Assembly (NCBI RefSeq): GCF_030684315.1
Contig: NC_081364.1
Location: 27,772,989-27,836,988 of the forward strand
Source of the DNA: Stegostoma tigrinum
Lineage: Eukaryota
Reading direction: 5' to 3'
Length of the DNA stretch: 64,000 nucleotides
Shown: piece by piece, positions 1 through 64,000 of the stretch
How positions within the stretch are numbered: the stretch's first letter is position 1
Layout of the letters: the number at the start of each line of letters is the position of its first letter
The notes under the pieces: generated by a model
Told to the model about the DNA's origin: nothing
What the model saw: the letters and a program-made list of their open reading frames with translations, nothing else
Database searches by the model: none
Made by a program: the position numbers and the translations under genes

Positions 1-2055
1 GTGCAAGAAAATTGAACTTTCATTTTGAAAGAGTATTTTTGACCTTGAGACGTGTAGAAGAGAGAAGGAAAAATGCTGTGTCGAATCTGTTCCACTTGCA
101 AGGAAAGATGTTCTAAGAAAGGAAGAGGGTGCTGGGATCACGGAGGAGTAGACCAAGAATATTATTAGCTATGGAGCAATGTTAGTGTCAGATCAGCGTC
201 ATTACTCAAAGCACATATGGTTAAAAAATTCTGAACTAGCTAAACTGCTAACCTGGGCTGAATTTCTCCTGTTCATTTATCTTGTAATCCCTGGCAATTA
301 TGTCTTACATCCCACTGGGAGTGAGTTCATATTTAAATAACAGGGCACAACCAATTAATCCCAACTGAGGCCTTATTTATGGTCAGTGAATTTAACCCCC
401 TTATTGCGTTTGCCTGCATGTAACAATTGGTACCTGGGCTTGACCAGGCAACTTAGTATCTCAGTAGCCTGTATGGGAAAATGCGTACAGGAGACATGAC
501 AGGGGTGAAAAAAAGGGAAAGAAACAAAATCTATAAATCATACATGAGGTAATTTACAACAGCAACTGAAAATTCAAAGCAGCATTGTTGCCTGCTTGTA
601 AACAAAATATTCAGTGGAAATATATTTTGGGCTTCTAGACATTGGTACTATAGCTCTGGTTTTTGACAAAAACATGGTTTAGTCAAACACATCAGATGTT
701 TCTTCTTACCCAATTTTGCTGGCTGAAAGTGAAAACTTTAGCTTTTCTCAGTGGTCTACTTCAAGAGATCATTCTTGGACGTCCAAGCAAATAATTTGAA
801 TGAATGAACTTTGTTTCCTAAGCAAGAGGCAAAAGACAGACAATTGATGAGGCCCAGCCTTCAGAGAAAATATATCCCACAGTAAAATTTCTATACAGGC
901 TGCCCCTGGGTTGCAAACAGGTTCTGCTCTGGAGTTCTTTGGCAAGTCAATTTGTATGCAAGTCAGAACACAATGCAAGACAATATGAAGTAGGTGTTCG
1001 TAAGTACAGGAAATTTTTTTAAAAACAATTCACTTTATCGGATTGCATTCACAAGTACAAGTATTCATATGCTGAACATTTGTAAATTGGGGAGACATTG
1101 TACTATACGGCAGTTTACAACACGACTGGACTAATCTTGCTGCATTATTAATCACCTATTCACATCTTTTAGTTCCCTTTAGATATTGTCACAGAAATAA
1201 AGTTTTGTAAGATTTGTTTGATTTGAGACTGCCTCTTTAAAATAATGGATAGTTGAAGGAATCATGTGATCAATTCAGAATTCTCAATAGGTTTTGGTGA
1301 CCTATTTTTTAGAAGTGAGAAGTGGGCAGATTGTTTTATTGGGAAAAAGATGCTAAGTTACTTAAACTGCTAGACAACGGCATGGGCATCTGTAACAGTA
1401 ACGTATAGCCTGTTAGTCTGAAAGTCGCTTGGGAAGTGTAGGAAAATGAAGTTTCTTAAAGGGTAATTCTTCAGTTCATTTATTGTAGTTTAATTGAAAG
1501 ATAAAATGGAGTTGGCGCTTAAGAAGTAAGTTAATCTGCATTTCTACTTCTAGACGAAGCCCACGTGATTCACATTGCCAAGGAGAGCGGCTTTTAAAAG
1601 AGAATGGGCCATTGCCATTTTAATGTCAGCTTACATTTTCCTTCAGATATCCCTCAAACTCAGAGATATGTCTGTCTACAAGAACCTGCAGCAACAGTGA
1701 GAGAAAAAAAAACAGATACCATCAGTCTCTATTATTTGGATGCAGATGCAAGTGGGAACTCAAGCTCAAATTGAAAAGACCAGTGTTGGTGAGGACTTAA
1801 GTTAGCCTGGAAGATTTGCCTAACTTTAGCCAGAGAAGAAATCTCCAGGGTAACCGTACCATGAAAATCAATTCAGGGACTGGAGGTTATCTGTCTGCAA
1901 AAAGGAAAAGCAGCAACCCAATAGGAACTGAAAATAGCTTTGGGCAAATTTATTTTAACCATGAAGGTGGATTTTTGGCCGTTTTACAAGTTAGATGAGG
2001 AAACTTTTCAATAATGTGGAGTATAAGTTTCTTATTGGAACATTGTTTAACTAAT

Positions 2056-2270
2056 TAAAAACCTAAAGCATTGTGGATGCTGTAAATCAGGAACAAAAAC
2101 AGAAGTTTCTGGAGAAGCTCAGCAGGTCTGCAACATCTGTGAAGGAAAAAAGAGTTAACGTTTTGGGTCTGTTCTGAGGAAGGGTCACCTGACCTGAAAC
2201 CTTAGCTCTGTTTTTTCCTTCACAGATGCTGCCAGACCTGCTGAGCTTCTCCAGCAACTTTGTCTTTGTT
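2056..2270. mobile_element. Penelope-derived fold-back insertion with central hammerhead motif
   Basis: ~80-bp inverted arms (2091-2169 and 2191-2271). Centre gttCTGAGGAagggtcacctgacctGAAAcctt. TSD cattgtttaactaat / cagtgtttcactaat. Confidence 0.8.
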
Positions 2271-5200
2271 CAGTGTTTCACTAATGTTGCTTTTGGAAGA
2301 CCTAAGTCTTAAATCATGTCATGTCTTCCTACCAGTCATGAAAAATTAAGGTACCTGTTTAAAAATTATCCATCTCCACAGGATCATCACAATGTTGGAT
2401 TTCTGGACGTTTGAGAAACCTGTCCAGCTGTTGGTAAATTTAAATCAGGGACTGAACAACGCAAGATCTGATTTAATTGTAATAATGCCAGGGCTATTTA
2501 GCTCAGGTGTTCTCCAGAGTGGAGTGCTTACTCACGTCTACAGCTCTAGTTTCTTTCCAAGTACTGGCTCAGGTCATTCTTAGGCTTTGTTCTTCTAGTT
2601 ATCTCATTGTGATATCTTTGGCATCCATGAGCTATGATAAGCAACCCTCAAACAATTGAGAAGTCTACACAAAGAGAGACAATTAAATGCCCTACCACTT
2701 GCAAGCAGGGCATAGGCCCAACACACATCTTGTCAATGTGAAATTAGTGGCAGGCACATATGTGGCCATGGAGAGACAGCAAGCTGATATTTTGTGTCTA
2801 GATGACTCTTCATCAGAGTCACTTGAAACATTTGCTTGCTTCCTCTCCGTGGATGCTGCCTGACCTGCTATGATCGCCAGCATTTTTTATTTTCAGTACA
2901 GTTTACAACAACTGCAGTAATTTGATTCTACATATGTGACCACTTGATTCCTGTTGCAATGTTTTAATTTTTAACCTCTGGCTGTCTTCTACTCATCAAC
3001 TTTAATTGTATTTTGGTTGACCAAACCAAATAGTTGATTATATCCATAGCCTCATAGCACCAAATAAATAAGCTCATCATCAGTACTGGAAGAATTGATG
3101 TTCTCAGGGAACTGCAGTGGATACAAAAGATTAAAATAATTAACAATAAATGTCTTAATACCTATCTACTGGATAAATGTATGTTTGTGTGAATTGAATA
3201 AGTTAGCTTTGAAAGTATTTCTTTACTTTAAAGCATTTTTCAAAAAATGAAAACAACTTTTAAAATGAGAGCTAATCAGTTATTACAGTGTAAAATCTAC
3301 ATTAAACAACTGCAAAAGAATTTGCCTATTCTACTGTTTAAGAAGTTTAGCCATGTCACTAATACTCTTTAACAAAAAGAACACACAAACATATTTCTAA
3401 TGTTTATCCTGATTCTTTGAATCCTGGTGTTTTTATTTTACAAATCCATGTCAGATGTTAATGGAAATAACGTCATTTTATGTCTGAATGGCAAAATGCC
3501 ATTGTTTAAACTGAAAACAAACATGATTTTCTTCATATATATATAGACTATAACATTATTTGAGATGAATAATTTTTAAATGATTTGTCTGACATTATGG
3601 TTTCAAGTCAATTAAAAGGGGTTTGATTAGTGGAGTTCTCAAAACAATTTTAGAAACAAGAATTTATAATTATTCACTTGTCACTGTGGCCTGACAGTTT
3701 TACACCATATAATCCTTGCCGAAATTACCTTCTCAATAATGACATCCTTTATTTACAGACCACTGAATTTATTAAGTGTTTCTGGTTGTTGTTCTCTGCA
3801 AATATAGTTCACGTGCACATTTACTTTCCCAGTACTATAAATTTTAACGAGCCACATTTTCAACAAGTACACTACAGGAAATGTATATACAACCTCATCA
3901 TTGTGGCATTAGTTGTGCTAAGTTGTTCATGATGGCTAAATTCATAGCTCCATTACAGATTTTATAAACACTGGTTCCAGCTGAAAGAACAGCAGTATAC
4001 AACAACCCAGAGAATTGCAAGTGGCATGACAGCCTGATAGACTGCTACTAGTGTAATGCATGGATAAAATGTTTGTCAGAGCTGTGATCGGCTAACCATC
4101 ATAATTGTGTACTAAGTTCAAAATGTGTGAAATTAATTGTCTGATTTGGTGATATACTAAGCAATCTCATGCTCATCAATCTTCTAGCATTAGAACATAT
4201 GTTTATGGGGGAGTAGAAAATTCATTTCCTCTAACAATAAGGAAAGTCAAATCTAAGGAACAAATTTAATGGCACAACCAGTTCAAACCTGTCCCCATAA
4301 TACGTGGTAAGGCCATTCTTACTGATGAACACAAAAGGTTACAAATTGACAACCTCAATAATTGTCTTAATGTGTCATATTTCAGAAATTAATTGTGAGA
4401 TATACTTCTTCCATCGCAATTATTGAAATAAATGATCAAGCAGAGCTCCATAGTACATTGCAGTCTTTATACATAGAACTAAGGTAAATGACCATTGGCA
4501 GACCACACCACTCAAACCAAGTGGGTTCAGATTTGTGATATGCTTGCCACAAATGTTCCCAAAGTTGATTAAAAAAAAGACATTGCTTACTATTTAAAAG
4601 TGTACCATTTAAGGATCTTAAGTGAATAATCAATAAATGATTGAAAACTTAAATATAGTTTATGACATAAGAAAGCACGTTTTTCATGTGGAGTTCGGCA
4701 AATGTTTATGATAGCAAACATGTACACATTAAAACAAACAGTATTCAAAGAAGCAATATAAAATCATCTGTAATGTAACTGCAAATAATCAGTCCAGGAG
4801 GAAAACAAATACTGTAAACAGTGATGGTTTAAATATGATATTTAAGTGAAAAGCTTTCAGCTCTCCGTGAACTCGAGGAATTGTCATCTATTTTATCTGT
4901 TAGTTAATTTTCACTGAATTCTATCACATTGGTTCCATCTAGTGGAAATAAGCATTATTGCTCAGGAATGTTTGACAATACCAGATGAAAGACAGCAGCA
5001 CCAATCAAACCAGAATAGCATATATTTCAATATGTACTGTCCAAACAACAGTTAACTAAAGTTAATGATATTACAAAGTAACTATACAAACATGATGCCG
5101 TGTTCACCATCCACAGCATGGGAATTGATAGATATCAATGAGAAAGCAGTTGATGTGTACTGTAATGCAAGGGAACCTATAGTCTAACATTCATTGGAGA

Positions 5201-5654
5201 ACATTGCAAAACATTCTCTGAAAATTTCTCCTTTCTTCCATATGGTCACAGGACAAGTGGGGCATCTTTCCTGCTGCCAACATTAGTTATCTCAGGGTTA
5301 ACATGGCTTGACCACATTCCTGCTGAAGGCTTGCTTTGGAATGTTAAATGCCAGCAATGAGATGCAGAATGAGGGCATAGCCACAGGCCTGGTGGTCACC
5401 AATGCAGCAAATCCTGACAATTTGAATGATACTTTAGTTTAAATCTTGTTTGAGTGTTCACAAGCTCTCCAATTTACTACTTCCAATCACCTGATCAATT
5501 CTAAATTTCCATATTTTTCTCTGAAAGATCTACTCATTTTCTTCTTGTTTGTTTGCTTGCTTGCTTGCTTACTTGATGGTCATTCCACGCTGAAACTATG
5601 CAGCGGCTGTATGACTAATATTTTTTACTATCAGGAATGCTACTGGTAATAGTG

Positions 5655-5930
5655 ATACGGTTGTAATGTCACTGGAGTAATAACCATGAGACGAAGGCTA
5701 ATATTGACATGGCTTCAAATCCCATCATAGCACCTAACAGAGTTTGGACTTGGTTATTAAAAAATCTGGAGTTGAAGTAAATGGTCATCGATTGTCATAA
5801 AAACCATTCCCAGCTTTTCTGGACTGATCTGATTCCAGATCAACTAAATGATCGTATAGCCATTCAGTTCAAGGTGGGCATTTAAGGATTAGCAACAAAT
5901 GTGTGCCAAAGGTGCTCACATCCCACCAAA
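5655..5930 (+). mobile_element. Old tRNA-derived SINE; second copy at ~8547-8770 interrupted by a Penelope tail
   Basis: The head gtaat.tcactg.a.tagtaa and tca/tgaa.cccatcat recurs at 8560-8750. LINE-type tail gggca.tt.agga..agcaacaaatg. Confidence 0.55.
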
Positions 5931-7616
5931 GAGAATTGAAGAAAAAGCTGTAACAGATGTTCTGCCTACAAATGCCAGAGCAATGCCAGGTTCACCAGCT
6001 GTACACCACAATCAGGTTGGTGTTAAATTGGATCTGGAATGGCCATGGTGGAGCTGCCTCCAGTTCTTCAGCTACCAGATACAGCCACCAAAATGAGGAG
6101 CGAATTCCAGTCCATGAGTCTGGTGGTTATGCAGTGAGATTCTAGTGCTGCCAAGCTGTCTCTGGGCTCAGGATTGTCGGGTATTATCCAGCACATAGTC
6201 ACCAACCTGGAGGACATTCATCTAAGAACATGTTTGTATATTGTTGATGTAATCTATGATAAGTGGTGCACATAAATTAAAGAAAAGGAATACAACTAGC
6301 GATCCATCACCCATTGGTTTTATTTTCATTTTGGAAAACTGTGAATGATTCTACAGTGTTGAAAATGGTTCCATTCAACACAGTCTCAAAATCATCCAGA
6401 AATCTCCCACTCGATCCTTTCCCATAGAATCCTGCTTGCCGTTCAACTGAATCTTCATTGACTCTATTTTCACTGCTCTTATCTCAACATCCTGCTTAAA
6501 TTTCTCCCATACTACTTCTGCATTTAAGTTACTGCTTTTCAGACCATTTGCTTGTCCTTCTGTCCCTACCCCCATCAGTGATTGATCTTGAACCATCATC
6601 AATTTGCCCTGTGAAAATCTCCTCCCAAAATTTTTCATCTTCCTGGGCCAGTCTCTGCCTTAAAAGTCCTTCCAATGTCATTTCATTAGTCATCTATCTT
6701 ACAACGATTCCCTATTGCTATTCGGTAGTCGATCCACAAGTACCTTCAATTGCTTTGCTATGAAATTACATTGCATGGAGACGGTATGATGCAATCAAAA
6801 ATAAATTAATGTATACTGATTCCAGAATAGAAGAGATTAAAAAACACCTATGTAATTTGAGTAATGTTGGTACTTTGACACTACAGCACATTAAATTGAC
6901 CCAAATCTATCTGATTAGGTTATGGTGTCAAAAATAGTTTTTTGGTACTAGTCTGTACCCACTTGAGCATCATGCTACATTTTCTTTGGAAGTTGTGGGT
7001 AAAGTAGGAGAGGGAAGGAAAGAGATCAGGGATTGCCATGGGGTTATGACAAGGGCAGGAGATTTGGTGATTGTAAAGATTTGAAAGGAAAATCAGAGGA
7101 TCAGCACTGAGTTTCAGGTAGGATCAGTAGAGTTGATGGCAGCTCTGGGAATGGGTTATTGTAATAGGGTCAGATGAGCAATAAATGTTGTGTGGTTTAC
7201 AGAACACAGCCTGACTCTTGACTCTCCTGACCACAGGCAATGATTTAATTTAATTTAAGTATCCATCTCCTCTGCTTGATTCCTTTTGCCTATTGGATTT
7301 CCCAGACCCAGGGAAATCCAGTGGACATGTTAAAAATAGAAATTATGTTAAAATGAAGACATATTGCATCCTTAACATTTAATCATTCATTCACTTCCTG
7401 ATAGCTTATTGGTCAGCAAAAACCTGAAAGGGGATAGGTCCATGGTTAGTTTTCAATTTTTTAAAGTTGACTTTGTACCCAAACTAAGCCCACCAATCAA
7501 AGAGGGTTCAAATCACCTTTATGACTTTCTGAGTCTTTGTGAGAATGGTACGACTGAAACAAGCTAATTCTGAAAGACTTTGAGTCATAACAGTATCAAG
7601 TTTTAGAGTAGCTCAG

Positions 7617-8062
7617 GTTGTGGATGTTGCGGTTGGTTACCTCGCCGAGCTGGTTTGTTGTTTCGCAGATGTTTCATTACCCTGCTGGGTAACATCATCA
7701 GTGCAGCCTCCGATGAAGGCTGTTGTGTTTTCCTGCCTGATATTTAAACTTTGGAGTCTGTTGAGCTGGATTATCTCACTTCCAGTTTTCTTTCACAGGG
7801 GAGTGTATATGGGGTTGAGCTCTATGTGTTTGTTGATGGCTTTCTTCGTGGAGTAACACACATCTCAGAGTTCCTGTGCTTGTCTCTGCTTTGCTTGTCC
7901 CAGGATCTTAGTGTTGTCCCAATCAAATTGGTGGTTCTCCTTATCCATGTGAATAGAGATGAGTGAGTATTGGTCGTGTCTTTTTGTTGCCAATTGATGT
8001 TCATGTACCCTTATGGTTAATTTCCTTCCTGTTTGTCTGATGTAGTGTTTGTCACTGTCTGC
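7617..8062 (-). mobile_element. Penelope-like element 3' fragment (GIY-YIG endonuclease plus terminal repeat)
   Basis: ORF 7865..8092 KHYIRQTGRKLTIRVHEHQ...HQFDWDNTKIL is a GIY-YIG pattern. The tail contains a hammerhead motif. Confidence 0.85.
7665..7704 (-). ncRNA. Minimal type-I hammerhead ribozyme motif (Penelope-associated)
   Basis: Minus strand reads gca-CTGATGA-t-gttaccc-agca-gggtaat-GAAA-c-ATC-tgc. Both core boxes are present, with a 7-bp helix II and a 3-bp helix I. Confidence 0.8.
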
Positions 8063-11000
8063 AGGGAGACTACATAACATTAATAATAACATTGTATAAT
8101 TGATAAATTGTCATTAGCTCATAAAAATAATTCCATTAATATTCCCATTAATCACATGACACCATGAGCCAAGCAGATCCCATTATTATGGACTGTAATC
8201 ACATGATGTGAAAGATCAGTCAGAGAAACAGAAAATAATTACTGCGTTTTCAGTCACCATGGATTTTTGTTTGTTTTCTACGATACCAGGATTTTACACC
8301 CGCTGATTGATCTTTGATCTACTCATGATCTCAGCCTCTCATCCAATTAGTTGTACTGTTGCCTTTAGTTACCATTGCTGCTCTGAAGCTCACCATTAGT
8401 GTATCAATCTTCCTTTCAGTTTTAAGATGCCTCACCCTACATGTGGTTTCAGGTCCTGCTCGTGGCAGACAGCCAGCTTTAGATGGTGCCCAACTTCTGG
8501 CGATCTATTTCCCACCCCTAAGTTGCCTCATATGGAAACAAGTTGTGGCAATGACATGGTGGTAATATCACTGAATTAGTAATCCAGAGACCGAGGAAAA
8601 TGAGAAATAACAAGGTGTAGAGCTGGATGAACACAGCAGGCCAAGCAGCATCAGAGGAGCAGGAAGGCTGATGTTTCAGGCTTAGACCCTACTTCAGAAG
8701 AAAAAAATGGAGAATGGTATGAGGACATGAGCTTGAACCCCATCATGGCAGATGGTGAGATTTGATTTAGCTACCTCAAAGTATGTTCATATGTAGTTCT
8801 AACTTCTTCAGTTTTAAATATGTCAAGATTTCTTCAATATTCCAAACATGCAATCTTCATCACCTGGAAAGACAAAAGAAACAAGTGTATCGGAACATTA
8901 CTGCCTCCAAGATCCATTCCAAATTACATGCCATCTGCATTGGAAATTTGTAGTCATTTGGTCATTATTGCTAGGTCAAAACACAGGAAGTCCCCATCTA
9001 ACAGCACTATGGGAGTGCTTCTCACACATTTCGGCAGCTCAAGAAGGTAGCTCATCATACTCTTCTTATGGGGCAATGGGATAGGGAACAAATGCCTGTG
9101 ATGTCCAAATCCCAAATTATGAATTTATATTAATATCGTATTAACAAAAAAAATCTTATATCCCCCCCAAAGTTTACAATTTTTTGGCGCAGAGAGTGTC
9201 AGCTCACTGAACTTGTGGTGTTAACCCAGACTAAGGTTCATTTTCATATTCATCCAATGGCTCCTCTCTGAACTATTTTGTAGAACTACTATATCAATAA
9301 CCACATGAAGGCATAAAACTGGACACAATATTATGACACCAGCTAATTGCTAATACTGAACAAGTCAGTTATCAGAATGAATGCCAGCTTCATAGATCAT
9401 CCTTTCAATTTTTCCACTTGTGGCTAGTCACTGAAACATATTTACACTAGGCTGCAAATATTCTTGAACAGTGCATAAGTTCCTTACACAAAAGAAACTA
9501 AAAACACAGCCATACAACACACTAAGAAAAGTCTTAAGTCAAACAGCAAAACAAAATCTCAATGTTTCCAAACACTATCCTTTCATGGATATTCAATTCT
9601 AGAAAAATTTCATTCCCATCTCAATTGACTCTTCCTAATTTCTTTTCCTTTGACTGCATGGACAGTTTTATGAATCCTTTCCAAGTCTGCTGACATGACC
9701 TTTCACAACTCTGAACTTTTAAAAATTCTGATAGTTGAAATACTCTGGGTTTGGAAGCTTCATGAACTAAAATACTTCAGTTATGGTGACTACTTCCACT
9801 AAAATTGAAGTTTAACTTTTCTGCTCGGTTGAACTGATCTCCCTTCTGAATTGAACCCTTAATTATTCTGAACTGAGAATTTGAATTTTCTGCTCGTAAC
9901 CAAATGAAACAGAATTAACAAAACATTTTATTGGTATATTTTAAACTCAGAAATGATTTCATCCATTAATATGACAGGGATTCTCCCATACACTTTACTG
10001 GAGTCAGATGCTTTCTTGGATTTGACGTTCTTCGGTCACTGTTCCAAATGGCTTTCTGACCTGCTTAAAAGAAACCTTTACAAAACTGACCACATCCATA
10101 TGCCACTACTTGGAAATCAAAATCCAAAAATATGGTACATATATAATGGTCCTTTCATCACAATTTAGGGATTTTCCCCAGATGATGGGAGGCAGCTCAC
10201 ATGCACGAGGCAAGCTGAGTCCCCTGAAATCATTGTGTGGTCATGATCGCAACAGCATCCAACCCTTTTCTGGGTTTCTACAGATGAGATTGAAGGTTGG
10301 TGGGAAATCCCTTGGCTTTGAAAAGTAAGCTATTAAAAGTTGTTTAAAAGCCAATTAGATAATTAGCTTTGACTCTCATTTTTTATTTTCTCATGAGGGG
10401 ACCTATTTCCTGGCAAACCACCAACTTTCCAGAGTCACTGAGGCATGTGCACATGGGAGGAGGTTTTGCAATGAAACTAACAAGCTGAGAAGACTTTGAT
10501 CAGTTAAATTGAAGAGCTCTTGCCATGGCTATTGTAAGGCTGCTGCTAAAAACACTTCTATCAGAAAACGTGACACAGCTAAGAGGATGAAGAGCCAAAA
10601 ACCCACATCATCACCAACATAAGCAGGGATATCAATACAGCTACATTGTTGAATTGGCCTCAGACACATTCCCCTCCACAGAGTAAAGGGCTTTGACACC
10701 CAGAATCAGCTTGGAGGAGGCAAGACTTTGAACATAGGATGTAGTGATAGGGAACGAACTCTTTTGACCAGTGACTGAAAAGTAGCTCACTGTTGACATC
10801 TCCTGGATTAACAGCTCCTTCCTTGTGAACAAGTAGGCACAGATTTCTATCAACACGTATCCCTGTTCCATCACTACCATCCTGAATCTGTGTTGCTCGA
10901 CACTTTATATCTTCACTTCTCCTACAAAGAGAGTGCAAAATGGCTTTTGTGGAAATGAGGAAGGGACTAGGCCCGAAATGTGAGAGTTACAAAGAACAAA

Positions 11001-11514
11001 ATATATACAAAAATAAAATCAGTGTGACATGGAGTTTGAAACAGAGAAAATAATGAAGTGTGAAAGCTACAGACGAGTGCGAACTAAAAACATTAGAGGC
11101 AGACTCTTGCAGCGAGTTAACTGATAAATCTTCATTTGCACTACCTGGTAGTGATGAGTTACCCATCGAACAATTCATCAAACTTTCCTTTTTGGATCAG
11201 TAATGGGTGGTTTAATCCACTACCACCAGATTTCCAGTGGTTGAAGTTAGCATCTATCCCTCGTAAATAACATCAGATTATTTTGATGATATTAAATTAT
11301 GAAGGGTACAGATAGATCTTGCCTTGAAAAGACAGCGTTCAAATGTAATGTACAAAGTTTTAATCTGCTTAGAAATACTATAACCACTTCTTAATTTTGT
11401 ACCATAATGCGGCATCTCATCAGCATTCTGCACTGCTTCAGCATCAATGCTGTAAATTCATTAAAATGTGTTCAAATGACTAGTACTTAAAAAGGACATG
11501 AAAAGGCAGAGAAG

Positions 11515-14500
11515 TGAAACAGAAGAGTATGTAGATTTTATTTTTAACAGTTTTAAAACACATTCTATACAGGTTATTTACTTTATTGACAATGTACACA
11601 ATAATAGTAGCTAAAATAAAAATGTAAGAAGTGTTTCTGTTGTAATTCATAGTGCAGTGGAACTTATAAAAATTGAATACAAAACATGATCTATGGTGCA
11701 AAGTATAAAGTGGCTATTACTAATCTATCCTTTATCAGCCAGTTTGTTTTCCTACTGTATTACACAGTAACAAACAGTATACTTTAACAACTTCAGAAGA
11801 AAGCTTTTTTTCTTTTTAATCCCCATTTCCAGTTTATTGTATATTATGCCATATGGAAACAGATCTAATATAAATACAAAAAAAAACTTGTGAGAAATCA
11901 GTTAACATTAGAGTGCTGCTTGGCATGGATTTCTTTCTCAATATGTGGGTAAATTACATAAATGATTTCAGGTTTTTTGTCAAAAGCAACCAAATATATA
12001 ACCAAGTATAATCAGCTGCTGTCAGCAGCTATATAGATGGTCAAATTTGCAGTTTTGTATTTTAGGTTGCATTACTAAAGTGTAATTCAATACACACACA
12101 TTTCAGTTAAACAATACTTCTTCATTTCAGCTTGCATGAACTGAATTAAAATAATCAGTTTATCTATATATTACTCCTTTTAATTAATTCACCTCCTACT
12201 GTGTAGTCTGTGTGTATTAATTGAACATTTACAATTATCATCACACTATTTTTGCAATTATCAAGGCAAGGGAAGCTAATGTTATGAAATTGAATATTTT
12301 TAAAGCTCTCACCATTCTGTCCCAACATTAATATAGCACACTGCACCAGTGTGAAGTTTCTATTTCCCACACCAGCTGTTGTGTCATGCTGGCATATTAA
12401 GAAGTGCTGTTCTGTAAGTGTGGCAAGTGGCCTACCAGCATAAAATGAAGGACTCTTTTTTTTGCTGTGCGCCTACATCGTCTATGAATTAGGTTGCAAT
12501 TTCCCAAGCATATTTCACATAGGACCATTACAGCTGACATATATTTCCTTCAACGTAGGCTGAACTTAAGTGATGAAAGACCTGTGTGTCTAACCTACTT
12601 CACCACAAAATCTCATTCCTAACAACTTTCTACACTGATACACACACCATCATTTTGAATTTAGGTGGCTTTGATTTCTGGAGGTCAGTTCAAACTTCAG
12701 CACCACAACTTTCACTCCAAAAACTGTCTCCTAGCATTTCTGATAAATGCAATTTATTAAATCATAATGCCCCTCTTTCTAGGGCCATGAGTGATACTTG
12801 GTAACATAAATACTTTATTTTCTTAATAAGCTACAAAGGATTTTATAATAAAGTTGCAGTATGTTCAGACATTAAAAAGACTAACTTGACTTGAGTCTGA
12901 AAAGCTTTAAGCATCAATACGATACACATTGCAGCTTTAAAACTGTTAAAAATGTTGAGATGATTAATATATATTTCATGTCTTTTACTAAAAGCATTCA
13001 GACTTCTGTTTTAAAATTGAAAGGTGTATTTATCAAAAACAATGTCAGGTATCCAAGAAAATCCATATACAAGATATTGAGAGACTCAAAAGGTGCACTG
13101 ACGGCTGGAACCTATTTTACTTTATTCCTGAGGTTCACTGTTAATTTTAACTGCAGCCTTTCTCACTCAATGTTTCATTCATTGATACAAATTTCTTTGA
13201 GAGCATTTTTTCTACAACATAAAGAGATACCATTATAGCTGATGATTTGGATGTGCAGCATAAAAAGATAATGAATGTTAAAATAACACATAAAAATCAA
13301 AATAGTTAACAGACATATGACCAAAATAAACTAAATGCTATTTTAAGCTTTAAGCAACTTCCATACAGAAACTATGTCTTAAAAATAAAGATTGTATAAA
13401 ATAAAGTCAATATAGCTTTAACTCAAATAGACCAGGTAAAAAGGAATGGCTTTCATAAAGAACTACCTAATTACCAATCTAAATTATAAATATACATAGA
13501 AGAAAAGCATAGGTTGTATGGCAGGATTGTAACACCACGTAAAAGGCAAAAAAATCATGTAACTTTGTATCACCGATGATTTAGAGAAAAAAAAGACCCT
13601 TTAGGACTATTTTTATGTAACAAAGTCAAGAAAAAACAGACATCACAAGTAGTTGAAAAATTTAAAAAAAAATGTGTAAGAAATGTACAAATATAAAAAG
13701 CTACAAATATTAATAAATTACAGATAAGTCACATAGACATAAACATCACCAGTTAAGACCAAAAATACTTCATATTGCATTATAATGCAAAATTGAAAAT
13801 AATAAGCTCATATAGAACAAAACTGTAACCTTATTTACAAAGCTCCTCTATAATGTGTTACCTTTGCTAATGTACTATGACTACTTACAAGAGAGTATTT
13901 TTGCAAGGCCACACAAAGTAATGTCTTTGTTTTTCAGGCAATGCCTACTATAAAAAAATAAGTTCCATTATAAGAGCAAACAAAAAAGAAGCAACATTTT
14001 TATCATAAAAGATGAAAATGTAAAAAAGGTAAAAATCAATGGATATATAGGGTTGTAACTCAAAGATAATTTGCAATAAAGATTAATCTTTGACCATATT
14101 TACAGGATTTATAGTATGAAAAACATTTTAAATGTTCCTTTAAATCTGAAATGTGGAATTGCCTGAGAAACAAATTTATAGAAACAGTATCCATTTACTC
14201 AGGTTAAAGGCAGCAGTTTATTACTGTACTCTCTGACAAAGTCTACTGTTCATTTAAGGACAGCCTTTCTTATGAATTTGTTTCTGACATTCTTAAAAAA
14301 AAATGGTAGTATCTCCAAATTCATTTGTTCTTCCACCATCTGTAATTTAATGCTTAGAAGTGCTCCAACAGAAGATTTGGCTGAATTAAGTGGATTACTC
14401 TGACATCTTTGATAGATATCAAATGCCACTAACAAGCATTTGCAATTATGCCACAGACCAAGTGGAGCCAATCTACTAGAGTACCACACAAAAGCACTCT

Positions 14501-14645
14501 CTCGGAGGATGGTCTGTAGATACATTTGAAATGGACACTGTCTCTAACTCGGAATGATCTAAAATGTGTTAACATTATGTCACACATGTAACGGCATTAG
14601 TGTCAGGCCAATACATTTAACTGAAAATATTTCTCATTTCTAACT
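11515..14645 (-). other. PHF2: Probable PHF2 3'UTR (~1.85 kb or ~3.1 kb)
   Basis: AU-rich stretch with no repeats I recognise. Minus-strand AATAAA at 12814-12819, 11582-11587 and 11537-11542, the last followed by a U-rich tract. Pumilio-type TGTAAATA at 14097-14104 and 13832-13839. Confidence 0.6.
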
Positions 14646-14734
14646 TTACAGTAGAAGTTTTCCATTCCTATGTATTTTTAGTATTTTTCCAAGTCTTTGC
14701 TTAGCAGTTGCCATACCCTTCTTTAATCGTTTTC
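14646..14734 (-). CDS. PHF2: PHF2 terminal coding exon: (G)[28 protein letters not shown]
   Basis: 89 nt after ttttcag, with TAA at 14646-14648. The C-terminus is essentially identical to PHF2 (GMATAK and LGKILK, where PHF8 has GLATAK and LGRILK). Confidence 0.97.
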
Positions 14735-14869
14735 CTGAAAAATAAAACAAGAAATTACTGTGTTTGACATACAAATGCCCTTAATGCAAATGAAGATTTG
14801 TTCTACATCTACAGCCATCTACCTGATTTTAAAATTATGAACAAACTTAAGTAAGCACATATTCGGTAA

Positions 14870-15064
14870 AGATGTAGGGCTGGATGAACGCAGCAGACCA
14901 AGCAGCAGCAGAGGAGCAGGAAGGCCGACTTTTCGGGCCTAGACCCTTCTTCAGAAAAGGGTCTCAGTCCAAAACGTTGGCCTTCCTGCTCGGCCTGCTG
15001 TGTTCATCCAGCTCTACGCCTTGTTGTCTCAGATTCTCCAGCATCTGCAGTTCCTACTATCTCC
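14870..15064. mobile_element. Penelope-derived fold-back insertion
   Basis: Inverted arms gctggatgaac.cagcag / ctgctgtgttcatccagc. Flanks atattcggtaaa / atattctgtaaa. Confidence 0.78.
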
Positions 15065-15235
15065 AATATATATTCTGTAAATTCTGTTAATAAGCACTTA
15101 GATGATCAAGTAGCATCAGTGGATACAGGAAGGGAAGAACTAGTATTTCAAGAAGTACTATTCAAACTTTCTTCCCTCCACAGATGCTAGCTAGCCTTCT
15201 GAGTGTTTCTATTATTTTATCTCATCAAATGCCTT

Positions 15236-16186
15236 ACCACATGGACTTGAGAAAGGCATTTGATAAGGGACTTCATGGCAGGCTAGTACAGAAGGTAGGT
15301 TCTCATGGGATACAGGTGAGCTGGCTAGATGAATATAAAACTGGCTTGGTCATAAGAAGACAGGGAGAGGAAGGGATAATAAAGTGTGAAGCTGGATGAA
15401 GGCCAAGCAGCATCTCAGGAGCACAAAAGCTGACATTTCTGGCCTAGACTTGGAGATCAGTAACTAGTGGTGTTCCGCAGGGATAAGTGCTGGGACTTCT
15501 GTGATTTATAACATATATAATTATTTGAAAGAACATGTAGGTGTTCTGATTAGTTAGTTTGTGGATAACACCAAGATTCACAGAGTTGTGAACAGCAGAG
15601 AGGATTGTCAAAACATTCAGTATCATTTAGACAGATTGTACATCTGGGAAAACAAATGGCAGATAGAGTTTAATCCAGACAAATGTGAGGTGATACATTT
15701 TGGAAGATCAAATTCAGGAGTGAATTATACAATAAAGGACAGAACCTTTAGGAACATTAACATACAAAGGAATTTGGCTGTACACATCCATATATCCCTG
15801 AAAGTGGCAACAAACGTGGATAAGGTGGCCAAGAAGGCACGCAGCAAACTTGCCTTCATCGACCAAGATATGGAATATAAAGGTTGGCAAGCTTTTATGT
15901 ACAGATGTACAAAACTTTAGTTTGGTGACATTTGGAATACTGCATGCAGTTTTGGTCGCCACAGTAGGCCGTGGATGCTTTGGAAGGGGCACAGAGAAGG
16001 TTTACCAGGATGTTGCCTGGTCTGGAGGGTTTTAGTTATGAGGAGAGGTTGGATAAACTGAGACTGTTTGCAGTGGAAAGTCAGAGGCTGAGGCAGCGGC
16101 CTGATATAAGGTCTACAAAATTATGAGATAAATAGAGAGGGTGAATAGCCAGAAGCCTTTACCCAAGGTGGAAACGTCAACTACAA
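15236..16186 (+). mobile_element. Degenerate CR1 LINE (RT C-terminal half) with a nested Penelope tail at ~15360-15450
   Basis: MDLRKAFDK, SGVPQG, DNTK and WQIEFNPDKCEVIHFGRSN motifs. Confidence 0.88.
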
Positions 16187-16399
16187 GAAAAAAATTACAA
16201 TTTTTTCTCATATGCCAGTTCACTTATAGCAATTGCAAAAAGATCAAAAGGTACTAAATTATATTTCTAAAGCTCTAAATTATATTTCTTGCTTGTGCCT
16301 GAATGCACATTTGAGGTATTTTCTCCTTCCACAACAGTGGAAACAGGCTGAATGCTTCTGCAGGCAAACGCTGATAAAACTAGTGCTGTAGACTTTTAA

Positions 16400-16602
16400 G
16401 ATAACAAGGTGTACAGTTGGATGAACACAGCAGGCCAAGCAGCATCAGAGGAGCAGGAAGGCTGGCATTTCAGACGAGGACCGTTCTTCAGACCCAAAGG
16501 GTCTAGGCCCGAAACATCAGCCTTCCTGCTCGGCCTGCTGTGTTCATCCAGCTCTACACCTTGTTATCTCAGATTCTGCAGCATCTGCAGTTCCTACTAT
16601 CT
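16400..16602. mobile_element. Penelope-derived fold-back insertion
   Basis: Arms gataacaaggtgta...ggatgaacacagcagg and its reverse complement. Flanks tgtagacttttaa / tgtagaatttttaa. Confidence 0.8.
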
Positions 16603-19600
16603 GTGTAGAATTTTTAAACTGTCTGTTACATTACCTTAACTACCATTTACAGAGCATATGAATTCATGGCTAGAGTCAGAGTTTTTTGGGTTCAAGATGA
16701 AAAGTTTAGTGGATAATTGCAGGGAAAAATTGTCACACAGAAGGTGTTGGGTGCCTGGAATGCACTGCCAGTGGAGATGGTGGTATCAGGACATAGTAAC
16801 ATTTAAGGCGTATGTTGGTAGACACATAAATGTGAAGCGAACACAGGGATAAGTACCATGCATGGCCAATAGATAGTAAGGATTAGGAATTGGTGCAGGC
16901 TTCGTGGGCCATAGCATCTGTCCTTGTGCAGTATTGTATTATATTGTATTTATTTTTTGTTTTTATGTCATATTTTCAGCATATGCAATTCTTCCTTATC
17001 ATACAACTTCAAGTGATACATTCCACAAACAGTTTTAAGCAGAAATGTGGCTTACACCAGTTCTATAATCATCTCAATTAACAGTGCTCATCCATTCCGA
17101 ATTCTGTACTGCATTAATCACTCCACTCAGACAATCACTTGTCTTTAGCTGCTGAGATCCTAAACTTTGGTAATTCTTCCAACACCTTACTTCTTCTTTA
17201 TCTCCTTTTCCTTTGAATCACTCTTAAACCCCTTTGACTAAGTCATCTTCCCTTAGTAGCTCCTTTGTGATCGAGTCAAAATTTGTTTGACAACAGTCTT
17301 CCTATGTTAAGTGCCCTCCAATGTGAAGAACACTATACAAATACAGATTGTTGCTGATGATGACTAGTAGATACATTTTCAAGTAATTATAAATCTTTTT
17401 CCATTAAATACAAGTTTTCTAATAATATAAATATAATAAACACCATTCACAATAAGACAACAATCTAATTAGAGATTCAGAAGGCAATACACTTAAAAAG
17501 CAGATTTGGCAATTTTTAGTATTTATATGAATTTTGAAACTAGGTTGCAACCTTATAATGTCTCTATTGTGACATAAATGACCATGTGGCTAACCTAGAT
17601 TAATATCAATGCAAGTATTGAAAGATTAATAATTGTGAAGCCATCACAAATTTTTAATATTTCTACTAACTTAATCACCTAAATGCAACAGTTACTAAGA
17701 AATTAATGAGCAAACTGTTCCCTATAGAGTTCATTTGAGCAATATAATGAGGAAAAACTGTTGAACAAGCTAGAATAGTGATTCACTTTGCTATTAATGT
17801 ACTGTTATTCTGACATTTTAGAATGTTGAGAAACTGCACAATAGATACAAATAGAGCAATACTTTAAATTAAGTTTTAAAATAACTTTATATCTCATTAA
17901 AGTCAGATACAGGAAATGCTGGAAAATTAAATCATTTCTCAATCTGCATCCAGTAGTTCATTTCAGTCTTTCTAGATTTGCATCTGAACTAGCGCCCTGT
18001 ACTTCACTTTATTCCCTTGTGCCTAACCTCAGATAGTGGCCATACTAGGAAGGTTAACATTCCTGTTATCTGAATTCCCAATTCCAACTGAAGCTACTGA
18101 CTGTAGCTATGAATTCATATGCGCTGTAAATAGTAGTTAAAGTACTGTAACACACAGTTTAAGATTCTACACAGCTGATTTTGTCAGAGTATTGCCTGCA
18201 ATATCATGCAGGCTGTTTTGAATTGTTATGGAATGAGAAATTGGCTCAAATGGGCATTCAAGCACAAGCAAGAATTATAACTTAGTACTTTTCGTCTATT
18301 TGCAATCCATATAAAAAGAACTGGCACATCAGGAAATAGAGTAAATAAAATAAAAGACCTTCAATATAAGAAACAATAATCCAAGTAAGGTTAGATTGAT
18401 CAGTGTTAACTTACATCATATTTTTACAGCAGGAAACACAATTTAAAGTTTTGACATAAAAGTACAATTACACCCAAGGCTGATAGGTTCGAACGAGACT
18501 TGAAGGACACTACGTAGTTCACTCTAAATTTCACAGCCAATGAATTAAACTGGAAAAAATTTTCAATGTAACATAATCTTAGTAAACCTGTTTTCTATTA
18601 AGTATTCTGATTTATACAACACAGTTTTGTTTGTTGGCTGAAATCATTCTTTTTACCCTAACTGATTATTGCATATATTGTGTGCCAGTTCGAGTGCAGG
18701 TCTGAGCCACTTCTATCACTTGGTGATTGGACCAAATGTTAAAAAAAAGCAAAGAAACTGGAAAGGAGGATTTTGTTTTCAAAATGGACTCAGGTGTACA
18801 AATATACTACAAAAGGAACAGGAGAACACAGAGTCAGAGGAATGAAAGTTTTAGGGCAAAGGATGGAGGTACAGAAGAATATAAATAAAGAGTAAGAGAC
18901 AAAACCATGGCACTTTTAAACATAGAGGATAAGCATTTTAGTTGAGATTTTGTGGGAGCAGAAGCCAAGGCGGATCAGCATGGAGTGAGAATGCAAGACT
19001 TTGGGAATAGGCATAGATATATGAAGATGGAGAGTGGAGACTGAAGTAACAGAGTGTGGCCAAAACAAGGTGTGGATGCAAAGCTTAAGAAATTCAATGC
19101 AAGGTCATTCAAAACCAAGTGTGAAAAAATAATCAAACAGCACCAGACTGAAGGCTGAAATAGAGTCAAACATCAACTGTAAATTTGTCATTTCACTGGA
19201 AGACAGTGACAGACTGCTTCAAAGATATTCAAATTAAGATAAAGCAAATTTACAAAGATCCAGAGGTTTAAAACAGCTATTCTGCACTATGCAAAGCAAA
19301 CTGAGACTTGATTTCTACTCCATCTTGTGTCAAACCTCCTAGAGACGGCCATTGTTTGCTGCGTTTGGAATTAGGTTGCTTTCTGATTGCTGATCTACAC
19401 TGCCAGTTTATTGTTACAAAGTGAAATTATTTATACTAATACTAAACCTACAATGTAAATGTACCCTTCAACAAAGGTATAATTGTTTGGGACAAACATC
19501 ATCACATTCAATGAGAAATATAATTTGTCAGAACAATAATTTTTATTTTAATAAACTTAGGGTCAATTCAAAGTGTGCTCTCCAGAAATGATGGGAGTCC

Positions 19601-21274
19601 TACCACAACAAACTGGAGAATCGAAATGCCTCTGAAACCTGATAAGACATACTTCACAAAAAAAGGGGGAAAAAAAACCATGATATGAAAACTGTTATGC
19701 TCATCACTAAAATCTATTCAGTTAGAAATTGTGTTTTGCTTCTTCAGGATCAGATTTGGGCTGAGAAGATGGAAGGCTCCAGCTGTAAAATCTCCTGACT
19801 CAGCAGACCCGTCTCTATGGAAATGACACTTGCATGCACTGTTTTTTTTGCTCCAGAGGTGACAGCGTGATCGATTTGTGCCTGTTTTCCCCGCAGCAAG
19901 TTCAAAGGCAACTACACAAGAGAGTGAGTGCTGAGGCTAGCTGGTTAGATAGGTGCTTCAGCCTAGTTTACAAATTTGTTAGGCCCTCTAGCCCTTACCT
20001 GTCCATTAACTCAATGCTCATTATGGGCACTAAGGCCAGACCTCAGGAGCACTGCGTATTCTAAGAGAACTCTCATTCAGATATATTTGATCTTGAAAAA
20101 AATCTCTCATTCATGAAACCCACTCAAAGACTTAAATTCTAGGTTGACAATTTGTTACTATAACAAACTTTTTTTCAGTGGTATCAGAAACAGCTAATTG
20201 TGTAACAGCCTTGTAAAACTTTTGATCATAATGTGAACTCAGACCTCCCTTTGCACTCTGCCCCTCCACTGAGAAAAGTGATATTGGAGCTTTTGAAACT
20301 CAGCCAAGCATCCATAATCCTAGCCCTTGAAAAATATCACCAATTAATTCTATTGAAACTGTAGGACAGACAGTAATGTTTAATTCTAAGCTACACCAGA
20401 TGACTTGTCACTGCACCCCAGTACAGTGCGTTTGTTTGCTTACTCTAACTAAAGTCTGCAGTGTGATTGTTAAGTTTAAGGGCTGAGGTTTTAAGTAACT
20501 TCAGGATCATGACAGTCAGACCGGTGTGAACTGCTCTTTTAACAGCATTTACATCTCCTTCGTAAATCTGAGATTCCAACTGATACAGTGAAAATACAAT
20601 CTAATTGAACACCACACTGATTCCAAATGGCCCTACTGAGTTTGGGACCCAGTCTGTGTAAATGATACCCCACCCCTAAACAAGTAAGTAAAAATAACAT
20701 GTGCTAAAAAAAGGGACAAGACTTCTGCATCCAAGTCATTTCTTCTATTTTTAAAGACCAGTGCAGTCAGGTTGACTCCATGGAAGTCTAGCACAAAATG
20801 TTCATGGCCGATGCTGAAAACAGGTAGGCCTATAGATAGATTAAAATCGGGCCTTGGGACTCACTGTACTAAAATTGGAGTTCTATGATTACCACTTACA
20901 TGTACCAAGTCATCTTGTAGATAAAATTAATTTGATTGTTGCAAGTTATAACATTGGTGCTGTCCTCAGAAATGTCTGGGGGAGTCAGGGAGAATGGAAG
21001 ATACAATGCTGTCAGTGGGAGCCCATGTGTGGGTTTGTACTGGGGTCTGATGTATGGATCAGTAGCCAGAAGCATTTCAGAGGGAACTGAGCATGAGCCA
21101 GCAATGGTGCACAGTAGCTCTAAGGAACATGGTTCCGATGAAGTGTTTTCTTAGACTCAAAACATTAACTCTATTTTTCTCCAAAGATGCTGTCAGATAG
21201 ATATCCTCAAGAACTTTCTGTTTTTCTTCAGTTTCTTATCTATCACTTTCTATAGCCTGCTCCAGTAAAGTTGC

Positions 21275-21770
21275 CATTAGCTGCTGAATTACAGAGGTAC
21301 AACCTGTGGTCTTATACGCATCAGGAACACAGCAGGAGACAATAATTGAAACATATAAAATAATCAGAGGGTTAGATAGGGTGGATAGGGAGAGCCTTTT
21401 TCCTAGGATGGTGACAGCGAGCATGAGGGGGCATAGCTTTAAATTGAGGGATGAAAGATATAGGACAGATGTCAGAGGTAGTTTCTTTACTCAGACAGTA
21501 GTAAGGGAATGGAACGCTTTGCCTGCAACAGTAGTAGATTCGCCAACTTTAGGTACATTTAAGTCGTCATTGCATAAGCATATGGACGTACATGGAATAG
21601 TGTAGGTTAGATGGGCTTGAGATCCGTATGACAGGTCGGCACAACATCGAGGGCCGAAGGGCGTGTACTGTGCTGTAATGTTTTATGTTCTATAACTGGG
21701 ACCCACTGCTGAACTGTTCCATAACCAAATGTGCTGGCATCAACAGTACATTCATGATCTACGAAACTAC
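21275..21770 (-). pseudogene. Decayed former 3' half of the PHF2 penultimate exon, interrupted by a CR1 fragment
   Basis: SFVDHECT..F, SQLLSPAVFLMRIRP and NSAAN-G sit in three different frames. They match PHF2/PHF8 SLADHEYT...SQPMAPGVFLTQRRPS...AAKG. The segment ends at G|GCAACT where a GT donor is expected. Confidence 0.75.
21346..21691 (+). mobile_element. 5'-truncated CR1 LINE 3' end inserted in the former PHF2 exon
   Basis: Open ORF2 C-terminus (IETYKIIRGLDRVDRESLFP...FFTQTVVREWNALP...), then 3'UTR and a TATGTTCT tail. ATAA at both junctions (21342-45 and 21692-95). Confidence 0.92.
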
Positions 21771-21885
21771 CTGCATGGCTGTCAGTCTTCATTTCTGTTG
21801 AAGCACTTTCCTCAGGGATTTTGATTGAATCATCCGATGACACCTTCCTCTTGGTATATTTTCTCTTCTGGACTTTCTGTTGCTC
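21771..21885 (-). CDS. PHF2: PHF2 penultimate exon (~exon 21), apparently shortened: EQQKVQKRKYTKRKVSSDDSIKIPEESASTEMKTDSHA(G)
   Basis: Clear tag acceptor at 21886-21887. An internal CAG|GTAGTT donor gives 115 nt ending in phase 1, in frame with the last exon. The 3' boundary is inferred. Confidence 0.7.
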
Positions 21886-22200
21886 CTATGATAAAATGCA
21901 AGAGCATAAATTGTTGTTCTTTACCTATGTAGACACACCCATTTATTCATGTTCAAATCCATAGCAATTAGTCAATAATGTGTTCATGATTTGAGAATTC
22001 CATTTTTAAACTTCTTACAAGTGATAATTATGAAAATAAACACAATCATATTTACCATTAACACTGTACAAACTTTCTCATTTATTTTTAAAACTTCAGC
22101 TGTGTGCTCTGCTTGATTTTTTTTCAGAAGTATATATACCACACAAAAGCATGTCCATGCAGTTATGTATTTTGTTCGTGAAAGCTTTGAAGGAACTCAC

Positions 22201-22310
22201 CTGTTGAGACAACTTTGCAGCAGCTGCAGCTAATCCAGTTTCTATTGAGGCAACCCTTGCCCCTTCTCGTGTTGGCCTGTCATGCCGAGGAACAGATGGT
22301 GTAACTCTGG
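22201..22310 (-). CDS. PHF2: PHF2 coding exon (~exon 20): (A)[36 protein letters not shown]
   Basis: 110 nt, tag acceptor and gtgagt donor. [19 protein letters not shown] is identical to recalled PHF2. Confidence 0.96.
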
Positions 22311-23576
22311 CTAAAGAAATAAAAAAGAAAAACTTTTGAAAATTTAAGAAATATTAAATTGTAATTGCTGCATTCTGTGCATCAGAACATACTGTTAAAT
22401 TATTTATTATTTTAAATCCTTTAACTTGGATAATGACATAATGCCAAATCAAACGTACATTTCATCAAGTATCATTTTTGATTTGTTAGGCAGAAACTTC
22501 AGAAAACAGATAGTAAAGAACGAACATTTTTGCATTCATTTTAAACTGAACTGTTTTCAGTTAATAAGACTGGGATTAAAGATAATATAGAATTTTTGAA
22601 CAATATACATCTATTACATGCGTTCTCTCAGAATGCCAATAAAACATATTTGATTTGGTATGTCAAAATATAATTAAATATGTTCCATAGGTTACATTGG
22701 TCATTTGAAATTTTGAAAATGAGACAGGCAGACAACTCTCTAGAGAAGTTAAAGGGAGGAAGCTATCTATAAAGGTACACTCCTGTAAATCTCCATATCA
22801 ACATCTTGTGTAGTGGTCAATTGTCAGCAATCAATTTGGGCATGGATAATCCCCTAAAGTACATCCACAACACAAAACATGTCGAGTCCTCACAGGAGAA
22901 ATTTTTATTTTTTATTCTTCCATCAGTCCTTATTAAATATTAAGAGAAGGCAAATTAAAGGGAATTAATTTAATGGTAAGATCATGAAAAAGGCGGCTTT
23001 GTTTTCTTCTGAGTTTGTTCAATGACATAATCTGTAAATTATTTTTAAGCTGAGTGCAATTAAATATAATGAAACATATCTTCTTCAAGCCAGATCTGTA
23101 CCAGTCAGATGTAAGGTATGACAACTTTTCATACAGAAATCAAAATTATCATTAATCATTATATCTTTTTATACCATAAATTGTGAAAGACTTTTGTCTG
23201 TACTTTATTTTGCATAGATATTGATGTAGGCTGACATGAGGACTGGTACAATAAGGAATTTGCCATGTGACCTTTCTCACACATTGCTTAAATTACCAAT
23301 GAGATGAAAGTAATAAATAAGAAATAAGTTAGAAATAATCTGGAGGTGTGAAATTCTGAACAATTATATATATAAATGATTATGTACTACATTTTGCCAA
23401 ACTAAATTATTAGCCATACTGTTACAATACACAGATTGAAAGTGTAGTCCAATCTTGCTTGGTTGAATGGAAAAATAGATAATTTTATTTTCAAACTGAA
23501 TGCATAATGCTAAGAGATTAACAATACTGTTTAAGTGCTTCAAAGGCTACATGTTCCATTTCTGTTGCAAAAGTAC

Positions 23577-23672
23577 CTGTAGGATTCCAGGGTGTATCAT
23601 CTGCACTTTTTCTCTTTTTGGATCTGGATTTGAAAACTGGATCATCATCATCAGATTCAAGTGATGGATAAA
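23577..23672 (-). CDS. PHF2: PHF2 coding exon (~exon 19): (V)[31 protein letters not shown]
   Basis: 96 nt, phase 1-1, AG/GT boundaries. YPSLESD and FKSRSKKRK motifs. Confidence 0.95.
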
Positions 23673-24479
23673 CTAAACACATAAAAGTGGTCTTTATATA
23701 TTAACTGTTTTATGTAAACAAAACTGTTAGATGACACTTAAAACTTGTATTAGAAAATAAACCACTGTCGCATTTTCCATACTTCTACTCTATAAGGTAA
23801 CATATCTCTCTCCGGTTACAACCAGCTTATAATTCTGTCTAAAGATATACTAACAAAAAGATCATTGAAAGGACTTGTTAATGTTTGTAGTCAACTTAAA
23901 ATGATAGAAAAGAAACGTACTTTGGATACTGGAATTCTGAAATAAAAACAGAAAATGCTAGAAATACTCAACAAGTCTGGGTGGTATCCATGTAGAGATA
24001 AACAGTTAAATTTTCAGGCCTGGGATTTTTGATCAGAATAATGTTTAATAAGTAGATGGGAAATTTAAAAAGATGTCATCAGACAGATGGTTGTTTAGAT
24101 CTGGAACACCTCAAAACACCTGGGTTGGTGCGTTTCAAGAAACCTTGGCCAAGAAACTTCCCACACTCAATTTCTGCACTCTATGAGTGTGTTTTGAGCA
24201 ACAAATCAACAATTCTAACATGCAATCACAACAGATGTCCCATTGGCTGAGCCACTAGAGCATAAGCAGTGAATTCTGAGTATGCAGAACAGACAGATCA
24301 TGATATAAATTAATGTGTAATACTGATTTTATGCCAGCTGTCACATTGTCAAGCTCAACGCTCCAGTTAATGCCCTCACACAACCTGACATAACTGAACA
24401 TGTGTTCAACAGCAGGGAGGAATCCCATTGCCTATGCCCCCATCCCAATCATAATTTAAAGGTTTCTTCAACTACTTAC

Positions 24480-26960
24480 AATAATAATGGGCAACTTAAA
24501 ATTTACAGTGGACTAACTAAATGAGTACTAATGCTGTGGAGGATGAATTCAGGAGTACATACAAGGTGAGTTTCTGGAGGAGTATGTTGATCACAGACTA
24601 TGTTAGATTTAGTATAGCTGAATGAAAAAGGGTAATTAATAACTTGCTGTAAAGGGGCCTTGGGAAACGGTAACCATAACATTATAACATGTTGTATTAA
24701 GTTTGAATACAATATATTTCATTCTGAAACTTAGGTCTTAAATTAGAAGAAGGAATATCATAAAGATATGATGGGCAAGTTGGCTTTGGTAGATTGAAAA
24801 ACTAAAGTAAAGGATTTGACAGCAGGTACTCAATGGTTAGTAATTAATTAAATGTGACACTGTCTACAACAGATGAACATTTCCGTAAAGCACAAACACC
24901 CAAAGGGAGAAGGTATAGCAACTGTAATTAAGGAATTAAGTAAAAGTCTCTGTTGGAATCAAGGAAATTGGCTTATAAAGATGCCAGAATAACTGTTAAT
25001 CCTGAGGATTTCAAGCACTTTAGAACTCAGAAGAGTTAAGAAACCAATTTAGAAAGGAAAGAATATGAATGCAAACTAGCTGAAATATAAATGCAGACTC
25101 AATGCTTCTTTATGTTCATGAAAAGAAAAAGATTAGATCATTACAGATGCAGATAGGAGAATTTACAGTGGAGAACACATAAAAGGCTGACAAAGTAAAT
25201 AGTTTACATCTGTCTTCAAAGAATACAGAAGGCCTTTCAGAAAAACCTGGTGACCAAGACCTTTCAGAAAAACCTGGTGACCAAGGGACTTGTGAAACTG
25301 AGGATTGGAATAAATCAGTATTAGTAAACAGGCAGTTGAGAGGATAACTAGATTGAAAGTTGACAAATCCTTGGACTAGATAAGCAGAACCACAAAGAGT
25401 TAAAGGAGGTGGCTGGAGAGATAGTTGGGCATTGATGATTATCTTCCAAGGCTTTGGATTCTGCAAAGGTTCTGATGACTGGAAAAAATATAAGAACAAA
25501 AAGAACCATTTGATATGAGCCTGGTTGATCTCATCTCACCTCAACTCCACTTTCCTGCCTGCTCTTCACAACCTTCAACCTGTTATTAATTAAAAATCTG
25601 CCTATCTCCTTCTTAAATTTACTCAATGTTCCAGCATCCACCATACTCTGAGGTACTGCATTTCACAGACAAAGTAGCAAATGTTACCTCGCTATTTAAG
25701 AAAAGAGAAAGAGGACAATGGAGAATTACAGCTGTGTTAGTTTGACATCACTAGTAGGAACAACATTACAATTTATTACAGATGATGGTCATTCAGAAAA
25801 CAATGGCAAAAATTGGACAGAGGTAACATGAATTTATAAAAGGAAAAATCATGTTTGACAAACTTGGATTTTTTTCAAGAATGTCACTTCTAAGAAAAGG
25901 AGAACCAGTGGATGCCACTTATTTAAATTTTCTGAAGGCTATCAATAAGATTCAACACAAGCAGTGAGCATAAAAAATTAAACAGAATTGAGAGAGATAC
26001 ACTAGCATGAAGTAAGAATTAGATAACAGGCAGAAAGTGATTAGAAATAAACAGATCATTTTCAGAATGGCAGGCTGCTGGTAAAGAGGTGCCACAAGGG
26101 TCAGTAAAATGTGCACAATTGCTTCCAATTTATAATGACTTGGATGTTGGGATCAACTGCAATTTTTTCAAATTTGCTGATAACACCAAACTGAATGGAA
26201 ATACAAGTTGTGATGAAGATACAAGAAAGCTCAAGGGAATAGGGACAGGCTATGTGATTTTTTTTATCCGTTCATGGGATATGGGTGTTATTGGCTGGAA
26301 AGCATTTATTGTGCATCCTTAGTTGCCCTTAAGAAGATAATAGTGAGCTGTCTTCTTTGAACCGCTGCGGTCCATTTACTCTACTTAGGTTTATAATGTC
26401 AAAGGAGTTTCAGGACTTTTAAGCAGCAACAGTGAAGGAATGGGACTAGAAGATGGTAGACAGAAAATAATGTGAAATTATTCACTTTGATAGAAAAATA
26501 GAATGTCAGATTTCTTCTTCTTCACAGGGTGAGAAGTTGGGAAGTACAGGTGCTGAAAGGACCATGATGTGCTTGCTGTTGAGTCACTAGAAGTGAGCAT
26601 GAAGAAACTGCAAGTAAAAAGTAATACAAATGGTATGCTGGCCTTCATCATAACAGGATTTGAATACAGAGTAAAGACATCTTGCTGTACTTGTTTAACT
26701 TAGTGAGATATCACCTGGAGTACTGTGTACAGTTTTGGTCCCTTTCTCAAACTAAGGATTTACTTGCCAAAGAAATAGTGCAAAGAAGGTTCATTAGAGT
26801 AATCCCTGAGATGGCAGGATGATCTAATGAGAGCATATTGGGTCTGTCTGGGACTGTTTTCTGTAGCTTTCTGAAGAATGATCTCATTGGGACTTTAAAA
26901 AAATTGTTCAGCAAGTGGATATAGATGTTTTCCCAGGCTGTGAGTCTAAAACCAGGATCA
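24480..26960 (+). mobile_element. Old degenerate CR1 LINE with nested repeat fragments
   Basis: RT remnants VPQGSV and FKFADNTKL (ORF 26089..26322) plus a CR1 C-terminal remnant. Boundaries approximate. Confidence 0.75.
25233..25286. repeat. 27-bp tandem duplication inside a CR1
   Basis: cctttcagaaaaacctggtgaccaag occurs twice in tandem. Confidence 0.9.
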
Positions 26961-28090
26961 GTTGTTCCTTATACCAAAGTAGATAACTTCACAATTACGC
27001 ATCTTCTGCCACAATCTTGCCCATTTGCTAACTTTATCCAAATCCTCTTAAAGCCACTTTGCATCTTCCTCACAGCACACGTTCCCATCTATCTTTGTGT
27101 CATCTGCAAATGTGGCAATGTTATATTTTGGCCCCCCATCCAAATCACTGATATATTCTGTGTGCCCTAATTTTGCTAACTAACCTCCTGTAGGTGAACT
27201 CATTAAAAGCCTCTAAAAATCTAAGTATACTGCATTCATCAAATGTAATTTATCAATTCTCTATGTGTCACCCTCAAAATCTCCAACTGGTTTGTCAAAC
27301 ACAATTTCCTTATCACAAATCCATGTTATGCCCAATCAGATCATTATATAAGTGTCCATTTATCATATCCTTTCACAGATTCTAGCATTTTCCCTAGCAC
27401 TGAAGTAAGACTAATTGGTCTGTAAGTCGCTGTTTTCTCTCTACACCCACCTCCCATTTCTTAAACAGTGGACACATTTATTACTTCTTTCATACTTTGG
27501 GATGTAGAATACAGGGTCCTCCAATCTCACTAATACTAATTTCCTTCAATTTCACATTGTCCCGAGTCCCTAGAATTTTTAACACTGGGGGATTTCTTCT
27601 ACTTTCCTCCAGAAAGACAAGTATAATGTAATCACTTAGGTTCTCCATCATCTCCATTTCCCATGATAAATTTTGTTGACTTGTTCTCTAATTGACCAAA
27701 TTGATCTTAGCCATACGTTTCCTGTTTTTTTAATACCTTTAGAAGCTTTTACAGTCCCTGTTAATTCTGCTTGCCAGTTTATAAATATAATCTTCCAATT
27801 CTTATGACTATTTCTAGCAACTTCATAGGTTAATTCTTTTAATTATGTTTAATCCTTAACATTCTCTGACAGCAAGATGAGTGACTATTTTAGGGCTTTC
27901 ACGTCTCGAAGAAATGTACAGTTATTATAAACTATAATTATCAACTACCAATTGCCTATTGATACTCAATTTTTAAGAAGTATTTTCCCAATCCATGTCA
28001 GCCAATACTTCCATAATTTCCTTACTATAAAATTAATATCCTGATTTCAGAATGAACTATCTCATTTTCAAACATAATGTAAAATTTTAT
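26960..28090 (-). mobile_element. Old degenerate CR1 LINE fragment
   Basis: Minus-strand RT-like sequence (catctgcaaa, gtcaaacacaatttcc and agactaattggtctgtaa read on +). Boundaries approximate. Confidence 0.6.
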
Positions 28091-28091
28091 C

Positions 28092-28850
28092 ACAAAGACA
28101 AATCAGGGCAACACTTATGCACTTAATGGTAAGGTCCTAGGGAGTGTTGCTGAACAAACAGACCTTGGAAGATAGTTTTGATGAAGGGTTTCAGCCTGAA
28201 ATATTGACTTTCCTGCTCCTCTGATGCTGTCTGGCCTGTTGTTCTTTTTCAGCCTCACACCTATAGCCCTGAGAGAGACCTTAGAACACAGGTTCATAAT
28301 TCCTTGGAAGTGCAATCACAGATAGATAGGATTGTAGAGAAGGCTTTTGGTACGCTTGCCTTTATTGGTCAGTGCCGCGAGTATAAGAGTTGGGAGCTCA
28401 TGTTGTGGCTGTATAGGACACTGGTTAGGCCACTTTCGGAATACTGTGTTCAATTCTGGTTGCCCTGCTTTGGAAGGATGTTGTGAAACTTGAAAGAGTT
28501 CCAAGAAGATTTACAAGAATGTTGCCAGGGTTGGAGGGTTTGAGTTATAGGGAGAGGCTGATAGGCTTGGGCTATTTTTGCTGGAGATCGGAGGCTGAAG
28601 GGTGACCTTATAGAGATTTGTAAAGTCATGAGGGGCATGGATAGGGAGAATAGCCAAGGTCTTTTCCCTGGGATGTGGGAGTCCAAAGCTAGAGGGCATA
28701 GATTTAAGGCAAGGAGAGAAAGATTTAAAAAAGGACCTAACGAGCATCATTTTCACACAGTGGAGGGGTGCATGTATAGAATGAGCTACCAGAGGAAGTG
28801 GTGGAGGCTGGTACAATTACAGCATTTAGAAGGCATCTGGATGGGTACTT
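28092..28850 (+). mobile_element. CR1 LINE 3' ORF2 fragment with nested Penelope tail (~28170-28275)
   Basis: LYRTLVRPLSEYCVQFW and MRGMDRENSQGLFP motifs. The nested insert is flanked by agaccttgga / agaccttaga. Confidence 0.88.
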
Positions 28851-29431
28851 GAGAAAGGAAGTAATCTCATCCTCTACAGCCTTTAGAGGTCATTAGATTT
28901 ACCCCATCCATATCCATATTGAAGTTTATCCGCCACTATGAAAGGGTGGTGACCTTTAGAATTTTCTACTTCATAGTGCAATGGAAACTCAATCAATGAG
29001 CATAGTCAGTACAGAAATCAGCAGACCATTGGACACTAAGGATATCAAGTGATATGGAGATAGTGTGAGAAGTGGTATTGAGATAAATGATCAGTCATGA
29101 TCTAACTGACTGACAGAGCGGGCTCAACAGGCTGAACTGTCCTGTTCCTATGTTCCCATAAAGTAACCTCTTCTGGATGCTGTTAAAATTCTACAAATGT
29201 CTGATACTTTCTGTAAGTGTCTCAAGTTGCAAAAGTCTACAGAGTGGAGTATGTAAAGTGACAAAGATGAATGATTCCAGTATACAACCCATGAACAAAT
29301 GGACAGCTTTCCATAATGAAAGCCATGCTGCAAAAAACAATACTAAGGGAGTGCTGAAACAACGCTGATGCTGCCTGAAGTGCTCTAGAGTAATCTGTAG
29401 TACTTGGGAAAGCAGGCACTAAGAGTGGTAG

Positions 29432-29893
29432 AGGAGAGAGATAGTGGGAACTGCAGATGCTGGAGAATCCAAGATAATAAAATGTGAGGCTGGATGAACA
29501 CAGCAGGCCAAGCAGCATCTCAGGAGCACAAAAGCTGACGTTTCGGGCCTAGACCCTTCATCAGAGAGGGGGATGGGGTGAGGGTTCTGGAATAAATAGG
29601 GAGAGAAGGGGAGGCGGACCGAAGATGGAGAGAAAAGAAGCTAGGTGGAGAGGGTATAGGTGGGAAGGTAGGGAGGGGATAGGTCAGTCCAGGGAAGACG
29701 GACAGGTCAAGGAGGTGGGATGAGGTTAGTAGGTAGATGGGGGTGCGGCTTGGGGTGTGAGGAAGGGATGGGTGAGAGGAAGAACAGGTTAGGGAGGCAG
29801 AGACAGGTTGGACTGGTTTTGGGATGCAGTGGGTGGAGGGGAAGAGCTGGGCTGGTTGTGTGGTGCAGTGGGGGGAGGGGACGAACTGGGCTG
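29432..29893 (-). mobile_element. Penelope-like element 3' end (purine/pyrimidine-skewed UTR plus terminal repeat with hammerhead)
   Basis: Closely similar to 60619-61050. 9-bp TSD gagtggtag (29423-31 and 29894-902). Intact CTGATGA...GAAACGTC on the minus strand at 29534-29567. Confidence 0.88.
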
Positions 29894-32433
29894 GAGTGGT
29901 AGTCTGCTGCATTCAGCACTATTCTGCTGTCACAGGAGGATGTCAGCAAAACAAAAAACTGTTTCCAGGTGCTTGGAGTTTAACTCCTGGTAGTGACCTT
30001 GATGACCATCTACTCCCACTACCTTGTGAGGTGGTTTGCCTCCCCTCCTGTCTGTAATATAATACAGCACTAAAAACTGTGAACTCTATGATCTCCCTGG
30101 TGTGTATTTCCTTACATTTTCCCAGATCAGATTTACCTCCAGTCTGACTGCCTTCACCTCCCTTTTGATTGCAGGTTAGTTTTAAGAGGTACAAGCCATG
30201 CAAGAGGTAGCTTGTTGCTACACCTATCCAATAAACAGGGCAGACTAGAAGCATGGATTATTAAAATATGCAGGAAGCACAAATTTGCTCTGTTGCCTGC
30301 ATTGAAATCAATAGACATGGGTTAATCGAGTACCATTTGATCTTTTGTGCTGCTTCACCTCTTGCTCCTAGACAACAGTGCACTAAATGAATTCAGCAGG
30401 CTCATTACTAAGGTGCCTTCAGGCTATTAGCCTTCTACAAGATCATGGCAAGTACAACACAAAGGGGCCAGTACTTCAGACAAGTCTTAGCATCAAGACT
30501 CATAGAAGAGAACTGCTTGAGTTGAATTTAACATTTTATATAGACCCATAACACTGCACAGAATAATCATTTCAAAGTTTCCCACAATTCCTGAAGAATG
30601 GGATGTCGAACTTAATACTGTATCATAATCACTAAATATAGGAGGAAGTTTTTAGTTAACTATTGTTTAATTTCCCTTATTCATAACATATATAATCTCT
30701 AAGCAGATGATAAAGTCTTGTAAATTAGGTGTTGTCCCTATATCTCCTGCTTTCTTTGCATGGAGTATAATTCTATTCTAATATATAAATCCCGGAAAAT
30801 ATTTGACATGTTACTCTATGGTTGAAGAATCCTACGTACACCAGTGAGAGGAACAACTCTTTCTACACTCACAACTAAAATAAATAGTGCCTTGTTAATG
30901 CATTTTTGAATTTAAAGAAATTCATAGCAAAATTATCCAGACATTTTGAATGAAATTATGTTTAGATGACTAATAAACGTAATCTACTCAATTAATCAAT
31001 AAATTCTGAACTAAATTCACAATTTTGCAGAGCACTTTGAAACTTGGTTTTCCAATTATTCAAATTTTGTACAGAACAAGTTATGATTAAACATAACAGA
31101 AGTATTTGTAGCTCCATCATTAATATATACTAATCAGCACTAATCATCAATCCAATTCTAAAATGTATATATATATCCTAGCAGGACACGTATTCCTTTG
31201 AAATCTAAATCCAGTTTAGGATAATAATCAGTACCATTACTATTTTGAAGGTTAAGGTTACAGTGTCAGAAATACTTTTAGTATGAGGAAGGGTACAAAA
31301 ACATGCTTAATAATAATGTTGATCATTATGTGAGACATATGGATATAATTAAGTGACATTATTTTGTTTATGCAATTACGTGATTGAATAATTGATACCC
31401 ATTTGGAAAACTTTTAACTTTGCAAGATGACTTCAAATAAACTATATGTTACTGTGTACTTTCACTGAGATTTTACTTGGGCTGTGCAAAAGCTAAGTTT
31501 GCTTTCAATAGTCCATGATTTGCATTTGGAAATGGAAACAAAAAACAAAAATGATAAAAAATAATATAGCATCTAGATATTAAAAAGTTGAGCTTATTAA
31601 AACATAAGGGACATTTCATTTTAATGAAATCTAATTACATTTAAGTTTTCATATCCAGAGGAAACCAGAATACTTTCAGGATCTGTCTTTATAAAATGTT
31701 GATATATCACCTAAGCTTCCCAACTCTGGGTGGACATATTCCAGGAGACACTAAGGGAAATTACATCGTGTAAGCTAGTAGTGTGGTGGGAGCATGTTCC
31801 AGGTTTCAGTTGGCGTTATAAACAGATAAATGATTTTTTTTTTCTGAAGAAGGATCCAGACCCGAAACGTCAACTTTCCTGCTCCTCTAATGCTGCCTGG
31901 CCTGCTGTGTTCATCCAGCTCCACACCTTGTTATCTCAGATTACAGCATTGGCAGTTTCTACTATCTCTAAATGAATATTAATGCTCCTTCTACTATTTT
32001 CGATGCATAATAGGGAATGGGAGGCATAATTTGCTGGAAACATCAGGAATAAGAAAATCTTGAGTCAGGACATATATTATCCTGTTAAACCTTTTCATAA
32101 GTCTTAATTATGCTGTGAACTCTTTCAATATAGCCACAGTTACAAGCTTGCAATTGACACAGGCAGCAGATGCAATTTGAAATGTGTAACATTCAAATGG
32201 AACTGGGATTGGCAAGAGAGAAAACGAAGCTCAGCAGCTCAATCAGTGGCATGGCGTTGCCATCACCAGGGCTGAGAGGCTTGTATTTCGCACCAGTCAG
32301 ATGTTGAAGTTGTTGGTATTTTCAGGGCATCAGAGGCTGATGGAGGAGGCCTTGTTGAATAAACAAGCATCATCTGAGGGAGAAACACGCCACCTTGACT
32401 TTGGACATAGTTGCGAGCAGGCATTCCAGAAGA

Positions 32434-32640
32434 TAAAAACTAAAAGAAATGTAGATGCTGTAAATCAGAAGCAAAAGTAGAAGTTGCTGGGAAAGCTCTA
32501 CAAGCCTGGCAGCATCTGTGAAGAAAACATCAGAGTTAACATTTCAGGTCCAGTCAATGGATCCGAAATGTTAACTCTAATTTTTTCTTCACAGGTGGTG
32601 CCAGACCTGCTAAGCTTTTCCAGCAACTTCTGTTTTTGTT
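32434..32640. mobile_element. Penelope-derived fold-back insertion (same family as 2056-2270)
   Basis: Inverted arms agaagttgctgg...cagagttaacatttc / gaaatgttaactct...ccagcaacttct. Degenerate TSD ending cagaaga. Confidence 0.75.
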
Positions 32641-33474
32641 CATGGCTTCAGAAGAGAAACCCACCTGGTCAGCAGGAGGCCAGAGGGAACAGAGGAGCCT
32701 TACAATGTGATGAAACAGTTAGCTAAGAAATTAGATGCAGCAGACCTAAGGCAGCTTCTACAAATTACAGAGTTCTAAAGCCACACAAGGCTGTGACTAT
32801 CCAGGCTGTTGGTCTCAGTTATCTCTGCTCTGGTCCACAATAACTCTACCAATGGTCCAACAGAAGCACTGGAAAATCTTGGTGTTGACCAAGAATACCT
32901 GATACTGCCAACTGGGGCTGATTGGGATTCTCTTGCGATATGTCCTCATCAAATGGTAGGACCAAGTCAAATTCATTTGGTGCCAAAATCATTTATGGAT
33001 CAATTGTTGGTTTTACACTTCAAAATGGCATTTTGGCATTTACACCTACATTAAGTGGGTTCAGAAGCCATTAGATTACTCATGAGTCAGCTACCCAACG
33101 TTATAGTAAAAATCAAGCCCATTGTACCAATGTACATACTGTAACTGTTGAAAACAATATTCAGGTGTTAACATTTCAACAACATTTGCCAAGTAGTTTA
33201 GCACTGAAATCCAAGGTTCCGCTGTTCCTAATTAAGTCAATCAGCAGTTCTAAATGAATAACTGCTAAACAAAGAATTTCATTAAACAAATTTATGAACA
33301 CTGAAAAGACCAAATTGTAGTAGGGATATTTTACATTCTCTTTATGTCAAAGTTGGTTAATCTCAGTCAAAGATGCAAGAGAACTTTGAACAACAGCTAT
33401 TAGTCAGCAATTGCTCTATGCTTTACTTCTTCATTATATCAGTTATGTCACTGCTATTTATCAAATTCACTTAC

Positions 33475-33749
33475 CATATTCAGAATCTTTGAAACATGCT
33501 CCTAGGCTGTCCTGGTCTTCATAATCATTAATGTCAATAGTGGTCTGTGTAGTGCTTTTGACTAATCGTTTCCCTGTGTGCTTATTAATGTTGCTACCAG
33601 TTTTCTTTGATCCCTGAACTATGGATGAGCTATTTTTAACTTGGTTGCTGGTCCATGAAGTTTGTAAGCAGGAGTCGGAGGACTGGAGATTAGCCATGGA
33701 CAACATGCCCTGGATGGCTTCTTGAGTGCTGGGTGAGGCTGGTGGTTGG
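33475..33749 (-). CDS. PHF2: PHF2 coding exon (~exon 18): [30 protein letters not shown]...[13 protein letters not shown]
   Basis: 275 nt, tag acceptor and gtaagt donor. [20 protein letters not shown] is identical to recalled PHF2. Confidence 0.96.
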
Positions 33750-35389
33750 CTAAAATAAAAGCAAAAGAGTTACATGATTCTGTAAGAGAAGTCAGCTGAA
33801 GAAAAACTAACAAACATACATACCATATTTACAGCTTTGTTTCTGTTATCACTGTCTGCTAGGAATTTGCACAAAATAGTGGAAAATTATACATTTGTGT
33901 ATTAATCCCAAGAGGACCGATAAACTACAACACTCAACTTCAAACCAAACCAAATTATAACCTTATTCCAATAGGGCACTATGAAAAATCTTTTCTTTAC
34001 AACAATTTTATGTTTTTATGTACAAATATTTTATTTTGTTCTTTAGTGTCTTTGCTCACCCTGGTCAACAATATAAAAGCTGAGAACAGCTGGATTGAGT
34101 TTGCCCTTGATTTTCAAAGCATCTCTGTGGGATGGCCCTTTGTTCTGTTTACTATCTCACTGCTGTTTAAAAATGCATCTAAATCTGGGGGCTTCCATTT
34201 CCTGGAGCTCTCAATTTAACTTTATTATGTTTATCTGTTTGCATTTACACATATTATGGGAACAGTCCACTATATTGTAAATTAAGGTTCATATACCACA
34301 CTTGGAAGCAACAAAAATTTAAAATCTAAAAATTCCATATTTTGAAATTTTCTGTACACATGACCAAACCAATTTTCAATCGCGTTTAAACATATAACAG
34401 CATATCTAGCACAAGTTCACATATCTTTGAATCTATTTTCAAGATCTCTTTTGCAAGCCTCAAACGATGCTATAGGACTATCAAAATTTAAATCCTAAGT
34501 AATTTAAAATTAGGGGAATGAAGTGCACAGGCAAAGAGAAAAGTAAAAAGATAGGTTACATGAGTAGAAGAGAGATAAAAATCATAAACCAATCAGGCAG
34601 ATATAAGGATCAAGAACACTACTTAAAAAGTAAATGGAAGCTGATTTAATAAATAATTTTAATTTGAGTTATTTTCAGGGTTACAATTAGAAAATGGGAG
34701 CATTGGACTAAGCATGGCTGCTCATTCAAAGACTCACACAGACACATTGCCATGTGGACTCCTTATCTTTGCAAGTTTCTATTATACTATGAATACCTGC
34801 AGTAACTTAGTCCAACAGTAAGAAAATAAATCTAAATTTTTAAACAAAGCCCCTATGTGCATTTCATATCAAAGCACCGACAATTTACAAAACACAGTGG
34901 AGCTAAAATTGTGGAAATTCCCTGTCTTTGATTGTCAAAACTGAATTGAAACTTACAAATGTAAAATTTAAAAAATGAGGAACTGAATACTTAAGAAATG
35001 AACCAAACATCCCCACATCACTCCTCGCAATCTTACATCCACTAACGTTTTCCACTTTTACAGTAATATGTGCTTTACCATCTGAATTATTTTCTATTTA
35101 ACTGTAATTACCACATCTAGCTCCATGAGGATATCATTTTTACCTGAAATCAGTGATATCACAGTTGGTGACTTTTGCTGCTTTAACAACCTTGCTGCAA
35201 AAAACATATGAAAAGATGTTATCAGATCAAATATTTAGATTAAACAAATAAAAAGTATTAATATAATAAAGGTAAACAACAATGAAGCCCTTAACAATCA
35301 GATCAGCACTTTTTTAAAAAAGACATTAAAATTTACTGGTCAAATGTAACATCATTTCTAAGTTCCATCTTTGAAGCTATGACTCATAC

Positions 35390-35559
35390 CTGTTTCCACT
35401 GTATTCGAGACCGCCAACCTGTTTGCTGGCCTGTAACAGATCCAGTATCCCAGCAGAACTACTGGTTTCACTCTTTCTGTCAGTGCTAGGATCTGGCTTT
35501 GCCTCAGTATCAATATGAAGTGAATCTTCATCAGATGAATTATCATCCTGCATGTGAAC
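35390..35559 (-). CDS. PHF2: PHF2 coding exon (~exon 17): [22 protein letters not shown]...[22 protein letters not shown](S)
   Basis: 170 nt, tag acceptor and gtatga donor. SSDE.SLHIDT and [10 protein letters not shown] motifs. Confidence 0.93.
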
Positions 35560-36081
35560 CTAAAAATAAAAATGAATTGCAAGTGATTGATGCACAACAG
35601 GGTATCAAACAAGAAATTAAAAGCTGATTTGTTTTAATCATCCAAAATAATTATTACTTCATCTTTTGGTGCAAGCACTTTCAATTTTAATTCTGCAACA
35701 GCTTTGCAAGTTTCCCACGTTAGACAGTAGTGTCCCAGATCACCTCATTCCCATTGCAATTTAACACTGCTATGGCTGAAACACTATAGCTGGGAGAATT
35801 GTCTGTAATATTGGGGGCTGGCACATCCTTCCAATGCAATCAGGACATTTTGTAACATATATTGTTGCAAATACAGACTACAGCAGTTTAAGAAAATGAC
35901 TCACCATCACCTTCTCATGAATAGTTAGGAAGGCCAAAGTGATACCCACATTCCATGAATGAGTAAATATTTTTAAAATTCTGTTCAGCTAACAGTAACA
36001 GCAAAGCCACGGTTGGTATTATGAGCCCAAGCACTTATAAAATTAATTCCACAAGTAATTGTTAAATATATGCTGACGTAC

Positions 36082-36155
36082 CTGATTAGAACTGTGCTGA
36101 AGCACAGGTTCCCTCATTTCAGTGTGTCCCACACCCTCTTTGGTCTTTGTTAAAA
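36082..36155 (-). CDS. PHF2: PHF2 small coding exon (~exon 16): (F)LTKTKEGVGHTEMREPVLQHSSNQ
   Basis: 74 nt, polypyrimidine plus tag acceptor and gtacgt donor. Supplies the phase 1 to 0 bridge needed between the flanking exons. Sequence is poorly conserved. Confidence 0.8.
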
Positions 36156-36278
36156 CTAAGAAACAAAATAGATAGTTAATGGACAAAATAAATGATTATT
36201 AACAGATAAATACTGGGAGATCAAAAACCTTCATCTTCTGTGCCAACAACTTGCATCCCAACCACCAATTTCAATCTT

Positions 36279-36602
36279 CATAGAATCACAGAATCCCTAC
36301 AGTGTGGAAACAGGCCCTTCAGCCCCAATAAGTCCACACCAAACCTCAGAGCATCTCACCCAGGCCCATACCCCTATAACCCACCTAATCTACATGTTCC
36401 TGAAACAATACAGGCAATTTAGCATGGTCAATCCAGTTAACCTGCACATCTTTGGACTGTGGGAGGAAACCGGAGCACCTGGAGGAAACCCACGCAGATA
36501 TGGGGAGAATGTGCAAACTCCATACTGACAGTCACCCAAGACTGGAATTGAACCCAGGTCCCTGGCATTGTGAAGCAGCAATGCTAACCACTGTGCCACC
36601 CC
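36279..36602 (-). mobile_element. HE1/V-SINE (tRNA-derived shark SINE)
   Basis: tRNA head with A box (tggcacagtgg) and B box (ggttcaattcc). V-domain ggagtttgcacattctcccc...ggtttcctcccacagtccaaaga, then a CR1-like attct tail. Confidence 0.92.
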
Positions 36603-37500
36603 TTCTCCAAAGTCACTCCCAGGCTGAAGCAGATAGCTTGCAACCTTTGTCCTATAAGACCGCAATCCTCAGCTTCAGGCACCATAACCTTTTCTAATCT
36701 ATTCAGTTTAATGAAGATCCAGACCCTAGTCCACCTTTTTTAATGCGTTTACTCAAATGCTATCAAATTGTTCAGAGGGGTACGGTCTCACAAAAGACAC
36801 CATAATCTTGCTCCCCACAATCAGTTCAGTCACTCTCCCTTTGGATGTGCTTGTCAAACAAGTACTCTGCCATGTCATTCTCAGAGAGTCCCAGTTTCTT
36901 TAGGTTGGTGACACAATATCCAAACTTCATGATCATCCTCACTTGTCAGAATTCCACTCATCTATCCATGCTCCAGCTTAACTACTAATTAAACCCTCAC
37001 TCATGCCTTTGTCATCTCCAGGCTTGACTGTTCCAGCTCCCTATTCCTCAAACGTCTGTGAACTTCATTTCATCCGAAATCCTGCTGTCTGTATTCCATT
37101 CCACATTAGGTTCTGCTCACTCCTGTCCTTGCTGAACTAACCTAGATGGCAACAGCACAAATTTAAAATTCTCATCTTTTAATCAATTCATGTGCTCAGT
37201 CTGCCCAAAACACTGCCTCTTTCACTCTCAATTCCCCAACCCAACTTTCTAGTGTGACAGCCCTGTTGTCCATCCGACCCATACCCCAAACCTCACAGTC
37301 TCAAGATGGCGATCAGTTGTTCAATACTGCCAGTCCGTCCAGATTGTTTTACAAAGTCCTTTTCATCTGGTTTGAGATGGTAAAATGCTGTTTGTTCAAA
37401 ACTTTTCAAAAAGTCATAAAGAGAAGAAATTATATTCCTTTTAATTCTGGACATTAAAAATAACAGCAAACTATTATTATACTGACTTACATTATATGGG

Positions 37501-37965
37501 TTTAGACCATAAGATCATAAGACATAGGAGTGGAAGTAAGGCCATTCAGCCCATCGAGTCCACTCCGCCATTTAAATCATGGCTGATGGGTATTTCAACT
37601 CCATTTCCCTGCACTCTCCCCGTAGCCCTTGATTCCTTGTGAGATCAAGAATTTAATCGATAGATGCCTTGAAGGCATCTAATGTCCCGGCCTCCACTGC
37701 ACTCCGTGGCAATGAGTTCCACAAGCTCACCACTCTCTGGCTGAAGAAATGTCTCATTTCCATTTTAAATTTACCACCTCTAATTCCAAGGCTGTGCCCA
37801 CGGGTCCTAGTATCCCCGCCTAACGGAAACAACTTCCCAGCGTCCACTCTTTCTAAGCCATACATTATCTTGTAAGTTTCTATTAGATCTCCCCTCAACC
37901 TTCTAAACTCTAATGAATACAATCCCATACAACAGCCTTTCATCGGATGTTAAAGCTACCATTCC
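37501..37965 (-). mobile_element. CR1 LINE 3' end
   Basis: ORF 37653..37943 GLYSLEFRRLRGDLIETYKI...FFSQRVVSLWNSLP, with a short tandem cataaga tail. Confidence 0.92.
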
Positions 37966-38235
37966 AGGGATTCCGGGGTTTCCTTAATTCTTCCACTGGA
38001 ACTGGGCACTGCATGCTAGTCAAGCATTACCTATCCCGAGTTATCCCTGAGAAAGTGGTGGTGAGTCGTCTTCTTGAACGACTGCCATAGTAGGTTTGTA
38101 GATCCATTGTATTTTAGGGAGGAAAATACCAGGATTTTGATCCAATGGTAACAACAAAATACCGATATTGTTCCAAGTCATGATAGGTGAACTTGCAGGT
38201 GTGTGCAAACATAAAATTCTAAAAATACTACTTAC

Positions 38236-38426
38236 ATGTTAAATTTCTTTTAGAAGTAGTTTTCTTTCTTCTTATTGGAAATTCATCAATCTGTAATTCA
38301 CCATCATCTGAAACATACTCGTATTCATCTTTTACTGGTTTTGGCTTGTCTTCTTTAATATTTTGCAAACAGCCGAACACATGATCAGACTTTACGGATT
38401 TTGTTTGAGTCTTCACTCCTTTACAA
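38236..38426 (-). CDS. PHF2: PHF2 coding exon (~exon 15): CKGVKTQTK...[40 protein letters not shown]
   Basis: 191 nt, cag acceptor and gtaagt donor. Near-identical to PHF2 [32 protein letters not shown]. Confidence 0.95.
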
Positions 38427-38814
38427 CTGTTAAATTATAATATTTAGACATCAAAATAAAAATATCTTCCAAGTGGTCAGGAACAACTGTACAAATGTTT
38501 ATCTTTCTCTTATGGTGCAAACACAAATAATGCCTCTCCAGAAATTAATTAGTAATTAATACAAACCAATCATTAAGCTCATCAGACTGAATGTTCAAAT
38601 CAATTTACTTTTCAAACAATTTTGACATCAGAACTTGATTTAAATAATTGCAGCAGTCATTGAAAGGATCCTCAACTAATCTGCAGAAACAATGAATTCA
38701 TTACCAACATTCCGTTACCAACGGCAAATGATCAAGATGGGGACTAAAATGTTTGAAAGGTAAAATCAAGCCAAACTGTGTTAAATTGCAATTTTTATGA
38801 AAATTGGTTACATG

Positions 38815-39440
38815 TCAACAAGTATTACAACAATTTATATAGCACTTTTTAATGTAACAAAATATTCCAAGATACTCCCAAGTGTATTATAAAGCATAAA
38901 ACCAAGCCTCATAAGGGGATACTGGGCCAGATGCCAAACAGCTTGGAAATGAAGTAGGTTTTAAGAAGTGCCTTAAAGGAGGAATGTTAGACACAGAGGT
39001 ATAGGGATAAAATTTCAGAGCTTTGAGGCTACAGACAATTGAATGCATGGTCACCACTGGTGATTTTATTTGAGAATGGACAACAGACCAGAATTACATG
39101 AGTGCAGATATCTTGGAGTTGAAGGACATTACCAAGATAGGGATAAGCAAGGCCATAGAGGGATTTAAAAACAAAGGTACAAGTTTTAAAATCAAGAGAC
39201 TGCTTGATTAGAACCTAATGAAGGTCAGAAAGTGTAGGTGCTAGGGGATGGGACTTGCTGCAATATAAGACATAACAGCAGAGGTTTGAATGACCTCAAT
39301 CTGGGGGTAGGAAATCAGGAAACCAGCCAGAAGATGAAACTGAAATTGTTGTGTCAAGGTAACAAAGGCACAGATGATGTCCTGCCTTGGAGATGGGGAA
39401 AATTCAGGCAAATATTTAAAATCAGGTTCCCACAGCAAAT
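38815..39440 (-). mobile_element. Old L2-type LINE fragment
   Basis: caacaatttatatagcac...aatgtaacaaaa is a typical reversed L2 3' end, followed by purine-rich degenerate sequence. Confidence 0.5.
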
Positions 39441-40106
39441 TTAGGAGTTTGGTTTAAATATAACAGTTGGCTTGCAAGTTTCCCAGGCAATAAAAGAGCA
39501 ACAGAAGTTGGTGCTTTTCACAGAACTCTGAGTCAACCAGGTCAAGTCCATGAAGAAAGCCTTCTGATACCCACAGCGCCGATTGTGGCTCCTCTCTTCC
39601 CATCTCCATCCATGAAATCGCCAATCTTTCAAGTTCCAAACTCCCACATTAACCGGTTCCCCTCTGTCTTGTGATCACCAACCCATTGAGATGAGATCAT
39701 TGTTTTCTGATTTCCAGTGATCACTGACTTCCCGAATGCTACATTCGAGTGCCTTGTCACAATAACCAATTGGATCCTTGCTTGCTCCACATTTCTTGAG
39801 TTCTGGGGACAATGTGCGTGGTCCACAGCTGTAGCCCCTTACCACTGTGCCACCGTTCTTCCCACTTGCTTGACAGAGGATTAACAATTTGGACTGCTGT
39901 AAGTGGGAAGTGATACACAGAAGACTGAATGAAGTCCTGCCTAAAGTCCCAGATTTGGCAGGAACTTCACATCCATGTCAATAAGAAAGGTCCTTGTTTC
40001 TCTTTTCACAGATGCCGTTGGACATGCTGAATATTTCTAGCATTTTCTGTCTTTACCTTCATGTCCCCTGCTGGATGGTCCCAACAGGCATCCATAAATA
40101 TTAGCA

Positions 40107-40250
40107 GAGATAATGGGAACTGCAGATGCTGGAGAAGAACCCTCTCCCCATCCCCCTCTCTGATGAAGGGTCTAGGCCCAAAACGTCAGCTTTTGTGCTC
40201 CTGAGATGCTGCTTGGCTTGCTGTGTTCATCCAGCTTCACACTTTATTAT
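40107..40250. mobile_element. Short Penelope terminal insertion with internal inversion
   Basis: Perfect 14-bp TSD cataaatattagca (40093-40106 and 40251-40264). Contains CTGATGAagggtctaggcccAAAAcgtc. Confidence 0.85.
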
Positions 40251-40357
40251 CATAAATATTAGCACCAGTATTTCAATAATCGAATGATCAATGTGATTCA
40301 AATCATCATTACAATGGGGAAAACGCAAATAATTGATGTAGATGTAAATAATAGAAG

Positions 40358-41324
40358 AAACAAAAACAGAAATTGCTGGAAAAGCTCAGCAGATCTGGCA
40401 GAACCTGTGAAGAGAAACAAGAGTTAATGTGTTAGGTCAAGTGACCCTTCCTCAGAATTGCTGGTAGCTAGGAAAATGTTGGTTGATAAGTAGACGTTAG
40501 GGTGGGGGAGGGGGTGAGCAGTAAATGATGCTTAGAGATAGAGCTCGAGAAGAACTGTTGAACAAAGGAGCGGATAACGATCTCGCTAGGAGGATGAATA
40601 GCTAATAATGGAGACCGTTAGTAGCGAACAATGGATCGCTTACAATAGCAGACAATGTGATAACAAGACCTGGTATTTGGGGTTGGGGGTAAAGACTTGG
40701 GAGAGCTCCAAGTCCTGAAGTTATTGAACTCAAAGTTGAGTTTGGAAGGCTGCAGGATCCCCAAGTGTAAAATGACATGCTGTATTTCCAGCTTGTGCTG
40801 ATCTTTGCTGGAGCACTGCAGCAAGCCTGAGACAGAGATGTTGGCCAGGGAACAGGCTAATATGTTGAAGTGGCAGGCAACTGGCAGTTCAGGGTCTACA
40901 GAATGCAAGTGTTCTGCAAAATGGTCACCCTGTCTACGCTTTGTTTCCCTGATGTTGACGAGACCACATTGTGAGTGCAAATGCGGTAGAGTAGATTGTG
41001 TGAAGAGTAGGTAAAGCACTGCTTCACCTGGAACGTGTGTTCGAGCCCTTGGATACTGAGGAAGTAACTGGACAGGTGTTGCACCTTCTGCAGTTGACAG
41101 GAAGGTGCCGTGAGATTGTGGGCAGTTGTTGGGAATGAAGGAAGAGTGGAATAGGGGGTCTTGGAGGGACTGGTCCCTGCAGAAGGCTGACAAGGGAGGG
41201 GGGGAAGGTGTGTCTAGTGGTGGCATCTCGTTGGATGCGGCGGAAATGGCGGCTAATAATCCTATGGATGTAGTATCACAGGTGGGATCAAAGATAAAGA
41301 CAAGGAGGACCTTCAGCTTGGTCT
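40358..41324 (-). mobile_element. Penelope-like element 3' part (GIY-YIG), left arm of an inverted pair
   Basis: ORF 40618..41226 contains CGLVNIRETKRRQGDHFAEHL...PVACHFN. The terminal repeat is at the left end. Confidence 0.85.
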
Positions 41325-42475
41325 GAGCAACCTTCTACACTTCAGCCCTCACCCCCTCTCTTCCCTCCCGCAACAGTGATAGGGTCCCCCTTGCATATAC
41401 CTACCATCCCACCAGCATCCACATCCAGAGGAAAACTAGCTGTCATTTCTGCCACCTCCAGCAAGATGCCACCATCAGACACATACTCACTCCCCTGTCA
41501 GCCTTCCACATAGTCCGTTCCATCCAGGACACGCTGGTCCACTCTTCCATCACTCCCAACAATGGCCCACAAACCCACACAACCTTCTGTTACAACTGCA
41601 GAAGGTGCAACACTTATCCATTTATTTCCTCCCTCTCAGTATCAAAGAGCCTTCAACTTCTGAGTAAAGCAGTGCTTTACTTTCATTTCACACAATCTAG
41701 TCTACCGCATTTGCTGCTCACAATGTGGTCCCCTCTACATCAGGAAAATGAAGTGTAAACTCGGTGACTGCTTCGCAGAACACTTACTTTCCATCCACAG
41801 AAGAGATCGTGAACGTCCAGTTACCTGCCACTTCTACACATCAACGTGTTCCCTGGCCAACACGCCTGTCTCAGGCTTGCTGCAGTGCTCCAGTGAAGCT
41901 CAGCATGAGCTGAAAGAACAGCTTGGGATGCTGCAGCCTTCTGGATTCGATATCGAACTCAATATCTTTAGAGTTTCAGCTCTCCCATGTCCTTACCCCA
42001 ACTCCCACACACCAGGCCTTGTTATTACATGGTCTGCTATTCTGAGGAAGGGTCACTGGACCCGAAATATTAACTCTGATTTCCTTTGTAAATGCTGCCA
42101 GACCTCCTGAGTACTTTTGTTTCAGATTTGCAACATCAGTTTTTACTTGTTATCACATGGTTGCCATTAGACACATTAGACACAACCCATTGTTAGCTAC
42201 TAACAGTCTCCATTAATAGCGATTCACCATCTTAGCCGGATCGTTATCCAGTCCTTTGTCTGTCCAACCGTTCCTCTCTCTCTTTGAGTTCCATCCCCAC
42301 CTATCATTTAGTCCTTACACCCTCCTCCCACCCTATCTTCTGCTTATAAACTGCAATTTTCCTCGCAACCATCAGTTCTGAGGAAGTGTCACTTGAGCTA
42401 AAAAGCTAACTCTGATTTCTCTTCACCGAGCTTTACCAGCAATTTCTATTTTTTTTTCTGATTTACAGCATTACT
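41325..42475 (+). mobile_element. Penelope-like element 3' part (GIY-YIG), right arm of an inverted pair
   Basis: ORF 41748..42110 KCKLGDCFAEHL...PVTCHF, homologous to the left arm. The terminal repeat is at the right end. Confidence 0.85.
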
Positions 42476-43841
42476 GATCCTTAAAGCATCAGTAGAAAGA
42501 ACTAAAAAAGTTCTTTCAGTTTTTTTTATTAAATAATAAAAGATGTGCTTACATTTTGATGCAGAAAACATTGAAACAAAATACTTTGGACATGAAAATG
42601 GGGTTGCACATCTCATATAGTAAGACTATAAATGAAATGGAGGACCTAAGTGGCCTTATGGCTGAAGATTTACAGCACATTTCCAATGACAATGCAAGAA
42701 AATTAGGAAGTTTTAAAAATGAAAACTGAATCCTAATGTGGTATTTAAACACATTAAATATAAAACACAAGGAAATGGTGTTGAACTTGTTCAAAACCTT
42801 CAGTTAACATTGGAACATTGAGTGCAGTTTCGGGCAAGCCACTAAAAGAAAAATGAAAAAGGATTGAAAATGTTTAGTGTAGAGGCACTAAATGTTATGT
42901 AGAATTAAGAGCTTTTCTTCCAGAATAGTAATTTCAGAAGTTACAGTGGTTTTCACTGTAATTGAGTCAGTTAAGCAGTGACCTAATACAGGTTTCCAAA
43001 ATTAAAATGTTCTATTGAAGTATTAACATTTTTTCATTGTTATGTAGAGAAATGGGTGAGTATAAATTTAAGATGATCATATGCAGTAAGAATTAAAGAT
43101 GCGTAGACAAATAATTAGAATGTGGAATTATGTTCCTCGAATTATCACTAACACAGAGTTTATTATTTAAGAAGGGAATCCATAAACAAAAAGCAATAAA
43201 GTGAATAATTAAATAGGTGAGACTAGAACCTTAGATCAATACAATCTTCAGGTCTTCTTGACAGTACCTAGTATTTGCAGGAACTTTCCAAATAGTGTGA
43301 ACCCCCTTGTTTTTCCCATAACCCTGAAAATTTCCTTAGACAAGCATTTCTGCTGCACCCCATCTCTGCACTCTTTGCTTCACTCACTGCCCCTCCTCTA
43401 GCCTGTATTTGCTTAACTTGCTGCCTTCACCTCCCCATTCTCTACTTCACTTACTACCCCACTCTCAGCTTCAATCACAGCTCTGCATCACAATTGTCCA
43501 CTTAACTCTCTGCCTCCTCATATCCAACTTGCCATTCCGCTCACCTCCCCACTCTTCCCTCTCCTTGTTGCCTATAATCACGCAGCTGTACAACTGCAGC
43601 CCTGCACCACTCCTTTGCCTCCTACTTCTCTGCATTAATCAAGCTCACGTCATTGAGCAGTTCAACACTTTGAGCAGGGACCAGGGCTGTAAGTGAGGTG
43701 TTGGATGAAACAATGAGAACTCAAGGTATGGAAACCTAAAGAGGAAAACTCGATTACTACTGCAGTAAAATGTAATACTATTTAATTGCTGTGATCTCCA
43801 TAATCATTCAAATATTATTGTCGGGCGACTTAGATGACAAT

Positions 43842-44077
43842 TGTTGTGACTGTAACAAGGTCACCCAGGCAGACTTCATAGAATAGAAGATCTCTATTTG
43901 GGGCTGTTAATCTGGTCTGGTCAGGGAACCCTAGCTGACAGATATAAACAGTTGTGTCAGACATCCTGTTCAATCTGAGAGCTGGCTCCGAGGGAGCTGG
44001 ATCAGTGTCATGGACTCTCCACATGTGAATAAAGGATGACTTGGTGATGGGATACCAGCCACTATGGAGTAATTCTA
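43842..44077 (+). mobile_element. Solo LTR related to the Gypsy LTR at 61920-62141
   Basis: Shared blocks tgt.gtga.tgt.acaa, ctgacagata, gtgaataaagga and cttggtga..gatac, and a ggagt.att end. Confidence 0.75.
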
Positions 44078-44506
44078 TCATAGAATATGTGTCTTTGATC
44101 AGCAGAACTATAGTCACGTATCAAGATAAAACTGGAGTGTACTTTAACAAAAACACTTTTGTACAGCACAAATAATTTTTTACAAAATACAATTAAATAA
44201 ATGAATAATCAATGTTTAAAATTAGTTTTCTGGTTTCAGATTAAAGAATTAAACCATTATTACTATATTAATGTCCAGGTTTAGATCAGACAACAGTATA
44301 TCATGATGCAACATAACTTGTAAAGTAGCACATTTATTTCATGCTGCAATCATACCTCTGGAGAAGGTTTAGTCTTCGTGCAGCATTTACCTTTTTTTTA
44401 AACTAATTAAGTTCTCATTTCATTCAGTTAAGCCATTCAAACCTTCAGCTGAGGTTCCATCAAATACAGATGAAGATATTTTTGATTAAATACTTTAGTC
44501 ACACAC

Positions 44507-44625
44507 CTCAACAGTTTTTTATTAGTGAACACCAACTTCAGCTTGCTATTGTCTTTGTTTCCTGTCAAAAACAATTTGTCTGATTTTCCATCTTCCATTT
44601 TGAGCAGAGAATCCGGCTTACTGTT
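44507..44625 (-). CDS. PHF2: PHF2 coding exon (~exon 14): NSKPDSLLKMEDGKSDKLFLTGNKDNSKLKLVFTNKKLL(S)
   Basis: 119 nt, cag acceptor and gtgtgt donor. NSKPDSLLKME and GNKDN match PHF2. Confidence 0.93.
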
Positions 44626-44809
44626 CTGGGAAGTAAAGAAAATGCAGGCATGAGTTTTTCATTTTTAACGAGTGTCACTACACTGCCATTGAACGTTAGT
44701 GTTTATTCAACATTACATTTAGAGTTCCTATTATAGTTGTATGATTACAAAGAACTCATTAAAGACATCTGTAAAAGAACTCGTCAGCTTTTTTGTCCCC
44801 CATATTGAA

Positions 44810-45210
44810 TTTGGCTGACTAGGAGAACTTATGCCTCCAAGTCTGAAGATTGTGAATTACATTCCCCTTCCAAGTCTTTAGGACATAATCTCCACTTGCA
44901 CTTTGGTCTGACTGACTGCAGGGAGAATGATGCATTGTCAGAGATGCCATCTTGCAGTTGGCACATTAAATCAAAATTAAGTTTGCATGTTCCTATAGCA
45001 GTATTTGAAGAAAAGTAGAATTTAGCTAGAGTGTTAGCTCAAATTTCTCTGCATCAATGCCATTAAACATATTAAGTAAGCATTTATCTCAGAGGGAGCT
45101 TGCTATATGTTGCCATATCACTAACATTACAGTGGTGACTCTATTTCAAAAGGACTTGGTTGACTGTAAAGCATTTTGCTCCATCAATCAATGAAAGGTG
45201 CTTGGAATTT
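44810..45210 (+). mobile_element. Old Deu-domain SINE (SacSINE1/AmnSINE1-like)
   Basis: tgcattgtcagagatgccatctt...acattaaa resembles the recalled Deu core. L2-like tail. Heavily diverged. Confidence 0.55.
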
Positions 45211-46825
45211 CTTCTTTCTTTCTGTTTTTTATATAATTCATGATAATGATTCATATAAAGAGGCAAAGCAGTCTCTCCTTACCCACCACTGAAAGAACAT
45301 ACCTCCTTCTGATTGACTCCTCACCCCCATAAAGGCTATGTACTGGTGAGATCCAAGTCCACTATAAATCCAAAATTATTACGTCTCTTTACTCCTTTAC
45401 TGCAATCACCAAAAACTGCAGCTCTATTGTAATCTTTTATAAAATCAAACTCTGTTTGACTATAATATGTTGCAACCTTGAACTAGAAGTGTAGGCTATC
45501 TTTAAGAAACATCCACCGCATATCACTCATATAAAAAATAAACTACTAGGCATTGTTAATCACAATAAACCAAAAAGCAATGCAGGCAGGACAAATTAGT
45601 CCTGATTTGTGAATTCATAAAACATGAGCATCTAATGTGCACTAATTTACTGTACCACTGAATTTTAAAATATTTTGTTTAATTTTTAATAGTTCGCTGC
45701 CAATTTAGTCAAATTAATTACCATGGACTTAATAACAACAAGCCTGGTATGGGCTGGGGAAGCAGGTATACTTTGATGTCAAGGAAAAAATTCATTTGAC
45801 AGCTTGAGCTAATGGTTGTGATGCCAACAGAAATGGATCTCTCAGGGAAACAGTTCATTATATGGGTGATTGATTTGGATGGCCACAGTCAGAATTTGAG
45901 CTGTTCCTCCTTCACCATGGCAGACTGAAAACCTGAACATCAGCAGGTACATCACTAACCAGGCTGTAGCTGGTGAGATTTACAACCAGTCAGGAGATAC
46001 GCCATTGACAAATGGAGCTGTCATTAGCTTGTGGGTTACAGAAAGTGTTTCACTTGAGACAATGTGAGTTCAGACAAGTTTGTGGGTTTATTTTTTAGAT
46101 CTTTTATCAAAGGGGGTGCTTTGTTAGCAATCAGCTCCTGGTATTTCTTTGAGCAGGATTTTTTGTTTTGCTGGCATCAGGGGGATGGAAAATTATAACC
46201 TCTAACTGGTGCTCTGCTTTAGGTAAGCTTTGCAACTTGAAAACCCTCAAACAAATGCTGCTGAGATGGCAACCAAACATTGGCAACAGGCTCCAGATCC
46301 AAGAATTCAAAAAAAAACATTGAAAAATACATTTAATGATATGCCATTGTATGACATTCCTCAGAGTTATATAAAATCACACAACTTTAGGAAGTTGAAA
46401 AAATGCTTTTGAACAATAGATTAAGGATCATAAAACAGAGAGTATTTACATAGGCAGGAGAGGGATGTTTAAAGCAGTGAAATAACTCCCTGTTTTTGGA
46501 GTTCTGATGCACAGACGATGAAGTAAACCATGCAATGCAAAATGCTTGGCTTACATGATCCAAAAATTGGTTTATATGTTCCAGATTATTTCGATAAGTA
46601 TTCTCTGAATTTCACAGAACTGGTAGAATACCTTAAAAAGAATTTTAGTTCCAGATGTTCACAACAGGAATAACCCCTTATAAATATGATCTAATCTCAA
46701 TGCTCATCTCAAAGCAGGCAATGCTAGGAATGCTCAGCAGTTCAGTCAGCATCTTTAGCGAGAACTAGATAAGCTAATGGTTCAGCTGTCGATCCTTGAT
46801 GAGAATTACATATTTCATGCAAACT

Positions 46826-47552
46826 TGGGCTTTTGTGGCACAGTGGTAGTGTCATTACCCTTGGACCAGGAGGCCTGCTTCAAAACACACCTGCTTCCAC
46901 AGGTGTGTATTAACATCTCTGAACGGGTTGATCAGAAAAATAGATTTTTTTTTAGAAAGTCTATTTATCCCCTTCTATCTCTGCCTGCCTTTCCCTCACT
47001 TTTGATTATCTGGGCTTTGCATGTAAATATTTATTTGGCTTCATGGGTGATTTACTGGTGATGCTTATTAGTTAAAAATAAAAAAAAAGCAAAAACAGAC
47101 CCATAGGGGTCTTCTGTGGCAGTGGTAGCATCCCTACCCCTGAGCCCGGAAGCCTAGTTTCAAGTTTAACCTGCCCAGTGGTTTGTCTGAACTGGTTGAT
47201 TGAGAAAAATCTATAAAGCAGATCCACAGGGCTCTCATGGCACAGTGGTAGTGTCCACGCCTCAAGGAGGACCAGATTCAAATTCTATCTGCTCCAAAAA
47301 AAATCGAAGTGGCAACACAAGTAATTTACTGCAGGTGGTTAATTGTTAAAAACAAAAAGAAATCACGGTGGTTTAGTGATGAGGAAAAAATTCATTCAGT
47401 TGTGTGTGATAGCACTTCCAGATATAAAGCAGTGCATTCACAGGGGCTCTTGTGGCAGAGTGTTAGCGCTCCTACCTCTGAGCCAGGAAAACCAGTACCT
47501 GTTCCAAAGGTGTGCAATAACATTTCTGAACACATTCGTGAGAAAATATATA
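46826..47552 (+). repeat. Cluster of four short tRNA-like SINE copies (fifth copy at ~57100-57210)
   Basis: gggct.t.gtggca.agtg.tag...cctac...tgagcc...tctgaac...ttga...gaaaa.ata recurs at ~46826, 47106, 47229 and 47442. Confidence 0.75.
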
Positions 47553-47575
47553 AAAGTATCTTTATTATCAATTGA

Positions 47576-50500
47576 TAGAAATGTAGAAAATAGAAGATAG
47601 GAGGAGGCCATTCAACCCTTTGAGCCTGCTCTGCTATTCACCACAATCATGGCTGATCATCGAACTTATAAACCTAATCCTGCTTTTTCCCGCTAAAAAC
47701 TTTTCACCCCAAGTGCTACATCTAGCTGCATCTTGGATACATTCAATGTTTTGGCATAAACTACTTCCTGTGGTAGTGAATTCCGCAGGCTCACCACTCT
47801 TTGGGTGAAGAAATGTCTCCTCATCTCCATCCTAAGTGGTCTATGCCAAATCCTCAGACTGTGACCCCCAGTTCTGGACATCCCAACATCAGGAAGATTC
47901 ACCCTGCATCTACCCTGTCTGGTCCTATTAGAATTTTATAATTCTCTGTGAGATGCCCCTCATTCATCTGAACTCTAGGAAAATCAATCCTAACCTGCTC
48001 AATCTCTCCTCATACATTAGCCCAGCCATCCCTGGAATCAGCCTGATAAACCTTCACTGCATTCCCTTGAGAGGAAGAGCATCCTTCCTCAGAAAAAGTG
48101 ACCAAAGCTTCACACAATATTCTAGGTGTGGCCTCACCAAGGCCCTGTATAATTGCAACAACACATCCCTGCTCCTGTACTCGAAACCTCTCGCAATGAA
48201 GGCCAACATGCCATTTGCCTTCTTTACCGCCTTCTGCACCTGCATGCTTACCTTCAGCAATTGCTGCACAAGGACACACAGGTCCCTCTTCCAATTACAT
48301 TCAGGTAGTAATCTGCCTTCTTGTTTTTGCTTCCAAAGTGAATAACCTCATATTTCTCCAAATTATACTGCACCTGCCATTAATTTGCCCAGTCACCCAA
48401 TCTGTCCAGATCATAGATAATGGGAACTGCAGATGCTGGAGAATCCGAGATAACGAAGTGTGAAGCTGGATGAACACAGCAGGCCAAGCAGCATCTTAGG
48501 AGCACAAAAGCTGATGTTTCGGGCCTAGACCCTTCATCAGAGAGTGGGGTCTAGGCCCGAATGTCGGCTTTTGTGCTCCTCAGATGCTGCTTGGCCTGCT
48601 GTGTTCATCCAGCTTCACACTTTGCTGTCCAGATCATGCTGAAGGATCTGTACATCCTCGTCACAGTTTACCCTCCCACCTAACTTAGTGTCACGTGCAA
48701 ACTTTGAAATGGTACATTTTGTTCCCTCATTCAAATTATTAATATATACTGTGAATAACTGGAGTCCCAGCACCAATCTCTGTGGCATCCCACTAGTTAC
48801 TGCTTGCCAACTTGAAAAAGACCTTTAATTCCAAGTCTTTGTTTACTCTCTGCCAAATAATTTTCTATCCAACTCAGAACACTTCCCCCAAAGCCATGCA
48901 CTTTAATCTCACACAATAATCTCTTTTGCGGGATTTTATCTTCTGAAAGTCTAAATGTACCACATTGACTGGCTCCCCTTTGTCAAGTCTACTAATTAAA
49001 TCTTCATAGAATTCCAACAGATTTATCAAGTATGATTTCCCCTTCATAAATCCATGCTGACTCTGTCTGATCCTACCACTGCTTTTTAAATGCTCTGCTA
49101 TAAAGTCCTTCATAATGGATTTGAGAATTTTCCCCATTACCGATGTTAGGCTTCCTGGCCTATAATTCTGTTTTCTCCCCACCTCCCTTTTTGAATGTCA
49201 GAGTCATTCCATCTCCAATCAGCAGGGAATGTTCCAGAGTCTAAAGAAGCCTAGAAGATGACCACCAATGCATCTACTTTTCCTACAGTCACTTCCTTAA
49301 GTACTCTAAAGGTGTAGATTATCAGGCCGTGGGGAATTATCCACCTTCAATCCCATCAATTTTTCCAGCACCATTTCTCTACTAATATTGATCTCCCTCA
49401 ATTCTTCTCTCTCACTAAATATTGCATTCTCCAACATTTCTGGTATCTGATTTGTGTCTTCTTTTGTGAATCGAATTATGTATTCAGTTGCTCAGCTATT
49501 TCTTTGTCAGGTATTATACATTTCCTGGTTTCTGTCTGCAGGGGACCTATATTTGTCTTCACCAATCCCTGTTTCTTCATATAACCATAGAAACACTTAG
49601 TGTCAGTCTTTATGTTCCCTGCAAGCTTACTTTTGTACTGTATTTCACACCCATCTTAATCAATCCCTTGGTCCTTCTTTGCTGGATTCTAAACTGCTCT
49701 CAGTCCACAGACGTACTATTTGTGTTGGACAATCTGAATGCTTCTTCCTTGGAACAGATACTATCTCTAATTTCCTCTGTAAGCCATGAACTTCCATCCT
49801 TAACCATTTTGCTTTGTATCAAACAGGAATAAACAGTTGCTGCAGATCATCCCTTTAAGTAATCGTCCCCACTCTATCAAAGCCAACTCACCCCTCATAT
49901 CTTCATAGTTTTCTTCATTAAGATTTAGCACCCTAGTTTCCAAATCAACTACCTCACTCTCCATCTTGATAAAAAATTCTACCCTGTTATGGTCACTCAC
50001 CCCCAGGGCATCTTGCAGAGCTAGATCGGCAATGATTCCCTTCTCATTGCACAATACCCAGTCTAAGATAGCCTGCTCTCTCCACATATTGGTCAAGAAA
50101 ACCATCCCATATACGGTCCAGGAATTCCTCCTCTACAGCATTGTGGCTAATTTGATTTGCCCAATCTATGTGCAGATTAAAATCACCCATGATCACTGAT
50201 ATTTCCTGTTTAATGCCATTCTCAACATCACCACTGCAGTTTAAGAGTCTATATATGACACCCACAAATGTTTTTTTGCCCCTTAATATTTCTCAGCTCT
50301 ACCCATACAGACTCCACATTGTCAGAACTGATATCCTTTCCAACTATTGGGTCAATTTCCTCTTTGGCCAGCAATACCACTCTACCACCTTTTCCTTTTT
50401 GCCTGTCCTTCCTAAATTTTGAATACCCTAGGTCATTAAGCTACCCTACCAAGTCGCCCTGCAGCCGTGTCTCCAAAAACCCAATTATATTGCGCCCGTT

Positions 50501-51560
50501 TACATCTATCTGCACAATTAGTTCTTCCACTTTACTGTAAATGCTCTGCACAATAAGGCACAAAGCTTTTAAGCTGGTCTTTTTAACACTGTTTACCTCA
50601 CTCTTATTTTTCTTATTCCCTTTTCTACCTTTTGGCTTTGTCCTTGCTCCCTCCTTCTGACTCCTTACATAGGCTCCCATTCCCCACCCTCCCCAACCCT
50701 GCACATTAGTTTAAACCTTCCTCAACCGCTCTACCAAACACTCCCCCTTGGACATCAGTCTCAGTGCTGCCCAGGCGTAACCTGTCCAATTCGTACAGGT
50801 CCCACCAACCCCAGAACCAACCACAATCTGAAACCCCCTCAACACCAAATTTTCAGCCACGTATTCATCTGATATATCCTGTTATTTCTACTGTGACTAG
50901 CATGAGGAACTAGTAGTAATCCTGAGATCACAACCTTTCAGGTCCAATTTCTTAACTTTCTTCCTAGCTTCCTGTACTGTGCTTTTCGGACCTCATCATT
51001 TTCTTAAACCTATGTTGTTTGTACCGACGTGTATCACTACCACTGGCTATTCACCCTTCCCTTCCAGAACATCTTGTACCTGCTCTGAGACACCCTTGAC
51101 CCTAGCACCATCCTGGAGTCTTATTTGCAGCTATCTATTTCCCTACAAGTCACCTACAACAATTGCTTTAGCACACTTCTTACCCCTGCCCTCTGCAGCA
51201 GAACCAACCATGGTGTAACATTTGGCTGCTGCTGCTTTCCCCGAGGGGTCATTCTCCACAATAGTATCCAAAACGGTATATCTGGTTTGCAGGATGGCCA
51301 CAGGAGATTCCTGCATTAGCTGTCTATCTCTCTTGCTCTGCCTAATGGTCCCCATTCCCTTCCTCCCTGCAATGTGACCACCTCTCTCACGTGCCACCCT
51401 TGATACTCTCTGCTTCGTGGATACTCCACAGTGTCCCCACTGCTGTTCCAGCTCTGAAATTTGAGCTCCCAGGAGGTGTAGCTGGAGACACTTCCTGCAC
51501 ACATGCTGATCCGGGCGACTGGAAATGTCCCCGGCCTGCCACATGGGGCGAGAGGAATAA
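47576..51560 (-). mobile_element. Near full-length degenerate CR1 LINE (ORF1 plus ORF2), sense to PHF2
   Basis: Colinear remnants: ORF1 (HVCRKCLQL, AIVVGD), APE endonuclease (IIGFLET, VIMGDFN, ILDWVL, SDHN), RT (NYRP.SLTS, QHGFMKGKS, LDFQK), C-terminus (LYRALVRPHLEYC, FFTQRVV) and 3' tail. Multiple frameshifts. Confidence 0.92.
48415..48624. mobile_element. Penelope-derived fold-back insertion nested in a CR1
   Basis: Perfect 13-bp TSD ctgtccagatcat (48402-48414 and 48625-48637). ~75-bp inverted arms turn at the hammerhead motif. Confidence 0.88.
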
Positions 51561-51825
51561 ACAAAGATGCTGGTATAAATTGAGCTTTTAAATAGCCAAA
51601 AGCCATATGAAGAGGAATGGAGGAAAGTGGCACCATTGTTTGGGTTCTTGGTTTGTACCAAAGAAAATTCATTGGAAATTTTGATTCTAGTATCTAATCC
51701 AAATTAAGTACATTGCACAGAAACTTTGAAGCCGAAATAAATTATAAAATATCTTATAAATCATTGCATTAAGAATTAAAAGAAGCCATTGATAATGCAG
51801 TTACATTTTCAAAGAATCATCCTAC

Positions 51826-51945
51826 CTTATACTTCCATTTCACTTCAGCTTTGCTTTTGTTCTGTTCTTGTATTCCAAATTTTACTACATCATTTTGATT
51901 GTTAACACTTTCTCTGCCAGCCATAGTTAACATATTTTTTGAAGC
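51826..51945 (-). CDS. PHF2: PHF2 coding exon (~exon 13): ASKNMLTMAGRESVNNQNDVVKFGIQEQNKSKAEVKWKYK
   Basis: 120 nt, tag acceptor and gtagga donor. Matches PHF2 QNDV...EQTKSKSEAKWKYK. Confidence 0.93.
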
Positions 51946-53106
51946 CTATGCGAAGAAAAAGAATTTTGTGTAGCATGAAAAGCTAAAAAATGTGAGGAAA
52001 GAAGTGGAATATTAACCCAACAATGACAACCAATGCTTAAAATACACAGGGCGATAGGTGAATCTACTGGAAATCGCCAAGGAAAATCCACTTACAGAGA
52101 ACAGTCACCCCATTAAATAGAAGGAAATGATAAGAAACTGCTCCTGAATCACAGGTCCATTCCCACTCATGCTTCTTCCTGATAGGAAACCCATTCGCTG
52201 TGATCTCACCAGTATACAGAGAATGTGTTTAGTGTAAGTAGAAATCCTCTTGTAGAAGTATGCATCAATTATTTTGGAAAACAAATGGTTAATAATTTAT
52301 GCCTATTGTCTTGTACCAATTTAAGTACTGTGGCATTTAGGGAATTAATGCCTTCCTCTATGTCAACGTATTAAGCAGCGGGATTGGGTACACGGGATTT
52401 TGTACAAGTTCAAACATCTTAGCATAATAACAGTAAAATTAAAGTTTCAAACGTGTTCAGTTACTACACTAAACAATGTACTTTAACAATGGTGCCATGG
52501 CATGTTTTCACATGTTGGCTAAAAAAAAATGCTGCATTAACTTTGGGACTGTTTCCAAAGTGATATAAATAAATATTTCAGTTGGTCAATAAAAATAGCA
52601 GCTCGAAAGTGAACGAAATAATAAAAGTACCAACACTCACATCTCTATTGAGAGGAGAATAGAACTGATTTGAGAATAATGGCTTTTCTGTGTCTCCCAT
52701 TAGAAATGCATTGTTGCCAGCTGTCTGTTTCTGGCAGAGGTTTAGCCTTTACAGTTTCTATATGTACCATTCACATTGACTACTGAAGGCGATCCATAAC
52801 CATTGCCCGCAAGTTAGATCATGGGCAAATTTGCAAAACAATATTTTGTTGCCCCGATGTAAACAGTGCAAACTGGGCTGGAAATTGTTCCCAGGTAAAA
52901 GAGAATAGAAGAAAACATTGCAGTTGTATACCGCCTTTCATGACTAGTGAAAATTCCAAATGTTTCACAGCTAATGAAGAACTTTTGAAGTAAAATCACT
53001 GTTGTAGAAAACACAACAATTAATGGGGTAGCACAAGCTCCTAAACTAGTGCAATGTGTTATAATAACCAGATAAACTGCTTTGCGATGGGGATCAAGAG
53101 GTTTTC

Positions 53107-54200
53107 TGTTATTCAGTCATGGAACAGGGGCTTTACTGGCTTGGCCAGCATTTATTCCTCATCCCTAATTACACATGAGAAAGTAGTGGGGAACTGACTT
53201 ACTGAGCCTCTGAAGGAGGTACACCCTACAATCCTATTAGATTTGGAGTTTCAGAATTTTGACACAGCAACACTGAAGAAATGGTGATATACTTCCAAGC
53301 AGGACAGTGACTTGGAGGGAACCTGCCGACGGTGGTGTTCTCATGTTTATCCTCTGGCACCGACTGCTCCAGTATCTGAGAAGTACCTGTGAATGGTGCT
53401 AAATGTTGCACAATCAATGATTAGCAAAATACCCGACTTCTCATCTTATGACGGAGGGATGGTCATCAGTGAAACAGCTGAAGCGGCTTGGGTCAAAAAC
53501 AGTACACTGAGGAAGTCCTGCAGAGATGTCCTGGAGCTGAGGTGACTGACTTCCAACAGCCACAACCAACTTCCTTCATTCTAGATATGACTCCAACCAG
53601 CAGAAAGTTCTCCTCCTGATTCCCATTGACTCTTTTTTCTGTGGCTCCTTAATGGTACACTCAATCAAATACAGCTTTGATGTCAACGGCATCGAGTCTC
53701 ACATTAGCTCTTTGGTCCCTGTTCAAACCAAGATTGTAATTAGGTCAGGAGCTAAGTGGCCCTGATGAAACCCAAACTGAGTGCCAGAGATCTGGTTTTT
53801 CCTAATATCAAACTGGTTATCAAGAGTAGACTGATAGAGAGGTAAATGATCAGGTTTGATTTGTCCTGTATTTAGTGTACAGGCATACCAGAGCAATTTA
53901 CAATACTGTTGGGTAGTACTGTTGCTAGTAATATAACTGTTCTGGAACAGCTTGGCTATGGGTGTGGCAAGTTCTAAAGCACAAATCTCTGCTAGTATTG
54001 TCAGAATGTTGTCAAGGCCTACATCTTTTGCAGTATCCAGTGCCTTCAGCTGTTCTTTGATATCACAGGGAATGAACTGTATGAGCTGAAGACTGGCACC
54101 TGTGATGCTGGGACTTTTGGAGGAACCCAAGATGGAGCATCCACTCCACACCTCTGGCTGAAAGATTGCTACAAACGCTCCAGCCTTATCTTTTGAATAA
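53107..54200 (-). mobile_element. Degenerate non-LTR retrotransposon (L2/CR1 superfamily)
   Basis: ORF 53723..54151 LKALDTAK..GLDNI...ELATPIAKLFQ...QFGF. The tail ggccagcatttatt..catccctaatt is shared with the SINE tails near 5880 and 9070. Confidence 0.75.
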
Positions 54201-54486
54201 ACAGAGTCAAGGTGTTTTGGATAGTGGGGTTTCTGTACCCACCAACAGAAGGCTCAGTGGGGAACTCAACTTTATCAGTGCTGTCTTCCCTGCAGTCATT
54301 TAACTTTCAAGGAATATCAAATAGTTGCAGTCAACAATTAGCAGGGGAGGGAACTTCTGCTTCTGATTCAGGAGGGTATTTAACCTTAGCAACCTGCCAG
54401 CCAGCTCAATGACTGACAGCTCCAAAGCACCAGCAGCACTACTAGAGTGTGGCTCTTGCTAGAACTACAGGCAGCCCCATATATCA

Positions 54487-55427
54487 AAGATAGCAAGGTG
54501 TAGAGCTGGATGAACACAGCAGGCCAAGCAGCATCAAAGGAGCAGGAAGGCTGACGTTTTAGGCCTAGACCCTTCTTCAGAAATGGGGAGGGGAAGAGGG
54601 TTCTGAAATAAATTGGTAAAGAGGGAGAAGTGGATAGAAGATGGATAGAGGAGAAGATAGATGGAGAGGACACAGACAGGCCAAAAAAGGCAGGGATGGA
54701 GCCAGTAGAGGTGAGTGTAGGTGGGGAGATAGGGAGTAGATAGGCCAGTCTAGGGAGGATGGACAGGTCAAGGGGGCGGGATGAGGTTAGTAGGTAGGAT
54801 ATGGAGGTGGGGCTTGAGGTGGGATGAGGGAATAGGTGGGAGAAAGGACAGATTAGGGAGGCAGGGATAAGCTGGGCTGGTTTAGGGATGTGGTAGGGGT
54901 AGGGGAGATTTTGAAGCTTGTGAAGTCCACATTTATACCATTGGGCTGCGGGTTTCCCAAATGGAATACGAGTTGCTGCTCCTGCAACCTTCAGGTAGCA
55001 TTGTTGTGGCACTGCAGGAGGCCCAGAATGGACATGTCGTCGGAGGAACGGGAGGGTGAGTTGAAATGGTTTGCGACTGGAAGGCGCAGTTGATTAGTGC
55101 GAACCAAGCGTAGGCGTTCTGCAAAACGGTCCCCAAGCCTTCACTTGGTTTCCCTGATGTAGAGGAGGCCACAATGGGAACAGCGGATGCAATATACCAC
55201 ATTAGCAGATGTGCAGGTGAACATCTGCTTGATGTGGTAAGTCTTCTTGGGGCCTGAGATGGGGGTGAGGGAGGAGGTGTAGGGGCAGGGGTAGCACTTG
55301 CTGCAGGTGCAGGGAAAAGTGCCGGGTTTGGTAGGGCTAGAGGGGAGTGTGGAGCGGAAAAGGGAGTAACAGAGAGAGCGGTCCCTCCAGAAAGCAGAAA
55401 AAAGGTGGGGAGGGAAAAATGTCTTTG
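54487..55427 (-). mobile_element. Penelope-like element 3' part (GIY-YIG remnant plus UTR)
   Basis: Colinear with 60619-61647. Hammerhead GAAA box is mutated to AAAA. Confidence 0.87.
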
Positions 55428-55860
55428 GCGCCCACTACCACAACTCATTCTGCCTGGAGAGGACAGTAAAATTCAGCCCCTGAAAGATCTTATTGCTTCA
55501 TGACCCAAATAAATAAGAACAGATTTAATTATATTTGCATGCAAACACTATTTCTTGTGCATCAAGATATTAGAGCACAAAAAGCAATTTCTAGCAAGTT
55601 TCTGTTAATATTTTAGCTCTCTAAAATACTGAACAGATCATGCAAAAGAAAATGTTCTTCACATGTATTGCGTGACCTGCTGGATATTTCCAGTTCTTTC
55701 TGTTAAGAATACAGAACATCTGCTTAACTTTAAACTATGTTGCACAAAGGAACTGAATATATTTCAACTGTTACATTTTCATCAGAATTTGCATTACTTT
55801 ATTTACAAAGTGCCGAGTGATAGATGAATTAACTTTCACAATACAGGAAATAAAACTCAC

Positions 55861-56115
55861 CTTTCCCCCTTTCTTTGGCACTTCAGTTTTAATTAAAGCC
55901 TCCTTTGTGTGTGCCTCAAGAATGTCAAGGTTTGGAACTAATACTGTACTTTCTTTTTCTTTCTTCCCTTTCTTCTTTCCTCCTTCTTTGGCCCGTGAAA
56001 GTTTCTTTTTTTCTGGCTTTTCAATAGATGCTGCTGGCAGTTTGGCTGGTACAGCAGGACTTTTAGCTGCACTGATAATATCACTCACCTCACTCTCATT
56101 TGTTTTAAGTGCATT
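55861..56115 (-). CDS. PHF2: PHF2 coding exon (~exon 12): NALKTNESEV...KEGGKKKGKK...PNLDILEAHTKEALIKTEVPKKGGK
   Basis: 255 nt, cag acceptor and gtgagt donor. PHF2-specific GGKKKGKK and PNLD.LEAHTKEAL motifs. Inside ORF 55771..56250. Confidence 0.93.
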
Positions 56116-58061
56116 CTGTAAGGTAAATATTTGAAAGTGTAATCTCAAATGTAATTCACTGACAGTAATACTGACACCAAGCTGAAAAACAATTATTCTG
56201 CTCCACAACTTGCTCAGATGAGTTATTATTGAATATCTAACAGCAAACAAAGGTTTAATGTCTTATGTGGCATAAATTCTGATCACCAATAAACTATTTC
56301 CTCAAAATATCGTGTAATTTTTAGTTACGCTTTGTGAATTTCATTTTAAATTCATTTTAATGTTCTGTCATATATGGATAAAAAAAATTCAAAATGTGAA
56401 AATTTGCTTTTGTATGACCCTAATTTGAAGACAAGAATTCCAAATACCTTCTATTCAAAATATTTATTTAAGTATTAATGTAAAAAGACATTTTGTTGAA
56501 ATATTGCATCTTGGAACAATTCCAACTTTGGATTGTCAATCAGGCTCACAGTGTGGCATGCTTATGAGTACTAGAAGCTAATTATTAATATACAGGATGC
56601 TGGCTTTTGAACACAGAATGAAAATGTACACAAACTGAGTCTGTTTCAACTCAACAAAATAAATGACAGCCATTGCCAGTTCATTTCTCAGGGCAATATC
56701 TTGACCAATCAGAGTCAACCTGCCTGGTTTAAAAACTTAAACAAAGCCTAGCAGTTAACAATCAATCATTATTTAGTTCAATCTCCGTATCAAAACCTCA
56801 ACTAATCAGAGTCCATTTGCCAACCAATCAACTCTCCCCTCTCATACAGTGTAAATGTTGATTTTCCCCTTAAATTGGTATTTCGTACATATTGTCCTGT
56901 CAAGTACAAGATAAGATGCTTCCAACAAACTGTCTTTTTTCAACAATACTCAGGTTTTGTATTGTAAAAAAATTTTCTGTATTTAACTTAAATTTATTTC
57001 TGTAACATCTACTAAATTTTCATTCTAACTAAGATGAGTGCTATGTATTAAAAATACTCATCCGTAACTAAAGTATTCAGATATCATACATACAACTGGA
57101 GGGGGCTCTTGAGGTAGAGTAGTTGTGTTCCTACTTCTGAGCCAGAAGACTCAGTTTCAAGTCCAACCTGTTCCACAGCTATGTAATCTCTGAACAAATT
57201 GATTAAAAATACCTACATATAACTTGAAGTGTTTCATATAAAGCTGCAGTACCTTATAGAAAACAGTGATATTTTCACATTATTTGTCGGAATGGCATTC
57301 ATGTTTCTACCATGCAAAAATATAGAGTCCGAAAACACAGCAATATTACAGAATATTACAATATTACAATATTACTCCAGCATCGGCAGATCCTACTATC
57401 TCTGCAATATTACAGAACATATTTTTAGAATATTTACTGAGACTCCACCTACTTTTCTTTTGGCAACAGAAATATTTCATCCCTGTACAGTGTATCCCTG
57501 TAAGGATCTAGCAGTGCAAAGACGTCTAGATGTTCCAGTGATGCTGCAGAAAACATCCTCAGGAACTGATGAGTCTGAATCTTCCAGGTAATAATGTATA
57601 AAAAGAACGACATCACTGATGATCTACAATGAGGGATGCTTAATCAAATTTTCTTCTTTTTCGCCTTTTTTCAAATATTCACATTTTTAACGATTTTGCG
57701 CCAGTTATGAACTACATCTAGCAAAAAATTAAACTTAAAATATTATAAGTTTCTATGAAATACTGCAGCTTTAACCCCTCGAAGGGTATTTTATAGACAT
57801 AACTTAAAATTCATTTGACTTTGCTGGAAAAAATTATGTTTTAGTGAATTCCATTCATTTTCATTAAACAATTTCACACAAAATATTTACTTTTTAAAGT
57901 AAGAAACTTATTAAAACTACACTTACTGAGCAAAGAAAAATCTTAGTACAAAAAGTAACTAAAAAAAGAACATTAGGAAGTTTCTATCATTAATTAGTAT
58001 CTTTAGTCTTTACCGCATATAAGAAATAAAATATTGCAGCCGATTACAGGAAAAAACCTAC

Positions 58062-58151
58062 CTCTGCTATTCGTATCTCTTTGGCAAATTCTTTAATGAG
58101 TTGTGCTGTTTTAATAGTTTCTGGAATCTCATCTTCATGATCAGTTATAAC
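58062..58151 (-). CDS. PHF2: PHF2 coding exon (~exon 11): VITDHEDEIPETIKTAQLIKEFAKEIRIAE
   Basis: 90 nt, AG/GT boundaries, phase 0-0. KDM7-family helix HEDE.PE...QLIK..AKEIR..E. Confidence 0.93.
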
Positions 58152-58510
58152 CTTAAATAAAAATATTATGAAATAGGTCAATAATTGATAAATATTAATT
58201 GTAGCTAATGGAGAGGACTGGCAAAAGTCCTGCTGACCTGGAAGTGTCATCATTCACTGATCATGTTCATATCCTTCAAAATGCCTGAATCCAAATGATT
58301 CAGAATGTGCGAAGTTATTTTGTGCTTTTGTGGTTTCTGTCAGAAAGCAATTTCCAAACTGACATTTGTAGGAAAAAGCAAGGATATAGACTTGAAAGAG
58401 AAAATTTGAAGCTCTAAACTGCTCTTTTAACTGCCCAAAGTCAAAATGCATCTGCAACTGTTTTCAGGGCCAGAATTTATGGTGTGCAGGCAGTGTCAAG
58501 GCACTGAAAC

Positions 58511-58717
58511 AAAAACAGAAGTTGCTGGAAAAGCTCAGTAGATCTGGCAGCATTTGTGAGGAAAGCGTCAGAGTTAATGTTTTAGGTCCGGTGAACCTTC
58601 CTCAGAACAGCGCTCTGATTTTTCTTCATGGATGCTGCCAGATCTGCTGAGCTTTTCCAGCAACCTCTGTCTTTGTTCCTGATTTACAGCATCCACAGTT
58701 CTTTTGGTTCTTATTTC
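58511..58717. mobile_element. Penelope-derived fold-back insertion (same family as 2056-2270)
   Basis: Inverted arms. TSD caaggcactgaaac / caaagtactgaaac. Confidence 0.8.
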
Positions 58718-58824
58718 CAAAGTACTGAAACTTGGTTTTTAGGCTTTATCTAAACAGTTCATGTCATCTTCTGTCTCTTGCCATGCTTCAAAAAGTCACT
58801 TCAATAAGTCAGATGTTTTGAACA

Positions 58825-59432
58825 AATGAATAAACAACAAAAAGGCACAGCACAAGGATGGGCCCTTCGACCCTCAAAGCCTGTGCCGACCACCATGCCC
58901 CAATTAATGTAAAAACAAATGTGCTATTTTTCAATCTGTATCCCGCTCTTCCCTCCCTATTGATGTACCCATCAAGGTGCCTCTTAAATGTTGTCAATGT
59001 GCCTGCTCCCACCATCTCCTCTGATTGTGCATTCCAGGTTGCTACCACTCTCTGCATGAAAAACTTCCCTCGCACACTTCCCTTAAACTTTACCCCTCTG
59101 ATCTTGAACCTGTGCTCCCTTGTAACTGAAACTTCAACCCTGGGAAAAAGCCCGAGTATCCATCCTATCTATGCCTCTCACATTTTTGTCGACCTCTGGT
59201 CTCCTGTCAGCCACCTTCTTTCCAGTGAAAACAATCCCAGTCTTTTTAACCTTTCCTCATAGTCAATGCCCTGGAGACCAGGCAACATCCTGGGTGAACG
59301 TTCTCTATTCTGTCCAAAGCTTCCACATCCTTCTTGTAGTGTGGTGACCAAAACTGCACACAATACTCCAAATACGGCCTAACAGGGTTTTATACAGCTG
59401 CAACATGTTTTGCCAATTCTTATACTCTATGC
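58825..59432 (-). mobile_element. CR1 LINE 3' end
   Basis: YEERLKRLGLFSLERR and RGKFFMQRVVATWNA motifs. Confidence 0.88.
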
Positions 59433-59789
59433 TCCGGGCGTGTTTGAATCTTTGGCTAGCACCAGGACTCAGGTAAGTCCCAGTTGGAAAGACAGCAAGG
59501 TAAGGCTAGATGGTTATACCTGGTGGCTTCTCAAGGATCATCTCCTTGCTCAACATTAAAAATAATTATAAATTTCACTTAACCTTTTGGAGATCGTAGG
59601 TCACATAGCTGCTTGGGCAGTCTAATTTCTGCGGCAATCTAAAAACATGCAGCATGTTCCTAAGAAGTATTGGTCAACAGGCTTAACATCTATGTCATTT
59701 TGCTCTCCGAATGCCTGGAATCCACACAGACCATACGAGCAGAATACAAAACCACAAAATTGGTTAATTTAGTCTGTATTCTACAACTA

Positions 59790-59936
<147 letters not shown>

Positions 59937-60034
59937 TCAAGGAACGAATAAGGTAATATTAAAATCATTTACAAATACAGCATTAGACAAATGTTATTGG
60001 GTTGGGTAAAAATGCTTGACTTGATTCACATTAC

Positions 60035-60141
60035 CTTTGAATGTCTCAAGCAGATATTTGCCAACATACCAACATATGACTTCAAAGTTTGAAAATTTGA
60101 TAAGACTACAAATTTTCAATCGTTTTTCCACTTCATAGGCT
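60035..60141 (-). CDS. PHF2: PHF2 coding exon (~human exon 9), end of JmjC region: (R)[35 protein letters not shown](G)
   Basis: 107 nt, cag acceptor and gtaatg donor. Matches recalled PHF2 [37 protein letters not shown]. Lies inside ORF 59994..60206. Confidence 0.95.
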
Positions 60142-60618
60142 CTGTAAAATACAAAATGATACTTAAATATATGATCAGTGTGATCGAGATTTATATTACG
60201 GCCCAATTTTTGGGGTTAATCATAGCTGAGGTCAGTGCTCAATTAGGTAGAAATTTCTGGAGTTCTTCATGATTACAGTTACATACAGAAATACGGGCAT
60301 CGCTCTTTGATTACCTGCCAAATGTTGCACTACATTAGAAACTTGCAAAGAGACTTGGCATTGAAGTTCACGTATGAGCAGTAAGCTCTTGGACCCATCC
60401 ACCAGTTACTTTTTAAACACACCAAAACAAGTTAGGTCTAGTGTATTAAGGCACAGTGAATTCTTTATTCTTCAGTAAATCTTAATTACTGCCAAACAAT
60501 CTCTCTGGCAATGGAAATTCAATTTCCTATGGGTGAAGTTAATTATTATTAGATATATTTTAAATTATGTTTGTCTCTGTGCCAATTATATCTCCAACAC
60601 ATCCTTCTTTGCATCTAT

Positions 60619-61647
60619 GAGCGATAATGGGAACTGCAGATGCTGTAGAATCCAAGATAACAAAGTGTGGAGCTGGATGAACATAGCAGGCCCAGCAGCA
60701 TCTCAGGAGCACAAAAGCTGATGTTTCGGGCCTGGACCCTTCATCAGAGAGGGGGATGGGGAGAGGGAACTGGAATAAATAGGGAGAGAGGGGGAGGCCG
60801 ACCGAAGATGGAGAGAAAAGAAGATAGGTAGAGAGGAGAGTATAGGTGAGGAGGTAGGGAGGGGATAGGTCAGTCCAGGGAAGACGGACAGGTCGAGGAG
60901 GTGGGATGAGGTTAGTAAGTAGGAAATGGAAGTGCGGCTTGAGGTGGGAGGAAGGGATGGGTGAGAGGAAGAACAGGTTCGGGAAGCGGAGACAGGCTGG
61001 GCTGGTTTTGGGATGCAGTGGGGGGAGGGGATGAGCTGGGCTGGTTTTGTGTGATACAGTGGGGGGAGGGGAAGAAGTGGGCTGGTTTTGGGATGCAGTG
61101 GGGGAAGGGAAGGTTTTGAAGCTTGTGAAGTCCACATTGATACCATTGGGCTGCAGGGTTCCTAAGCGGAATATGAGTTGCTGTTTTTGCAACCTTCGGG
61201 TGGCATCATTGTGGCACTGCAGGAGGCCCATAATGGACATGTCATCAAGAGAATGGGAGGGGGAGGTAAAATGGTTCGTGACTGAGAGGTGCAGTTGTTT
61301 GTTGCGAACCGAGCGGAGGTGTTCTGCAAAGCAGTCCCCAAGCCTCCGCTTGGTTTCCCCAATGTAGAGGAGGCCACGCCGGGTACAATGGACACAGTAT
61401 ACCACATTGGCAGATGTGCAGGTGAACATCTGCTTGATATGGAAAATCATCTTGGGGCCTGGGATAGGGGTGAGGGAGGAGGTGTGGGGGCAAGCGTAGC
61501 ACTTCGTGCGGTTGCAGGGGAAGGTGCTGGGTGTGGTGGGGTAGGAGGGGAGTGTGGAACGGACAAGTGAGTCGCGGAGAGAGTAGTCTCTCCGGAAGGC
61601 AGACAAGGGTAGGGATGGAAAAATGGCTTGGGTGGTGGGGTTGGATT
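60619..61647 (-). mobile_element. Young Penelope-like element 3' part with open GIY-YIG endonuclease frame
   Basis: ORF 60560..61606 contains CNRTKCYAC...NVVYCVHC..RGLLYIGETKRRLGDCFAEHL...QPNGINVDF. Hammerhead motif at 60717-60750. Confidence 0.92.
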
Positions 61648-61919
61648 GCCGTACCCTTAGTTTATGCGTTACATTACACTCGTCTTGAACTTCATCCGGT
61701 ACCTATCTGCCCACTCTACTAACTTCTCTATATTCCTTTGAAGTTTACAATGCTTCCAAGCTTCGTACCATTTGTAAATTTTGAAACTTTTGCCTGTATT
61801 CCAAGATCTAGATATAACAGCAAAACCATAGGAACTCCAGCACAAACCTTCTTACAGCCTGAAAAAAAAATGTACTGACCATGTTTCTTATTTTGTATCC
61901 ATGTTGCTGCTGTCCCTTT

Positions 61920-63120
61920 TGAAATAACTCCACAGAGGCCAGTATCGTGTCACCAAGCTGTCCTTTATTCACACGTGAACAGTCCTTGACTTTAGTGATA
62001 CCCTATTCAGAGTCAACTATCAGTCTGGCAGTGTCTCTGACACCCCGTCTTTATCTGTCAGCCAGGGTTGCCTGATTGGGCCTGTTAATCTCGTCCAATC
62101 AGGGAACTCATATTCTAGCTGACGTTGTAACAATCACTACAGCCCTGCCCCTCTGAGTCTGAGGAAATAGGCCAATCCTTTACTCAGAGCTTCTTGGTGC
62201 ATTTTGGCACTGGGTCAGGTTCCTCTGACTCAACTCCCGATATGGTGGCATGTAATGCACAGGAGCTCGCCTCTTGCAGCAGGTGTACCTCAGTAGAATT
62301 CACTCCCTTCTTCCGGTGACAAAGGCATCGAGGTGGCTACATCTCACATCCATCTCCGATTCTGAGGAGTTATCAACGCTTTATGGAAAGGATGAACCCT
62401 CAGGTTCTGGTAGCATTTCTGAGGGGCAGGGTATATTGTGCTCCCACACCATTTGTGAATTCACAGCTTTTATATGGTCGATGTACTTGTTCAGGACTGT
62501 CACACCTACCCAAACTTTATATATCATTGGTCCTGACCTCGCATTGACCATAGCTCTTACCAAAATAGGGCCATTTCCATGATTTTTACACCAAACTTCG
62601 TTCCCTTTTCAAACTATGTCTCTTGCTTGGTAGTGTCTTGTTCCCAGCAATGGCATTCTTGGTGCAGTTTCACCCTCCCACCCAGGTTCACGAAGATCAG
62701 ATTTAACCTGGTCCAGAGTCCTCTCCCCATTAGTAATCTGCTGGAGATATCCCTGTAATTGCATGTGGGATGATCCTATAATCAAACAAGAACCTTGACA
62801 ACTTGGTACCTAGTGAGGCTGTAAGCTGTGTCTTCAAGCCAGCTTCAAAGTTTAGATTGGTCTTTCTGCCAAGCCATTGGATGATAGGTGGCATGGAACT
62901 GTACTTATATATCTAACCTCATTCAACTTTAGGAAATAACTAAAATCCTAGCTGGTAAACGATGATTATCTGTAACAAATACTTTCAGGATTCTGTACAC
63001 TGAAAAAGATGCACGCAGTTTTTCTACCACGTCCTCATGTTTGACAAATGGACCATATGCACGTGCAACCATTTTTAATGGATATCTACAATACCAAGAA
63101 CATTGAATCAATGAATGAAA
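61920..63120 (-). mobile_element. Gypsy-type LTR retrotransposon 3' fragment (integrase, PPT, 3' LTR)
   Basis: Integrase remnants GPF, VFVTDN, HLSSNGLAER and GPMIYKV...YIDHIK. Polypurine tract at 62142-62154. TG...CA LTR at 61920-62141 with AATAAA. Confidence 0.85.
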
Positions 63121-64000
63121 CACAGAAACATATTAAATAGGGGCAGAAGTAGGTTGTTCGGCCCTTTGAGCCTGCACCACCATTCAATACGATCACGGCA
63201 GATCATGCAATCTTAGTATCCGATTCCTGCCCTGTCCCCATTCCCCTTGATCTCTATAGCCTCACGGGCCTCTTCCAGCTGCCTCCTGAATATACCTATT
63301 GGACTGGTCCCAACAGCTTTCAGTGGGAGAGAATTTCACGGGTATACAACTCTGAGTGAAGAAATTTTTCCTCATCTTAACCCTGAATGGCTTACCCCTT
63401 ATTCTTAGGCTGTGACCCCTTGTTCTGGACTTCCCCAACATTGCAAACATTCTTCCCGCATAAGGATTTTATATGTTTCAATGAGATCTCCCCTCAATCA
63501 ACTAAATTCCAGCGAATACAAGCTCAATCAATCTAGTTTTTCCTCACATGTTAGTCCTGCCATCCTGAGAATCAGTCTGGTGAACCTTTGCTGGACTCTC
63601 GCAATAGCAAGAATGTCATTCCACAAAACAGCAGACCAAAACTGCACACAATACTCAAGGTGTGGCCTCAACAAGGCCCTATATTACTGCAGCAAGATAT
63701 TCTTATGCCGATACTCAAATTCTCTCGCTACGAAGGACAGCATGTTATTAGCTTGCCTCATTGGCTGCTGCATCTGCATGCCAACCTTCAAAAACTGTTC
63801 CACCATGACGCCCAGGTCTCTTGCACCTCACCTTTTCCTAAGCTGCCACCATTCAGATAATAATCTGCCTTCCTGTTTTTGTGACCAAAGTGGATAACCT
63901 CACATTTATCCACATTGTATTGCATTTGTAAAGTATTTGCCCAATCAGCCAGCCAGTTCAGTCACTCTACAGCTTTTTAGCATTCTCCTCACAGAATACA
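63121..64000 (-). mobile_element. CR1 LINE 3' part, running off the window and abutting the Gypsy fragment
   Basis: SRTRGHSLRIRGKPF..MRKNFFTQ. Homologous to 47576-48400. Confidence 0.88.

Follow-up and report, generated by a model that had tools for sequence, protein, structure and literature searches.

The second-last coding exon of PHF2 in the zebra shark (Stegostoma tigrinum) has kept its 5' half and lost its 3' half. The lost half, 49 codons long, has decayed: it bears frameshifts of +1 and -2, a LINE of 346 bp and a dead splice donor, and in two relatives the tract is spliced out. I have considerable confidence that this likely came about since a shorter ancestral isoform became constitutive, and a predicted docking motif for HCF1 went with the lost codons.

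The DNA considered here (the window) is a 64-kb stretch whose minus strand carries 15 PHF2 exons. These correspond exactly, apart from one codon split by a junction, to residues 346-996 of the RefSeq zebra shark PHF2, XP_048403875.1 (P0131), which served as the reference protein, and the gene is thus the one named by the first-pass annotation of this DNA. As expected of a PHF2 orthologue, there are PHD, JmjC and JHD regions and a PHF2-type tail, and the top matches are named PHF2. The annotation had counted 13 exons besides the damaged one, all intact; by comparison with XP_048403875.1 there are 14, and intact they are. It had also raised the possibility of a separate, intact PHF2, and genome searches of this assembly found no second copy or retrocopy, only the single locus.

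The coding exon upstream of the damaged one (22201..22310, minus strand) matches residues 893-929 exactly and is spliced to position 21885 in contigs of samples X14, X15, X19 and X20. The damaged exon starts at 21885, after ...CATAG, and its kept half, 115 nt at 21771..21885, matches residues 930-968 exactly. The last exon's coding portion, which includes the stop codon (14646..14734), matches residues 969-996, again exactly; both lie on the minus strand. The frame that opens at 21885 runs for 92 codons, passing into a CR1-like insert and stopping at 21607, much as the first-pass annotation had described.

To see what has become of the 3' half, I used a frameshift-aware alignment to three long-form PHF2 proteins, those of Heptranchias, Callorhinchus and coelacanth. 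Each query produced the same layout: an insertion of 350 nt, a +1 frameshift near 21723 and a -2 frameshift near 21294. The fossil coding sequence consists of a 5' piece (21696..21770), which contains the first shift, and a 3' piece (21275..21341), which contains the second, both on the minus strand. The alignments uphold two earlier claims, that the conserved blocks now lie in different frames and that half of a conserved PHF2 exon has become a fossil, with two frameshifts, an insert and a dead donor. The host DNA without the insert and one copy of ATAA comes to 261 nt, the figure given earlier, as against 262 expected. The HCF1-type motif DHEY is now DHEC (21759-21748), and PGVFL is now PAVFL (21336-21322). 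With 18 residues of the Heptranchias block as query, the locus scores 48, and three other parts of the window (about 30 kb) yield no more than 18, 20 and 26; the similarity of the 3' fossil is above chance. At the ancestral distal donor position (21269..21277, minus strand), which is out of frame with the last exon, there is no GT. The sequence is ATG|GCAACT, in agreement with the G|GCAACT previously read at 21275/21274, and its GC need not be a mutated GT.

Lesions such as these might reflect misassembly or an uncommon allele, or this could be a silent copy with an intact PHF2 elsewhere, and it may be counted in favor of that idea that the two zebra shark DNA samples at hand come from one study, one of them possibly the source of the assembly. 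I find it hardly credible. The contigs from both samples (runs X1 and X2) cover 21150-21370 and 21670-22330 with 0 differences from the assembly and 0 gaps, spanning both insert junctions and both frameshifts and showing no empty-site joint. Furthermore, the +1 shift occurs also in another species (relative B, below), the assembly has a single PHF2 locus, and the gene's other exons in the window are undamaged.

The splice that removes the fossil starts from an internal 5' splice site, CAG|GTAGTT (21765..21773, minus strand, with the boundary at 21771/21770). It is in phase 1 and joins the last exon, at 14734, in frame, as the first-pass annotation had worked out. The site matches the U1 consensus at 7 of 9 positions, and other donors of PHF2 here match at 7-9 (the comparison took in 11 donors of this gene and left out two). 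A 3874-nt contig of X15, from relative B, and a 4736-nt contig of X19, from relative C, both run unbroken through 22200-22312, 21770-21884 and 14300-14733, which amounts to a splice from 21771 to 14734, with one ambiguous G. A contig of X20, from relative C and a third study, ends at the same internal donor. My taking X15, X19 and X20 to be RNA is a guess; I used them because their contigs join exons across introns. The RefSeq model of zebra shark PHF2 uses the same junction. No contig of the zebra shark itself crossed the junction: that of X14 joins the upstream exon and ends at 21776, 5 bases before the donor, and X24 has no piece on the second-last exon among those listed.

The proposed junction from 21771 to 14734 is thus present in spliced contigs of relatives B and C and in the RefSeq model, and for the zebra shark, the presumed use of the internal donor rests on that model together with the relatives. 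The RefSeq protein, in using the short junction, drops 49 residues and keeps the C-terminal tail, just as had been predicted. Among the contig pieces listed, none ends at the distal donor (21275). Another candidate that had been mentioned, G|GTTATG at 21726, is in frame; I rejected it, since it matches the consensus at only 4 of 9 positions and is used by no listed contig piece or protein.

How far the lost half has departed from its coding past was judged from codons where Heptranchias and Callorhinchus agree. In the kept half, 2 of 33 comparable codons have changed (pN 0.025), and in the lost half 17 of 37, with at least 20 changes in 83 sites (pN 0.24), both values depending on protein-level ancestral states and on the chosen placement of the frameshifts. 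Between Heptranchias and coelacanth, it is the lost half that is better conserved (33/48 identities, vs 20/38 in the kept half). Coding constraint has therefore been lost from the 3' half, as witnessed by the gap between these pN values, by two frameshifts and by one insert.

Relative B permits some of the lesions to be put in order. One of its DNA contigs skips exactly 350 nt, that is, its LINE site is empty, and over 21692-22330 the contig is free of gaps, which means that the +1 frameshift is shared. Of the 25 differences over that range, 22 are listed outside the fossil, leaving at most 3 in the 5' fossil, where 7 conserved codons have changed by the alignment to the long forms; most of the decay there therefore predates the split. 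For comparison, the zebra shark and relative B differ at 20-23 of 312 positions (6-7%) in the adjacent intron. The -2 deletion is missing in this DNA contig of relative B (depth 14.7), which has 2 extra bases at 21290, and apparently present in a low-depth contig (2.9) from another sample of relative B, which shows no gap. Relative C, in sample X20, offers only spliced cover of the fossil region.

The insert itself (21346..21691, plus strand, antisense to PHF2) is the 5'-truncated 3' end of a young CR1-like LINE. It is flanked by target-site duplications, ATAA at 21342..21345 on the left and at 21692..21695 on the right (plus strand), delimited by the empty site in relative B, the right copy partly overlapping the element's tail. 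The insert is 96-97% identical to at least 39 other copies listed (from 3884 candidates) and departs from the majority of the family's columns at 9 of 346 positions (2.6%), the 19 best-matching copies doing so at 2-8. Longer copies of the family encode RVT_1. A family with reverse transcriptase, 5' truncation, a tandem tail and a target duplication together mark it as a LINE, and from its tail and C-terminal motif I take the family to be CR1. In its truncated 3' end, short tandem tail and short target duplication it resembles CR1-type insertions in introns; it differs from them in lying within a former coding tract, where it looks causal but is not.

Suppose nonetheless that the loss were recent, the LINE or a donor mutation having broken the exon and a newly made internal donor having rescued splicing. 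This is the history implied by the first-pass annotation, and it is true that the insert interrupts the old frame, with a stop at 21607, and that the old donor position has no GT. It is very improbable all the same. Relative B, with an empty site, shares the +1 frameshift and uses the same donor; chimaera, rays and every other shark compared have the short junction in their annotation. The LINE is a late passenger, younger than the decay, because relative B is without it yet has the frameshift. A transposon found inside the dead half of an exon is not necessarily the cause of death.

The age of the two splice forms may be gauged from annotated proteins. Among 64 chondrichthyan PHF2 records (two cluster members excluded), 49 have the short junction, 10 are long, and 5 are without the tail. 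The short junction is annotated in all 22 named chondrichthyan species, including chimaera, and the long form in two of them, Heptranchias (3 long, 2 short) and Callorhinchus (7 long, 3 short). The long and short forms differ by exactly 49 residues (1042/993 and 1028/979 in Heptranchias, 1012/963 in Callorhinchus). In bony vertebrates the 49-residue block is present in 79 of the 79 PHF2 proteins with a complete tail, and none has the short junction, a count that leaves out 33 records, incomplete or differently spliced; four models (P0067, P0078, P0104 and P0118) skip the second-last and neighboring exons altogether. The supposition that the donor was new, or the switch peculiar to this genome, is not supported by these figures, which have the donor in use in all 22 species, outgroups included.

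At the level of annotation, then, an alternatively spliced intermediate exists in Heptranchias and Callorhinchus, the two-isoform state in both being known from gene models. By parsimony, two donors would already have been present in the ancestor that chimaeras share with elasmobranchs, more than 400 million years ago. With the usual tree, the short-only state of rays, galeomorphs and a sawshark, next to a two-form Heptranchias, would imply two or three separate losses, if annotation reflects DNA. The absence of the long form in the 19 other short-only species is known from annotation, many of them having one record.

It may be that rays and most other sharks still make the long form as a rare isoform, missed by annotation, and that its true loss is confined to the lineage of the zebra shark and relative B. 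The view at the level of DNA extends just to these two, 10 of the 20 short-only species have a single record, and my search for further long forms with the 49-residue block was insensitive, since its 50 candidates missed the known long forms of chimaera. I consider this unlikely, for Heterodontus, Carcharodon, Cetorhinus, Pristis and C. punctatum have 4-5 isoform models each and none long, while in Heptranchias 3 of 5 models are long. Moreover, the decay (0.24) is several times the divergence between the zebra shark and relative B, and the loss is therefore much older than their split.

The history I favor is a likely shift from alternative to constitutive use of an internal 5' splice site, followed by decay of the half of the exon that splicing now skipped. 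It would begin with an ancestral exon of 262 nt carrying the DHEY...PGVFL block, as comparison with hagfish, PHF8 and bony-vertebrate PHF2 indicates. In stem cartilaginous fish, by parsimony, an internal donor 147 nt upstream would have allowed two in-frame isoforms. In the zebra shark lineage the long form would have ceased to be selected early, probably well before the split from relative B, and the decay is its visible outcome. The +1 frameshift preceded that split and the LINE followed it as a passenger. The resulting protein keeps PHD, JmjC, JHD, YEY and the basic tail and has no D/E/N/Q-H-x-Y motif.

The order might be reversed at the start: a mutation of the distal donor could have forced use of the internal one, coding decay coming after, so that the trigger was one cis mutation fixed by drift. 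Though I think it the lesser prospect, it has a real chance of being right. In a chimaera model (P0011), read-through of the distal donor gives G-K-F-E-R-A-G, where the window has G-N-F-T-G-A-G, and this would imply an ancestral donor like AAG|GYAAGT, from which the present ATG|GCAACT differs at -2 and +5. From the same read-through, the ancestral distal donor may already have been GC. Against donor death as the trigger, rays and sawshark are repeated instances of the short-only state, and a separate donor mutation would be required for each. The two accounts are compatible in their end state and differ in the trigger; on the favored one, the need for the long form would have faded gradually.

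What was lost with the long form? Three human PHF2 isoforms contain a single D/E/N/Q-H-x-Y motif, DHEY, and the same is true of the proteins of coelacanth, crocodile and frog and of the long forms of Heptranchias and chimaera. Short chondrichthyan PHF2 has such a motif in 0 of 11 tested; XP_048403875.1 is without a D/E-H-x-Y motif, and the fossil DHEC is non-coding. PGVF[LV] is similarly the only PxVxL-like motif in the same human, crocodile, frog, coelacanth and long chondrichthyan proteins. PxVxL is a motif that binds the chromoshadow domain of HP1, and PGVFL is, as a pattern match, a putative HP1-binding motif. Among the publications listed, one mentions PHF2 together with PxVxL, and its subject is ASXL proteins. 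The available text of one article names HP1BP3 and SUV39H1 as partners (PMC11315909).

Human D/E-H-x-Y peptides have been screened against HCF1's Kelch domain, and the accessible part of that preprint (bioRxiv 10.64898/2026.03.19.712392) counts PHF2 as one of 41 new binders, regards PHF8 as an HCF1 binder already known, and reports that no substitution of the anchor tyrosine was tolerated in four other peptides. Judging from the uniqueness of the motif, the PHF2 peptide of the preprint would be this DHEY, and short PHF2 is predicted to have lost direct binding to HCF1. The cohesin-binding motif of PHF2, YEY (according to the portion of PMC11790891 at hand), is kept in the zebra shark. In teleost PHF2 the motif reads DHEF in cichlids and NHEY in salmonids, with PGVFL kept (P0178, P0326, P0181, P0329, P0330 and P0333). 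It has therefore eroded in PHF2 elsewhere too, which suggests tolerance of its loss through redundancy rather than an adaptation specific to sharks.

The paralogue PHF8 has both motifs, DHEY-type and PGVFL-type, in all 119 of the sequences listed, in keeping with the earlier statement that the blocks match PHF2/PHF8. It keeps the block in white shark, sawfish, sawshark, skate and chimaera, and in the four elasmobranchs for which annotation covers both genes, the block gone from PHF2 is still present in PHF8. The DHEY...PGVFL block is found also in a hagfish protein. It is thus coding in the long forms of Heptranchias, chimaera and coelacanth, in PHF8 and in hagfish, and, judging from these proteins, is older than the duplication that gave PHF2 and PHF8. 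The loss from PHF2 was probably tolerated because PHF8 keeps the block, although such cover rests on other chondrichthyans, no PHF8 having been found in the zebra shark assembly by repeated searches. None from a carpet shark or catshark was named among the 120 best matches of the PHF8 search. Either an assembly gap or a lineage loss may explain the missing zebra shark gene. That sharks in general lost PHF8 was considered and rejected, as the gene is annotated in five other chondrichthyans. I also rejected as PHF8 a match at C22:421185-505972, which is a KDM7A-like paralogue; its tail resembles those of P0186 and P0194, both without the DHEY block.

The H-x-D/E pair of JmjC domains binds metal. 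In zebra shark PHF2 the pair (C13:27866381-27866575, upstream of the window) is H-I-G and so departs from that pattern. The 21 elasmobranch species compared have H-I-G (14), H-I-A (2) or H-I-D (5, two lamniforms and three skates), and the aspartate of the H-I-D type is kept in the PHF2 of chimaera, coelacanth and human. The distribution suggests that a likely metal ligand was lost repeatedly, or was lost and then regained.

I offer a broader scenario tentatively, as one rather less apt to hold than to fail. Rays, galeomorphs and sawsharks may each have fixed the ancestral shortcut, erasing the HCF1 module, and most elasmobranchs would also have lost the JmjC aspartate. PHF2 would then be a streamlined, non-catalytic, HCF1-independent adaptor between H3K4me3 and cohesin, leaving catalysis and the HCF1 link to PHF8, with the zebra shark perhaps lacking PHF8 as well. 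In PHD, JmjC, JHD, the YEY motif and the C-terminal tail, zebra shark PHF2 is like bony-vertebrate PHF2 (KDM7C), in which, by the available text of PMC11790891, tyrosine likewise replaces the third metal-binding histidine; it is unlike it in missing the 49-residue block and in having H-I-G for H-x-D.

Exon erosion is a known process, and the short junction is already annotated in RefSeq: XP_048403875.1 and the orthologue models of sharks and rays have the same exons and the same junction, and those records are silent on the fossil, its age and the lost motif. Among the matches listed, I found no publication on this PHF2 case in the open-access literature. Intronization by way of an alternative-splicing phase is described, so far as the accessible text of PMC9612004 goes, for short tracts in Paramecium and from genome-wide signatures. 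The present case is like it in that an exonic tract with a length that is a multiple of three has been absorbed into an existing intron, with alternative splicing as intermediate and constraint relaxed afterwards. Here, in contrast to those short tracts, a vertebrate exon has lost 147 nt of its best-conserved part, and all three states (long-only, both and short-only) can be found in living species.

What gives the case its value is that these intermediates survive and that the motif lost can be named, with a functional consequence that can be tested. Bony vertebrates (long only), chimaera and sevengill shark (both) and the zebra shark and a relative (short only, with a legible fossil) make up a near-complete series of exon shrinkage in vertebrates, and the lesions can be ordered in the zebra shark and its relative. 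These sharks amount to a natural deletion mutant by which to ask what purpose is served by the contact of PHF2 with HCF1 and how work is divided between PHF2 and PHF8.

Several features of the window stand apart from the fossil. At 22300-22312, the exon is entered in another frame by four models, from Rhincodon, Mustelus, Pristis and Mobula (P0124, P0145, P0152 and P0158), which end early, and the similarity of their early-ending peptides suggests a conserved alternative acceptor there. A 51-nt exon (17 residues) at 35146-35196 is variably present among isoform models, giving 996 vs 979 residues, and Chiloscyllium and Heptranchias have 4 more codons than the window in the exon at 56115. Finally, a palindromic repeat of about 200 nt occurs in two copies, at 14869-15062 and 16399-16602, with very high read depth in all four runs compared, as is usual for a short interspersed or MITE-like element of high abundance.
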